Part shown: one piece after another, positions 1-64,000 of the stretch | How the letters are laid out: each line of letters opens with the position of its first letter | How positions within the stretch are numbered: position 1 is the stretch's first letter | From: Octopus vulgaris | Lineage: Eukaryota | Direction: 5' to 3' | DNA length: 64,000 nucleotides | NCBI GenBank assembly: GCA_951406725.2 | Contig: OX597829.1 | Coordinates: forward strand, 26,164,001-26,228,000 | Made by a program: the position numbers and the translations under genes | The notes under the pieces: model-generated | Seen by the model: the letters and a program-made list of their open reading frames with translations, nothing else | What the model was told of the DNA's origin: nothing | Databases searched by the model: none

Positions 1-1336
1 TTGGGTTCAATCCCACTGTGTGATAACTTAGGCCAGTGTTTTTTTTTACTCTATGTGTGTGGCACAGCTGTATAGTTAAGAATTTTGTTTCCCAAACACA
101 TGGTTTTAGGTTTATTTTAACTGTGTGGCATCAAGCAAGTGCCTTCTACTATAGCTCTGGGCTGAACTGAAGCCTTTGAGCGGGTTTGGTAGAAGGGAAC
201 TGAAAGAAGCCTGTTGTGTATATATATATATATATACATACACACATACCCATCTATCATTATTTTCATGTTCAACTTCTCATGCTTGCATGTGTCAGTT
301 AAGAGTTTATCGAGGTGGATTTTCACTAACTCACTTTCCAAGGTAATACTTCCCCATAGCCAGATATATTTTCAGAGAATATTGGAAATGAATGACACTG
401 TTTTTATGACGGTGACACTGACTTACAACTATCATGCAACATCAAACAAGATACAAACATACAAGCACACACAGAGTTTCAGTTGAATTTTTACATGACT
501 CTTCTTCAACATATGTTCTGACTAGCTTGCTTGTTGTTTTCACTTTTTATCAATATTTTCTGTCTGGAAAGACCTTTAATTCACTTACATCGGAAATGTA
601 AGTGAATTTTTATGAGCTAAGGGGATACTTACTAGTTAATTAATCAGTTATTATTTATTTTTGTGGTAAATGCAGCAAGTGTGAAAGATGGTAAATCAAA
701 TGCAAGGACAAACCTACTAATACTAATAATAATGCATGTAAATCTGCCAACTGTTGGGAAACTGCCCCACAATCTTTCTTATCCCTCACAGGTGTGGACA
801 CATTCATACAAATATGAACCAATCACTAAACCACCTTCCCACTAATGATACACCCTGACTTCTATGATACTCCGAAACTTTAGGGCTGCAACAATTAACG
901 CAGGCAGATAAAAGGTAGGGCTGATGGGATTGTGGAAATGCAGGGGCAGAGACAAGTGGATGTATGCCATTTAGAAGAGTTAAGGTGAAACACATCCCCA
1001 GCTAAAAACCTCGTAAGTGAAAGATGGACGTACAAATTCTTCTGGGTGTGCAACAGTGGGAAATGAATAGAAAAAATGAATTGAGGTAGTCAGAGTTTGT
1101 GACAGAATAATCAAGATGAGACTAGTGATAGGCATCTCAACAAACAACAGTTACCTCAGCACATGCTTCAAATATAGGTTTAACGGAAGTACAGAAGGAT
1201 CATTTCTAAGAGATCTTCCTGCAGACAATTGGTAGTGACTTCATTATCATATCTGACAACATGCTAATGGTGTCCAGGACACCCATGGTCATAGTCCAAT
1301 GACTGAAACAAGTAAAAGATATATGTACAGACATAC

Positions 1337-1475
1337 CTTGTTTAATGAGTCCACGATATGTGCCATATCTACCCATGGTGTGCCATGTTCATCAACTTGG
1401 TGGAAGATGTAGTCACGGAAGAGTTTTAACATGTATCGATCTCCTGTTTCTGACCAGGAAGCATCAATTGAGAAT
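1337..1475 (-). CDS. PAN3: PAN3 exon, C-terminal knob domain ([21 protein letters not shown]...SLNK)
   Basis: ttacag / gtatgt; 139 nt, phase 2 to 0; the terminal exon must lie left of the window. Confidence 0.97.
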
Positions 1476-3273
1476 CTGTAATGAAAAAGATTAATGACTT
1501 TGAATTATAATAACAAGTAAGTATAATACATATGCTTTTCAAAATATACACTGTATTTGTAAGAGTATAAAATGCATTTTTTAAATATTTTTAAACATAT
1601 CAAAAAATTTGCCCTTCTCTCATATTTGTTACTAATAATATGATATTGAAAACAAGCCAAAATATGAGTCTGCTACCATAAATTTACAAAAAATTACTCA
1701 CAATATGTCAGTAGCTATGTGAAAAAGTCATGCCATCTCATACCTCCTTCTTCACCATACATAACCATACTTGATATGACTTACATTATTTAATGTCTGT
1801 GCTACATTAAAGAAACATTTTTTTTAAACATCTAATTGAAAAATTCTCCTAGAAAGATGAAAGAAATGTTAAACTTTCATCCACCTGTCAGCTATAAGTA
1901 GATAACAACAATATCATAGTGGTGGCACATCACCCTGGTGATTAAATGAAGTTACATAAATATTATAGCTAGAAATATTAATTTCACATAGAGTATAACA
2001 ATTCTCTTAACTAAAATATAACCAACTATACAATTGATCTGAAAGAAGATAAAGTTGAAATGTAGTACTTGTTTAAAATAGTTTACCTATGATAAATTTA
2101 TGGTTTCATACATTATTCCAGTATACTGTTTCAAAATTGTATTTTCTTGTGCAGAACTATACACATTTTCCTTTACAAAACAACTTTAACCCTTTAGCAT
2201 TCAGATTAAATTGTATCATAATTCTTATTTATTGACATTGTTTTGAATTAATCGGGCATTATCCTGTACCTTTGAGATTTTTATGATGTGATTGTATATT
2301 TTTTTAATGATATTATAGAGTAGATGTGAGAAACTCAAATAAATAGAATATTTTGGCTAGATTTGACCAGTTAAAATATTTATCAGTGGGTGTATAATCT
2401 AACACTAAATTTGCTTTATCCACAAAATATCTTTGTAAAATAGCAGGGCATCCTAAAATGCCAGCAAATATGGTATCTCCCTATTTGTTATCTACAGTTT
2501 TATCATATTGGTTTTCTCTTCACAAACCCCACTTAAGCAATTATTGTATTTCCCTTTGCTTGCTTGCGTTCCAGTGAATGAGATTCACTATTAACCATCT
2601 GCGTTTGTGTTTGGGCTTGCCACTCACTACTTTCAATTCTGTCCTCATCTCTAAAGTCTGCCTCTCCTGAACATACCTACCCACCCATCCTTGATCTTCT
2701 GTCCCTATACACTTTCTATCCTTCTTGTCCCTTGAGGTTATGCACTGACATCTCATATACCATCTTTTCTCCCTTTTCTGCTGCGGTAGCCATGTGTCAC
2801 CTCTACAGCAAAACACCCTTTATCACATCTTTATTTTCTCAACACCTGACATAAAACCACCTCCTTCAATATTACACTCGAACTCAGTTGAGGGGGGTCT
2901 TGTCTTGAAAGTTACTTGATGATGCCACTAGTGCTGGTGCCATTAAAAAGCACCCTCCATGGATCCTTGGACACTCCCTACTCTTGTCCACCATTTACAA
3001 CATACACCCCTCAACACTTGTTCATTCACTGTATTCACACTGCCTCACTCACTCCTCATCTTTCTTTCTCTCATACACTCTTGCAATCTTCACCCACCAA
3101 TATGCCTGGTCCCTCTGGCCCACTCATCCTCTACTCAGCTGGTACCTTGAGGGTCCAAATAAACATCTCCTCACCACTATTTTTATCTCTTTCCAACTTC
3201 ACCCACTTACTCCCACCCTCTCTTCTGTTCTGCTCTGACTTTTTCTCTCATACTTTAAGCCTTTAGCATTTAA

Positions 3274-3497
3274 ACCTTTCGTTACCAACCTGGCTGAAAC
3301 CGGCTCTGGCTCTGGGCACAAATGTCTCATTTTCATAAGTTTTTAATTAAAATCTTCCACCAAATCTTATTCACAATTTATATTCCTAATACTAGCTGAA
3401 TGATAGCTAAATTATTTTACTGAATTCTTTGTTATATTTAAAGTAATTGAAAGAAACATAGAGCATCTCAAAAAAAAAATATATAGTAACAAAAGGG
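3274..3497. mobile_element. piggyBac-type MITE
   Basis: TTAA flanks; TIR acctttcgttac / gtaacaaaaggg, same as the 3881 element. Confidence 0.75.
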
Positions 3498-3880
3498 TTA
3501 AATTACTCTGTCAACTGTAATGTGCTTATTTATTCAAATTGTTTTCAATTAATCATACATTATCTCATAGCTTCGAGATTTTGATGATGTGGCTTTAGTT
3601 TTACAATCAGATTGTAGAGTAAGGTGTGAGAAGCCAGATCTGGCTGGTTGAACATAAAACATGGAGAATACTTGGGCTTGACATTTGGCTGATACTGGCC
3701 CAAATATTCTACATGTTTTATGTTAAAACTGACCAAATCCAGCCTCTCACACCTTATCTACAATGTCATTCTAAAAATATACAAAGACGCCACTGACTAT
3801 CTTAAAGTTAAACAATAATGATGATTAATTCAAAACAATATAAATAAATAATACATTTGACAAAAAAATCTGAATGTTAA

Positions 3881-4961
3881 CCCTTTCATTACTATATTTC
3901 TGAACAAAATACACCCCTTATGTGTTTCAATTAATTTCTAACATAATCATAAATTTAGTCTGGTTTCATTAAACAACTATAACTTTTTTATTTATCAATA
4001 TATTAACGTGAATTTTGGAAGATAATTTAATGAAATGTTCTCAACCAATTCTATACTATAATTTTTGTCACAAAGTGACTAATAGCAGGTAGATACAGGT
4101 AAATTCAACAAAATATAAAATTATTAAAATTTTGTTCAAACATCGCTATAGAAAATGGGTTATTAGCTAATATTCAATTGGGTATACAACAAAATTTTAC
4201 GATAGAATTTGTTATTCTGGGTAACTTTCTGATACCCATAATAATATTTATGGCAAAATAGGTTTAAGGTTGTGGAAACCACTAGGTTGTGGGAAACCAC
4301 TAACTATCCTTTCTTTCGTTTTGTTTACATTTAGCGTAACGGTTCATTTCCGCCGTAATGATTTCAAATAGACTCATTCGAAAAAGTAAAAAGAAATAGT
4401 CTAAGGCTTTACTCTTCTGGGAAAGTCTGTGGCTTGGTCCAGTTTCTTCAGAAAAATCACCGAAAGAAACAGTTTTTAAATTTTCACTCCATTCAGGTGC
4501 CAATTCATTTTCTTTATCGCTGTCGGAGCTCTCGGATTCACTGTTTTCACTTTCGGAAAATGAAACATCAGATTCATTATCAAATACCACATGCTTTTTT
4601 TTTTCAGTCATAGAGTTAGATTTATGAAGGTCTTGAGTAGAAAATCCTTCGAATTCTGACTCGCTGCTTGATATAATGAAATTCGTATCCATTTTTTGTC
4701 AGAATTACAAATTTTGAAAACACAATAGGAACAAATTTCGGAAAAAAATCTCCCAAAATTCACGGAATTAAAATTACACTTCGATTTTTGTACAAAACTG
4801 TAGTTGAACTCTTTACGAAGTATAATAAGCATTTTCACGAATGTACTAAAGAGATTTGCTCTGATATTCTCATTTAAATATGAATAGGTAAATTCGGGTG
4901 GCTTTGGGTGGTTTGGTCACATTAACCAAAATTTTTTCCGGGCGGTTTGGTAACGAAAGGG
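3881..4961 (-). mobile_element. Internally deleted piggyBac transposon
   Basis: TTAA TSDs (3877-3880, 4962-4965); TIR ccctttcattac / gtaacgaaaggg; ORF 4300-4692 is an acidic piggyBac transposase N-terminus (GP...LDYFFLLF...MNRYA). Confidence 0.88.
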
Positions 4962-5239
4962 TTAAAGCACTAATCCTTTATTTAGCATAAACTCACTTCT
5001 CTTGGAGTTCAAAGTCTTGCAAATTGCATGGCAACCTCACTAGTGTTGATGCCATGAAAAAAAAAGCATCTAGCACATACTTTAAAGTTGAAGGGTATCC
5101 AGCCATAGAAACCATGCCAAAAAAAATCAAACTAGAGTACAATACAGTCTTTAGAACCATCAAATTCTGTCAAACCATCCACCCCATGCAACGTGGATGC
5201 TAAATGACGATGATTATGATGATATATAAGATAAATTGT

Positions 5240-6083
5240 TGGATTACTGAAATTAATCTCCACTTCCATTGGGACAAATGCCAAATGAAGAAGGACAATA
5301 ATCTCAAGTAGAAAGAATTCTCCAAAAATTAAAATGGCATCAAGTAATAGACAATCTGATTGATAGGAGAGAGGAGGATAGCTATGTGCACATGCTTTTT
5401 TCCACAATAAGTGACATCTGCAGAGCATATCAGCTTTGGAGAATTCTTGATTTTGGAGATTATTTTCCCTTCCTATATGGAGTGGGTCCCACTCATTAAG
5501 CTCAGCCCCATACCTGACACTGCATTCAAAAAGATTCTTCAGTAATAGAAGTGGCAAGAAATATTCAACCTCTCTATGGAAATGAAACTTTATGTATCTG
5601 GACAAGTTCTGTGTTAGGTAGAAAATGAAATGTTAAACCAAAATGAAACAGTTAAAACAAAGAACTATTGTCATTAACTGGAACCATTGCACAAAAATTT
5701 GCATAAAAAGTGCCCATCATTGTTGCTCTTACACAAAACTGCAAGACAACATATTACCCAAGTCACTCAGGAAAAGATTATAGTACCATATATATATGGG
5801 AGTTTTTACCTCATCCTCCTTATTCTCAATGCCTTGCTCTGTTTGAGCATCACCTTTGCAGATTATTGAAACGTTATTTAGAGGGAAAACAAAAATATTG
5901 TTTCTTTACTTGGAAACCTGAAGAATTTAAAATCCGATGGACCAACAATTTGCCAAATTAGATGGAATAACGTTGACAATAATGAAAGGAATTATCTTCA
6001 TTAAATATACCAATTAAAACCAAACAATCATTTGTTTCCTTCCCATTTTGAAATGTAACAGGAATTTCTTTCCAACCTAATAT
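5240..6083 (+). mobile_element. Degenerate mariner transposon fragment
   Basis: LLLLHKTARQH...WEFLPHPPYSQCLALFEHHL matches mariner HDNARPH...PHPPYSPDLAPSDYHL; ends in ccaacctaata, a mariner-like TIR. Confidence 0.75.
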
Positions 6084-6209
6084 TACACACACAATCATTC
6101 ATCAGCATTTAGGCTAAAGCAGACATTTACCTAAAGTGCCATGTAGTTGGAATGAACTTGAGACCATGTGTTGGGAAGTAAATTTCTTACCACACAGCTA
6201 CACCTGCAG

Positions 6210-6252
<43 letters not shown>

Positions 6253-6294
6253 ACATACATACACACATGAAGAGAATAAAACAATATATCTTAC

Positions 6295-6359
6295 TCGGGT
6301 CTTTCCAATATCGTAACTAACTTGCAAAGGAGTCGAAACAGGCGGCCGTTTTCAACTTC
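6295..6359 (-). CDS. PAN3: PAN3 exon (EVENGRLFRLLCKLVTILERPE)
   Basis: ttccag / gtaaga; 65 nt, phase 0 to 2. Confidence 0.97.
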
Positions 6360-7729
6360 CTGGAAAGAAAATGACAAGGAATTGATGTTAGACATGACTG
6401 CAGATAGGTTTATATAAAAACACACAAACTCATATTTTTGTGTTACTATTGATGATGTCACAAAAAAAAAAAAAAAGACACACACACACACGATACATGC
6501 TGCAAAAGGGTTGGTGTAAGGAAGAGCATGCAACCGTAGAAACCTTGCCAAATGAGACATTGGAGCACTATGTAGTCCTTAGATTCTGTCAGAACCTGTG
6601 AAACCACCCAACCTATGTCAGCATGAATGATGGGTGTTAAAGGATGACGATATCATCGTTGAACATCAACATTAGCATCATTTAATGTCTGTTTTCCATG
6701 CTGGTATGGGTTGGACGGTGTGGCAGGATCCAATGGATCCAAGGACAGCATCATGCTCCAGTGTCTGCTTTGACAGAAGTTCTACAATTGAATGCTCTTC
6801 CTAATGCCAACTACTCTACAGAATGTACAGGGTGCATTTTTTTTGTACCACCAGCACTGGTGAGGTTGCTAAGTACCCTACACGGTAGAAAAAGAAAAAA
6901 ACAGAGAAAAAGACTTCACAACTCAGTGAGGGAGGGGGGCTTTATGCCAGTTATTCAGGGGCTAAAGTATGATAGAGGGACAAGAATAAGTATCTTGTTA
7001 AAGAGAAGATACGTGGCTACTCCACATATATGAGTGAGTGGGAATAGCTGGGAAGATAAAGATGGTAATGATGGGAGTTGGGGCAAAACAAATCCTCAAG
7101 GTACAAGGTGAGCATATGAGAAGACACAGACAGTGGATTGGGGGGGAGAGTGAGAAGTTATGTATGAGTGTGAGAGGAGAACAACAGATGACTGGAAATG
7201 AGGGTAGAGGTAAATATGGCAAGTGATGAACAGAGGTGGCGTGGTTGATGAGAAATACCTATATGGAGTAGATGTAAGGTGAGAGAAATAGAAGCAGAGG
7301 ATGATGTACAAGGTGTAGGAGTAGTAGGGAGTGAAATGTAAAGTACATAAGTGAAGAGCTTTAGTGAAAGGGGTGTCATGACAGATATGAGAGCAAGTTG
7401 AAAATGGAAGCAGATATAAGCAGTGTTAATATGAAGACTAGGCAAAGAGAGGGTGAGACATAGGGAATCATAGAAAGGAGGTAGTCAGTGAAAATATTGT
7501 AGGAAGAAATGATGATGAAAATGACAAATGAAAGGAACATAGCATCTGTTGATTCTGCTCTCACATGATCACAGTAGCTGAGCAGATCAACAGACAGAGA
7601 AATTATTGACATTAGGGAAGGTGGGATTAGATGAATTAGGGAGAATGCTTGACAGGGCAGAATGGGTGTAGGAGTAGAGATCTAGACATACAAGTATAAA
7701 CTAAAGACATTGTTATGACTGCCCGACTT

Positions 7730-7852
7730 CTATTTTTTAAAGTCATGTAGACATTCTCCAAGTTTTCCAACTATGCTGAAGTCACACAGCTTGTGACATA
7801 TCAGTCCATGACTGACTTTATCAAAGGCCTTTGCAAAGTCAAGATATATCAC
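7730..7852 (-). mobile_element. CR1/Jockey-group LINE RT fragment
   Basis: Translates VIYLDFAKAFDKVSHGLICHKL. Confidence 0.7.
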
Positions 7853-7858
7853 ACACAC

Positions 7859-7900
<42 letters not shown>

Positions 7901-7904
<4 letters not shown>

Positions 7905-9036
7905 AATAATACAGTGATTGTTTCTTATCTTGAACAAAATGTTTAATAGGACTGCTATAGAAGTGCTCAATTGAATGAGACAAATATATTAAACTATGGT
8001 TGCAGAACAAACAAATACAAGGTCATCCACGTAACATTTCATATCTAGAACATTTAATCATAGAATATACATGTATAACATCTCGGAAGATGAAACATAA
8101 CTCATCAGTACAAGCATATAAGAAAATGCAAGAAAAATGTGTGAATACAGTTCATCACGGTTAAAAGTTAATACTTTAGCGATTAAGAAATATATATTTT
8201 TTAAAAACATTACAACATCTAGAATAATAAATACGTAAAAATATAAAGTAATATATAAATATATATATATATATAGGAAGCATATAAATAAGTAATATAT
8301 AATATATAAGGTAAGATAAAAGTTCATCGTTTAGAAATTTTTTTCATTAAAAATTACTTTTCAGATAAGGGAAACCTATAGTTAAAAGCCAGTGTCCAAG
8401 CAAAAAAGAAGAAACCATATTTACATTCCCTATGGCCATTTCAGGGGTACATCACTGTATTTAATGCACGAGGGTGCATCACAATAACTACTCCTTCGTC
8501 AGGGGAAAAAATAGAGAGACAGACATCACGTACCAGGGCGAGACCTCCTTAACCAGTATTGCGTGGTTTCTTATTTAAGAAGTCATGCTTAGACCAGCCC
8601 AAATGAAAGAATTAAAGCAGTAAAAAAAAAAGTTTTAAAAAGTTTTTTAAAAAAAGTTAAAAGTTACCTTATATATTATATATTACTTATTTATATGCTT
8701 CCTATACATATGTATTTTTATATATTTTTTATATATCTATATATTTATATATTACTTTATATTTTTACGTATTTATTATTCTAGATGTTGTAATGGTTTT
8801 AAAAAAATATATATTTCTTAATCGCTAAAGTATTAACTTTTAACCGTGATGAACTGTATTCACACATTTTTCTTGCATTTTCTTATATGCTTGTACTGAT
8901 GAGTTATGTTTCATCTTCCGTGATGCTATACATGTATATTCTATGTGAAAGAAAAAGCATTATGTGATTAAATGTTCGAGATATGGAATGTTACATGGAT
9001 GACCTTGTATTTGTTTGTTCTGCAACCATAGTTCAT
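7901..9036 (-). mobile_element. Penelope-type non-autonomous fold-back element in a (TA)n array
   Basis: Arms ~7991-8314 and ~8664-9033 are inverted copies; hammerhead in the spacer; ~90 nt unpaired tail 7901-7990; (TA)n on both sides. Confidence 0.65.
8426..8507 (-). ncRNA. Type I hammerhead ribozyme motif, intact core
   Basis: Minus strand reads ttccc CTGACGA [long stem II: aggagta/tacccct, gttattgt/acagtgat, gatgcac/gtgcatt] GAAA tggcca TA gggaa. Stem I is 5 bp; stem III is palindromic. Confidence 0.8.
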
Positions 9037-9066
9037 TATATATATATATATATATATATGAAATAT

Positions 9067-9345
9067 ACTAGCTGAATATCCCATTGTTACCAGGCAATTT
9101 TCACAATAGAATGACTTTCTTTCATTTTTTTTTTTCATTCCATGTCAGACCATGCCTTCTCTGATGGAAAGGCCTCTTGATCAGAACTGATATCCGCACC
9201 ATTTGGGGCAATTTATAAATTTTTGTTTTTCCATGTAGTGCATAGATGTAAAGATTTTTCTTAGTTCACTGTTGCTCTAATGATCTTTACACACTTGCAT
9301 ACACACGCACAGACATGCACCCAGTGTGAGTGATATACATATAGA
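9067..9345 (-). mobile_element. Possible non-autonomous Helitron-like element
   Basis: Minus strand starts TCTATATG and ends with a degenerate hairpin plus CTAG|T. Confidence 0.35.
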
Positions 9346-9895
9346 GAAAGAGCAAGAGAGTATGAAAGTTTCCAATGAGAAAAGTCACTGACAAAAAGAG
9401 AGATCTTTCCTGTTGTTACAGATTTTGAAATTTTAAAATTAAGTGAAAATTTTCAAATTTGGTTCGCCATCTTTCGGGTCCCCGGCCGCCTGCTACACCT
9501 GAGTCGGAGCGGGAACGCCAGACGCGAGCGTCGCGGCGAACGCACGGACCCGACCCGGGAACGATGCTTCGAAGCGCCGTCCTGCCTCTGGACGTCCGCT
9601 TCTTCACGCCCGCCTATCAGACGCTCTATCATAAAATGAAAGTAAAAACGTTACAAATAAGAAGTTCTAAACAAAATGGGAACAATTACACGTCATATCA
9701 AAAGAGAGGATGAGCATCATGTGTGAGAGATATAGATATACATAGAGAGAGTGAAATATATATGTACAGAGGGGAAAGCATAAGATAGAGAGAACTTGGA
9801 GACAGATAGAGAGAGGGAGATTTCTCGCTCTAAAAGTTGAGATATTTTTCATGTAAAATATCTCAACTTTTAGATCGAAGTTTAAGCAAGCTTAC

Positions 9896-10025
9896 CTTTG
9901 CCAACTCATTCTCAACAACATCACTGCGTAGTTGCGCAGCATCAAGCTGTGTGTAAAACCTTGCACCAATCATTGGCATTATATCGTTAACACTGCGCTG
10001 TCGTCGTTGCGATCCCATTAGGTAT
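9896..10025 (-). CDS. PAN3: PAN3 exon, coiled coil (SVNDIMPMIGARFYTQLDAAQLRSDVVENELAK)
   Basis: ttgcag / gtaagc; 130 nt, phase 2 to 0. Confidence 0.97.
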
Positions 10026-10292
10026 CTGCAATGGATTTATTAAAAGTAGTAAAAGCAGGGCATATACTTACATTAAACATATACATGCATGTATTCATAT
10101 ACATACACACGTATCTTCTACACATTTTGAGCACACCTTTCTGAGATACTGTGGTCCCAGACAGACAGACAGAATTTTGCTTTTATTATTATACACACTC
10201 ACGGTCACTCAACAAGGAGTGTAGTAATAACTAGGAAGACAAAGACAAGATAGCAGTGATGGTGTAGCAAAGAAAACTATCAAGGCATATAT

Positions 10293-11632
10293 CATCATCA
10301 TCGTTTAACGTCCGCTTTCCGCGCTAGCACGGGTTGGACGGTTTGACCGGGTCTGGGAAGCCAGGGGCCGCTCCAGGCTCCAGTCTGAATCTGGCAGAGT
10401 TTCTACGGCTGGATGCCCTTCCTAACGCCAACCACTCCATGAGTGGATTGGGTGCTTTTTACATGCCACCTGCACAGGGGCCGGAGGGTCCGGCATCGTC
10501 ACGATCGGTTCGAGCATTTTAACGTGTCAGCGGCACGGGGGCAACGAGGTCCGGGGTACTTTGGGGATCGGGGTATTTTGGGGATCCAGGGTACTTTGGG
10601 GATCCGGGGTACTTTGGGGATCCGGGGTACTTAGAATGGGTAGGGGGTATGTGGAATTGCTGCAGAAAGCAGCCCGGGTCTTTGTAGTCACAGCATATCT
10701 CCAGAGATCTCGGTCCTTCGCCATTGCCTCAGTGAGGCCCAATGCTCTGAGGTCATGCTTGACCACCTCATCCCATGTCTTCCTGGGTCTACCTCTCCCC
10801 CTGATACCTTCAACTGTTTGGGAGTGGCACTTCTTCACACATCTCTCTTCATCCATCCGCAGCACATGACCATACCATCGCAAGCGTCGCTCTTGCACAC
10901 CACATCTGATGCTTCTTATATCCAGCATTTCTCTCAGGATACTTACACTCTGTTTTGCGTGCACACTGACACTACACATCCAGCGGATCATGCTAGCTTC
11001 ATTTCTTTCAAGTCTACGCATGTCTTCTGCAGTCACAGCCCATGTTTCATTACCGTGAAGCATGGCAGTTCGCACACATGCATCATACAATCTACCTTTT
11101 GCTCTGAGGGAGAGGCCTTTTGTTGCCAATAGGGGTAGGAGCTTTCTGAACTTTGCCCAGGCTATTCGTATTCTAGTGGTGATACTCTCTGTGCATCCAC
11201 CTCTGCTACTAACTTGGTCTCCCAGGTAGCGGAAACTATCAACTACTTCTAGTTTCTCTCCCTGGAGTGTGATGGAATCTGTTTTCTGAGTGTCTGTTGT
11301 GTCTATTGTCCCTGTGCATCTGCCGCACATGAAAGCTATCTTATCTGTTAATTTCCCTTTAATGTTGCTGCACCTCTTATGTGTCCATAACTTACATTGG
11401 GTGCATCTTATGGAGTTTCTACCTGTACCTTTCCTACAGGTTGAGCAGGGCCACCTACCCGAGGGGATGTGTGTTGAGTACCTCTTGCTGCTTACTAATA
11501 CTTTGGTCTTTGCTACATTTATTCTAAGGCCCTTTGATTCCAACCCTTGCTTCCATACCCGAAATTTCTCTTCTAGTTCCGGTAGTGATTCTGCTATGAG
11601 AGCTAGGTCATCGGCATAGAGGAGCTCCCAGG

Positions 11633-11637
<5 letters not shown>
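10293..11637 (-). mobile_element. 5'-truncated RTE LINE
   Basis: LLYADD, PHD finger, FRYLG, RLRWYGHV, RGRPRKTW; (GAT)n tail; TSD ggcatatat at 10284-10292 and 11633-11641. Confidence 0.93.
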
Positions 11638-11669
<32 letters not shown>

Positions 11670-12557
11670 TCATTCTTTAACTTGTTTCAGTCATTTGATT
11701 GCAGCCATGCTGGAGCACTGCCTTAAAGGAATTTTAGTTGAAAAAATTGACTCCTGGACTTATTCTTTGTAAGCCTTAATACTTATTCTATCAGTCTCTT
11801 TTGCCAAATCACTAGGTTATGAGGGATGTAAACACACGAACATTGGTTGTCAACTGACCATGGTGGAAACAAACAGACACAAAGACACAAACACATAGAT
11901 TCCATATCTGTTTCTGGTACCCTTCTCTCTCTCTCTCTCTCCACCAAACTTCAAATCATTTATTTCCCATCTATTTACAGTTCTATTATACTGCTGCTCT
12001 CCATTCTTTCTGTACTTCCACTTTTCACCTCATGAGCTACATCTTGTGATTATAATACTTCAATCTTAAACATTTGCGTTTTAACTTATTGCACTCTGTC
12101 TTTAAGGCCTCATGCAAGGGAAGTCACTCTCAAAACTATTCTTAGGACATTGTACAGTTGACATCCCAACCTGTCCAACCACCAGTGGTTCCATGATAGA
12201 AAACTTCATGTGTAAAATAATTTAAATTAAAACCTTCCATCAAAATTTCACATTAATTAATGTCTTAAACACCAGCTTAATAATGACAAAGTTTTTTTTT
12301 TACTAAATTCTTTATTATGTTCAAAATTAATTGTAACAAAGGTTGAGTATTTCAACAGAAATTCAAATGAGTTAAAGTGAAATAAAACCTTCCATCAAAA
12401 CAGAGGTGCAAAAAAAACCATTTTGTTTATGCTTGTATCTACCAGGCCATGCCCCTACATCTACTATATATGTATACATACACACACATATTGACATGGA
12501 TATATACATCTGTATACACAAGCATATACATGCATCATGCATATATACAAGACGAAA

Positions 12558-12770
12558 GGCGGTGAGCTGGCAGAGTTGTTAGCACACTGGACGAAATGCT
12601 TAGTGGTATTTCACCCACCGCTACATTCTGAGTTCAAATTCCACCGAGGCCGACATTACCTTTCATCCTTTCGGGGTCGATAAATTAAGTACCAGTTACA
12701 TACTAGGGTCAATCTAATGACTTAATCCCTTCCTCCAAATTTGAAGCCTTGTGCTTCCAGTAGAAAGGAT
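12558..12770 (+). mobile_element. tRNA-derived SINE, family A (copies ~15935-16160 -, 33555-33770 -, 55760-55985 +, 58835-58975 -)
   Basis: A box tggcagagttgtt, B box gagttcaaattcc; shared core cctttcatcctttcggggtcgataaattaagtaccag. Confidence 0.85.
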
Positions 12771-14078
12771 ATATATAAAACGTACATACACATATACCTG
12801 ATGATTGCAGTGATATATGTATTGATATATATATACACACACACATACATTTCATATATATATATATATATATATATAATTCAACATCATCATTTTATGG
12901 GCCCATTTCTATGTTTGCATTGATTGGAGTATACTTGAGACAGGTTTTCTACAGCTGGAAGACATTCCTGTTGCCATCCCTCCCTTTTTCCAAGGTACAG
13001 AGAAATTTCCCATGGCCAGACATGTCCCTGAACACTGGTAATAATGACACTGCTTGTATGGCGGTGACATTCATTAACAACTACCATGTAATGTAAAGAC
13101 AAGGTCACACATACATACATATATATATATCTGATGGGCTTCTTCCAGCCGCTGACCACCAAACTGACTTAGGGCTATAGTATAAGACACTTGCCTTAAT
13201 GTGCCATGCAGTAATACTGAACCTAGAACTATATAGTTGGGACACAAATCTCTTGCCACAGAGTAGATATATGTGTGTTCATATATTTCAAAATCATGAG
13301 AAGGTAGACCTAAGTTATATGTAGTTTGACTTTGCACTCAGAAGAGGTATCACAGATGAAACCTTCCTGATGCAGTAACTGCAGGTTTGAGTAAACCATT
13401 ATTTTTGGTTTTCACTGACTTGGAAAAGGCATTTGAAAAAGTACCACATTCAGTAATTTGATGGTCAAAGTTGTTGCAAACAAAAGACTTGTAAGGACTG
13501 TACTAGCTATGTTTAAAGGTGCAGTAAGTAAAATGAAAGTCAGCAATAATTTCAGTGATGAATTTAGTATGAAGATGGGGTTCCATCCATCTATACCAAA
13601 TACTCAGCCCTCTCTTACTTATGATATTTCTACAGACCATTATAGTATCACAGTATTAACCAGACCATCATATACTGTTATGTACCACTGGTCACAATGC
13701 ACTTCCAATTTTGTCTTGAATACGCTATTCTTTTCCATTTTGACCTAAACTGCTTGACTACATCATCTTCCCATTGTCATGGAGGCCTGTTCTGATCTCT
13801 TGGATATAACTTGGTAACTGCACGTGAAGACAAAGAGAACAATGTTAATGGATGAAGGATGGATAACAACCTATCCAACCACATGTCATCTTTCTTGTCT
13901 TCCCCTTCCCTGATGCATTATCATTACCAACCTGCTGCTCTCCCTCACTTTCTTCTGCACCCCATTCTACCTACAACTCATGCATCATTGGTTATTCCAC
14001 ACCTCTTATCCACCATTCACTACATCCGCTCTTCAGTCTTACTCAATCTTCGCAGTTTTCATCTACCTCTCCTCTCTG

Positions 14079-14304
14079 TAACTCTTTAGCATTTAAACTG
14101 ATCCTATATGGCTCAAATATTCTACCAGTTTATGTTCAAACCTGCCAGATTCAGCCTCTCACATGGATCCTACAATGCCACTCTAAAAACTGTAGTCACA
14201 TCATTTAAAATCACAAAGCTACAAGATAATACATGATTAATTCAAAACGACATGATTAAATAAACATTACATTTGATAGAATAATCTGAATGCTAAAGAG
14301 TTAA
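14079..14304. mobile_element. piggyBac-type MITE, second family (related copies ~2187-2374, 3255-3880, 26210-26421)
   Basis: Ends actctttagcatt ... aatgctaaagagttaa; shared internal sequence among copies. Confidence 0.65.
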
Positions 14305-14751
14305 ACAATCCTTATTTCTCATTTCCCCATACACTCTTACAACCTCTGCCTTCTCACCTACAAAAACTTATGGTCTCTCTGCCCAACTCATGTCTTGAAT
14401 GTCTACCCTGATACCTTATCAATAGCATTTTCATCTTTTTCCAGTTCCAACCCGATCTCTCTCACCCACTCTTCTAAAATCTAAGCAATCATGTAGTCTG
14501 TTCTGGCTCCTTCTCTCATACTGCTACATGTCATCTCTTAGCATAAAGCAAACACTCACACCTGGAGTTTGTAGTCTTGCAAGCTGCATGGTGGCTTCAT
14601 TAGTGCTGGTGCCATGAAGGAAAAATAAAAGCACCCGATACACTCTGTTAAGTGGTTAATGTTAGGAAGGGGCATCAAGCTGTAGAAACCATTCCAAAGC
14701 AGACATTGGAGCACAATTATGATAATGATGAGGAGTGATGTGTGCATGTGC

Positions 14752-14794
<43 letters not shown>

Positions 14795-15567
14795 CATCAT
14801 CATCATTTAACTCATGGCTCGAGTTGAATGGTTTAACAGGATCCAGTGGGTCCAAAGATTGCATCCTGCTCCATTGTCTGTTTTGGTATGGTTTCTATGG
14901 CTAGATGTCCTCCCTAATGCTAACCACTTTACAAAGTACACAGGGTACTATTTTCATGACATCAGCACTAGTGAGGTGCCATGCAGCCTGCATGACAAAG
15001 GTACTACTTTATTGCGTGGGAAACAGTAGAGAGAAAGGCGGCTTTAAACTAGGAGATAGGGGGTTAAAATGTGAGAGAAGGGGCCAGGTTTCTTGCTGTA
15101 AAGATTGGGTGGAGTGGAAGAAAAGTAAAAATGGTTGTGATGAGGTGTCAGGATGGATCCTCAAGGTACAAGTAGATAAGAATGAGTGTGACAGAGGGAT
15201 CAGGAGTTTTTGTAAGTAGAAATTGTAAGAATGTATGGGGGAATAAGAAACAGCAAACATGTAAGGAGAGAGGAGGTACACAACAATTGTAAGGATTGGG
15301 TTGAAGAGTGGTCAAGAGTAACTAGGATGGAGCTGGAATAAGATAAAAGTAGTGTTGATGAGGTGGATGCTTCAGACATGAGGCATTTGAAGTGGTGGGT
15401 GGGTGGGTGTGTGGTGGAAGACAGTAAAATGCTAAGTGTTGGGATGTGTATTATAAACAACATAGTTTCCATTAAAGCAAACATCAAACACTATTAACAA
15501 ACATGCTGAACATCCAGTCTTTTAAACCACATAATGAAGCAAAAAAGGTAAACAAAAGAAAACATAC

Positions 15568-15707
15568 AAGATTAAATTCTTCAAATCTGTTGAATAATTG
15601 CGTGCCACAAGCTCCAGCGAGTTCGAAACCTGCTCACGCTGTATTGCCATGATGGAATTGCATGCCAAAGCAAGCACAACTTTACCCAAGGCAACGAGAT
15701 CTTCTTG
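15568..15707 (-). CDS. PAN3: PAN3 exon (QEDLVALGKVVLALACNS...DLKNLIL)
   Basis: ttccag / gtatgt; 140 nt, phase 0 to 2. Confidence 0.97.
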
Positions 15708-17047
15708 CTGGAAATAAACAAAAGACATACTTTAAATGTAACACTCACAGGACAAACATTTCTGTCAGTTTACAAATTCATTTTCATAATCATCATTGTA
15801 TAGTTCAGACAAGAGTATGTTGAGGCAGAGTTTTTCACAACCATAGGCCCTTCCTCTTGAAAACACTTACCATAATTCCTTCCACTCCATCTTTTTTTAG
15901 CACCTCTTTCTCTCTCATATTTTTAAGAAAACCTATTTCTTTACTACCCACAAGGGGCTAAACACAGAGAGGACAAACAAGGACAGACAAACGGATTAAG
16001 GCAATTATATCGACCCCAGTGCGTAACTGGTACTTATTTTATCGACCCTGAAAGGATGAAAGGCAAAGTCGACTTCGGCGGAATTTGAACTCAGAACGTA
16101 GCAGCAGATGAAATACCGCTAAGCGTTTCAACCGTCGTGCTAACAATTCTGCCAGCTCACCTAAGAATACCCCTGTTTTCAGCATCAGATCCTTTTTTTT
16201 TCTCTTTTCTCTCTTTCTTTTGCTCTCTATTTCCCTTCCAGAAACTGTCCATCTTCAAGCATTTGATCTGTGTAGAACATAATGTATTAAAATGTGTCCC
16301 TGAATGTCAACTGCAGAGGATGCAAATAATGCATTTAGAATATCGACTGCAGAAGATGCAAAATAAGTAAAATCACAATATACAAGCACACACATACACA
16401 TGTGTATATATAAGGAACAAGTGGTACAAGCTACATCTTGTATTTATCAAACTTTATCCTACATCTGATCTGTATATCATAACCAGTAACACTGCTAAGT
16501 AACAACACCACTCTACTGAAAGTAGATTCTATGATGATACTTTATGCAAAGCTCTAAATTCTCTACTAGCAGTCATATATCTAACTGTACACACAAGAAA
16601 CACTATATATTAGTACACACACACACACACACATATATATATCTTTTATCATTAGCATTTTAAGGTTTATTTGTCCATGCTTGCATAGTTAGATGAAAGT
16701 CTGTTGGGCAAACTACTCTACAGCCAAATGCATTTCCTAGTACAAACCATGAGCTGTTTTCGAGCAAGGTAACATTCTTCTAGTCTACTGAAGAACGAAC
16801 AGCCTCGATTTGTATATCACCATCATCAGCATCATCATTATCACTGCTTAATGTCTGCTTGCCATGCCTAGCATGGGTTGGACAGTTTGACTTCCATGTC
16901 TGTCATATATATATATGTTTTAGTGCATGGCCTTGTTTGTGGTTCACCATCCAAATGCACTTGGAATATCCACTGCAGAGGATACAAATACATACAATCA
17001 CAATATATATATATTTATATAAGGAACAAGTGATATATATTTTGTAA

Positions 17048-17257
17048 ATAATAATCATAAATTTAGTGTATATTGGCTGTAATAAAATGGTCTGATATTG
17101 AGGCATATAAGCCCTTGATGGGAAAAAATGAGCATTAGTAGGTGTGGGAATCAGTTCCCACACCTACTAATACCCATTTTTCCCCATCAAGAGCTTATAT
17201 GCCCCAATATTAGGCTATTCTCTGTAGCCAACATACAGTAAGCTTATAATTATTATG
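17048..17257. repeat. ~100 bp-arm palindrome with 4 nt loop
   Basis: ...attagtaggtgtgggaa tcag ttcccacacctactaat... Confidence 0.9.
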
Positions 17258-17269
17258 TATGGTTGAATG

Positions 17270-18480
17270 ATGCTTCTTACATGCCATTGGCATGGGAGCT
17301 AGTCAGGCGGAACTGCCATCAACCACACTTAAAAGGTGCTTATTATATGCCACTGGCAAATGTTCCAGTTCAGTGGCACTGGCATCAGCCACAGTTGGAT
17401 TTTTCAGGTCTTCTCAAGCACAGCAGGTACTCTTAAATGGGTCAGTTATGAGACACTGGCATCGGCCATGATCTCACAGCATGTCTCCAAAAGTTTCAGT
17501 CGCTTGTCATTGCCACTGTGAAACCCAATGTTTGAAGGTCATGCTTCACCACCTCATCGCATGTCTTCCTGAGTCTACCTCGTCCACAGATTCCCTCCAC
17601 TGTTAGGGTGTGACACTTCTTCACACAGCTGTCCGCATCCATATGTAACACATGACCATACCAACACAGTCGTCTCTCTTGCACACCACATCTGATGCTT
17701 CTTATGTCCAACTTTTGTCTCCAGGTGCTTACACTCTGTTGTATATGCACACTGACATTATACAACCCGTGGAGCATACTAGTTTCATTTCTTTCAAGCC
17801 TACACATGTCCTTAGCAGTCACAGCCCATGTTTAACTGCCATATAGCATGGCTGTTCGCACACAGGCATCATACGGTCTACCTTTCATTCTGAACAAGAG
17901 CCCTTTTGTTAACAGCAGAGGTAGGAGCTCTCTGAACTTTGCTATTAGAGTAAGGTCATCAGCACAGAAGAGCTCCCAGGGGAAGCCTGTCTTGAATTCC
18001 TCTGTTATTGCCTGGAAGACTATGATGAATAGGGGTGGCTGAAGACTGATCCTTGGTGAACCCACTACTTCTATCCAGAATTCTTCACTATACTCATTGC
18101 CAACCCTCACCTTACTGACAGCATCTATGTACATAGCTTATACAGCTCTCACCAACCGCTCATTTATCCCTAGTTTCCACATTGACCACCAGATAAGGGA
18201 TTGGAGGACTCTGTCAAAGATTTTCTCCTGCAGCTGTCTTACCAGAAATATAGCATCAGTGGTCTAAACTAACTCTCTTCCTAATTAGTTGGGCTATGAC
18301 CCTCTCTGTGACTTTCATCACCTGATCCAACAATTTGACACCTCTGTAATTATTCCTATCTAATGCGTCACCTTTACCTTTGTAGCTATGGTGCTACTCA
18401 TCAGTCAGTGGATATGACACCTTCATGTATCACCTAGTTGACTATACAGGTAACTAGACTATAGCCTACACTGCCAGATA
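17270..18480 (-). mobile_element. Degenerate RTE LINE with internal deletion
   Basis: ORFs 17496-17822 and 17832-18134 are homologous to the 41607-42455 ORF. Confidence 0.88.
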
Positions 18481-18636
18481 TTCTAAGCAGACTATAGACT
18501 ACACCGCACAGAAAAAAATACATATATATTATACACACATATATTTGTATACATGTGTGTCTTAATGTATATGATTAGCATCACCATCATCGTTTAACAT
18601 CCACTTTTCCGTGCTTGCATTAGTCAGACAAAATTT

Positions 18637-21600
18637 GGGGTAATTCCATGTCAAATCACCCAGTTTCAGAAAAATTTCCCAGGTCATCCCCCTCAGCCAC
18701 CCCTGAAAAAATTCATACTAGCTCTTGTACCTATATTAAGTATTTGGTCAATATCTTCAATAGTTTTGAAATTGTAGGCCTTTAAAATATCAATTAATTA
18801 TACATGTTTTTCCAAACGAACCTCTTGGACCAACTTGAGACAGCCATTTCTCCTCTAATAAGGTAAGCACTATTTTGAATCATGTGTTTGGGGCTAACTT
18901 TTTCTGTAGAGTTCAAACATCTTATCAAATCAAGTGTGTCATATATATTTTCCCATCTACAGGCCTCTGAAAATTGCCAAGAATTAAATGTCCAGCAACT
19001 GTATGCCTCTTTTAGGTATTTCTATTGCAAATGGCACACTAGCTAAAGCAACCACAATTGTTTTTCAGTTACTTAGCATAGTAGTAGACCATTTCTGAGC
19101 AGTAACCATGTTAGTTGCTATTATGGGAGTGTCAGAATAATTTTTTGAAATATGCACAATTTCAGAATTTTTCAAAATGTGCCCACTTTGATGCCCTTAG
19201 TTGACCATGTGGACAGTTCACTAGCATTTTAAAATTTTTACCATACATTCTTATACTTCTGAAGATGATGTGACAGAAATCTGGTTTTGTTGCTGAGCTT
19301 CCTTTCAGAGTCATGAATTTTTAATGCATTATATTAAATGTTCAGGTACTCATCCTGCCATGATGGTGTCCAGTTCTATATCTCAGTGTAATCTTGGAAG
19401 TAAATTATTCAAGAAAACAGGGATTTTTGAAATGCAGTTCTTTATCTGACAATGAAATGGCTTTAATTCACTGCATGAAGATGACAATGTTTGCTTTCAT
19501 CATGAGAAAATTTTCCTTTCACATTATGGAAGCCTGTGATGTGCAGATCCCAAAGCATTCACAAAAAGAAGATATCACATAAGTATAATAGTATGTTAAT
19601 AGTATAATACTATAATTGTATTTCAATAGTGTTATAATAGTATAATTATTCATTTGCGAAACATGTATGAGAGAATTTGAAAGATATTAATATTGACCTA
19701 AGATAGCGTTACTCCATTACCTGAAGAAGATAGATACAGTACTATCTGTTTGTCAGAATTATATTAACCTTTAATAAGTTTATCACAGGCATGATTTTTT
19801 TATACTCTTGTTAATGGTTGAAACTAATGAGGTACTAAATAAAGATGGTGAAGGTAAGGGTGGTAGTAGGCCCTGGTGACGTCTTATCTTTTATATTGCA
19901 AATTATTAGGACATGGGTACACCGTGCAAGTTCTAAATCCTGCACAAATTCTAAGTTCATAACTACAGATAAATTGCCATTAATCTTTCAATGTCCATAT
20001 CTTGTTATGCTGCAAAAATTATTTCTTTTTAAATTAATGATATTTTCCAGAGGACTTACAATGTTTCAAAGTTGTGATGTGTTATGCAATTTAAAAAAAA
20101 CTATAACATTTATTATTCACTTTATTTGTACTGTAATGCATTATTGCATTTATTTGACATTTTATAATATATTACAATGTGTTTTCAGGATCTCTCCACA
20201 ATGTAAGTGAAGACAATGCCAAGAATCTGGGGTTGATGCCAGGACAGAAACTATGCTGAAGTTGCTGGAGGGACCTTACAAGAGTTGGGGATTATACACA
20301 GGCTAATTACCAAACTGTAATGAATCTTTCAAGCATGAAGTGGATTTGATCCACCATAGCCAAATTTAAATTAACAGTTCAACAGAGCTTTTCTCATGGT
20401 GGAACACTGGTTTTTCTCTGACAGCAGTTTTACATTTGCCAGATTGCCTTTAGCTAGGCTGAAATAATGTCTTCACCACTTGACCCTTATAACCTCTTCT
20501 ACTTCACCAAAAGCTAGAATAGAGATATCACAGTACCACCAACGAAGCCCATTGTTCTCAATGATATGTCCATCCTTATCGATAGTTATAAAAACAAGAA
20601 CCAGTAAACAAAAGACAGTTAGTTACTTTGGTAACAACTCATGAGTTGAGAGAGTGCTAACATCAGTTAGTGAACTGACCACTAGAATCATGGAAGCAGA
20701 CAGACAAAACGGCCCGAGGGAAAAAGAAAGACATCCCACACTCTCACTCTCGCTAATTCTGCTCTCTTACAACATCATTTTATCTCTCTCTGTAATTACC
20801 ACTAAACGATGACAAGAACACAAACAAACTATGCAAGGAAAATCTATATCTATCTTTACTTTGCATGCTTTATGATTTTTATCACCTGCCCGTCGAGGCA
20901 AGGTAATATATTCAATGTAAGAGTTAAATAAATATTTTCTAAAAGCTTAAAGCATTGTCCATCTTTCACATCTTACAACAACAAATTTTTATTGTTACAA
21001 CTGCTGACTCCAACATTACATATTATTGCATACCTAATCAATCTTACAATTGGTAACTACACTAATTAAAATCTCCCGTTACAAAACTGATGAAGAAGCT
21101 GGGCCAAGCACTACCAATGACGTGGATGATTTACAACCTTCAGTAATATTTTGAGAGGATTTGAATGCCACAGTAATTATGTTAGGCTGCTCACCTACCA
21201 AGTATGTGAGACCTAAGGGACCAGGCATCCTACATCCGAAGCAAGATAAAGAAAATGAAAGCAGCTACACAGGGAAAATTAAGTCTAGATAGATGCACCT
21301 TCAGACATGAATGTTGACATAGATACAGGAAATTGTGAGAAATGCAAAGTGTCATCAAGGAAAGGGAAGGGAAAATTCAAATGTTAACCCTACTGCTGGA
21401 GCGAACAGAAAACTCAAGAAACATTTGGAGTGAGTGAATATTTGGTAAGATGAGCCAGATCTTTAAAGAGAGAAGAAGGAATCTTGGCTGAGCCAGAAAG
21501 AAAGCTAGGCCATGCCCTGCCACCAGCAATTTTTTGAACTTGATGAATTTTCTAGGGTAAGTCCCAGTAAGAAAGATTATGTGACTGTTAGAACAGATGA

Positions 21601-22560
21601 AAGAAAGATTCACAAACTGAAAAGGTTGTTGCTAGCAAACTTAAATGAATTGTATGTAGCTTTCAAAACCAGTTACAATGACAAAATAGGATTTTCTAAA
21701 TTCTGTGAGTTACAACCTAAGTGGTGTGTAGCTGTGGGTCCTAAAGGTTCACATACAGTGCGTGTTTGTTAGTACCACCAAAATGCAAATTTGTTAGCTG
21801 CTGCATTACCAGTTGATGTCATTTACCATGAAGTGCTGTCTAAACTTGTCTGTAATGTACAAAGTAGAGACTGCAAGTTGCATGCCTGTGAACAGTGTCC
21901 TGGGAAAGGGGCATTACAAGAGTAACTCAATAGTCAGTTGGGTAGTCAAGAGTTTTATGAAGGTGACATGATTAAATATAAACAATGGGTGCACACCGAT
22001 AGAAAAACACTTGCATAACTTGAAGCTACTGCAGCAGATTTCATTGATATCAGTGTGAATCATTCTGTAAGCTTACACAGCACCACTTTATTGCAAAAGC
22101 GAAATCTGTGGCTTTGAATGCATTTAAAGAAAAGCTTCGCTATAATGAAGCCATCATATTACTTGATTTTGGAGAAAATTATAGCTTTATCATACAGGAT
22201 GCTGTGCAGGGGCATCATTGGGATAATTCCCAAGCTAAAGTGCATCCCTTTTTATTTTATGTCAAAGACTCCTCAACCTCTCATCTCAAATGTGTAAATA
22301 AGTGTGTCATGTCTGATTGCCTCAACAATGACACTGTGGCAGTTCAAGCTTTTACTAATCAAGTCCTGACTGCTATAAAATCAAAGTTTGAAGATCTAAC
22401 CAAAGTTATATACTTCAATGATGAGGCTGCAAGCCAATATGAAAATTTCAAAAATTTTGCCAACCTCTGTAGCCATTATAATCATGGTCTGTCTGCTGAA
22501 TGGCATTTTTTGCTACTAGCAAAAAATGAATGGCATTTTTACAAATTTCTTCCAGTTCCC
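18637..22560 (+). mobile_element. Degenerate DNA transposon, probably Sola2
   Basis: Left end gggtaattccatgtcaa. Frameshifted transposase at 21510-22520 with FSKFCELQPKWC, DFGENY, QDAVQGHHW, SDCLNND, AASQYENFKNF and AEWHF motifs. No right TIR seen. Confidence 0.65.
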
Positions 22561-24753
22561 ATCAACCAAATTCACACTCTAAGAAGAGTTTTCATTTATA
22601 TAATTAAAAAATGTTTCCTAGAGGTAACACAATCACTAAATAATGTAAGACATATATCAGTAGGTTATGTTGAAGAAGGAGGTATAATGAGATGATGTTT
22701 ATCTTTCCTCAAAACTACTTACATATTGTAAGCAAATTTTCATAAGTTTGTACTGAGAGGACTTACGCTCAATCAGTTGCTTCAACTATAAGATTGTTTC
22801 CCATTCTTAATATGACTGCATTAGACGCTAGGAAAATTTTAAAAGTAAAAAAAGTGTGCCTTATTCATTAGCAAATACAGTATGTGCTTTAATGGTGTAA
22901 ATAATTTCATCGTTCTTACAATTTCATTTTTTTTTTCAAATATAGGTCGAGCTGACCTATATATGCCTTTTTATTCTTAGGCTTTCGTTTCTCACGAATT
23001 ATCATCCAAGGGGTATAAACCTCGTCATGAGATTATTACTTGGCCATCCTCTTTACCACCTCTACCAGCACTTTTATCGTTGTCCTCACTGTCGGCATCA
23101 CTCTCATTATCATCACCAACACGTTATCAACTATCACTTGAAGTCAAGACAAGGAGCAATTATACACAAACTATATATAAATAAATATATATATATACAT
23201 ATATATATATATGTATGTGCTGGTTTTCTTTTTTCAGTTTCCGTTTACTAAATTCACTCACAAAGCTTTGCTCAGCCCAGAACAACTACTGTAGAAGACG
23301 TTTGTCCAAGGTACAGCATACGGGAGCTTAACCGAAACTCACATAGCTGGGAAGTGAACACCTAAACAAGACATCCATGCATGTAGTTGAGGATCATCTC
23401 CAGTTAAAAAAAAGAATGGAGAGAAAAAGCTTGCTTTGAGGGTATCTAACGCTTAGTATTTGAAATGTGGTCATGCAACGGGGTGCAAGTGAATGAAGAG
23501 ACCAGAATTTTTAAGAACCAAATTAAAAGTGAGATATTTAAATAAATAGGTCACAATGACATAATTATTAATAAAAAAGAAAAAATTAACATTTAAAAAA
23601 TTTAATATAACTTTTTAGTCTTTTACATGTTCCAGTCATTAGACTGTAGCCATATTGGGACATCGTCTTGAAGAATTTATTTAAAAAAACCAACCCTAGA
23701 ACTTCATCTTTTTTAAAACTGGTACTAATTCTATTGGTGTCTTTTGTCAAACCCCAAATTTAAATACATACATACACGCTTACATACATGCATATACATA
23801 CAAGGTGCTTCATTCAGTTACCATCTACCATATCCACTCAAGGCTTTGGCCAGCCCAGAGATATAGTAGAAGACACTTCCCAAGATGCCATGCAGAGGGA
23901 CTGAACTCATGTGGTTGGGAAGTAAACTTCTTACCACAACAATGTAAAGTGGCACAGTTTTAGGGTCTACAAGTATAAAGTAAAACTAAACAGAAATCAG
24001 AAAAGAAGCTAGAAATATTAAGTAGAAAACTTTTCATAATTTCATGTAAGACGTATAATAATATAACAAGTCTGGATAATAAAAATAGTTTAAATTTCAA
24101 ACCATCCATTAACCTATACCTAATGCTCCTCTGCATGAAATTCTTAGTATTTATATGAGATATAAACATTTCCATCTAAAATTTATATTTATAGGTCTAG
24201 TGACAAAGGGAATAAAAAAATACAAAAGCCAAATCAGTTCATTCAGTTCTAAGGACCACCTTTGAGATTTCTAAATTGCAGTTTAAATACAAATAATAAA
24301 TAAGATTTTAGCTTTGATTAAAATATTAAACATATGGATAAAAGTTTCAAAATGTCTTTCATATTTATAAAAGAAATTGTTGAACTCTTAACTATGATAC
24401 AGCCTCAGACTTTCTGTATTCAAATTAAAATCTTGGTCAAAGATTTATCAGTTGGTTAACACCAAAATAACATGCACGCATGCATACATACAAACAAACA
24501 CACACATAAGCACAACTGGTTTCTTTGAGTTTCTATCTACCAAATCTGCTCACAGAGTTTACTCAGCCAGGGACTATTGTAGAAGGCACTGAACCAAACA
24601 AGCTTCTTAATCCCACAGACATGTCTGTGACTATCTGAATTTATGCTCCAACAAAAGTACCACTTGGCTACTTTTAAAAAACGTCCTGCAAAAGAAGTCA
24701 CCAGCTTGGCTCTTTCTCCAAGCTCGAAGGCAAAATGATAAATATATACTTAC

Positions 24754-24841
24754 TTGATAATGAGGGACGAGACTGACATAATTCCCCTGGTTACTATCGA
24801 ATGTTAACACATCAAAAATACCAATGCAGTTGATTCGTAAT
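24754..24841 (-). CDS. PAN3: PAN3 exon (LRINCIGIFDVLTFD...PHYQ)
   Basis: tttcag / gtaagt; 88 nt, phase 2 to 0. Confidence 0.96.
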
Positions 24842-25343
24842 CTGAAAATATAAACAACACATTTTAATGTCCACTTTTCCATACTTGCATGGGCTAGACA
24901 GAATTTGTTTACGTAGATTTTCTTATGACTGTATGCCTTTCCTGTCACCAACATTCAACTATTCCCAAGTGAGGTAATGTTTCAACATGACTAGGAATAT
25001 TTCCACAGAAGATTGGAAATGATGAACAATGCACAGCAGGACTAAACCCAAGACCATGTGATTGAGAAACAAGCTTCTTTGCTATATACCCATGCCTGCA
25101 ACTCTAATATACCTCAAAGACTGGGGAAAAAAAACTTTTGGTATTATTTATATGTGTTTAATTTCCCAATAAAAACAGTCTTATATTAAACTGAAGGATT
25201 ACTTAATACTTTTTGTAGAAAACAACTTTATTGTTTTTTAACAAGAATAATATTGACAGTAACTTCAAAGTTTCCGCCAGCTAATGTTTAAGTTCACCGT
25301 AAATGGTCCTTTTAACATGCTGAACACTACTTGGTAGAATTAT

Positions 25344-25390
<47 letters not shown>

Positions 25391-25789
25391 CACAGGCATG
25401 ACACCTTGGGCAAGTGTCTTCTACTATAGACTCGGGCCAACCAAAGCCTTGAGTGAATTTGGTAAATGGAAACTGAAAGAAGCCCATCATATACATGTAT
25501 ATATGTGAATATGTATGTAAGTGTATATGTGTGTATCTATGTGTATTTGTTCCCACCTCAAACCCATCACTGCTTGACAACTGGTTTTGGCATGTTTACA
25601 TTCGTGTTACATAGCAGTTCAGCAAAAGAGACCCATAGAATAAGTAGTAGACTTAAAAAAAGTCCTGTGGTCAATTTGTTTGACTAAAACCCTTCAAGGC
25701 GGTGCTCCACCAAGGCCGCAGTCAAATTACTGAAACAAGAATATATATATATGAACTCAAATATAAGATTATATATCTACAAAACTAAC

Positions 25790-25952
25790 CTTGATTTACT
25801 TGATATCAAAATTTTTGTGGGATCCATTACACCACAAGCCAAACCTGCAGTATGGATTGCCCGCAACGCAGAACTTAACTGCACAATGTAAGCCCATATA
25901 AGGCTTTCCGGGAGTAAACCAGCATGCTGTCGTGGACCATTAGAGACACCAG
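25790..25952 (-). CDS. PAN3: PAN3 exon (PRQHAGLLPESLIWAYIVQLSSALRAIHTAGLACGVMDPTKILI)
   Basis: ttgcag / gttagt; 163 nt, phase 1 to 2. Confidence 0.97.
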
Positions 25953-28011
25953 CTGCAATATAAAAATATCAATTGAGTTAGTATTTTAATACAAACTATT
26001 TTTCAAAAATGTCAAGCTGTGAAAAAAAATATGGGAAAAGTGTAGGTGTGTGTCTGTGAGAGAGAGAGAGAGTGAGATTGATATGATTTATTATATCAAA
26101 GTACTAATAAGACTCCCATTATGTAGAAATCTATTATACTCTAGGATAAGTAAAGTGCATGTGATAGAGATGAAGAGACAGAAGGAAAAAATTCAAATGA
26201 TCTATTATATTAACCCTTTAGAATTTAATCTGGCCAAAATATTCTACCTTATGTTCAAAAACGTCAGATCTGGTCCTTCACACCTACATTAAACATAATT
26301 CTGGAAACAAACTACCATATCATCAAAATCTTGAAGCTACAAGGTAAGTCATAATTAAAACAAAAAAACGTGAACAAATAAGCATCACATTTAACAGAAT
26401 AATCTGAATGCTAGAGAGTTACAGTAATAATGGTAGATTTCTGTAGTGTAAAAAATCTGTTAAGCTATAAGCCAAACAAGGTACATGTGATAGAGAGACT
26501 CAATCGAAAACTAGCACATGCACACACACACACACACACACAGAGGGAATAATTGAAAAAAGAACAGAGGAGAAATATGAATTAGGATTAAAGGGAGGAG
26601 AATCAGAAATAACAAGAAGCATTATCTTAGTAGGAAAGGAATGAAATTAACGCAAGAAATTGAGCAAGGTGTCATACGATGAACAATGAATGTGAAGCTA
26701 GTAAGGGAAAAAAATTGTTTTATCAAGAAAAGAAACAAAATATGAACGACAGATTATAGTTAAGAATATTTTGCGCAAACAAGAATGAGAAAAATAAATA
26801 GAAGAGCTAACATTAGCAAAGAGAAAAGACAGGATTTCCTAATAATTAATAAAGAATTATGAAGGAAATGAAAAGATGGTATTAGCAAGTGAAGAAAGTG
26901 GGGAAATGTTTATGGCTGATAGTGTACCACAAAATGGGTGGTGTAATTTCACTGATACTGCAAGTGTATGTGTGTATTATACATCTACAAAGGCAGTGTG
27001 CTTAATAAGCCTATTTCCCAAACATGTGGTCTCAGGTTCGTTCAGTCCTAATGCTTGGTACCTTCGGTGTCTTCTGCTATAGTCTAGAGCTCACCAAAAC
27101 CTTGTGAGTGGATTTGGTACAAAGAAACTGAAATAAGCCTGTCTTGTGTGTCTGTGCATGTGTATAAAAGAAGTTGAAATGCATTAGGATTTTTGTTTAT
27201 CATTATCATCATTTAACGTCCGATTTGACTGAGGACTGGCAAACCAGATGGCTGCACCAGGCTCCAATCTTGATCTAGCAAAATTTCTACAGCTGGATGC
27301 CCTTCCTAATGCCAACCACTCTGAGAGTGTAGTGAGTGCTTTTATGTGCCACCGGCACAAGGGCCAGTCAGGTAGTACTGGCAACGGTCATGGAAAAATC
27401 ATGTTTTTTTTTTGTTAGTTTTTCAATTTTTAAAGACTTAACCGGTATCTCTGATTTTCAAAAGTTGAGATACAAAGATGTGAAGCTTTAAAAATCTTTA
27501 AATAGAGAATCTAAATGAATCCTAGTGCATATTCAACTTCTTTTTTCTATATTTCTACCCATGTGCAATAAAATAACTTTGTTTTTATATATAAATAAAT
27601 ATACATACACACATAAATATGTGTATGTCTAACTTTTACTTGCTTCAGTTGTTAGACTACATCTTATGCTGGGGCACTGCCTTGAAGAATTTTAGTTGAA
27701 CAAATCAACCTCACTACTTACTTTTTGTATGCTCAGTACTTATTTTATTAGTACAGAGGCATGAACACACCAACACTGGTTGTCAAGCAGTGGTGGAGGA
27801 TAAATACAAACACGAAAACACACATCTATGTGTGTTGCCAAGGAAATTGAAGTGTGTATTGGCTACTATGACCAACAATAGTCACAAGTATCAATTAGAA
27901 TGCATGTTTGTCACGTCTGCATCTTAAGAATGTTCATGTATTTTCAATGTATTAATCATAATTTTTCATACATTGATTGTGAGGTTTTTTTAATAACAGT
28001 CTATTATGACT

Positions 28012-28300
28012 ATTATTTACATTTGACGTATATTAGTCATCTTATGGCGTAGTGTTTAAGACCACGGGCTACTAACCCTAAGCTTCCAGGTTCGATTCCA
28101 GGCAGTGACCTGAATAATAATAACATCGAAAAATACTTTAGGAATGAGAACCCAGGTTCGAAATTTCTCCAAGACACCTGATGAAGGCTGGAGGGTATAT
28201 CAGCCGAAATGTTGTGTTAACAACAAACAAGATGAGGACAAATATCCACCAAATGTAAATAATGTACATAATTCCTCATCTTTTAAATATACAACTGTAT
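28012..28300 (+). mobile_element. tRNA-headed, hammerhead-containing SINE-like element with 5' inverted piece
   Basis: TSD tattatgact (28002-28011 and 28301-28310); inverted copy of 3' region at 28012-28043; A box 28045-28056; B box GGTTCGATTCC 28089-28099; hammerhead 28173-28218. Confidence 0.8.
28173..28218 (+). ncRNA. Minimal type I hammerhead ribozyme motif
   Basis: gacac CTGATGA a ggctgg-loop-tcagcc GAAA tg TT gtgtt; stem III AATGTT is one transition from the palindrome AACGTT. Confidence 0.7.
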
Positions 28301-28563
28301 TATTATGACTACTGTTTGATGATTACGTTTTCATTATTTTTTTAAAATTTATAATGTATTATCATTTATATTTTCCTACAATTTTATTATTCTATGGTTT
28401 TATCTTATATTTTAATTTTAATCTATATATTTATTTATTGCATTGTTCATCTGTTGTATACTTTAAATTATTAAACTTGCTTATAATAAATGTAGCTTTG
28501 TTGTATTGATGTGCTTACATGAGAGAAAAAAAGTGATCATAACACAAATTCAAATTAACTTAC

Positions 28564-28689
28564 AAGTTTTACTACCGGTAAAAGTTCGCGTTGTGTCTGT
28601 CGTATAACCATTCACTGTGGAAGATGCGGAGAAATGCCTGATCATCAAGGTTTCCGCAACAGGGTGAAAATCATAGACGAATATTAATG
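28564..28689 (-). CDS. PAN3: PAN3 exon (SLIFVYDFHPVAETLMIRHF...GSKT)
   Basis: ttccag / gtaagt; 126 nt, phase 1-1. Confidence 0.95.
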
Positions 28690-28845
28690 CTGGAAAATAA
28701 TAGTAGAGAATATTTATGAAAGCGGAGAGGTTAATCATGGAGTTTAGAGATTTGGGGTAAAGGAGTTTTATATGTATGTAGTATGAATGGAGTGAAGACA
28801 ATGTGTATGTATGCAGTATGAATATATATATGTATGCCAACATAT

Positions 28846-29140
28846 ACATCATCATCGTTTAGCATCCGCTTTCCATGCTAGCATGGGTTGGACGGTTCAA
28901 CTGGAGTCTGGGAAGCCAGAAGGCTGCACTAGGCCCAGTTTGATCTGGCAATGTTTCTACGGCTGGATGCCCTTCCTAATGCCAACCACTCCATGAGTGT
29001 AGTGGGTGCTTTTTACGTGCCACCAGCACAGGTGCCAGACGAGTCTGGCAAACGGCCACGATCGGATGGTGCTTCTTATGTGCCACCGGCACGGGGGCCA
29101 GGCGAGGCTGGCAACGGCCACGAACGGATGGTGCTTTTTA
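28846..29140 (-). mobile_element. RTE 3' UTR-only copy (similar at ~27200-27390, 31651-31970, 52165-52355, 6680-6860, 14800-15000, 60345-60480; plus-strand copies ~5040-5220, 55220-55400, 59990-60200)
   Basis: catcatcatcgtttagcatccgctttccatgctagcatgggttggacgg... matches the reverse complement of 42850-43020. Confidence 0.85.
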
Positions 29141-29159
29141 TACACATATATTTATTATA

Positions 29160-30245
29160 CATAGATAGCCAATTGTTACAAGGATAAAGGATGCCTCACA
29201 GAAGTAATTACAGATGTATGAAACTGAGGGCCAGGTCATGAAAATTACAGTTACAGAAAGGGTCATAGCTCAACTAATTACAAAAAGAGTTAACATAGAT
29301 GCAGTCTGATTTTGTGTCATGGAAAAGCACCAATGATGTTCTCTTTCTAGTAAGTTAACTGCAGAAGCTAGGGAAAGATGAATGGCTGGTGATAACTGTC
29401 AGAGCCATGTACAGGGATGCTGACAGTAAGATGAAAGTTGGCAATAATTACAACATCTTTAGTGTGCAGGTAGAGGAGTTCATCAGGACTTGGTTCTCAA
29501 TTTCCTCCTGTTTATCATAGTTCTCCAGTTTTAAACTGGTTCACTGCAGGAGCTCCTCATGAATCTGTAGTAGAATATGAAATAAAATTCCAGGTTTGGA
29601 AATCTAGAACCAGAAGCCCTTGAAGTGAATTTAGCAAAGACCGAATCTTAGTAAGCAGGAAAATAGACAAATCGCAAATTGTTTCAGGAAAATGGCTCTA
29701 GTCTGTATGTAGAAAAGGTATTGGAAGAAGTCCCATACAATGTACCCAGGGCATGCTATGGACACACAATAGGTGCAGTGGAATGACAGGGAAGTTAACA
29801 GGGAAAGTAGATTTTGAGACAGATGCACAGAAGCAATTAACACTAAGAATACGTGGGAAATAGATTTTCTCAAATGCCAAGGAAAATCCTTAGATGGTAG
29901 TAGATAGCTAGATCAGGGGCCTTCTGTCTTCATTTCCTCAATTACTTCATCTATCATACTGTTGTCAGGTTCACATTAGGAAAACTCTCTTCCCATGCAT
30001 TCTCCATGTTCTTTTCAGAATCACAGTCTAAGTGTACTATCATCCATCCTTACACACTTCTTTCATATAATATCATGATTTTCTCTGACACACTGTCTTG
30101 CAATCCATACTTCTGGTTCTCATGCTGTAGAACATTGACAAACCTCTTCCTTTCTGTCTCTACCCTTGCTAAATAGACCAATCACCTAGCTTCTCTTCTA
30201 GCTACCTGGTATATTTCTGCTATTGCCATTCTTCTAATCCTTCCA
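29160..30245. mobile_element. Old RTE fragments (plus 29160-29910, minus 29915-30245)
   Basis: Nucleotide similarity to the 40500-41930 region of the RTE copy. Confidence 0.65.
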
Positions 30246-31030
30246 AAGATTTTGATATGTGTAGTTGTGCTCGTATTTAATTACAGCAACTGAAAACTGT
30301 AGTTAAGCAATTAATGGAAAACTGGTTAAGCAAGTAATGGAGGGAGTCAGGAATTATCCCATCTAACTTGTCTAACAGTAATATTCTGCTGCTGTAATAA
30401 AATGAGAGCAGAACAGCACTATATGAATAGCCATGTAGCTCATCTACAGCAAGAAACCTATTCCACACTGGTACCTTCTTTCATACATTAACCACTCAGC
30501 ATGCTGCATAGTAACTTAACAAATACTTGTAGTATGAAAAAAGCACTCAGTACATGTTGAGTGCTGTAAAGTGGTTGGCATTAGAAAAGGGTGTCTAGCC
30601 ATAGAAGACACAAGAGTATAATGCAGTCTTTAGACCTATCAGATCCTATCCCTAACCCTACCCAATCTTTCAAAATATAAGTAGCCATTTAACTCCTCTA
30701 CAAGAAATCTGCTATCCTGGCCCCTCTTCCATATTCTAATCCACTCTATTGTAGTGTAAAACTACCTCTCTTTTCCTCCTCAATACCTTCACATGGAGGA
30801 AGAGGGAATGAAAAAGAGATAAGGAACAGGAAAAACAAGTGAGGGACAAAAATCAAAAAAAAAAAAAAAAAAGAAAAGAGTCAAGGAAGGCTGTATGGTT
30901 AAACATGCTTCGTAACCAGGTGGTTTGGGGTTCAAGTACTACAGCATGGCACCTTCAATTATAATTCCAGGCTGACTAATGTCTTCAGAGTAAATTTAGT
31001 AGATAGAATCTGTGTGAAAGCCCATCATCA

Positions 31031-31121
<91 letters not shown>

Positions 31122-31397
31122 TCTCTGTATTTGTGTCCTTGTGTCTGTGTTTATCTGCACCCTCATCGCTTGACAACCAGTATTGGTTTGTTTACATCAC
31201 AGTAACTTAGTGGTTTGACAAAAGAGATAGATACAAAAAGCAGCAGACTTGACATATTAGGGATGATTTGCCCAACTAAAACTCTTCAAGCTGGTGCTCC
31301 AACATGATCACAGTCCAGTGAATAAAACCAGTAAAATGTAACAGGTAAACAAGAGGGGAGAGGAGGAGGTGGCTGAAAATGAAGAACGCAAACTTAC

Positions 31398-31514
31398 AAT
31401 TGTCACCGAATGCTGTAGTTGTGAACACTTCCTTGAGCTGTACGACGTTTGGATGATAGAGCTTCTTCCATTGGTCGACTGTAGCCAGACACTTTGTGTT
31501 AGCGAGACGAAAAC
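31398..31514 (-). CDS. PAN3: PAN3 exon (GFRLANTKC...EVFTTTAFGDN)
   Basis: ctccag / gtaagt; 117 nt, phase 1-1. Confidence 0.96.
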
Positions 31515-32151
31515 CTGGAGATTGGAAACAGAAGAGAAGGGATAAAAAAGACAATTACTTGGTAATTAACAATTGGTTTTCTTAGCCGTCATGAAACTGA
31601 TATAGTATAATATACTTAATACATACACCTAAAAAATACATGCATATATATCATCATCATCGTTTAACGTCCGCTTTCCATGCTAGCATGGGTTGGACGG
31701 TTCAACTGGGGTCTGGCAAGCCCGAAGGCTGCACCAGGCCAGTCAGATCTGGCAGTGTTTCTACAGCTGGATACCCTTCCTAACGCCAACCACTCCGACA
31801 GTGTAGTGGGTGATTTTATGTGCCACCGACACAGGTGCCAGACGAGGCTGGCAGACTGCCATGCTCGGATGGTGTTTTTTATGTGCCACCGACACAGGTG
31901 CCAGACGAGGCTGGCAGACGGCCACGCTCGGATGGTGTTTTTTTTTTATGTGCCACCGACACAGGTGCCAGATATATATACCGGAGTAAACACATAAATG
32001 TGAAACAAGGTGGAAAAAAGAGTACTCAAATACCAGTGGTAGAGTAATATGCTTTATTTAAAGCAGCAGAAAATTCAACAAAACCTGTTACTCTGAGCTT
32101 CCCGTTATGTACTTTTGTCAGAGTCATTTCTGGTTAATATATATCCAGAAG

Positions 32152-32275
32152 TGACTTTGATGAAAGCAGCATTGATTATCTAGGTTGTTCAATTTTTTTC
32201 AACCCATCAATGGGCTGATTAAATAAACCTATCAATAATGAATCGATAATAACTAATGGAAACAGCTGTAAGTCA
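32152..32275 (+). ncRNA. Degenerate type I hammerhead motif (C3 changed to U)
   Basis: tgact TTGATGA ... GAAA cagctg TA agtca; stem I is a perfect 5 bp. The inverted upstream copy (tcagagtca, ~32118) preserves the original CTGA. Confidence 0.55.
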
Positions 32276-33013
32276 AATGGCTGGTGATAAATATGGAATG
32301 TATTCTATGTCTATGTTTATCTGGCAGTTATCACCAGCCATTCATCTTTCCCTAGCTTCCGCAGTGACCACCAGATAAGGAAGCAAGTGTCTCTGTCAAA
32401 GGCTTTCTCCATGCCAACAAATTCCAGTTATAGCTGTTTATTTATATTATATGTGACTATGAATGTGTATGCATGTGAGTGTCTGTGCATGGTTGTCTCT
32501 CCTTACCTTGGCATCACACGGTAGTAGTAATTGAGTATTACTATCATTTATTTCCAATATTCAACAAAAACATGCCTGGCCATGAGAGGATATCATCTTG
32601 TTTAAAAATTGGTGAGGGTTGGCAACAAGAAGAGCACCAAGCTACCGAAAATTCTGTCTTAATAAACACTGTCCAACCCATACAAGCATGGAAAAGTAGA
32701 TGCTGAAAACAATAATGTACTACACACGCACATTCATACACATATGTATATATATATATATATATATATATTCTTTCAGAAGTATGTTGTTGACAGTGAC
32801 TTTGAAGTTTCAGCCAGCTAACCTATCTTGTTTAAGAATAATAAATTTGCACTCTACAAAAGTATTGAGTAACCCATCAGATTAAAGTAAAATTGTTTTT
32901 ATTATAACTGAAAATAATAAAAAAAAAAATTAATATATTTATATATATACATATATGCATGTTATTACAATAAATGTAAACAAACTAATGTTTGTTTTAG
33001 AAGGACTGAAATG

Positions 33014-33250
33014 TGTATTGTGAGATACAATTAAGATGATCATTTATTTTCAAACACATAAATGCTAATAGAACAGCAGAGATTAGATAAGATATCCACA
33101 GAAAGCAGAAAAATTTGTCAGCAACCAGTCTCATGGCTGGCTGCTAACAAATTTCCCACTTTCTATGGATATTTTATCCAATCGATCCTGTTCTATCAGC
33201 GTTTATACATTTGAAAATAATTTATCAGCTTACTTGTATCTCACAATATA
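33014..33250. repeat. ~115 bp-arm palindrome
   Basis: tattgtgagatacaa...ccagtc tcat ggctgg...ttgtatctcacaata. Confidence 0.9.
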
Positions 33251-33314
33251 TGTATGTATACATACATATGCATATATACGTGTGTATGAATGCACATCTG
33301 TACACGCTACCTAC

Positions 33315-33473
33315 CATGTATTCGTTTAAGGCAGTACGTGAGACAATCCTTCGTATTTACAGCTTTGTAACATGTTGACGGATAGCTGAACATCGAGGAC
33401 TTCTGGAGCGGGTTGGCAGGTGGTGCCTCAAGAGGATAGAGTTGGTGATAGCTGTCGACCTCTGTGGGGATGT
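33315..33473 (-). CDS. PAN3: PAN3 exon, start of pseudokinase (DIPTEVDSYHQLYPLE...YCLKRIH)
   Basis: ttatag / gtaggt; 159 nt, phase 1-1. Confidence 0.96.
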
Positions 33474-33513
33474 CTATAAAAGAAAAAGAACAAAATAAGG
33501 GGATACCCAAGTA

Positions 33514-33556
<43 letters not shown>

Positions 33557-33766
33557 TTTACTACCCACAAGGGGCTAAACACAGAGGGGACAAACAAGGA
33601 CAGACAAAGGGATTACGTCGACTACATCGACCCCAGTGCGTAACTGGTACTTAATTTATCGACCCCGAAAGGATGAAAGGCAAAGTCGACCTCGGCGGAA
33701 TTTGAACACGGAACGTAACGACAGACGAATTTCGCCCGGCGTGCTAACGTTTCTACCAGCTCGCCG

Positions 33767-33814
<48 letters not shown>

Positions 33815-34177
33815 GAGTACACTATACATATATATATATATATATGTTTGTATATAAACACACACGTATATAAAAATGTGTGTTATCATCATCATCATTT
33901 AACGTCTGTCTTCCGTCCAGGCATACGTAGGATGGTTGACAGGAGCAAATATAACTATATACAGGTGTATATATATGTGTGTGTGTATGTGTCTGTGTCT
34001 GTTTATGCACATCATCATTGTTTAACGTCCATTTTCCATGCTAGCATGGGTTAAACATAAACATGCAGACATTCATACACCAAATACCATGTGGCTTTGT
34101 GTTCAATATCATTGCATGGCACTCTGGGCAAGTGTCTTCTCATATAGTTATTAGCTGATCATGAAGCCATTATGCAT

Positions 34178-34419
34178 ACACACACATAAAGTAAACACAA
34201 ATGGTGTTCAAAATTTAAGATAGCATTTTCAGTAGAATATTATTATTTAATGCAGTCATAAAAGATTACCTCACAAAATATAATCCATTACCAGGTAAAA
34301 TTTTACCTGATGATGGTGGATTTTATATTAAACTGTAATCTTTTATCACTGCATTAAATAAATTTCTACTGAAACAAATTTTAAACACTATGTGTTTATT
34401 TTATATATGTGTGTGTGTA
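34178..34419. repeat. Imperfect palindrome centred at 34300/34301
   Basis: caggtaaaa|ttttacctg centre; arms extend to the flanking CA/TG repeats. Confidence 0.8.
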
Positions 34420-36605
34420 AGCCACCCCAAGGACCCAACCTTAAGTCAGACCTATGATTTAAAGTGAATTTAGTATTTGCATATCTAAGCTATCTAACAA
34501 ATACTTGATATTTTCAAAGTTTTTTATTTCACTGTGAGCTCTATGCTATCACACCTAATTATTTCTAGCATCCTGAGTTGATGCATCTTGATGCTTATAA
34601 TCCTCATAACAAGATCATCATCATCATCACTTAACGTCTGCCTTCCATGCAAGCATGGCTGAGACGGTTTGACAGGAGCTGGTTGGCCAGGCAAAAGCCT
34701 GCACCAGACTTCTGTAAATTGTTTTGGCAGGATTTTTACAGCTGGATGCCCTTCCTAATATCAACCACTCAACAGAGTGAACTTAATGCTTTTTACATGG
34801 CACAAGCACAGACAAGGTCAGTTTGGGCAAGGTTTAACAGCTGGACGACCTTCCAAATGCCAGTCACTTTACAGTGTGATCTGGGAGTTTTTAAGTGGCA
34901 CCTGCACTGACAGGGCCACCAAGATGAAAATAAAATCTCTTTTGAGAAGGGAGGTGGCATTGGAGGAGGTGATATTGTGTCGGATGATGAAAGGTTATAG
35001 TGAGACAAAGAGACAGAAACCTGTGTCTTGCTATAGAGGAGGTACAAGGTTACCCAGCTAGAGAGAGAGAGAGAGATCAGGAATGAAGACAGAAACAGGT
35101 CCACTGTCACAAAGGAAATACATGGTTACCTAACGTGAGGGAAGTACAGGAGAAGGAGAGAGAGTGGGAGACAGCAGGATAGAGATGGTGGCAAAGTGCC
35201 GGACATACTCAAAAGGAACGGGGATCAGAATATGAGATGGTTGAGTAAAAGAAGAGAGAGATATTATAGATGGTGGCAAGTGCCAGGGCATACCCATGAG
35301 GTCCGAACACCATAATATAAGTGGCAGGGTATTGCAAGAAAGCATGATTAGAGAGTGTGGAGGGGGGAGTGACAAAAATTTAGGCATTTATAGAGTCAGG
35401 GGGACTACTGGATAGCAATGATACAGAGGAACAGGGCTATGAGGACAGGATTGGGGAATGAGAGCTAGGTATAGTGTAGGAAGGAGGAAATGTGAGTGAG
35501 AGAAGAGATGTAGATTGGTTTGTTGGGGTGGGGTATGTGAAAAGTTTTCTTGTTATGTGTGGGTGGAGCACAAAGGTCAGGGGCTAGCAGAGAGCAATGA
35601 TACAGTGGAAAAGGGACAAGAGGACAGGATGGGGGAGTGGAAGGTAAGCACAGTGCATGAAGTGGAAATGTGAAGAAGAGAAAAGATCATAAAGATAAAA
35701 AATATCTTGTTTTAGAAATATATTTAAATTAATTTTTCACTATAATTTCAAGTTATGTTTTAAACAGCTTAATGAATGAAACCATTTTACTATATCCCTG
35801 CATAATCTTGAGTATTTATAAAATTAACTAAAATTAGTGTATTTTAAAAGAAACCTAGTTACGAAACCACTAAATACAACTTCTACTACTACACTGACCA
35901 CTAGCTGTAAATTACTAGTATGGTATCTCATTTGTTTTTACCTGATGAAGCCTAATGCATAATAAAGGAATGGTAGGCAAAGAATTCACAGACAGGAATG
36001 TGGCACAAATGTGTCTTAGATTCAGTTTTCAGTAACAAGATATTCTCATTATTAGCAATAATATAAAACCACAAAATGTTAGTGAAGAGAGAATCATCAA
36101 TTCCAATATGTGATGCTACAAGTTTTATTGATTTTTGCCAATGGTAAAAAGATAAAAAAAAGGCAAAAATCTAAGACCACAAAGCATTTTATTTGATATA
36201 TCAGTGATTCTGCAAATTTAAAAACAAAACCTTCCTCATCAACTCAAAGTAGAAAATAAATAAATAAATAAATGAGAGAGGAAAAAACAAAACAATTAAT
36301 TCACACACAAACAGGAAAACAGAACTTAAAAGATGTGTATGCTTTTATTATTAATTGACAAAAGTTAAATGACTCAAGGGTCAAGAGTTACATGCACTGG
36401 CACTTATCAAACTGGTTTTATGATGAGATCATTTATATAAACCAGTTAAAACAATGATTTTCTGGATTGCACTAGAATAAATTATAAAATGAACTACAAG
36501 GTCACGTGAATAAAAGCATGTTTTATAAAATGCTTTGCCCATTAAGCAGTTAATAAATAAATAAGGTAATATACATACATAGATATTTATTCATATATAA
36601 TTATG

Positions 36606-36995
36606 TGTGGAGGCGCAATGGCCCAGTGGTTAGGGCAGCGGACTCGCGGTCATACGATCGCGGTTTCGATTCCCAGACCGGGCGTTGTGAGTGTTTATTG
36701 AGCGAAAACACCTAAAGCTCCATGAGGCTCCGGCAGGGGATGGTGGTGATCCCTGCTGTATTCTTTCACCACAACTTTCTCTCATTCTTACTTCCTGTTT
36801 TTGTTGTACCTGTATTTCAAGGGGCCGGCCTTGTCACTCTCTGTGTCACACTGAATATCCCCGAGAACTACGTTAAGGGTACATGTGTCTGTGGAGTGCT
36901 CAGCCACTTACACGTTAATTTCACGAGCAGGCTGTTCCGTTGATCGGATCAACCAGAACCCTCATCGTCGTAACCGACAGAGTGCTTCCAAAAAA
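36606..36995 (+). mobile_element. Young tRNA-derived SINE, family C
   Basis: A box tggcccagtgg, B box gtttcgattccc; CpG-rich; A-rich end. Confidence 0.8.
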
Positions 36996-37084
36996 TTATG
37001 TATACTTATTTACACAGACACTCACATCTATATACCCACTCACAAATACATAAAAGCAACACACATAACTATTATTTTATTTAC

Positions 37085-37142
37085 CTGGATGTTGAGCTGG
37101 GTCGATTTGCATTAATGAACATGCATGCCGATTCAGCAATTC
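37085..37142 (-). CDS. PAN3: PAN3 exon (ELLNRHACSLMQIDPAQHP)
   Basis: tttcag / gtaaat; 58 nt, phase 0 to 1; matches ELINRH...AQID. Confidence 0.93.
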
Positions 37143-37194
37143 CTGAAAAGAAAAATATATATACATACAGTTATCGATAATTATACATAAATGC

Positions 37195-40050
37195 ATCATC
37201 ATCATCATTTAGCGTCTGCTTTCTATGCTGACAAGGATTAGATGGTTTGATCTTGTGTCAGATGATGAAAGGCTATAGTGAGACACAGAGAGAGAGAGAA
37301 ACAGGTGTCTTGCTAAAGAGGATATATAAGGTTACTTGGCCAGAGAGAGAGAGAGAGAGTGGGGGGGGAATCAACAATGAAGACAGAAACAAGTGTGCTG
37401 CTGCAAGGAGATACATGGTCAACTAACCTGAGGGAGGTGCAGGAGGAGGAGAGAGAGTGGGAGAGAGCAGGATATAGATGGTGACAAGTGCCAGGGTTGG
37501 AAGGTCGTAATATAAGTGGCAGGATATTGTAAAAGCAGCAGGATTAGTGAGTGTGGAGGGGTGGGAAAGTGAGTGGTGAAAACCTGAGTATATTTAGAGT
37601 GGGATGGGGAAGGCAGATAGCAATGATACAGAGAAACAGGACCTTGAGGACAGGATTTGGGAGTGAGAGACAGGCATAGTGTATGAAGGAGGAAATGTAG
37701 ATTGGTTTTATTGGAGTAGGGTGTGTGAAAAGTTTCCTTGTTATGTGTGGGTGGAAGACACAGGTCAGGGGCTAGCGGATAGAATGATATGATACAGTGA
37801 GACAGAGTCAAGAGGACAGGATCGGGGAGTTGGAGGTAAGCATAGTGCATGAAATGGAAATGTGAGGAAGAGATGTAGAGATATAGTTTGGTTTGTTGTG
37901 GTAGGGTGTGCGAGAAGCTTCCTTGTTAAGTGTGGGTGCAGCACACAACACTTCTAGAACTCAGTTTCGCTGAAGAGGCCAGGTCTTCTCATAAACCTTA
38001 TATCTTGGGCAGCTGTCATTTCCTCTGTGAGGCCCAACATCCTGAGATTGGTCCTTATCACTTCATCATACATTTTCTTGGATCTCCCTTGTCAGCAGGT
38101 ACCATCCACTCAGTGACAGGCACTTCTTTATGCAGCTGTACTCATTCATATGCATCATATGTCCAAACCAACATAGTCTTCTCTCTTGCATACACCAACT
38201 TTTCTCTTGATACATTTGCACTTTGTTGTACATGTGTGCTGATGTTGCACATCCAATGGAGTATACTGCCTTCATTTCTCTCCAGTCTACATGTCTTCTG
38301 CATTCAGAGCCCATGTCTCACTACCATGGAGTATAGCCGTTCATACACAAGCATCATATAGTCTACCTTTCACTCTGAGAGAGAGCCCTTTTGTTGCCAA
38401 CAGAGGTAATAGCCCCCTGAACTTCCTTCGCCCTATTCTTAATCTAGAAACAATACTTTCAGAGCATTTTCCACCATTGCTAATTTTGTCACCTAAGGAA
38501 CAGAAACTATCTACAAGAGATTTGGTCACCTAGGTAACAGAAACTATCTCAAGAGAGCCTCCTAGAGAATCTAAGTTCCATGTGTTTTCAATGCTTATTA
38601 CTCCTGCACATCTATCACATACAAATTATCTGTTAATCTACCTGCAATTCCACTGCACTGCCTATGTGTCCATAGTTTACACAGGGTGCAGTGAATGGAA
38701 TTTCTTCCAACTCCTTTCCTACATACTGAGCAGGGCCATTTACCCAACAGAAAGAGTGTTTTATCTTCTTTCTTACTCACAACTTTGGTCTTCACAAGGT
38801 TAACTTTAAGGCTCTTTGATTCCAGGTCTTGATTCCATACCTAGAATTTCTTCTCCAGTTCTGCTAAAGATTCTACAATAAGAGCAAGGTCATCAGCATA
38901 TAGCAGCTCCCATGAGCAGTCAGTTTTGAATTCTACTGTTATGGCTTGGAGGACTATAATGAATAAGAGTAGGCTGAGAACTGAGCCTTGGTGAACCCCT
39001 ACCTGTACAATAAATTCATCACTGTATTCATGGCTGACTCTCACCTTACTGACAGCATCACTGTACAAAGCTTGTACAGCTCTAGCAAGCCACTCCTCTA
39101 CTCCAAACTTCCTTAGAGACCACCATATAACAGAGTGGGAAACTGTCAAAAGCTTTCTCCAGGTCAACGAAAGCTAAGTACAATGGCTTACTTTTGGCCA
39201 AGTACTTTTCCTGAATCTGTCTCACTAGGAAGATGGCATCTGTAGTACTCTTCCCAGGTACAAAACAAAACTGCATCACATCTAGTTTAATTCTATTCAT
39301 AATCAATTGAACCTTCTCAGTAACTTTCATGACTTCTAGCAGTTTAATACTTCTGTAGTTGTTCCAATCTAAAGCAGCACCTTTACTCTTGTAGTGGGTA
39401 ACTATAATGCTATAACACCAGTCATTGGGGATGGAGCCTTCCTGAATAAACTGATTAACTATAAGGGCGACTAAGCTGTATCCTACACTACCAGAAATTT
39501 TAATCATCTCGGCAGTGATTTCTGATGGCTCAGGGGCTTTCCTTGTCTTCATGTCCTTATTTGCCTCATCTATTATACTGCTATCAATTCTGATGGCAGG
39601 TCCCTCAATTGGTTCGATATTTGGTAGACTCTCCTTCTCTTATTCATTTTCCACATTTAGTAACCTTTCACAATGACACTTTTGTGCATCTTTCTTCCCT
39701 GAGTTACTAAGTACAAGCATACCATTGTCCATTCGCACACTTTTGTCACCCATCACATCTCTTTTCTCTCTGATACGCTACTTTGCAATTCTGAACACCT
39801 CATGCCTCTGATCCTCATGTCGTAGGACATATGCAAATCTCTTACCTTCGGCTACTCCTTTTGCTATGTATACCTGATACCTAGCTGCCCTTTTGGCTAC
39901 CTGATATAATTCTTTGCTTCCACTTTTTTCCAGTCTTTCCAGGCATGCCTTTTTGCTTTCATAGTACTGTCTCCACCACCATATTACCCTTGGTCTAGCT
40001 GGGACTATGCACAAACCACAGATTTCCTTAGTAGCCCTCAGTACAAACAT
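37195..40050 (-). mobile_element. Degenerate RTE LINE, subfamily with long 3' UTR (UTR also at ~34615-35690)
   Basis: ORF fragments with AFVDLEKAFD, GVHQGSVLS, LYADD and WPCSVC; catcatcat tail at ~37195. Confidence 0.9.
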
Positions 40051-40102
40051 ATGTATGTGTGTATGTATATATATGTATATATATATATATGTATATATAT
40101 AT

Positions 40103-43021
40103 CTAAATGCCAAAACCTTCCCAGGCGAAGAATGTACCTAAATGTCAAAACCTTCCCAGGCAAAGAATGTACCCGCAACATAGACTGGTAGTTAGTGACT
40201 TTAGGATCAGGACTAAGAGGAAAACCAGAAGACGACCAACATGGAGAAGAAGGATCTGGAAGCTTAAAGATCCTGTGAATGAACAGAGATTTAGGGACAT
40301 GTTACTTGAAGCCTTTGACGAAGTAGAATGGGATAGAGTATCACATGGAGTAGAAGGCAACTGGACGTTTCTAAGGGACAACCTGCTGAGAGCCACTGAC
40401 CAGATCTGTGGCTGGTGAAAAGTGCCCTCTCGTCCCAAGGTAACGTGGTGGTGGAACAATGTTGTAGACAGGGCTATTAGAGAAAAGAGACAGGCTTGGA
40501 AGGAGTGGAAGAACGGTGGTAGCAGGGAATTGTATCAGACTACCAAAAGGGAAGCTAGGAGACAGGTCTATCTAGCCATAGGGGAAGCAGATAAGAAAAA
40601 ATTTGCCAATGTTCTGCACCGTGAGGACCAAAGACTGGGGTGTTTCGTGTTGCAAGACAGTGTGTGAGAGAGAATTGTGATGTGGTAGGAGAGAAATGTG
40701 TTCGCATGGAAGATGGTTCACTTGCGCTAAATGAGGCTGCAAAGAGAGAGGTTTGGAGACGCCACTATGAAAGGTTGCTGAATAAAGAAAATGAATGGGA
40801 TAAAGAGAGTCTGCCGAATGTCGACCCAACAGAGGGACCAGCTATCCGAGTTGACAGTTCCTTGGTAGTTAAGGCAATTAGAAGCATGAAGACAGGGAAA
40901 GCCCCAGGCCCATCAGGAATCACTGCAGAGATGCTCAAAATATCTGGCAGTGTCGGCTATAGCCTAGTCACCCATATAGTTAATCAGGTGATACACGAAG
41001 GAGTCATACCCAATGACTGGTGTAGCAGCATAATAGTCAACTGCTACAAAGGTAAAGGTGATGCTTTAGATACAAATAATTACAGAGGTATCAAGCTGTT
41101 GGATCAGGTAATGAAGGTTACAGAGAGGGTCATAGCCCAACTAATTAGAGAGAGAGTTAGTTTAGATGAGATGTAGTTTGGGTTCGTGCCAGGCAAAAGT
41201 ACCACTGATGCTATATTCCTGGTAAGGCAGCTGCAGGAGAAATACCTAGCCAAAGATAAGCCCCTGTACCTGGCTTTTGTTGACATGGAGAAAGCCTTCG
41301 ACAGGGTCCCCCGATCCCTTATCTGGTGGTCCATGAGGAAACTAGGGATAGATGAATGGTTAGTGAGAGCTGTGCGAGCCATGAACAGGGACGCTGCTAG
41401 TAAGGTAAGGGTTAGCAATGAGTACAGTGAAGAATTCCGGGTAGAGGTAGGGGTCCACCAAGGCTCAGTCCTCAGCCCCCTCCTATTTATCATAGTCCTC
41501 CAGGCAATAACAGGAATTCAAGACAGGATGCCCCTGGGAGCTCCTCTATGCTGATGACCTTGCTCTAATTGCTGAGTTACTATCAGAACTCGAGGAGAAG
41601 TTTCAGGTGTGGAAGCAAGGATTAGAATCGAAGGGCCTTAGAATCAATCTAGCTAAAACCAAAGTCCTAATAAGTAGGAAGGTAGACAAATCACAAACGC
41701 CTTCAGGTAGATGGCCCTGCTCGATCTGTAGAAAAGGTGTAGGTAGAAACTCTATAAGATGCACCAAGTGTAAGCTATGGACACATAAGAGGTGCAGTAA
41801 TGTCAAAGGAAGGCTAACTAGGAAGACAGTTTTTGTATGTGGCAGATGCTCAGGAGCAATAAACACTGAAAATGCTCTGAGACCAACTTCTGCCACATTC
41901 CAGGGAGAAAAACTAGAAGTAGTTGATAGCTTCCGTTACCTAGGTAACCAAGTCAGTAGCGGGGGCGGGTGTGCTGAAAGTGTAACTGCTAGAGTAAGAA
42001 TAGCTTGGGCAAAGTTCAGAGAGCTCTTACCTCTGCTGGTGACAAAAGGCCTCTCACTCAGAGTAAAAGGCAGACTGTATGATGCATGTGTACGAACAGC
42101 CATGCTACATGGCAGTGAAACATGGGCCGTGACTGCTGAGGATATGCGTAAGCTCGTAAGAAATGAAGCCAGAATGCTCCGATGGATGTGTAATGTCAGT
42201 GTTCATACTCGACAGAGTGTAAGTACCTTGAGAGAAAAGCTGGACCTAAGAAGCATCAGTTGTGGTGTGCAAGAGAGACGTTTGCGCTGGTATGGTCATG
42301 TGGCGAGAATGGATGAAGATAGTTGTGTGAAAAAGTGCCACACCCTAGCGGTTGAGGCGACCTACAGAAGAGGCAGACCCAGGAAAACCTGGGACGAGGT
42401 GGTGAAGCATGACCTTCGAACTTTAGGTCTCACTGAGGAAATGACCAGAGACTGAAACCTTTGGAAGTATGCTGTGCGTGAGAAGACCTGGCAGGACAAG
42501 TGAGACCATAACCTGTGGCCTCTACCTGGGATGTAGCCAGTCCACTTATGCATACCTTTCCTTCTTGGGACACAAAACTCTACTTGTGAAGACCTGTTGA
42601 GGCAAGTGAGAATCGAAATTGATCAACATCAATGGAAATTGCAGCTGTGATACCAGTGCTGGTGGCACGTAAGTGAACCATCCGAACGTGGCCGTTGCCA
42701 GCGCCGCCCCGACTGGCCTCATGCCGGTGGCACGTAAAAAGCACCATCCATTCGTGGCCGTTGTCAGCCTCGCCTGGCCCCCATGCCGGTGGCACGTAAA
42801 AAGCACCATCTAATCGTGGCCGTTTGCCAGCCTCGTCTAGCACGTAAAAAGCACCCACTACACTCACGGAGTGGTTGGCGTTAGGAAGGGCATCCAGCCG
42901 TAGAAATATTGCCAGATCAGACAGGGCCTGGTGCAGCCTTCTGGCTTCCCAGACCCCAGTTGAACCGTCCAACCGATGCTAGCATGGAAAGCGGACGCTA
43001 AACGATGATGATGATGATGAT
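40103..43021 (+). mobile_element. 5'-truncated RTE LINE (endonuclease C-terminus, RT, PHD, 3' UTR)
   Basis: QHRLVV, KAPGPSG, YRGIKLL, DMEKAFD, QGSVLSP and YADD motifs; a few stops and frameshifts; tandem-repeat 3' UTR; (GAT)n tail. Confidence 0.95.
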
Positions 43022-43570
43022 ATATTATATACACTCACACGTCTTTCAACTTCCGTCTAGCAAACCACACACAAGGCTTTGGTCTGCACATACTTATAGA
43101 AGGAGACAGTTGGGCAAGGTGCCACACAGACGGCCTCAACCTAGAAAGCTAACTTCTTACCACACAAACATGCTTATATATAAGTGTGTGTGTATGAAGG
43201 AGTGTTTGTCTCCTTGTTTTGACATCATACATTAAATATAAACAAGCACTTATGGTCTACTATTCTATAGTGCATGAGTGTATGAGTATGTATACTTGTG
43301 TTTCCTTGTCATGATATCACATTATTACAGTAAAGGAGTGCCACTATCGAATGAGCAGTGTCATTCATTTCCAGTGTTTTGTGAAAATATGTTTGGCTAT
43401 GAAGAAATATTAACCTTATATGGGAACAGGTGTTGGCAATAGCAAGGGCATACAGCAATAGAAAATCTGCTTCAACAAAACCAGCTTAACACTTGCAAGC
43501 GTGGAAAAACAGGATGTTAAAAGGAAGGTGAAGATGATGATATTAGAGAAGAATGAAAGCAATGACTTAC

Positions 43571-43699
43571 CATTTTAATTTCGTCTGGTAAGAAAAACTG
43601 CGGCATATTCGCTTTAACTTTCATGTGTGCGATATGTGACGGCATTCCTGGGTAGAAGGAATAGTTCGGGAGGACAACTGGCTGCTGTTGTTGTTGTTG
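43571..43699 (-). CDS. PAN3: PAN3 exon (QQQQQQPVVLPNYSFYPG...FFLPDEIKM)
   Basis: tttcag / gtaagt; 129 nt, phase 0-0; matches vertebrate FPNYHIYP...KANAPSFFMADELR. Confidence 0.93.
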
Positions 43700-44029
43700 C
43701 TGAAATGGGAACAATAGATGATAGAAGTTATATGAGGTGGTGAATATATATCGTTTTTATTTTTTACTTGTTTCAGTCATTAGACTATGGCCTTGCAGGG
43801 GTCACGCTGGGGTGTCATCTTGAGGAATTTTAGTGCTTTTCTTGAAGACTGGTACTTATTCTACCTGTCCCTTTTGCCAAACTGTTAAGTAATAACACCA
43901 ACACTGGTTGTCAAGCAATAGTGGGGCTCAGACACAAGCACACACCTAGATATATATGACCAAATCCTTGAGTGGATTTCTTAGATGGAAAATGAAAGAA
44001 ACCAGTTGTGTATATATATATATATATAT

Positions 44030-44196
44030 CTTGATAGAAATGGTAAGACAACAAAAGAATGAAGGAGACCTCGATATTATGTAACTAGAGGAATTTATCT
44101 GTAAATGTAATATGTGACAATTATTCAGTAGCCATGATAAAACTCAGAGTTTTATCATGGCTACTGAATAATTGTCACATATTTTTACATTTACAG
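44030..44196 (-). repeat. Fold-back element (near-perfect ~48 bp arms plus tail) between (TA)n arrays
   Basis: ctgtaaatgtaatatgtgacaattattcagtagccatgataaaactc a gagttttatcatggctactgaataattgtcacata...ttacag. Confidence 0.85.
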
Positions 44197-44243
<47 letters not shown>

Positions 44244-44664
44244 CATACACACACACAGAAAGTGCTCCAGAATGGCCGCAGTCATATGACTGAAACAAGT
44301 AAAAGAATATATATATATATATATATATATATTTCAACAGAGGAAGGTTTATGTAATGGATGCATTTCCTATTATATATTATGCAAACCTGAATGTATGT
44401 GTTAAATGCTTTCCAAATATCGCTGTTTTGACTTCATTATTACAACTTGTGACTTGGTGCCAGTACAGACTACCTAGTCAAGATGTTGCTTATGTAGTCA
44501 CTCTAAGAACAATTTGAAGTAGTTTGCTACATTTGACTCAAATTGAAAATTCTGGTACCTTGTACTAACTCTGAACATAACATGAAATAACACACACACA
44601 CACACACATTATATACATACATACATTATATATATACATTCATTATATATATATATACATACAT

Positions 44665-44715
<51 letters not shown>

Positions 44716-47700
44716 TCACTATTTTATTGAAGCCAAAAAAATTCACAAATTATTACTCAGAGTTCTAAATAACAATTCATCAGATACTTATGATAATTAA
44801 GATAAAATAATTTAGAAATTATGAGTATATATAAGTCTTCAACAAATAATTATTTAAATCTGACTGGGCAACTTATTCTTGAAATAGTGGTTTACAGTTG
44901 GATGAAAGGAGAATTGAGCCTAACAGAAAAATAATATAAATAATTGATAAGTTGAAAATATTTTTTAAAAAATAAATTTTAGATGTAGGTGAAAAACAAA
45001 ATATACAGAATAAGATAGACTATGTCAAGAATAAGAAGATGCAAGAAATTAAATAGGACATAATTAAAGAAAGCCTAAAATCAAAATTAAAATAAGAGCC
45101 ATTAGATATCACTAAAACATAAATAAATGAAAATACCAAAAATTAAAAGCAAAGGAAGTTGAAAAACAAAATTGCTATGAGAGAGAGGGGGGGGGAGAAA
45201 GGAATGTGATGTTAAAGAGATAAGGAGAGGTGAAGTAAAAAGCAAAATGCAGAGAAAGCGTTATATGTACACAGCATATTTATCAAATATGTCTTATAGC
45301 AAAGAGGTGCAAGAAGGGGAAGGTTGACAGTTTAACAATGTGATAGAGAGATTACTAGAAATAAATTAGAAATACTATTAGAGACACTGAATTAGAAAAG
45401 AATGAATAACCAAAGCTTGAACACAGATACAGTAATGGATTATAAGCAAAAATGCCATATACTAATGAAAATGTGTAAAACAGCAGAAAAAAAAGGTGTG
45501 TGCATGTGTGCGTATTTATTATTATTATTATTATTTTATTAATATTATTATTAAATTATATTATAAATTAAAATAATCACACAAACATGAAAGATGTCCT
45601 GAAAACAAAAACAAAAAAAGTGATAAAATGATAAAATACTCTGGCTTTTTCATTGTCAAATATAGTGGTTATATTTATATATAAAAATATAGACTCATAT
45701 ATATATAAATATATATGTGTGTGTGTGCATGTATATATATATATATATACACACACACACATATATAGTTCAAATTTACAAAAAACAAAAGACAAAGACA
45801 GTTGAAGGAACAAGCTGATGTATTAGTTAAATGCTTGGGAAGAATGGAAAAGTCTTTCAAGTCTACTCTTCGACAGAAAGCTTGAGTGGAGAGAACAGAA
45901 AAAGAGAAAAAAAAAATGTGTAGGGATTACACACACACACCCATATGCGTATATGCTGTGACAAGAATTTATATAACAGGCTCCTCTCTAATACTATTAC
46001 AGACATATAAGAAGGCAGTAATTACTTTACACAAAGCGATGAATCTTGAAGCAAAGAGAATTGTAATTATCAGGAGCAGGATGGAGTACCCCCTTCCACA
46101 TAAGCCTTAAAGATCACAAAACCAATTTTAGGAGAATCCCCAAATGTAGATTTATCAACCTGACAAAAACTGAAATACAAATAATTAGCAAGAATATTCT
46201 AGATTCTATTCTCCATAAGATTAGTAGAGATATAAATGGAAAATCAACATGTCTGTTATAGATTGGCTTAACAACAAAACAATAAATACAACCATAAGTT
46301 TAATCTGTTTGATATCATGGACTTTAAGCTGTCAATAACTAGGATTCTACTGCTTAAGGTACTTGATTTTGTTGAGGAATGAATAGCTGTCAGCAACTTG
46401 GATACTGACCTCATCCAGCATGTCTTGAAATCCTGACAATTTTTCAACAACTCTGAGTAAAGAAGAATGGGGATGCTTTGTCATACTTTCTATGGGTATG
46501 TATAATAGAGCAAGAATTATGTCTAAATAAGAATTTCCTTATTTAGAAACAGGTTTGTATAAGGCCTTACCTCTAACATGAACAAGGTCTTAGAAAGAAT
46601 CTTATTCTATTCTTCCAGCAGACAGGCTTAAAAATTATAGTTAACATGAATCTTAACAGTGTTAACTATTTAGTTACCAAATTAGATTTCTAATTTAACA
46701 GTTTTAAGCCAGATTGTAAGCCTAATGAAAGACCATCCCCTTTGTCCCTAATGGAAACAACATCAGAAGGTCTCCAAGAACTAAGACTAGAAAGGTTTTG
46801 TGGCATAATCCAATATTTAGCAACAGCATTAGAAATAACGTAGTTAGAGAATTTTAAAATTTACCATCTAGACATTTTCCAAGTGACTGTGAATTTTCAA
46901 CAGAACTCAAAATTAATTATTCTTGTTGCATAAATTTTGCCTCTCTTGTTAACCAGCACATTCATTATCAACATTCTAAATAAAGCTAGTGAAATTGTTG
47001 ATAGACTTAAATGTTATTTCAAATATCCCGTAGGCAGCCCTTCAAATGGTAAACTGCCCAATTAAAAGATGTATATAGGACTAATGTGCAAACTGACAAT
47101 ATCCCCACAAACAAAACCTCTACCAGGGTCACACAAAAAATAGCTTCAAAACAAGATAACTCAACAGAAATTTCCTCAAACATCCTGAAAACAGGTTGAT
47201 AACAAGTCTAGTAAAAGACTGCTTGGCAAATAAAAGAAGCTGGTTCAGTTCCCTTGAAGATACATTATTCTATTTTGGAGAAAGCTAACCCTTACAAACA
47301 GGGAGTGTACTGAAATTTTATGAAATGCTTGTTGTACTTGAGTGAAAATACTTCATATTGTTCAAAGACAAATTTGCATTGAACCACAAAACAGAGCATC
47401 AAAACTCTTAATGTATTGCAAAACGATTCCATATGGCAAGCCCATTACAAATTCACTAAAAATTATCAATTTTTTAAAATAACTCAATTTTTGCTGGAAC
47501 ATTATATTGTGTTCCCCTAATTTATTCAGACTGTCAAATTTTGCTATACCCGATTTCTTTTTTTACCACACTTATATATAACATTTTGTATGTTTTTCAT
47601 ACCCACCACCCACATTACACATTGCAAACTTTTTCAATTATTACTTTTAGACAGGCACAGGTGTAGCTGTGGTAAGAAGTTTACTTCCCAACCTCAGAGT

Positions 47701-48795
47701 TGGGGGTTGAGTCTCACTGCATGGCACCTTGGGCAAGTGTCTTCTACAATAGACTTGTGAATGGATTCAATAGATGGAAACTGAAAGAAGCCTGTCAGAT
47801 ATATACATATGTGTGAGTGTCTTTGTTTGTTTACCCCACCAATGCTTGACAACCAGTGCTGGTATGTTTACATCCCCATGACTTAGAAGTTTGGCAAAAG
47901 AGACTGATAGAAATACCAAGCTTTAAGAAAATAAGTACTGGGGTGAATACATTCAACTAAAAATTCTTCAAGATGGTGTCCCAGCATGGTTGCAGTCTAA
48001 TAACTGAAACAATTAAAATATAAAATATCTAAGTTTCTTTATTTTTACCTTTATAACGATATGTATAACCTACAACCAGGGCTATCTGCTGATGCATATG
48101 GCTTGAGCTTCACTTAGAAGTCATTTATGGAACAAAGCCAAAACTTTGCAAACTTTAGAAAATTACTATTTTTAAATCTCACAAGGAGAGATATTCAGCA
48201 ACAGTACTTTGGAGTAAAGATTGTTTGCCCACATAACATGGCAGTCCTGGTTTAGGACTAATGTTGCTGTAATTTAGCCCCAGGAGATATCGTCTCCAGC
48301 TAGCTATACAACATAGCTTGTGTCCTTAAACCAGGACTGCCATTTTATATTGGCAAATAACTTTGCAAACTTTGATAATAACACCATACTTAAAACCACA
48401 ACCACCTCCACTGATTTTTCCTTCTCACGATGTCAAAGATCCTGAAGATGCACATGTGCAAGCAGTTCCTGTAGATCAAGTTCCAGAAACAGAACTTCCT
48501 GTATCTAGTACAGAGCCTGAATGACCAGTATTGGGATATGAGCATGGACAGGACAGGACAGAATTCTTGATTTGTTAAAATTATCTTCATCTCTAGAGGG
48601 TGTATCACAATTACTGAAAAGCAATTAAGAGCAGCAGACCCTTTGCCACCTCAACAAGATATAATCTTAAGATATATCATACCAAGCAGTCTGACAAATG
48701 AATATCATTGTTAATAAGCTATACAACAAAGCATCTAACACACACACACATGCACCAAATGGATAACACTAAAATTTACAAAAATATTTACTTAC

Positions 48796-48861
48796 AACAC
48801 TCTGAAATTGTGGAGCAAAATCTTCGGGAGAATAAAAATAGGTTGTTCCGCCAACGTTTTC
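48796..48861 (-). CDS. PAN3: PAN3 exon (ENVGGTTYFYSPEDFAPQFQSV)
   Basis: ctttag / gtaagt; 66 nt, phase 0-0; conserved GGTTYFY motif. Confidence 0.95.
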
Positions 48862-49026
48862 CTAAAGATAAAGAGAAAAAAATGGAAAAAAAAAACCCAT
48901 TAAAACTTGTCTTCTACATTATATATATATAAAATTAATAATAATAAAGGGTAACATTAATTAATTAATTAATAATTATTAGTAATTTTACCAAGTAGTT
49001 TCGGCATGTTAAAAGAACCATTATCG

Positions 49027-49322
49027 GTAAACTTAAACAACATTTTTTTATAATTATGAGTATAATTATAATTAGGGTTCAGCAAAAATTTGCTTCACCA
49101 CATACTGAAAATTTAGAAATAGCAGCCAAACACCTAGCTATTTCTCTTTACCAGCATGGATTATTTTTGAGTATATGTTATCTGGGAGATTCTCTTATCG
49201 TAGAGAAATAGCTAGGTGTTTGGCTACTATTTCTAAATTTTCGGAATGTGGTGAAGCAAATTTTTGCTGAACCCTAATTATAATTATACTCAGAATTATA
49301 AAAAATTGTTGTTTAAGTTTAC
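49027..49322. repeat. Inverted repeat, ~120 bp arms, ~54 nt spacer
   Basis: 49027-49147 is the reverse complement of 49202-49322 with few mismatches. Confidence 0.9.
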
Positions 49323-49345
49323 AAATATATGTGTGTGTATATATA

Positions 49346-50178
49346 CAGGGTTATTAAAAAAGAATGAACAGATTTCATTAAACAATATTTTAATATGGAA
49401 AAGCAATAGAAAACTCCAGTTAAGTAACAAGTATTTAGTGTAGCCACCACCTGCAGCACAGGCAACATCAATGCGATAAGAGAATTCCTCCCAGACATGC
49501 ATCAGCATATCAAAAGTAAGTTCATTATGGAACTCTTTACTCTTTTACTTGTTTCAGTCATTTGACTGCAGCCATGCTGGAGCACCACCTTTAGTCGAGC
49601 AAATCAACCCCCGGGACTTATTCTTTGTAAGCTTAGTACTTATTCTATCGGTCTCTTTTGCCGAACCGCTAAGTGACGGCGACGTAAACACACCAGCATC
49701 GGTTGTCAAGCAATGCTAGGGGGACAAACACAGACACACATACATATATATATATATATACATATATATGACAGGCTTCTTCCAGTTTCCGTCTACCAAA
49801 TCCACTCACAAGGCATAGGTCAGCCTGGGGCTATAGCAGAAGAAATTTGCCCAAGATGCCACGCAGTGGGACTGAACCCAGAACCATGTGGTTGGTTAGC
49901 AAGCAACTTACCACACAGCCACTCCTAAAGAATAATTTTGCTTTCTTTGAGGTGATTCTAGAAGATATTCACATAGAATGGAAATGGAAAAACTTCAATA
50001 AAACATTCAACCAGACAGCTAAACAAGTAGTCAGTGGATTGCCACTTTAACCACTTGTCAGACATGATATAGAAGTTGACTGTGATTAAATACTTGTGAC
50101 TTAACTGGAGTTTTCTATTGCTTTTCCTTATAAAAATATTGCATAATGAAATCGGTTCATTCTTTTAGAATAACCCTG
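49346..50178 (-). mobile_element. Tc1/mariner-superfamily non-autonomous element with nested SINE
   Basis: ~33 bp TIR cagggttattaaaaaagaatgaacagatttcatt versus aatgaaatcggttcattcttttagaataaccctg; TA context; transposase C-terminal remnant VWEEFSYRIDVACAAGG. Confidence 0.7.
49535..49926 (-). mobile_element. tRNA-derived SINE, family B with internal microsatellite (many copies, e.g. ~60-240, 11675-11900, 23620-23940, 25390-25740, 30890-31340, 47655-48020, 61485-61700)
   Basis: Head ggagtggctgtgtggtaag...gggttcagtccc; tail atgactgaaacaagtaaaaga. Confidence 0.85.
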
Positions 50179-50179
50179 A

Positions 50180-50194
50180 GTATATATACACGTA

Positions 50195-50238
<44 letters not shown>

Positions 50239-50403
50239 GTGCATATATGTGTATGTGTGTGTATGTATATAATGTGCATGTATGTGTGTATATATATGCA
50301 TATGTGTATACATATATATATATATATGTATGTATATGCGTATATAATATATATATATATACACATATAATATATATATATCATATACACACGTATAAAT
50401 CCA

Positions 50404-50439
<36 letters not shown>

Positions 50440-50520
50440 CGTATATATACATGTGTATATATATATATATATATATGTGTGTGTTTATATATATATGTAT
50501 ACCTATATATATATATGTAT
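50180..50520. repeat. Compound (TA)n/(TG)n/(CA)n microsatellite; similar arrays throughout the window
   Basis: Direct inspection. Confidence 0.95.
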
Positions 50521-51395
50521 CATCATCATCATCATCGTTTAATGTCCGCTTTCCATGCTAGCATGGGTTGGAAGATGACTAAGGGCAGGCAAACCAGATG
50601 GCTGCACCAGGCTCCAATCTTGATCTGGCAGAGTTTCTACAGCTGGATGCCCTTCCTAACGCCAACCACTCCGAGAGTGTAGGGGGTTCTTTTACGTGCC
50701 ACTGGCACGGAGGCCAATCAGGCGGTACTAGCAATGACCTTGCTCGAATGTTTTTTCACATGCCAGTAAGGCGACACTAGTAATGATCACGCTCAAATGG
50801 TGCCTTTTATGTGCCACTGGCACGGAAGCCGGCGAGCCACTCTGTTAATGATCACGCTCATATGGTGCTCTCTGTGCCCTGCTAGCACAGATGCCAGTCA
50901 TTGAATTTGATTTCGATTTCACTTGCCTCAATAGGTCTTCACAAGCAAAGTTTAGTGTCCAAAGAAGGAAAGGTATGCATAAGTGGGCTGGTTACGCCCC
51001 TGCCATAGGCCACAAGGTTATAGTCTAATTTGGCTTGCCGGGTCTTCTCAAGCACAGCATATTTCTAAAAGTCTCAGTCACTAGTCATTTCCTCAGTGGG
51101 GCCTAAAGTTTGAAGGTTGTGCTTCACCACTTCATCCCAGGTCTTCCTGGATCTGCCTCTTCCACAGGTTCCCTCAACCGCTAGGGTGTGGCACTTTTTC
51201 ACACAGCTATCCTCATCCATTCTCGTCACATGACCATACCAGCGCAGTCGTCTCTCTTGCACACCACATCTAATGCTTCTTAGGTCCAACTTTTCTCTCA
51301 AGGTACTTACACTCTGTCAAGTATGCACACTGACTTTACACATCCATCGGAGCAATTTTTTTATCTGCTTCCCCTCTGGCTAAATAAACCTGCCT
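50520..51395 (-). mobile_element. RTE LINE 3' end
   Basis: ORF 51074-51301 nearly matches the C-terminus of the 41607-42455 ORF; (CAT)n tail. Confidence 0.9.
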
Positions 51396-51477
51396 ACACA
51401 CACACACACACACATATATATATGTGCATATATATATATACACCCATATACACACACACACACATATATATATATAT

Positions 51478-51990
51478 ATGCAAGCAGGAATACCAAGCAT
51501 GTTTGCACAAAGATGTATGAGATGGCTTGGGCATGTTAGCCGTATGAAAGATGGCAGAATCCCCAAGGATATACTCTATGGAGAGCTTGCTAGGGGTACT
51601 AGGTCTGTGGGTAGACCGTTCTTACGTTACAAGAATGTTTGCAAAAGGGACATGAAGGCCTGCAACATCAATATTAGCGGTTGGGAGGCAGTTGCCGGCA
51701 ACCGTGGAGACTGGCGACGTACCGTAAAAGAGGGAATACAAAGGAGTGACAGAGAGAGAGAGGAGAAATGGAAAGACAAGAAAAGACGTCAACAAGAAAC
51801 TATGATATTACAACCAGCCAGGAACAGTCTTTGTTACATTTGCGGTACCTGCCAGAGGGAGTGTTTGTCCAGGATAGGACTACACAGCCACAGCAGGAAA
51901 TGTATCAGGACATGAAATGTAAAAGCCGGATTAGACTACTTTATGTGCAACTCCATTGTCTCCCGAGACAAAAAGGATGCCAACAATATA
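51478..51990 (+). mobile_element. RTE-BovB-type LINE 3' end with C-terminal zinc finger
   Basis: RWLGHVSRM..RIPKDILYGEL..G.R..GRP.LRYK and CGTC...RIGLHSHSRKC; short 3' UTR ending ccaacaa. Confidence 0.85.
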
Positions 51991-52534
51991 TATGCACACA
52001 TACAAGGTGGTTGTCTACTTCTTATGCAGAGTTTGACAACCTCCTGTACCTACACCTTAGAACCATCATGGCACTTTAAACCAGACAGTGCTTTGAAAAG
52101 ACACCCACATAGATTGCATATCTGATTTGAACCACCAAGAGCTGCAGATAAGTTCTGATACATATATCATCATCATCATCATCGTTTAGCGTCCGCTTTC
52201 CATGCTAGCATGGGTTGGACGGTTCAACTGGGGTCTGTGAAGCCGGAAGGCTTCATCAGGCCTAGTCAGATCTGGCAGTGTTTCTACGGCTAGATGCCCT
52301 TCCTAACGCCAACCACTCTGTGAGTGTAGTGGGTGCTTTTTACGTGCCACCCACGTGTATATATATATATACACACACACACACAAATACAGTAGCAGTC
52401 ATAATATAAGGGTAAGAACAAGTGTTTTGAATATTTATTATAGAAGATTAACAAAATGTTGAAACTAGATACTTTACACATATTTAGACAATTCTAAGAT
52501 AACCTATCTTTCATAAAACTTTCTAGTGAATGGA

Positions 52535-52581
<47 letters not shown>

Positions 52582-52818
52582 TGTATATATACAAATATAT
52601 ACACATCTACATAAACGATGATATATATATATATATATTGTTGTATTTCGGAATGGTCATTTTGCCAGTTTAGCCAATAAATATATAAACATAATATATA
52701 TATAGTTATACATACATATATATACATATACTGATATATATACATATATACATTTATATATATGATGAGTCTTCTCAAACATGGCATAATGCCAAAGGTT
52801 TTGGTTATTGTCTCTGCC

Positions 52819-52852
<34 letters not shown>

Positions 52853-54239
52853 CACACATTTTGAAAAAAAGAAATAGAATGACTACACCTGTAGTTCTAA
52901 AAATTTGTTTTCTATTATTTTAAAACTTTTTTTAATAATATAAATTTTACACTTCAGTTCGTTAATCTAGTAAGTTCTCTTTTTTTTTTATTTTGGGTGG
53001 GGAGATTTGTTTAGAAAAATTACTTGTTAACTTTTCTGGAGAACTTTCTCACATTACATTCATTGTCAAACAGATCTGATGATCTGGGGCTTTGTGATTC
53101 TATATATGGGATTTGGGTTTGTTTGGGGTGAGGTTAGGGTTTGTCAATCAGTTTGGGAATGAAAGGGTGTTGATGAATAAGAGCTGAAAGGAAACAGTGA
53201 ATGGTCAAAAGATACTTGATTGGAGTTGGTTGTATGTTAAAGGCATGTTTTATGAAGCCATTTGAATAGTTGACCTTTGGTAAGAAATATAATGGGCAGA
53301 TGTTTTTCTAAATGCTTTCTCTTTGTAATTTTCTATGTTTTAGGTGTGCGTCTGGGGTGGTGGTGCTAATGAGGTGTAAGATACATGTCTCTTGATAAAA
53401 ATATTTGTTGATGGAAATGAATTTTTATATACTGGTTTAGGAGGGGAGGTGAGGAAGATCATGCTAGCTCACATATTTACTTCCTCACATATACCAGACA
53501 AAGAGTATATATACATCTCTCTCTCTATATACACACATATACATATATACATACACATCTTTCTATCTACACACACATACATACATATACACACGCATGT
53601 GTGGATATACTCATTCATAAACATGCATATACATATCCATACACATGCATATATATATACATATATACATACACACACATACATATACATATCCACACAC
53701 CACATATATAAACCTATATGTATACACATATACATATATACACACACCCACACAAATATTCCCTCCAGCTCACATGCACCTACACCTCTGCATACATACC
53801 CACCACCACCGCTGTCCAGCATTTGCTTTCCATGTGGACGCTAAACAATAATGATGATGGATGCATGTGCAAATATATGGACACTTATGAAGCAGAAAAA
53901 ATACACACGTGTGGACATGTGTGTGCATACACATACTTATACACATAATATACCTACATACACACTTATACACATACATACTGATACACATATATATTTA
54001 CATACACATGCACACATATGTTTATGCATCTACACTACTCAAGTATTTAAGTTCACATGTACATTGTTGGGGAGAGGTGTTAGTGAAATGGTAGTTCTCT
54101 TCAATGATTGAATGATTGAAAGTGTGGGTATCATCCACTTCTATTTGGAAGGATATATATATATATATATATATATATCTTTTTTTATATATAAAAAAAG
54201 GAGAGGATCCAGTTATTTGTTGAGGGGGTTGGAATATCA

Positions 54240-54740
54240 TTTTTCGTGTTCAGTAATGGTTTGTACTTCCTGATGAAGAATTCTTCTTTATATTTCCGAA
54301 ATGGTCATAACTTAAAAATAGGGAAGATTGTGAATTTTCCCTTTCCACATGATGCAAAGTGTCCACTGCAAGTGGTGTTTCTGACAGAGGGGTCTTTAAT
54401 TTGTTGTTTCTATACATGAACTCTGTCATGCAGTCCTATTCTGATTTCACCAATATAGTACACTTTACATTGTGAGCAAGTTGCACAGTAAATTAAGTTT
54501 ATCGTTTTGCAATTCATGTTTGCATTGACTTTGGAAATCTCATTGTTTTAAAGGAGATTTGTCCACCCTCTTTAATATATTTACAGGTTCTGCATCAAGG
54601 GTCACCACACTTTTTAACTTGTATTTTTTCAATGTTAGATGTAAATTTCACCTTGGTGAATATTATTTGTGAGTCTTGAGTGCATTCATTTTGGGGAATT
54701 GCTAGAGGATTAGTGTGAGGGATATAAATCATTTTCCACA
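54240..54740 (-). mobile_element. Degenerate Penelope-like element GIY-YIG endonuclease fragment
   Basis: Manual translation: KKCGDP*CRTCKYI...NMNCKTINLIYCATCSQCKVYYIGEIRIGLHDRV...SGHF...KEEFFIRKYKPLLN. Has LIY/YIG motifs, an upstream Cys knuckle, stops and a frameshift. Confidence 0.8.
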
Positions 54741-54809
54741 TAATATATAATAAGATTAGCAATCTGAATTTGAAATGAAGGAATAAGGAAGAAAATATCT
54801 ATAGCTCAC

Positions 54810-54970
54810 CTGAATCGTGTTCGACGCAGACTTTAAGCCTACAGTATTCTGTCTGAGAGATGAGACGGGAGACTCTGTCCTGCGTATTAACATCGGGGAG
54901 TTGCTAGGTGAGATTCTGGGACTTTGTGAAGGGCTTGTGGCACTGATGATGGATACAGAGCTGTTGAGGG
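54810..54970 (-). CDS. PAN3: PAN3 exon (ALNSS...SPSQSPRISPSNSPMLIRR...NTIQ)
   Basis: ttctag / gtgagc; 161 nt, phase 1 to 0; resembles the vertebrate SSPLHSPKITPHTSPAPRRR segment. Confidence 0.9.
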
Positions 54971-55409
54971 CTAGAATAGGGAAACAGATCAATATAGACT
55001 TGAGTATATACATGTATGTATGTGTGTGTGTGTGTTTATCCCTGTATGAATATATCTGTGTGTATGTGTGTATATTGTTCACCAACAAGTGCTGACATGA
55101 TTGTGTGGTTTGGAAGCTCACTTTGCAACCACAAGGTTTTTCAGTCCCACAACACAGTACCTTGGGCAACTGTCTTCTACTATAGCTTGGGATCTCAGTC
55201 TCACAAACAGAGATGCATGAAATAAGAGCACCCAATACATACTATAAAGTGGTGGGTATGAGGAAGGGCATCCAGTTACAGAAACAAAGCCAAAGCAGAT
55301 ATTGAAGTACAGTGCAGTCCTTGAATCCACCAGATCCAATTAAACACTTCAACCCATGCCTAGCATCAAACATGGATGCTAAAAGATGAAGATGAGAACG
55401 ATATGTGTG

Positions 55410-55745
55410 TGAAGGTGCTTGGCTCAGTGGTTAGCACATCAGGCTCACAAACATGAGATAGTGAGTTCAATTCCCAGACCAGCCTGTGTGTTGTATTCTT
55501 GTGCAAGGCACTTTATTTCACATTGCTCCAATTCACTCAGCTGTAGAAATGAATTGCAACATCACTAGTGCCAATCTGTATCAGCCTTTGCTTTTCTCTT
55601 GGATAACATCAGTGGTGTGGAGAGGGAGGCTGGAATACATGGTCTTCCATAAGCAACCTTGCCTAGACTTGTGTCTCGGAGAACTTACTAGGTGCAAACT
55701 CATGGTCACTCTTGACTGAAGGAGGTCTTTTACCATTTACCCTTT
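55410..55745 (+). mobile_element. tRNA-derived SINE, family D
   Basis: A box tggctcagtgg, B box gagttcaattccc. Confidence 0.7.
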
Positions 55746-56541
55746 TATATATATAATAGACAAGTTGGCAGAATCATTAGCATGCCATGCAAAAAGCTTA
55801 GCGGTATTTTGTCTGCCGCTACGTTCTGAGTTCAAATTTCGCTGTGGTCGACTTTGCCTTTCATCCTTTCAGGGTCAATTAAATAAGTACCAGTTACATA
55901 CTGGGGTCAACGTAATCGACTTAATCCCTTTGTCTGTCCTTGATTGTCCTCTCTATGTTTAGCCCCCTGTGGGCAATAAAGAAATAAATATATACTTCCA
56001 GGTTCACCCAGTTACTCTCACTCACTCTTCTACAATGTAAGTAGCTATGTAGCTCCTCCACCACAAGAAACCTGTTCTATTTCGACCCCTTCTCTCACAC
56101 TTTAACCTCCACAACCATCTCCTAGTTTAAAGGTTCCTTTCTTTCCCTGTAGCCTCATTCAGTTGAAGGGGATCTGTCTTGCCAGCTGTGTGGTGACCTC
56201 ACTAGTGCCTATACCAAGAAAAATGCGCCCAGTACACTCTGTAAAGTAGTTGGCATTAGGAAGAGCACTAGGCCTAAAAGCTATGCCAAAGTAGACATTG
56301 GAACATCAGGACCCATTTGGTTCTGCCAGCATAGATGAACATTAAAAGATGATACTGATTACACATACACACTTGTATACAAATATATACATTTATATAT
56401 ACTTAAACATAAAGATACATATATCATTTAATATACACAAGATTTAAATGCAAGTTACTATTAGTTTCATGTCTCTGAATATACAGTTGTCAGACAAGCT
56501 TTATAAATATGCGTATACATGTAAACTTCAACAACACATAC

Positions 56542-56677
56542 CAGGTGTGACATGAGGCGACGGAGCAGATATAGTGGTCATTTGTGAATATGTAGTGAAT
56601 GACGGCGAACTCGAGCTGTGATTAAGAGCTGTGGGAGACTTCCCAACATAATCACGAATTGTGGCACCACTTGTGTC
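56542..56677 (-). CDS. PAN3: PAN3 exon (DTSGATIRDYVGK...SPHVTP)
   Basis: ttccag / gtatgt boundaries; 136 nt, phase 0 to 1; open and Ser/Pro-rich. Confidence 0.85.
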
Positions 56678-57003
56678 CTGGAATAAAAAAAAAGAATAAC
56701 AATATATTTATATGTTACAAAAGAATAATAATATATTTATGTTGCAATGTGTGTGTGTGTAGGAATATGTAGTGCAAAAGATGAAAAAATACAATAAATA
56801 TGTGGTAAAATTTAAACACAGAGTTAGTATTAATTTGATACTCAGGAAACAGAAAGATAAAAGAAAATGTCTAATATGTCAAGTATATACTGTTCTCCTG
56901 AAAGATAAGATAGAGAAATGAATGGAGAAGGATAATGGAGAAAAAGAATTGCATATGTATTCAAGCATCTTGGTTAGATACATATTGGATTATATAATTA
57001 TAT

Positions 57004-57708
57004 ATTACATGGTAAAATGCAAGCAAGAAAAACATATTCTTAAGATTATAAACCTGGAAAATTACAGAACAAGTTATTACACTTGGAAAAGTTCAAGACA
57101 ACTTGCTACATCTGGTAAAGTATAGAACAAGAACATTTTTCAGTTCTACATTTGAGAGATGAGGAATTATGTACATTATTTACATTTGACGGACAACAAA
57201 CAAGATGAGGACAAATATCCGTCAAATGTAAATAATGTAAGAAAATTTTTACTTAAAATATTGCAGCTAAGGATAAAATTTCAAATAAAATATTAGCTTT
57301 TATTAAAACTAAAAATTTTATTACAAGTTATTACTTCTATTTGTTATCACTTGTTACTTCTATTAAAAATTAAAAATAAATCAAAATATTTTTTGCACTT
57401 TAAAAAATTCATTTCTTAATTATCAATTAATTAGAAATTTGAAAATAGGTTATAAAAAATAATTGGCTCTCATCTTTTAAGTATTCTAGTGTACCAATAT
57501 TTTAACAAAATGATGGTACCTTTTTTTAATTGTAATATTACTTTATAAATTAAAATCAAATAATTTTCTATATTCAAATTTTATCCTTTGCTTTACCAGA
57601 TGTAATAACTTGTCCTGAACTTTTCCAAGTGTAATAACTTGTCCTGTACTTTTCCAGATTTATAATCTTAAGAATATTATTTCTCTTGCTCACATTTTCC
57701 CATGTAAT
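57004..57708. repeat. Older inverted repeat, ~115 bp arms
   Basis: 57004-57120 versus 57591-57708; hosts the 57141 insertion. Confidence 0.75.
57141..57238 (-). mobile_element. 5'-truncated copy of the 28012-28300 family, inverted piece plus tail
   Basis: Shares caacaaacaagatgaggacaaatatcc..caaatgtaaataatgtacataattcctcatc; near-TSD aagaacattttt / aagaaaattttt (57129-57140, 57239-57250). Confidence 0.8.
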
Positions 57709-58989
57709 CCATGCTTTTCCAGGCTATGCTATTTAATAATGTGTCAAATATATCAAATTAGCAGTGTCGTTGATCATTTTTCCTTACCTCAATGATGCCA
57801 GTGACATATATTAAAAGTCTCCTAGAACTATATTCATAAAAAAATATAGAACTATATTATCACCCTCAAATTTGAGAAACAAACACTCATAAATTTTTTC
57901 TTTTAAAACTTCATTGCATGAGATTGTTACCATGAAATTCCTCAAATTGAGATCAATCATTTAAGCTTAATTAAAAAAGAGTTTGTTTTTAAAATGAAAA
58001 AGGTAATTATACTTGAATCGAATTTTTTGCATTACTTACATTTTTTTGTGATATTTTACCTCACAACTTTTTTTATACAAATTTTTGTTGCATGCGAACA
58101 AAACTATGAAATCCCTCATGCTTTCTTCTATCATTGAAGCTAAGATAAAATAAAAAAGTTATTTAGATCTAAACTTGATTGGTGGTCTTACTCTCCTATA
58201 AGATCACTACAAATTTTGATGTAAACTTTTTTCTACTGGACCAAATCTCAATCGTTTTATGCCAAAATGTAGCTAGGGACCAGTCTTCTTCAAAAATGTT
58301 AATGTTTTTTCCATTTGGTTAAGAACTGAATTAGCGACAAGCCCTGAAAGATGCTGTGTGAATAAATAGCGGCCTTAAGAATATTATTCAATTTCTACCA
58401 CTTATACAGATTTTTGTTGCATGGGACCAAAACTATAAAATTCTTCATGCTTTCTTCTGTCACTGAAGCTAAGATAAATATATTTTGCCCTTCCTGTTAT
58501 CATCCCTTACTTGTTTCCAAGCAAAGGTCATACTTGCCTATGGCTAGATAAGCTTTTCATCAAAGACTGGAAACAAACAACATTGCTTGTATGACGATGA
58601 TGATGCTCATTTACAACCATCATGTGATATCTAGACAAATGTACACACACGTATACATACATATATACGTCTTAAGTATAAATATATATATATGCATGCA
58701 TACACAAAGTAAACATACATACATACATATGTATATATATTTATACTAATCATCTTCTAACACCCATCCCTCCAATCTAACTGCTTCACTTCTCAAGTGT
58801 TGTAAATAATACCCTTTATTTCTTACACTTCATACTGGTACCTATTTTATTGAATCCAAAAGGATGAAAAGCAAAGTCAACCTTGATGAAATTTTAACTC
58901 AGAACATAAGGAGAGATTAAATGCAGCCAAGCACTTTGCCCAGCATGCTGACAGTTCTGCCAGCTTGTCACCTTTACTGATTATAAATT

Positions 58990-59600
58990 ATTGAAAGCAG
59001 AGCCAAAATATCAGTCTTTTAGTATTTTGGCAGTTATGCGGGCAAGTCACATCATCTCATTACACCACCTTCCTCAGCATTCATAACCCTCTCTTGATGA
59101 ATTTTATATCATTTAGTGATTTTGTTACCTTTAAGAAATAATTTTTAATTATCTAAAAGGAAATTCTCCTAAAACGAGAAATATTAAAATTTCATCCATC
59201 TGTCAACTATTTGTAATGAAAGGATGACAACTAAAACCATAGCTATGGTGAGCTACCCTAGTGGCTGATTACATTTATACAGAACATCGCAACCTGAGAT
59301 ACAAGTTTTACAAATATGAGTATGATTATTTTCTTAAGCAAAAGACAAACAGGTATACAGTTGATCTGAAAGAAGATAAAACTAAAATATAACAGTGCCA
59401 TAATGTAATTTTTTAATGATTAGTTTATGGTATCATACTTTATTCAAGTAACCTGTCACAATATTCTCTTTACTTGCACAGAATCATAAAAATATCTCAA
59501 TAAGTGTCTGATGAAACGTACTAAATTTGTTTTTCCACAAAATATATTTGTAAAATAGAAGTGTATCTTATTATACTGGCAAGTATAGTATCTCTTTGCA
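58990..59600 (+). repeat. Unclassified dispersed repeat, second copy at ~1640-2500
   Basis: Shared blocks aaattctccta..., tttcatcca.ctgtca.ctat, ttgatctgaaagaagataaa. Confidence 0.6.
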
Positions 59601-61289
59601 AAACAATGTGTGTTGTCCTTGTGCAAAAAATGGTATATACATATAAGTACAAGTGTCTGGAATTATATTGGAAAACAAAGACTAATTCTACCTTTCACCA
59701 TTCTGGGGTTGACAAAATAAAATACCAGTAAAATCCTGGAGTAGATATTACATTTTTTTCGTTTCCCTTCATGTATCTTGAAGGTCAACTTAGAAACCTC
59801 ATCTCCACTATCTGTCTTTCCAGCCCAACCCTCATTAATCCCACCCACTCTTTTATAGCCATGTAGCTAATGTATATGAATTCAGTTTGGTTCTGGTCCT
59901 TCCTTCATACTTTAACTCTTCATTTCCTAGCATAAAGCCACCTTTCTTTCTGCTGTAGCCCCCACTCAGTTGAAGGGGATCTTAGTCTTGCAGGCTGCAT
60001 GGTGAACTCTCTAGTACTAGTGCCATTACAAAAGTACCTAGTACATTCTATAATCTGGTTGGTGTTAGGAAGAGCATCCAGCCTTTAGAAACTATACCAA
60101 AGCCAATACTGTAGTAGGATGCAGTCCTTCAACACTTCAGATCCTATCACCATCCAACCCATGCCAGCATGGAATATGGATGTTAAAAGATGATTACGAT
60201 GAAATCAATAACCCTTGTAAAAGAGGTAATGTTTAGTGATAGGGAAAGGCAGTGATAAATCAATAATTTATTCATCTTCCCCTATACTAGCATGGAAAAC
60301 AAATGCCTTTCAGCACCCTAATAAGGGTCACATACACCAACATTTAACATCCATTTTCCATGATGGCATGGGCTAGCTAATTTGATGGGATCCAATGAGC
60401 CAGAGGACTGCACCAAGCTCCAATGTCTGCTTTGACATGGTTTCTATAGTTGGATGCCCTTCCTAATGCCAACCACATTTTGTAAAAGACATTTGTGAAG
60501 TCACCAAATCCCTGACTGAGTGGGGTTGTAGTAAAGAGGCGTTATATTAGATATTGAGAGGCTTAAGTGTAATGGAGGGTCAGGTACAGGTGTCTTTCTG
60601 TAGAGGAAATACACGGCTACTCAGTAATATTTAAGGGAGAGTGGAAGTAGCCGGAAAGAAGACAGTGGTGGTGGTGATGAAGTGTCAGAGCATACTCTGA
60701 AGATACAAGGTGAGTACAAAAAGAGACTACCAAAAAGTTCATTGACAAATGAGATGAGAGTAACAGTGGGTAAAGACAGGTAGGTGTAAAGGTGAATATA
60801 ATGAATGGAACTTGGATAGTGGCATGATAAAAAATGAATATCAATATGGGAGGGGTGAAATGAAAGACATAGGAATGGTTCAGGAAGGAGGTGATAAGTA
60901 GCAGTACAGGAAGAGGGAAGAGCAGCAGTATAAAAACCCTGTAGATACATCAGAAAATAGGAAATGATGTGCAGAATGGGAAAGTAGTGGGTGAGAGAGA
61001 TGTTAGAGGTATGTAGGGTTGGCTACAGTGAGTGGAGACAAATGTGATGGGAGTGCATTGACAGTAGGTGTGAGAAGGTTTTGAAAATGAAAGCAGAAAA
61101 TAAAGGGTATTAAAGATGAGGTTTGAAAGTCGTAAGATGTAGTTCAGAGCAGAGAGGGATAGATCAGAAAATATAGAGAGGATGCTTTGAGTGGGACAGT
61201 AGGGAACACATGAGAGAGAGAAGTGAGTGAGAGAGAGAAAGAGAGAGATGCAAACACAACATGAAAAAAAATTAAATAAATTGTCTCAC

Positions 61290-61427
61290 GTGACTTGGAC
61301 TGGAGTTAGAAAGATTGAGTGCAGCAAAGTTTTCTGATATATTTTCATCGACGCGACCTGGTAAGAAGGTTTTCACAGTCTGAGGGAGCTGTCCTGAAAA
61401 GGTACTGCGTGGGCGAGCTCGTTGTCT
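61290..61427 (-). CDS. PAN3: PAN3 exon, N-terminal low-complexity region (RQRARPRS...ENFAALNLSNSSPSH)
   Basis: ttgcag acceptor after a pyrimidine tract; gtgaga donor; 138 nt, phase-0 end matches the next exon. ENFAALNLS resembles vertebrate NDFGALNIS. The 5' boundary is less certain (alternative AG at 61394-61395). Confidence 0.75.
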
Positions 61428-61703
61428 CTGCAATGATACAAGAAAGGATTTAAAAGTGATTAATTATTTTAATCATTCTTTTATCTTTTACTTGTTTCAG
61501 TCATTGCACTGTGGCCATGCTTGGGGCGCTGTCTTGAAGGAACTTTTAGTTGAACAGATCAACCATGGTAGTTTTTTTCTTTTTTTTAAAGTCTGGTACA
61601 TATCCTACAGATTTCCTTTGCCAGACTGCTATGATATGGGGATAAAATCAAACTAACACCAGTTGTCAAGCAGTGGGGGGACAAACACAAACACACACAG
61701 ATA

Positions 61704-61748
<45 letters not shown>

Positions 61749-63225
61749 TCAAATTTGCAGAAAACAAAAGACGAAGACAGGTGAGGGAACAACAAGCAGA
61801 TGTATTAGTTTGATGCTCAGGAAGAAAGGAAAAGTTTGTTTTTTTTTACAAGCCAATGCACTTTGACAGAAAGGATTGAAAGGAAATAAATTGAGAGAGA
61901 AAAAAAATGTGTAGGGATTAACAGTACAAAATGATGTATATATGACATGTTTCCCTACTGATTCTGTTGACCAAATTCAGTTCACTTACAAGGAATTTGT
62001 TGGCTTGAGGCTATAACAGAAAACACTTGCTCAGCAGTGGGACTGAACCTAAACGAGAAGGTTGCAAAGCAAATATCTTAACTATACAGCCATGTCTGTG
62101 CCTGCTATATAATTCATTGATTCAGACATTAAATATGCCTAGTGTAAAGATTGTATATATGTGTGTGTGTGTATACACACACACACACACATATATTAGT
62201 GTAAGTCTGAGTCATGAGATTGTACGTACGTGGGTATTCATATATATATATATACATAAACATATATATACACACACACATATATTAAACAAATACATGC
62301 ACACACACATATATACACTATACACACAAACATATTTCAGTTTTAATCCGCCAAACCCACTCACATGGCTGTGGTTGGCTTGGGGCTATAGCAGAATACA
62401 GTTGTCCAAGGTGACACACAGTGGGACTGAATACAAAACTATAGGGTTTTAATAGCAAACCTCTTAAAATCATATCCATGCAACACCTTTCCTGATAACA
62501 AATGACAGTGACTTGAATGAATATGCAGAGCAGCATCTTGTGGGGTTCTATTGTGTGCATAAGGGTTTGGTTCCAAAAGAGGGGTGGAAATAAGGTTCTC
62601 AGAGTTTCATGGTGCAAATGACTTAATGGTCTGCTACAGTAATTTCAGGAAACCAGACAGCCAGCCACCTGATCACCTATGAATCTGGTGGACACAAAAG
62701 CCAGATTGACTACATTCAGAAAGTGATAGATAAATGGTTGAGAATGTAAAGTACTTCCTTTGTGAAGAACGTACAACCTAACATCAGTTAGTGTTTAGTG
62801 ACTTAAGATCTAAAGCTAGAATAACTCAGAGACACAAACCACACTAGAAAAGGAAGATGTAGAAGCTTAAAGATCCAGCAAAAATTTAATGTTAAAAAAC
62901 AGTTATAAGTTTAGAGATGTTCTAGTTGAGTGGCAAGAGTATGAAAGAAGGATAGGAGCAAGTGTCTTGCTATAGAGGAGATACATGGCCACCTCAGCTG
63001 GAAAAGAAGAGAAGCTAGTGGTGATGCAGTAAACAGAAAGCATGGGAGGTGGCATGGTCGATAGTAAATACAGTTTGGGGGAATGTGAAGGAAATAAGAG
63101 TGGGTCAGAGAGCAGGATGTGGTAAGCGGGGGGTATAAAAGAAAAGGAGATAAGTGAGAAGGAAAACTCTTGGTGACAAGGGTGAAGATCAGAGGTATTT
63201 AGAAGTGAATAAATACATATATGTA

Positions 63226-63753
63226 TGTTAAAGAGGACAACAATTATTAAGGCAAGACCAAACATCTCAAGTCATATATATTATTACTATTGGAAAAAAA
63301 TTACAAGTCTTATAGCTATTTCTGGGATATCCCAGAGTATGAGATATTCTGTCATTGGAAACAAATAGGGAAAATGAGAAGAGTATAGAGTAATGAAATG
63401 ACAATAAAGAGGACAGGAGTAAAGGAATAAGGAGATGAAGAAAGAGAAGAAAAAAGAAGCATAAAAGTTCATCCAACTTTCCGATGCAATCTGGATTCAA
63501 GCAGGACTTACTTCTACAAGATTGGAAAGTTGAACTGTGAACTTTTATGCTTACAATTTCTTCATCTCCTTATTCCTTTACTACTGTCTTTTATGTTGTC
63601 ATTTCATCAATCTATACCCTTCTCATTTTCCCTATTTGACTCTGATGATGGAATATCCCAGAAACAGCTGTAAGACTTGGAATTTTGTTCCAATAATAAT
63701 GTACATGACTTGAGATGCCTGCCTTACATTAACATCTGTTGTTCTCTTTAACA
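63226..63753. repeat. Long inverted repeat (Penelope-type fold-back)
   Basis: Arms ~63226-63484 and ~63521-63753 are reverse complements; both carry hammerhead-derived sequence. Confidence 0.85.
63638..63676 (+). ncRNA. Type I hammerhead motif in the right arm of a fold-back element
   Basis: gact CTGATGA tgg-aatatc-cca GAAA cagctg TA agac; intact core, one stem I mismatch, palindromic stem III. Confidence 0.6.
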
Positions 63754-63897
63754 ATTATATATCCACAATATTGGAAATCTGCAATGGCACCATAACTACT
63801 GCCTTGGCTATAACCTTGGAGTCCTAGTAATCTGTTACAGCACTTACCTAGTGTACCTATTCGTTTAGATCACCTGTGAACGAAACACCCATATTTC

Positions 63898-63968
<71 letters not shown>

Positions 63969-64000
63969 AACAAGGGTGAGGGTGTCGATGGCCAGTATGA

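Follow-up and report, generated by a model that had tools for sequence, protein, structure and literature searches.

A 5'-truncated Hydra-clade PLE insertion with a predicted dimer-type hammerhead in an intron of PAN3

The segment 7902-9041 of the window (the whole 64-kb stretch of DNA analysed) is very probably a single 5'-truncated insertion of a Hydra-clade Penelope-like retroelement (PLE), whose own 3' hammerhead likely works only as a dimer and is predicted to be almost silent in PAN3. The segment belongs to a repeated family, consists of two arms with a tail on one side only and ends on both sides in (TA)n; the palindrome of its hammerhead is kept with covariation among the relatives and the decay of the copies looks neutral. 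The preliminary description of this DNA had recognised the kind of hammerhead correctly but had overlooked that the motif and the arms around it form one retroelement insertion. Since both belong to one Hydra-clade PLE insertion, neither needs a PAN3-specific function. The parts of the insertion are as follows.

7861-7901, unstranded: (TA)n microsatellite of the target, tailed end
7902-7983, minus strand: 82-nt tail, on the direct-copy arm only
7984-8663, minus strand: direct copy, truncated on its 5' side, of the 3' UTR / pseudo-LTR of the Hydra-clade PLE; the 5' edge falls in a T-rich tract and is placed approximately
8664-9041, plus strand: inverted and more strongly truncated copy (equivalent to 8314-7984), without hammerhead and without tail
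9042-9059, unstranded: (TA)n microsatellite of the target, short end

Alignment of the two arms (8664-9041 against 7984-8314) gives 323 matches, 8 mismatches and 47 gap columns, corresponding to 97.6% identity over ~330 bp. The arms flank the hammerhead at 8507-8426, in agreement with its earlier placement in the loop of a ~320-bp inverted repeat. The direct copy is truncated at ~8663 and its tail ends in (TA)n at 7901; the inverted copy lies back to back with it and enters (TA)n at 9042. Read in this way, the inverted repeat is the known footprint of PLEs, namely a 5'-truncated copy plus a shorter inverted copy, each with a (TA)n end. The hammerhead owes its position in the loop solely to the inverted copy having been truncated before it reached the motif. 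In the near-complete siblings L055, L058 and L059 the sequence of the tail continues into the ORF's 5' UTR and ATG, so that the tail is the start of the next tandem unit. Neither a second hammerhead nor an ORF of this family is present elsewhere in the 64-kb window. A diverged PLE-type RT fragment lies at 46085-46469 on the plus strand (tblastn with the 806-aa ORF described below, E 1.4e-6). The start of the tail (7970-7979, minus strand) contains TTGAGCACT, which by eye is also found near the 3' end of coral Hydra-2_Amil in the supplementary sequences of PMC8557442 and is possibly a conserved Hydra cis-signal.

The loop sequence retrieved 327 genomic candidates, and scoring of the best 40 resulted in 44 matches which, apart from the self match, are 84-99% identical. 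A 22-mer spanning the GAAA, the palindrome and stem I has 73 exact genomic copies as compared to 0 for the control. By these counts, the siblings of the insertion number dozens to hundreds in the genome. Homology among the siblings extends through the 3' arm to either 7984 or 7902. Upstream of the hammerhead, the longer siblings contain the end of an ORF with a CxCX5C linker and a GIY-YIG domain, and the endonuclease motifs CNCRNPELC (linker), YIG and CKLC-IRE..LNK..CIH could be identified. The match of a sibling to Pfam GIY-YIG PF01541 (E 6.7e-4) reaches 20.3 bits, which is below the cut-off of 22.6. Searching with the upstream part gave 79 candidates, the best 40 of which were scored and included RT-bearing copies with the motifs RLRWR, SDKTG and YRDD (RWR rather than RWK). 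An 806-aa open frame is present in one of these copies (L045/L052); taken as a whole it had no Pfam hit, and a PDB sequence search with it returned weak matches only (E 0.34-0.58), one of which is chain 1mk0 of the intron endonuclease I-TevI. In L052 (2487-4904) this frame lacks only about the first 60 residues. L052-L056 constitute a young subfamily with arms 98-99% identical, which may have been active recently.

The diagnostic set given for the Hydra clade in PMC8557442 consists of RW[K/R], DKT, CxCX5C and GIY-YIG, and the hammerheads listed there include Hydra-1_oBim from Octopus bimaculoides. Our family has an RT with RWK-type and DKT motifs, the CxCX5C linker along with a C-terminal GIY-YIG that lacks CCHH, with CxxC and CxH around E and N. 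(TA)n is found at both ends of the window insertion and at most sibling ends, and the 3' hammerhead, direct partial tandem and inverted 5' copies and the tail are present as well. The parent element, estimated at ~3.5 kb from the coordinates of L055, exceeds the Hydra tendency to stay <3 kb, which is not a strict criterion. On the basis of these motifs, the window insertion and its siblings are assigned to the Hydra clade of PLEs. A non-exhaustive literature search for an octopus-specific or twin-priming account gave Craig 2021 and unrelated papers.

Two further groups were seen among these loci. L043-L048 form a subfamily with an in-frame asparagine-rich insert between the RT and the linker, resembling those described as N-rich in the Penelope elements of Adineta vaga (PMC3846280). 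A second, more abundant young hammerhead family (1,863 candidates, of which the best 40 scored are 94-98% identical) has stem III CAATTG/CGATCG and back-to-back arms like those of the PAN3 insertion. It directly adjoins ORF copies of the PAN3 insertion's family at L052:986-2391, L055:1-1826 and L078:992-2276. In L052 it replaces the 5' end of the ORF, which is suggestive of template jumping or of shared (TA)n targets.

The hammerhead itself is made up of the following elements.

8426-8507, minus strand (PAN3 sense): type I hammerhead belonging to the 3' pseudo-LTR of the PLE, from sequence, folding and covariation
8503-8507, minus strand: stem I 5' strand UUCCC, pairing with GGGAA 8430-8426 (5 bp)
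8496-8502, minus strand: core CUGACGA (C3-A9), from sequence
8443-8495, minus strand: long stem II, A-U closed, with one A.C mismatch near the core, from folding
8432-8442, minus strand: GAAA 8442-8439 (G12 = 8442), which shares 8439 with the 8-nt palindrome AUGGCCAU at 8439-8432; the palindrome is predicted to form stem III between two RNAs
8430-8431, minus strand: predicted cleavage site after AUA (A17 = 8431), i.e. 8431/8430, by hammerhead numbering

The complete core (CUGANGA, GAAA, UH), the perfect 5-bp stem I and the palindromic stem III that had been claimed at 8507-8426 are all present at the positions listed above. Stem II had been regarded as long and well paired. It is indeed 53 nt long, and in the minimal motif six of its first seven pairs reach probabilities of 0.78-0.98, but its closing pair at 8495/8443 is A-U instead of the usual G10.1-C11.1 and its 4th pair is an A.C mismatch. 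Scanning of both strands identified no other hammerhead motif of this kind in the window, and a strict hammerhead descriptor gave 0 matches in 200 block-shuffled windows. A scan with hammerhead models, proposed earlier as a check, was negative: the 98 matches that Rfam listed at E<=1 for the whole window included no hammerhead family and were miRNA-like matches on microsatellites only. A second candidate, CUGAUGA in the arm (8896, plus strand), had no convincing stems, failed a stricter scan and was rejected.

An anchored scan of the sibling loci, with the core, 3 pairs of stem I and 3 of 5 pairs of stem II as filters and only a length of 6 nt prescribed for stem III, yielded 48 distinct hammerhead motifs. 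Their stem III 6-mers are TGGCCA (28), CAATTG (8), CGATCG (2), CACGTG (1), CATATG (1), the wobble form CGATTG (2), point variants of TGGCCA (5) and one non-palindrome. Ten hammerheads, one per family or subfamily, were picked by hand from the 48; families A-C are tied to ORFs directly and D-G are related motifs from the same loci. In this set 93% of 116 cells are paired, stems I and II having been partly filtered for pairing beforehand, and the covariation score is 0.94 as compared to 0.06-0.21 for slid controls. The core, itself a search filter, is invariant in 10/10 relatives, and the stem II closure at 10.1-11.1 is G-C in 5/10, the window copy having A-U. The palindromy of stem III was unfiltered and all of its cells (30/30) are paired. 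Covariation among the family copies, a point raised in the preliminary description, was found in all three stems, with two-sided changes in 11 of the 12 pairs. Judged by these alignments, the hammerhead is a real and selected part of the parent element.

That stem III stays palindromic while its sequence changes supports the view that the hammerhead functions as a dimer within the parent element. A proper hairpin cannot be closed by a palindrome of 6 nt. Between two RNAs, the palindrome duplex extends over 8 bp and is predicted at -11.3 kcal/mol. Metazoan PLE hammerheads have been reported as inactive as monomers and weak as dimers (PMC4209133), and cleavage by the anole PLE hammerhead is reported to be assisted by the PLE protein (PMC11167929). 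The earlier assignment to the kind whose palindromic stem III requires a dimer is thus borne out by the palindrome kept across families and by the published PLE analogues (PMC4209133). In three copies (L112:1380-1640, L142 and L148) the truncation falls inside the stem III palindrome (8436-8439), one of them being a perfect fold-back hairpin centred there; since L112 came from a targeted search, the clustering of truncations is weak (2 of ~8 otherwise).

The arrangement of the arms was followed through 88 loci, i.e. the 30 best loop matches including the window, 53 further loci from 83 hits and 5 ORF-bearing loci. Both arms with mapped 3' ends are available for 32 of them, one mapped end for 47 (24 short and 23 tailed) and none for 9. 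In all 32 two-armed loci the arms point outwards and exactly one arm carries the tail, the other end being short. If the ends were independent and 50:50, the chance of such a result would be 0.5^32 = ~2e-10; as L002/L012 and L019/L024 share junctions and the L142 pair is a neighbouring element, about 30 of the two-armed loci are independent. L019 and L024 (~1499-1501) have the inversion junction in common and carry the tail on opposite arms. An inverted 5' copy is also carried by the ORF-bearing siblings L053-L055 and L063-L065. Inverted copies with a one-sided tail have already been described qualitatively (PMC8557442, PMC3846280), and two RT start sites are reported to bound the tail of the anole element (PMC11167929). 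Copies that have the 20 nt just 3' of the predicted cut site were also collected (n=83); 71 of these continue exactly through CCAUA and 0/83 begin at 8430/8431, in line with the report that uncleaved RNA is the main template in the anole (PMC11167929).

It is likely that the GIY-YIG nuclease of the element nicked a (TA)n tract in the PAN3 intron and that the RT then copied the RNA's 3' end twice, from start sites corresponding to 7984 (short end) and 7902 (tailed end). Both cDNA copies would have stopped early, leaving the arms back to back. In full elements, two hammerheads would pair via the palindrome and so complete stem III in the tandem parent RNA. It is possible, though unlikely, that the palindromic hammerhead is mainly a signal for RNA pairing, by which a dimeric RT-nuclease copies two RNAs from both nicked (TA)n strands, one from the tail end and the other from the inner start site. 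Such a role would explain the presence of exactly one tail in 32/32 loci, the retention of the palindrome despite sequence change and the lack of copies starting at the cut site. Against it stands the anole assay, for which no strand difference in RT start sites is reported (PMC11167929), and self-priming on the antisense template has been proposed as another route (PMC3846280).

The single, early-stopped insertion described above lies in a PAN3 intron with the following boundaries.

6295-6359, minus strand: PAN3 exon downstream of the intron, from Pfam match and splice joint
6360-9895, minus strand: PAN3 intron carrying the insertion, 3,536 nt, GT..AG, from splice joint
9896-10025, minus strand: PAN3 exon upstream of the intron, from Pfam match and splice joint

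Both flanking exons and a third one at ~1292-1504 match consecutive parts of Pfam Pan3_PK PF18101, the match of the 43-aa exon being under the curated cut-off (E 0.0076). Contigs from 3 of 4 sequencing runs join 6359 to 9896 and omit the 3,536-nt intron; the RNA nature of these runs is presumed, and their animals may lack the insertion. The earlier placement of the motif in this intron is therefore upheld by the Pan3_PK matches together with the joint. A spliced product of this sort would be compatible with the loss of some fraction of the transcripts. Contigs of two presumed RNA runs fold back at 8439, which was considered as a sign of cleavage or processing and rejected, since one genomic copy has the identical fold-back and no RNA event is needed for it. 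Family-like contigs are present in all four DNA-type runs (organisms A-D) and break at the (TA)n flanks of the insertion site. Elsewhere in this part of PAN3, a palindrome with 27-bp arms (93%) occupies 9825-9878, its end being 18 nt away from the intron's 5' splice site. Other repeats (6487-6834, 10293-10433 and 10530-11669) consist of short inverted retroposon ends and an RT-related fragment, the latter with an 18-bp minisatellite at 10550-10632.

Folding of the PAN3 copy on its own is unfavorable. The lone hammerhead fold lies 7.3-10.4 kcal/mol above the ensemble when the stem III U-A pair is forced and 3.0-6.1 kcal/mol above it otherwise, energies which ignore tertiary contacts, Mg2+ and co-transcriptional order. 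No stable monomer stem III was obtained, as expected from the dimer-requiring kind. The probability of stem I falls from ~0.6 in the bare motif to 0.002-0.13 with the flanks, and according to the prediction a local hairpin with the downstream AUAUGGUUUC conceals the palindrome. PAN3 RNA would have no partner hammerhead within the window, alternative folds would dominate and the intron would be spliced normally. From these predictions, the lone PAN3 hammerhead is likely to be nearly inactive and a harmless passenger. The earlier suggestion that a lone intronic copy may be tolerated is probably right, in accord with the unfavorable monomer fold and the palindromic, dimer-type stem III.

The sequence record of the siblings points in the same direction. 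Across 29 siblings, 11 of 348 bases at the 12 core positions (3.2%) differ from the majority, as do 16 of 464 in stems I and III and 246 of 5394 elsewhere, or 128 of 4902 (2.6%) after dropping 19 subfamily-variant columns. The window copy differs from the sibling majority at 1 of 217 positions. The core decays about as its flanks do, which together with this single difference suggests that the copies decay neutrally and that the PAN3 copy is young; its core would be intact because of this youth and not because of selection.

An improbable alternative is that the PAN3 copy is cut in trans with sibling PLE RNAs or the PLE protein, so that PAN3 mRNA is lowered or its splicing altered, with the arms holding the halves together. 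The core and palindrome are intact and identical to those of most siblings, so that heterodimers are possible in principle, and the assistance by PLE protein reported for the anole element (PMC11167929) would also favor it. The arms are predicted to pair strongly in the pre-mRNA (-540.6 kcal/mol for 7984-9041) and could tether cleaved halves as suggested earlier, but they are a by-product of the insertion of the element. However, two dilute RNAs would have to meet before splicing, the palindrome and stem I are predicted to be largely unavailable in the flanking context, and even dimers are reported to be weak in vitro (PMC4209133).

Domestication as an intronic ribozyme regulating PAN3, like the mammalian CPEB3 intronic ribozyme, is highly improbable. 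The motif has an intact core and lies in sense within an intron of PAN3, a conserved gene of mRNA decay, which would fit this proposal. However, the motif is part of a young transposon with 73 exact copies of its 22-mer, 21 of 29 siblings also have an intact core, the core shows no excess conservation (3.2% vs 2.6%), the sense orientation amounts to a coin toss and the monomer fold is unfavorable. A foldback or MITE DNA transposon enclosing a hammerhead by chance, to which the long 97.6% identical inverted arms and short loop might point, is hardly credible and was rejected, as the arm lengths vary between loci, the ends are asymmetric with the tail on one arm only and the loop is continuous with the retroelement ORF in siblings. 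Equally hard to credit is a non-LTR retrozyme monomer, i.e. an ORF-less tandem hammerhead repeat giving circular RNA; its hammerhead is of the same kind and a derivation of retrozymes from PLE pseudo-LTRs has been reported (bioRxiv 10.64898/2026.07.22.740005), but the PAN3 locus has no tandem array and the siblings carry the PLE ORF directly upstream.

For PAN3, the relevance of this Hydra-clade insertion is small, as it is one among many passive insertions. Hydra-clade hammerheads, including an octopus family, have already been published and the family presented here is a further one. Its contribution is a Hydra-clade PLE that carries an 806-aa open frame, together with hammerheads of unusually long stem II that covary across related families in one genome. 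The count of one-sided tails constrains models of how PLEs, relatives of telomerase, build inverted insertions, and a pairing role of the palindrome, if true, would provide a testable mechanism for the unexplained inverted-repeat footprint. The ~330 bp of predicted dsRNA in the PAN3 pre-mRNA (7984-8314 with 8664-9041) is a possible substrate for A-to-I editing, and similar PLE insertions would place such dsRNA in host introns.

The closest known relatives are the elements of the Hydra clade, which belongs to the C-terminal EN+ PLEs, including Hydra-1_Obim as described by Craig et al. 2021 (PMC8557442), with which our family shares RW[K/R], DKT, CxCX5C, CxxC/CxH around E/N, the C-terminal GIY-YIG, (TA)n insertion, a 3' type I hammerhead, an inverted 5'-truncated copy and a tail at one end. 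It is set apart by eye from Hydra-1_Obim by a different N-terminus and hammerhead, although stem II of the Hydra-1_oBim hammerhead is also A-U closed. As compared to Hydra in that description (PMC8557442), our family has a ~53-nt stem II in place of a short hairpin, a stem III made of an even 6-nt palindrome plus A-U, a tail of 82 nt as against 30-40 and an element length of ~3.5 kb. The metazoan PLE hammerheads of Cervera and de la Pena 2014 (PMC4209133) are likewise of type I with a short stem I, large stem II and short palindromic stem III, and occur mostly as single truncated copies with some opposite-strand pairs. Our family, known here from sequence, differs from what is described there in that A10.1-U11.1 takes the place of G10.1-C11.1 and stem II is not preceded by a bulged nucleotide.

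Adineta vaga Penelope (Arkhipova et al. 2013, PMC3846280) and anole PAc (Frangieh et al. 2024, PMC11167929) share with it the inverted pseudo-LTR, a tail on one arm that continues into the 5' end of the next unit, two RT start sites bounding the tail and Asn-rich inserts in some ORFs. Both belong to other clades, and in our family the tail consists of 5' UTR and not of coding sequence, both ends lie in (TA)n and the presence of exactly one tail has been counted in 32/32 loci. The CPEB3 intronic ribozyme and the amniote intronic hammerheads have in common with the PAN3 motif a sense-strand self-cleaving motif in an intron, cleavage of the PAN3 motif being predicted. They are single-copy and conserved at orthologous sites. 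The PAN3 motif, unlike them, is the stub of a young multi-copy transposon.

What the first reader, a model, noticed from the sequence alone, without database searches (positions are those of the whole stretch)
28002..28310. Complete tRNA-headed retroelement with a hammerhead ribozyme and Penelope-type inverted end: candidate PLE-mobilised Pol III SINE/retrozyme
Seen: 10-bp TSD (tattatgact), then a 32-nt inverted copy of the 3' region, tRNA A and B boxes, a minimal type I hammerhead (CUGAUGA/GAAA/UU, stem I gacac/gtgtt), and a tail ending aactgtat with no poly(A) or (GAT)n. Established: Penelope-like elements carry minimal hammerheads with palindromic stem III and leave inverted pLTRs that lack a short 3' tail. 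Typical SINEs use LINE 3' ends instead; schistosome SM-alpha is a tRNA-related hammerhead repeat precedent. Inference: a Pol III-transcribed, self-cleaving SINE that uses Penelope rather than LINE machinery.
Basis: partly seen in the sequence, partly recalled or inferred. Interest (0 to 1): 0.88.

Follow-up and report, generated by a model that had tools for sequence, protein, structure and literature searches.

The report
Penelope retroelement that spawns SINE-like copies

Summary
The anatomy is real: TSD, 32-nt inverted arm lacking a 37-nt tail, tRNA A/B boxes, minimal hammerhead. It is a high-copy family (4,195 exact tail matches). But it is not a free-standing SINE with a borrowed tail. 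The whole unit, tRNA head included, is the terminal repeat (pLTR) of an autonomous Penelope-like element (835-codon RT + GIY-YIG ORF): 73 of 81 ORF ends run into the head, and hammerhead and tail are the ORF's first 52 codons. Yet a separate short template exists: 41 of 55 insertions reaching the head stop there (6.5% expected), and the two arms of an insertion are both short or both long (replicated, P=0.001), against simple stalling. Starts sit at tRNA nucleotide 1 to about 6 nt upstream, as a Pol III start would. Pol III use is untested. Hammerhead cutting does not shape the ends (not replicated; no covariation), so 'self-cleaving retrozyme' is unsupported. Ten literature searches found no Penelope element with a tRNA head. 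This scan noted the same family before on other DNA (e1-9583789, e1-9538922, e1-9549991); the two-template evidence is tested here. Verdict: new variant of a known kind.

The parts
28002..28011 (+). Left target-site duplication (10-11 nt)
   Evidence: family TSDs >=8 nt in 30 of 47 inverted-type insertions against 0.56 in shuffled pairs
28012..28043 (-). Inverted arm: copy of 28229-28263, starting 37 nt short of the 3' end (second Penelope-type start site)
   Evidence: 47 of 64 inversions start 28-38 nt from the end
28043..28112 (+). tRNA-derived head, first 5 nt missing; A box 28045-28055, B box 28089-28099; likely Pol III internal promoter
   Evidence: family head aligns from nt 1 of a genomic tRNA-Arg(TCG), score 64 against 36+-4 in shuffles, 0 of 500 as high
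28113..28123 (+). (AAT)n tract, length highly variable among copies
28144..28300 (+). First 52 codons of the parent PLE ORF (AUG at 28144), overlapping hammerhead and tail
   Evidence: frame continues across tail-to-ORF junctions in L155, L284, L288, L016, L356; homolog P0003 has the same N-terminal peptide
28173..28218 (+). Minimal type I hammerhead, predicted cut 28213/28214; stem III palindrome damaged in this copy
28229..28300 (+). 3' hairpin holding the two inferred reverse-transcription start sites; last 37 nt are the Penelope 'tail'; no poly(A)
   Evidence: fold z -2.8
28301..28310 (+). Right target-site duplication
57141..57239 (.). Second, very short head-to-head insertion of the same family (tail-bearing arm on minus strand, tail-less arm on plus)

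Best explanation
The element is a decayed insertion of the terminal repeat (pLTR) of an autonomous Penelope-like retrotransposon whose repeat begins with a tRNA-derived segment, and that segment likely acts as an internal Pol III promoter making a short RNA that the element's own RT/GIY-YIG protein would copy into the genome. Shown: the parent unit (about 2.65 kb, 835-codon ORF) has head, (AAT)n, hammerhead and tail directly after its stop codon; insertions have Penelope geometry (fixed 3' end, inverted arm lacking about 28-38 nt, 8-15 nt TSD); most insertions that reach the head stop there; the two arms of one insertion share their length class. Inferred: (1) two template RNAs, a short one starting about 278-271 nt before the 3' end and long ones that include the ORF; (2) Pol III makes the short one; (3) the protein nicks both strands and starts reverse transcription at two internal sites about 35 nt apart, as shown in vitro for the Anolis element PAc, giving one arm with and one without the tail; (4) the RNA is used uncut, the hammerhead being carried along as part of the pLTR/ORF start; (5) the short 5' palindromes arise when the finished cDNA end folds back on a 4-bp hairpin at the RNA start. 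It works like a SINE served by Penelope machinery, but it is born inside its partner rather than being a separate chimera.
For: Parent: RT motifs and C-terminal GIY-YIG-type domain directly upstream of the head; natural 569-aa open frame in L241 continuous with head and hammerhead, RVT_1 E 2.7e-6, C-terminus matches the GIY-YIG region of P0069 at E 1e-15; near-full copies L155, L284, L288. Linkage: 73 of 81 distinct ORF ends have the head within 140 nt, 4 more a partly deleted head, none of the 8 shown a different UTR. Short template: in the first 90 tail-anchored insertions on contig C1, 41 of 55 that reach -250 end in -295..-250, 6.5% expected from the hazard nearer the 3' end; 53 of 60 new head-anchored copies do not continue into the ORF, 2 of them keeping some UTR; calibrated counts about 16,000 head arms against about 2,100 ORF-stop arms 40 nt apart. 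Arm pairing: partner of an ORF-bearing arm passes the head in 17 of 22 distinct loci, partner of a head-ending arm stops there in 21 of 23 (two double-counted loci removed); replicated on new loci, 10 of 11 against 7 of 8, P=0.0012. Start coincides with tRNA nt 1, consensus-type A and B boxes, and no TTTT in the majority unit. D. virilis Penelope keeps its internal promoter at the same place, in the pLTR (PMC2377424, passages); two RT start sites define the tail and cutting is not needed (PMC11167929).
Against: No direct evidence of Pol III use. Three RNA-seq runs of one study from a related organism show both strands equally, 77-80% of laid reads running on into unlike sequence and no start pile-up at the head, which looks like passive read-through; such libraries can lose short Pol III RNAs. 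Rfam and ARAGORN do not recognise the head. 13 of the 90 insertions could be followed only to the (AAT)n tract and were not at risk in the hazard count. Samples come from one contig and are biased to young copies with exact motifs. 5' ends scatter over -290..-250 by BLAST ends, partly from fold-back sequence. 5 of 22 long-arm loci do have a partner ending at the head. 12 of 89 head copies have neither linker nor hammerhead downstream.
Confidence: 0.7

Rival explanations
1. Ordinary solo pLTRs: the short RNA exists but comes from a Pol II promoter in the pLTR, as in D. virilis Penelope; the tRNA piece is a relic of an old insertion that happens to lie at the start.
For: PLEs normally start transcription in the pLTR and leave many truncated single repeats (PMC2377424 passages; PMC4209133). 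RNA-seq shows no discrete transcript. The two-template result does not by itself name the polymerase.
Against: The start lies at tRNA nt 1 to about 6 nt upstream, 7-13 nt before an intact A box, with an intact B box; no TTTT on the sense strand of the majority unit.
Confidence: 0.16
2. Independent PLE-dependent SINE: short master copies amplify on their own, and the ORF-linked form arose when the PLE captured the SINE or the reverse.
For: Short copies outnumber ORF-linked ones about 7 to 1; a copy starting at -278 keeps both boxes and could be transcribed again; tRNA head plus (AAT)n looks like a simple SINE, and several head copies end in that tract.
Against: No diagnostic substitutions between 95 short and 64 ORF-linked arms, shared variants at similar frequency (the short set was partly chosen by likeness to the window); many short copies keep the 6 nt of parent UTR before the head; PAc needs RNA reaching past the tail into the ORF (PMC11167929), which solo copies lack.
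Confidence: 0.09
3. One long RNA only: reverse transcription stalls or folds back at the hairpin in front of the tRNA-like segment, making a truncation hot spot.
For: A small hairpin sits at -288..-262; perfect fold-backs of 8 nt or more in 11 of 53 head-start copies; L281 breaks at -273/-271 on a long template.
Against: On templates that demonstrably include the ORF the second arm passes the head in 17 of 22 and 10 of 11 loci, while overall only 16 of 67 arms in the tail- and hammerhead-anchored samples pass.
Confidence: 0.04
4. Retrozyme: the unit is cut out by its hammerhead and propagates as monomer or circle.
For: Hammerhead core fully intact in 102 of 277 arms; 7 of 80 short arms start at -86..-82 next to the cut site (P=0.048, window chosen after looking); a few insertions jump from the head back into the ORF start.
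Against: Pre-set re-test gave 2 of 26 (P=0.52); copies run head-to-tail across the uncut site and are not permuted at it; no tandem arrays of the short unit in 90 mapped insertions; 0-2 compensatory changes per pair.
Confidence: 0.01

Closest known systems
EN+ Penelope/Poseidon-type PLEs: D. virilis Penelope (PMC2377424, passages) and Anolis PAc (PMC11167929, parts 1-2 of 4)
   Same: Single RT + C-terminal GIY-YIG ORF, pLTR with minimal hammerhead overlapping the ORF start, 30-40 nt tail, inverted 5' arm, tandem junctions, promoter position in the pLTR.
   Different: The pLTR opens with a tRNA-derived A/B-box segment instead of the Inr/DPE-type promoter described for D. virilis, and head-start copies far outnumber ORF-bearing ones.
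tRNA-derived SINEs (definition from PMC10886601 and PMC4758252, passages)
   Same: tRNA head with A and B boxes, about 280 nt, non-coding, TSDs, high copy number, 3' part identical to the partner's.
   Different: Partner is a PLE, not a LINE; no poly(A) or repeat tail; Penelope-type inverted arm; the autonomous partner itself carries the head.
TRIMp3: Cassandra, Helenus, Ajax (PMC10886601, passages)
   Same: Small-RNA-derived Pol III promoter placed inside the terminal repeat of a retroelement that is not a LINE derivative.
   Different: Those are non-autonomous LTR elements, and the paper argues that their autonomous partners are unlikely to share such repeats; here a PLE, and the autonomous element shares the whole repeat.
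Schistosome Sm-alpha / Sj-alpha (review PMC6765202, passages; primary papers not read)
   Same: SINE-like, apparently Pol III-transcribed repeat with a hammerhead.
   Different: Described as tandem units released by a canonical hammerhead; no parent PLE named in the passages seen. Here dispersed, uncut, with an identified parent.
Non-LTR retrozymes and non-autonomous PLE derivatives (bioRxiv 10.64898/2026.07.22.740005 parts 1-3 of 5; PMC7229834 and PMC8557442 passages, MRC1)
   Same: Non-coding, pLTR-derived, hammerhead-bearing, likely moved by PLE enzymes.
   Different: Retrozymes are tandem repeats giving circles; no tRNA head is mentioned in what I read.
Octopus SINEs OK, OR1, OR2 (Ohshima and Okada 1994; not held, seen only as citations in PMC4758252 and PMC9223172)
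   Same: tRNA-derived retroposons of the animal group that earlier scan notes suggest for this genome; a tRNA-Arg origin of OR1/OR2 is recalled, from no call.
   Different: OR2 is cited as a CORE SINE. Identity with OK or OR1 could not be tested, so the short form may already have a name.

Membership tests
EN+ Penelope-like element (parent) | Single ORF with PLE-type RT | tested here: met
   835-codon majority ORF; natural 569-aa frame, RVT_1 E 2.7e-6, just under the cut-off; 2,923 homologs at E<=1e-20 among 7,999 scored
EN+ Penelope-like element (parent) | C-terminal GIY-YIG endonuclease | tested here: met
   No direct Pfam hit on L241's C-terminus, but it aligns to the above-cut-off GIY-YIG stretch of P0069, 34% over 118 aa, E 1e-15
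EN+ Penelope-like element (parent) | pLTR by partial tandem, with minimal type I hammerhead | tested here: met
   tail-to-ORF-start junctions in 12 locus rows, 10 distinct; hammerhead fold
EN+ Penelope-like element (parent) | Inverted 5' arm and 30-40 nt one-sided tail, TSD | tested here: met
   64 of 90 with inversion, 47 of 64 starting -28..-38; TSD 30 of 47, one a TA-repeat match; 0 of 15 non-inverted insertions
Penelope/Poseidon clade | RT phylogeny with named clade members | not tested
   No named reference sequences at hand; domain order and ORF start upstream of the cut site resemble PAc
tRNA-derived SINE (short form) | 5' head derived from tRNA with A and B boxes | tested here: met
   (0 of 500 shuffles; only 25 distinct tRNA genes of 6 amino acids compared, so the parent tRNA is uncertain); not detected by Rfam or ARAGORN
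tRNA-derived SINE (short form) | Transcribed by Pol III from that head | not testable with these tools
   5' ends pile up at the head; RNA-seq uninformative
tRNA-derived SINE (short form) | Mobilised by a LINE through a shared 3' end with poly(A) or repeat tail | tested here: not met
   3' end and insertion geometry are those of a PLE
tRNA-derived SINE (short form) | Lineage separate from the autonomous partner | tested here: inconclusive
   no diagnostic sites, 95 short against 64 long arms, biased sampling, no tree built
Non-LTR retrozyme | Tandem head-to-tail units each with a hammerhead | tested here: not met
   dispersed single or head-to-head insertions in the 90 mapped
Non-LTR retrozyme | Unit ends set by self-cleavage; circular RNA | tested here: not met
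   ends lie 86 nt downstream and about 190 nt upstream of the cut site; excess at the site not replicated; circles not testable
TRIMp3 | Two LTRs, PBS and PPT, 4-5 bp TSD | tested here: not met
   head-to-head arms and 8-15 nt TSDs

The most novel reading that the evidence does not exclude
The autonomous, protein-coding Penelope element has replaced its Pol II promoter with a captured tRNA gene and is itself transcribed by Pol III: one start at the head of the upstream repeat, no TTTT terminator in the 2.65-kb majority unit (0 runs against 2.85 expected in synonymous shuffles, P=0.028; GGGG control 0 against 1.06), with reverse transcription from the first pLTR-ORF junction giving the SINE-like short copies and from the next junction the long ones. 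It would be a retrotransposon and its SINE in one transcription unit.
Probability: 0.2. Interest if true: 0.88.

Novelty: new variant of a known kind. Interest (0 to 1): 0.62.

Why it matters
SINEs are defined as passengers of LINEs, and Pol III-promoter repeats are otherwise known in non-autonomous LTR elements. A tRNA-headed short element integrated by Penelope machinery would add a third partner class, and because the head sits inside the autonomous element it shows a direct way for a SINE to be born: capture a tRNA piece in the terminal repeat. The family has on the order of 10,000 or more insertions, so annotation pipelines would split it into a 'SINE' and a 'Penelope'. The thousands of two-armed insertions also let one test, from sequence alone, how the two Penelope start sites use one template class. 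If the ORF-bearing RNA were also a Pol III product, it would run against the stated expectation that autonomous retroelements need Pol II.

Tried and rejected
Rfam over the whole window gave only microsatellite-driven miRNA matches below gathering score; no tRNA or hammerhead family at E<=10 on the element or on copy L207. Covariation: 0-2 compensatory changes per pair in 277 arms, as expected for one recent family, so uninformative. 5' ends at the hammerhead cut: nominal in the first look, not replicated. Sister PLE without the head: searching the genome with the 68%-identical P0001 returned only this family in the 30 loci fetched; a relaxed hammerhead pattern gave 99 of 100 listed hits from this family by eye; so the order of events (who captured the head) is open. 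A 38-nt GT-AG stretch in the tail was considered as an intron and dropped: the frame is open from an upstream AUG and the homolog P0003 encodes that stretch. Apparent better B-box retention and lower divergence in short copies are confounded by how the sets were chosen and are not used. Sequencing runs: no RNA holder listed on record; three raw RNA runs showed no discrete start. PDB sequence search gave nothing significant (best E 0.014). Look-up of earlier findings by sequence gave nothing. Literature searches listed no paper on a tRNA-headed PLE or a PLE-mobilised SINE; Repbase, Dfam, SINEBase entries, Ohshima and Okada 1994, Lunse et al. 2017 (not held) and the bioRxiv supplements could not be seen and may already hold this family.

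Full report
Observation. The copy is worn: it lacks the first 5 nt of the head, has a G>T change in the A box, AUGU instead of the family's palindromic ACGU in stem III, and a TTTT at 28281-28284. ARAGORN and Rfam call neither a tRNA nor a hammerhead. A second, very short insertion of the family lies at 57141-57239.

A large family. The own genome (2.8 Gb, animal) gives 4,708 first-look candidates, the 40 scored 84-92% alike. Exact 28-mers occur 4,195 times (tail), 4,646 (hammerhead), 1,815 (head, four degenerate letters) and 641 (ORF stop and UTR); reversed controls 0. Calibrated with exact-match rates in loci fetched on other anchors, this is about 11,600 tail arms, 27,000 hammerhead arms, 16,000 head arms and 2,100 ORF-stop arms (rough, biased to young copies). 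Non-CpG divergence from the majority is about 4.5-5.6%. Contigs of four public runs, labelled as four organisms, lay on the region by the thousand, with listed loose ends at the place that maps to the head start, and one contig spans the ORF stop into the head.

The parent is an autonomous Penelope-like element, and it carries the head. Three of the first 30 loci had a GIY-YIG-like reading frame ending about 30 nt before the head. Following it upstream gave RT motifs and a unit of about 2.65 kb. L241 holds a natural 569-aa open frame continuous with head and hammerhead; it hits RVT_1 at E 2.7e-6, has 2,923 homologs at E<=1e-20 among 7,999 scored, and its C-terminus aligns with the GIY-YIG stretch of P0069 at E 1e-15. 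Of 81 distinct ORF ends, 73 continue into the head, 4 into a partly deleted head and 4 break off or are deleted. Conversely 72 of 89 head-anchored copies have hammerhead or tail downstream, 5 more the linker, 12 neither. The majority ORF is 835 codons and starts at an AUG 156 nt before the 3' end, so hammerhead and tail are its first 52 codons; the full-length homolog P0003 (55% identical) has the same N-terminal peptide. Tail-to-ORF-start junctions occur in 10 distinct loci. So the finding is the pLTR of this PLE.

Integration is Penelope-type. In the first 90 tail-anchored insertions on contig C1, chosen only by an exact tail match, 64 have an inverted arm and in 47 of these it starts 28-38 nt short of the 3' end (an imperfect 9-nt repeat blurs the exact site). 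TSDs of 8 nt or more flank 30 of those 47, against 0.56 in shuffled pairs; 0 of 15 non-inverted insertions show one. This matches the inverted copy and 30-40 nt tail of PLEs (PMC8557442, passages) and the two internal RT start sites of Anolis PAc, which define the tail and work on uncut RNA (PMC11167929, parts 1-2 of 4). Here the two sites fall at about +120 and +156 of the ORF; PAc's first lies at +111-118.

The head is tRNA-derived. Against 25 distinct tRNA genes of this genome (6 amino acids only), the family head aligns end to end with a tRNA-Arg(TCG), tRNA nucleotide 1 falling at -272; score 64 against 36+-4 for shuffles (0 of 500 as high) and at most 40 for 55 other windows of the element. 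A and B boxes fit the eukaryotic consensus, which I recall from general knowledge.

A separate short template exists. Of the 90 insertions, 55 reach -250 and 41 of these end in -295..-250, where 6.5% are expected from the loss rate nearer the 3' end; 13 of the 90 could be followed only to the (AAT)n tract. Among head-anchored copies 23 of 30 and 53 of 60 do not continue into the ORF. Stalling on one long RNA would stop each arm independently. It does not: the partner of an ORF-bearing arm passes the head in 17 of 22 distinct loci, the partner of a head-ending arm stops there in 21 of 23 (after removing two double-counted loci; short fold-backs under 45 nt and arms that end before -250 left out). 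On 100 newly fetched loci the figures were 10 of 11 and 7 of 8, P=0.0012, one long-long pair in the head set left out of the table. Many short copies keep the 6 nt in front of the head and show perfect fold-back palindromes (8 nt or more in 11 of 53), which fits an RNA starting near -278 whose cDNA end primes on itself (inference). Short and ORF-linked arms (95 and 64) show no diagnostic differences.

Mechanism. Most likely the tRNA piece is an internal Pol III promoter at the place where D. virilis Penelope keeps its internal Pol II-type promoter, in the 3' UTR that doubles as the next copy's 5' UTR (PMC2377424, passages). The head-start RNA runs uncut through hammerhead and tail; the element's protein starts reverse transcription at its two sites and lays down a tail-bearing and a tail-less arm head to head. 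Pol III use is inferred from the position of the ends. RNA-seq of three runs (one study, related organism, about 6% of each read) shows both strands equally and no start at the head, that is read-through of embedded copies. The sense strand of the majority unit has no TTTT (0 against 2.85 expected, P=0.028; GGGG 0 against 1.06; coverage 2-15 over the first 500 nt), a weak hint that Pol III could read the whole unit.

The hammerhead. It is a standard PLE minimal hammerhead with palindromic stem III in the family (PMC4209133, parts 1-2 of 4); core fully intact in 102 of 277 arms, no covariation. An excess of arms starting at the cut site (7 of 80, P=0.048, window chosen after looking) did not replicate (2 of 26, P=0.52). 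Nothing here shows that cutting shapes the element.

Comparison. The parent meets the structural tests for an EN+ PLE; clade not tested by tree. The short form works like a SINE but fails the LINE-partner test and is not shown to be a separate lineage. It is not a retrozyme (bioRxiv 10.64898/2026.07.22.740005, parts 1-3 of 5; PMC7229834 and PMC7761336, passages). The nearest conceptual precedents are TRIMp3 elements, where the author expects autonomous partners not to share the Pol III repeat (PMC10886601, passages), and schistosome Sm-alpha (PMC6765202, passages). Passages of PMC13282606 (main text and its supplement), PMC4758252, PMC6685494 and PMC9223172 did not describe it. Ten searches listed no tRNA-headed PLE; Repbase, Dfam, SINEBase entries, Ohshima and Okada 1994, Lunse et al. 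2017 and bioRxiv supplements were not seen. Earlier notes of this scan describe what appears to be the same family on other DNA; I saw them after my own analysis and did not compare their sequences.

Verdict. Real feature; new variant of a known kind; interest 0.62. The bolder reading, a Pol III-transcribed autonomous retrotransposon, is not excluded (0.2).

Noticed in passing
L364, L174, L370, L076, L130: Template jumps in which a copy ending at or short of the head is joined to sequence from the first 30-330 nt of the ORF; fits head-start RNAs that run a few hundred nt into the next unit, or end-to-end jumping on one RNA. Four of the five were found by selecting for that junction.
   Followed up: partly
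L352, L361, L367, L399, L405, L409: Head copies that end in the (AAT)n tract without linker or hammerhead; either breaks at the microsatellite or a minimal tRNA-(AAT)n SINE form.
   Followed up: no
L356 932-1810: Tandem copy: ORF end, whole pLTR with head, then at least 1.2 kb of the next ORF; the arrangement a source locus would need.
   Followed up: partly
L189/L190/L191, L199/L201, L352/L353: Near-identical insertions with shared flanks on contig C1, probably segmental duplications.
   Followed up: no
window 10527-11669 (-), 39082-42455, 51388-51915 (+): Reading frames resembling RT and C-terminal parts of RTE-type LINEs (family name recalled, not tested).
   Followed up: no
window 4300-4698 (-) and 22048-22695 (+): Reading frames resembling DNA-transposon remnants (resemblance recalled, not tested).
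   Followed up: no
window 54270 and 63642 (+): Other CTGATGA...GAAA motifs with possible hairpins between them; may be decayed hammerheads of other families or chance.
   Followed up: no
window 28152-28166: A second B-box-like stretch sharing 10 nt with the real B box (D9), lying inside the first codons of the parent ORF.
   Followed up: no
G000:C1:14963825-14963859 (-): The one listed hit of the relaxed hammerhead pattern with a different stem II; possibly another PLE family.
   Followed up: no
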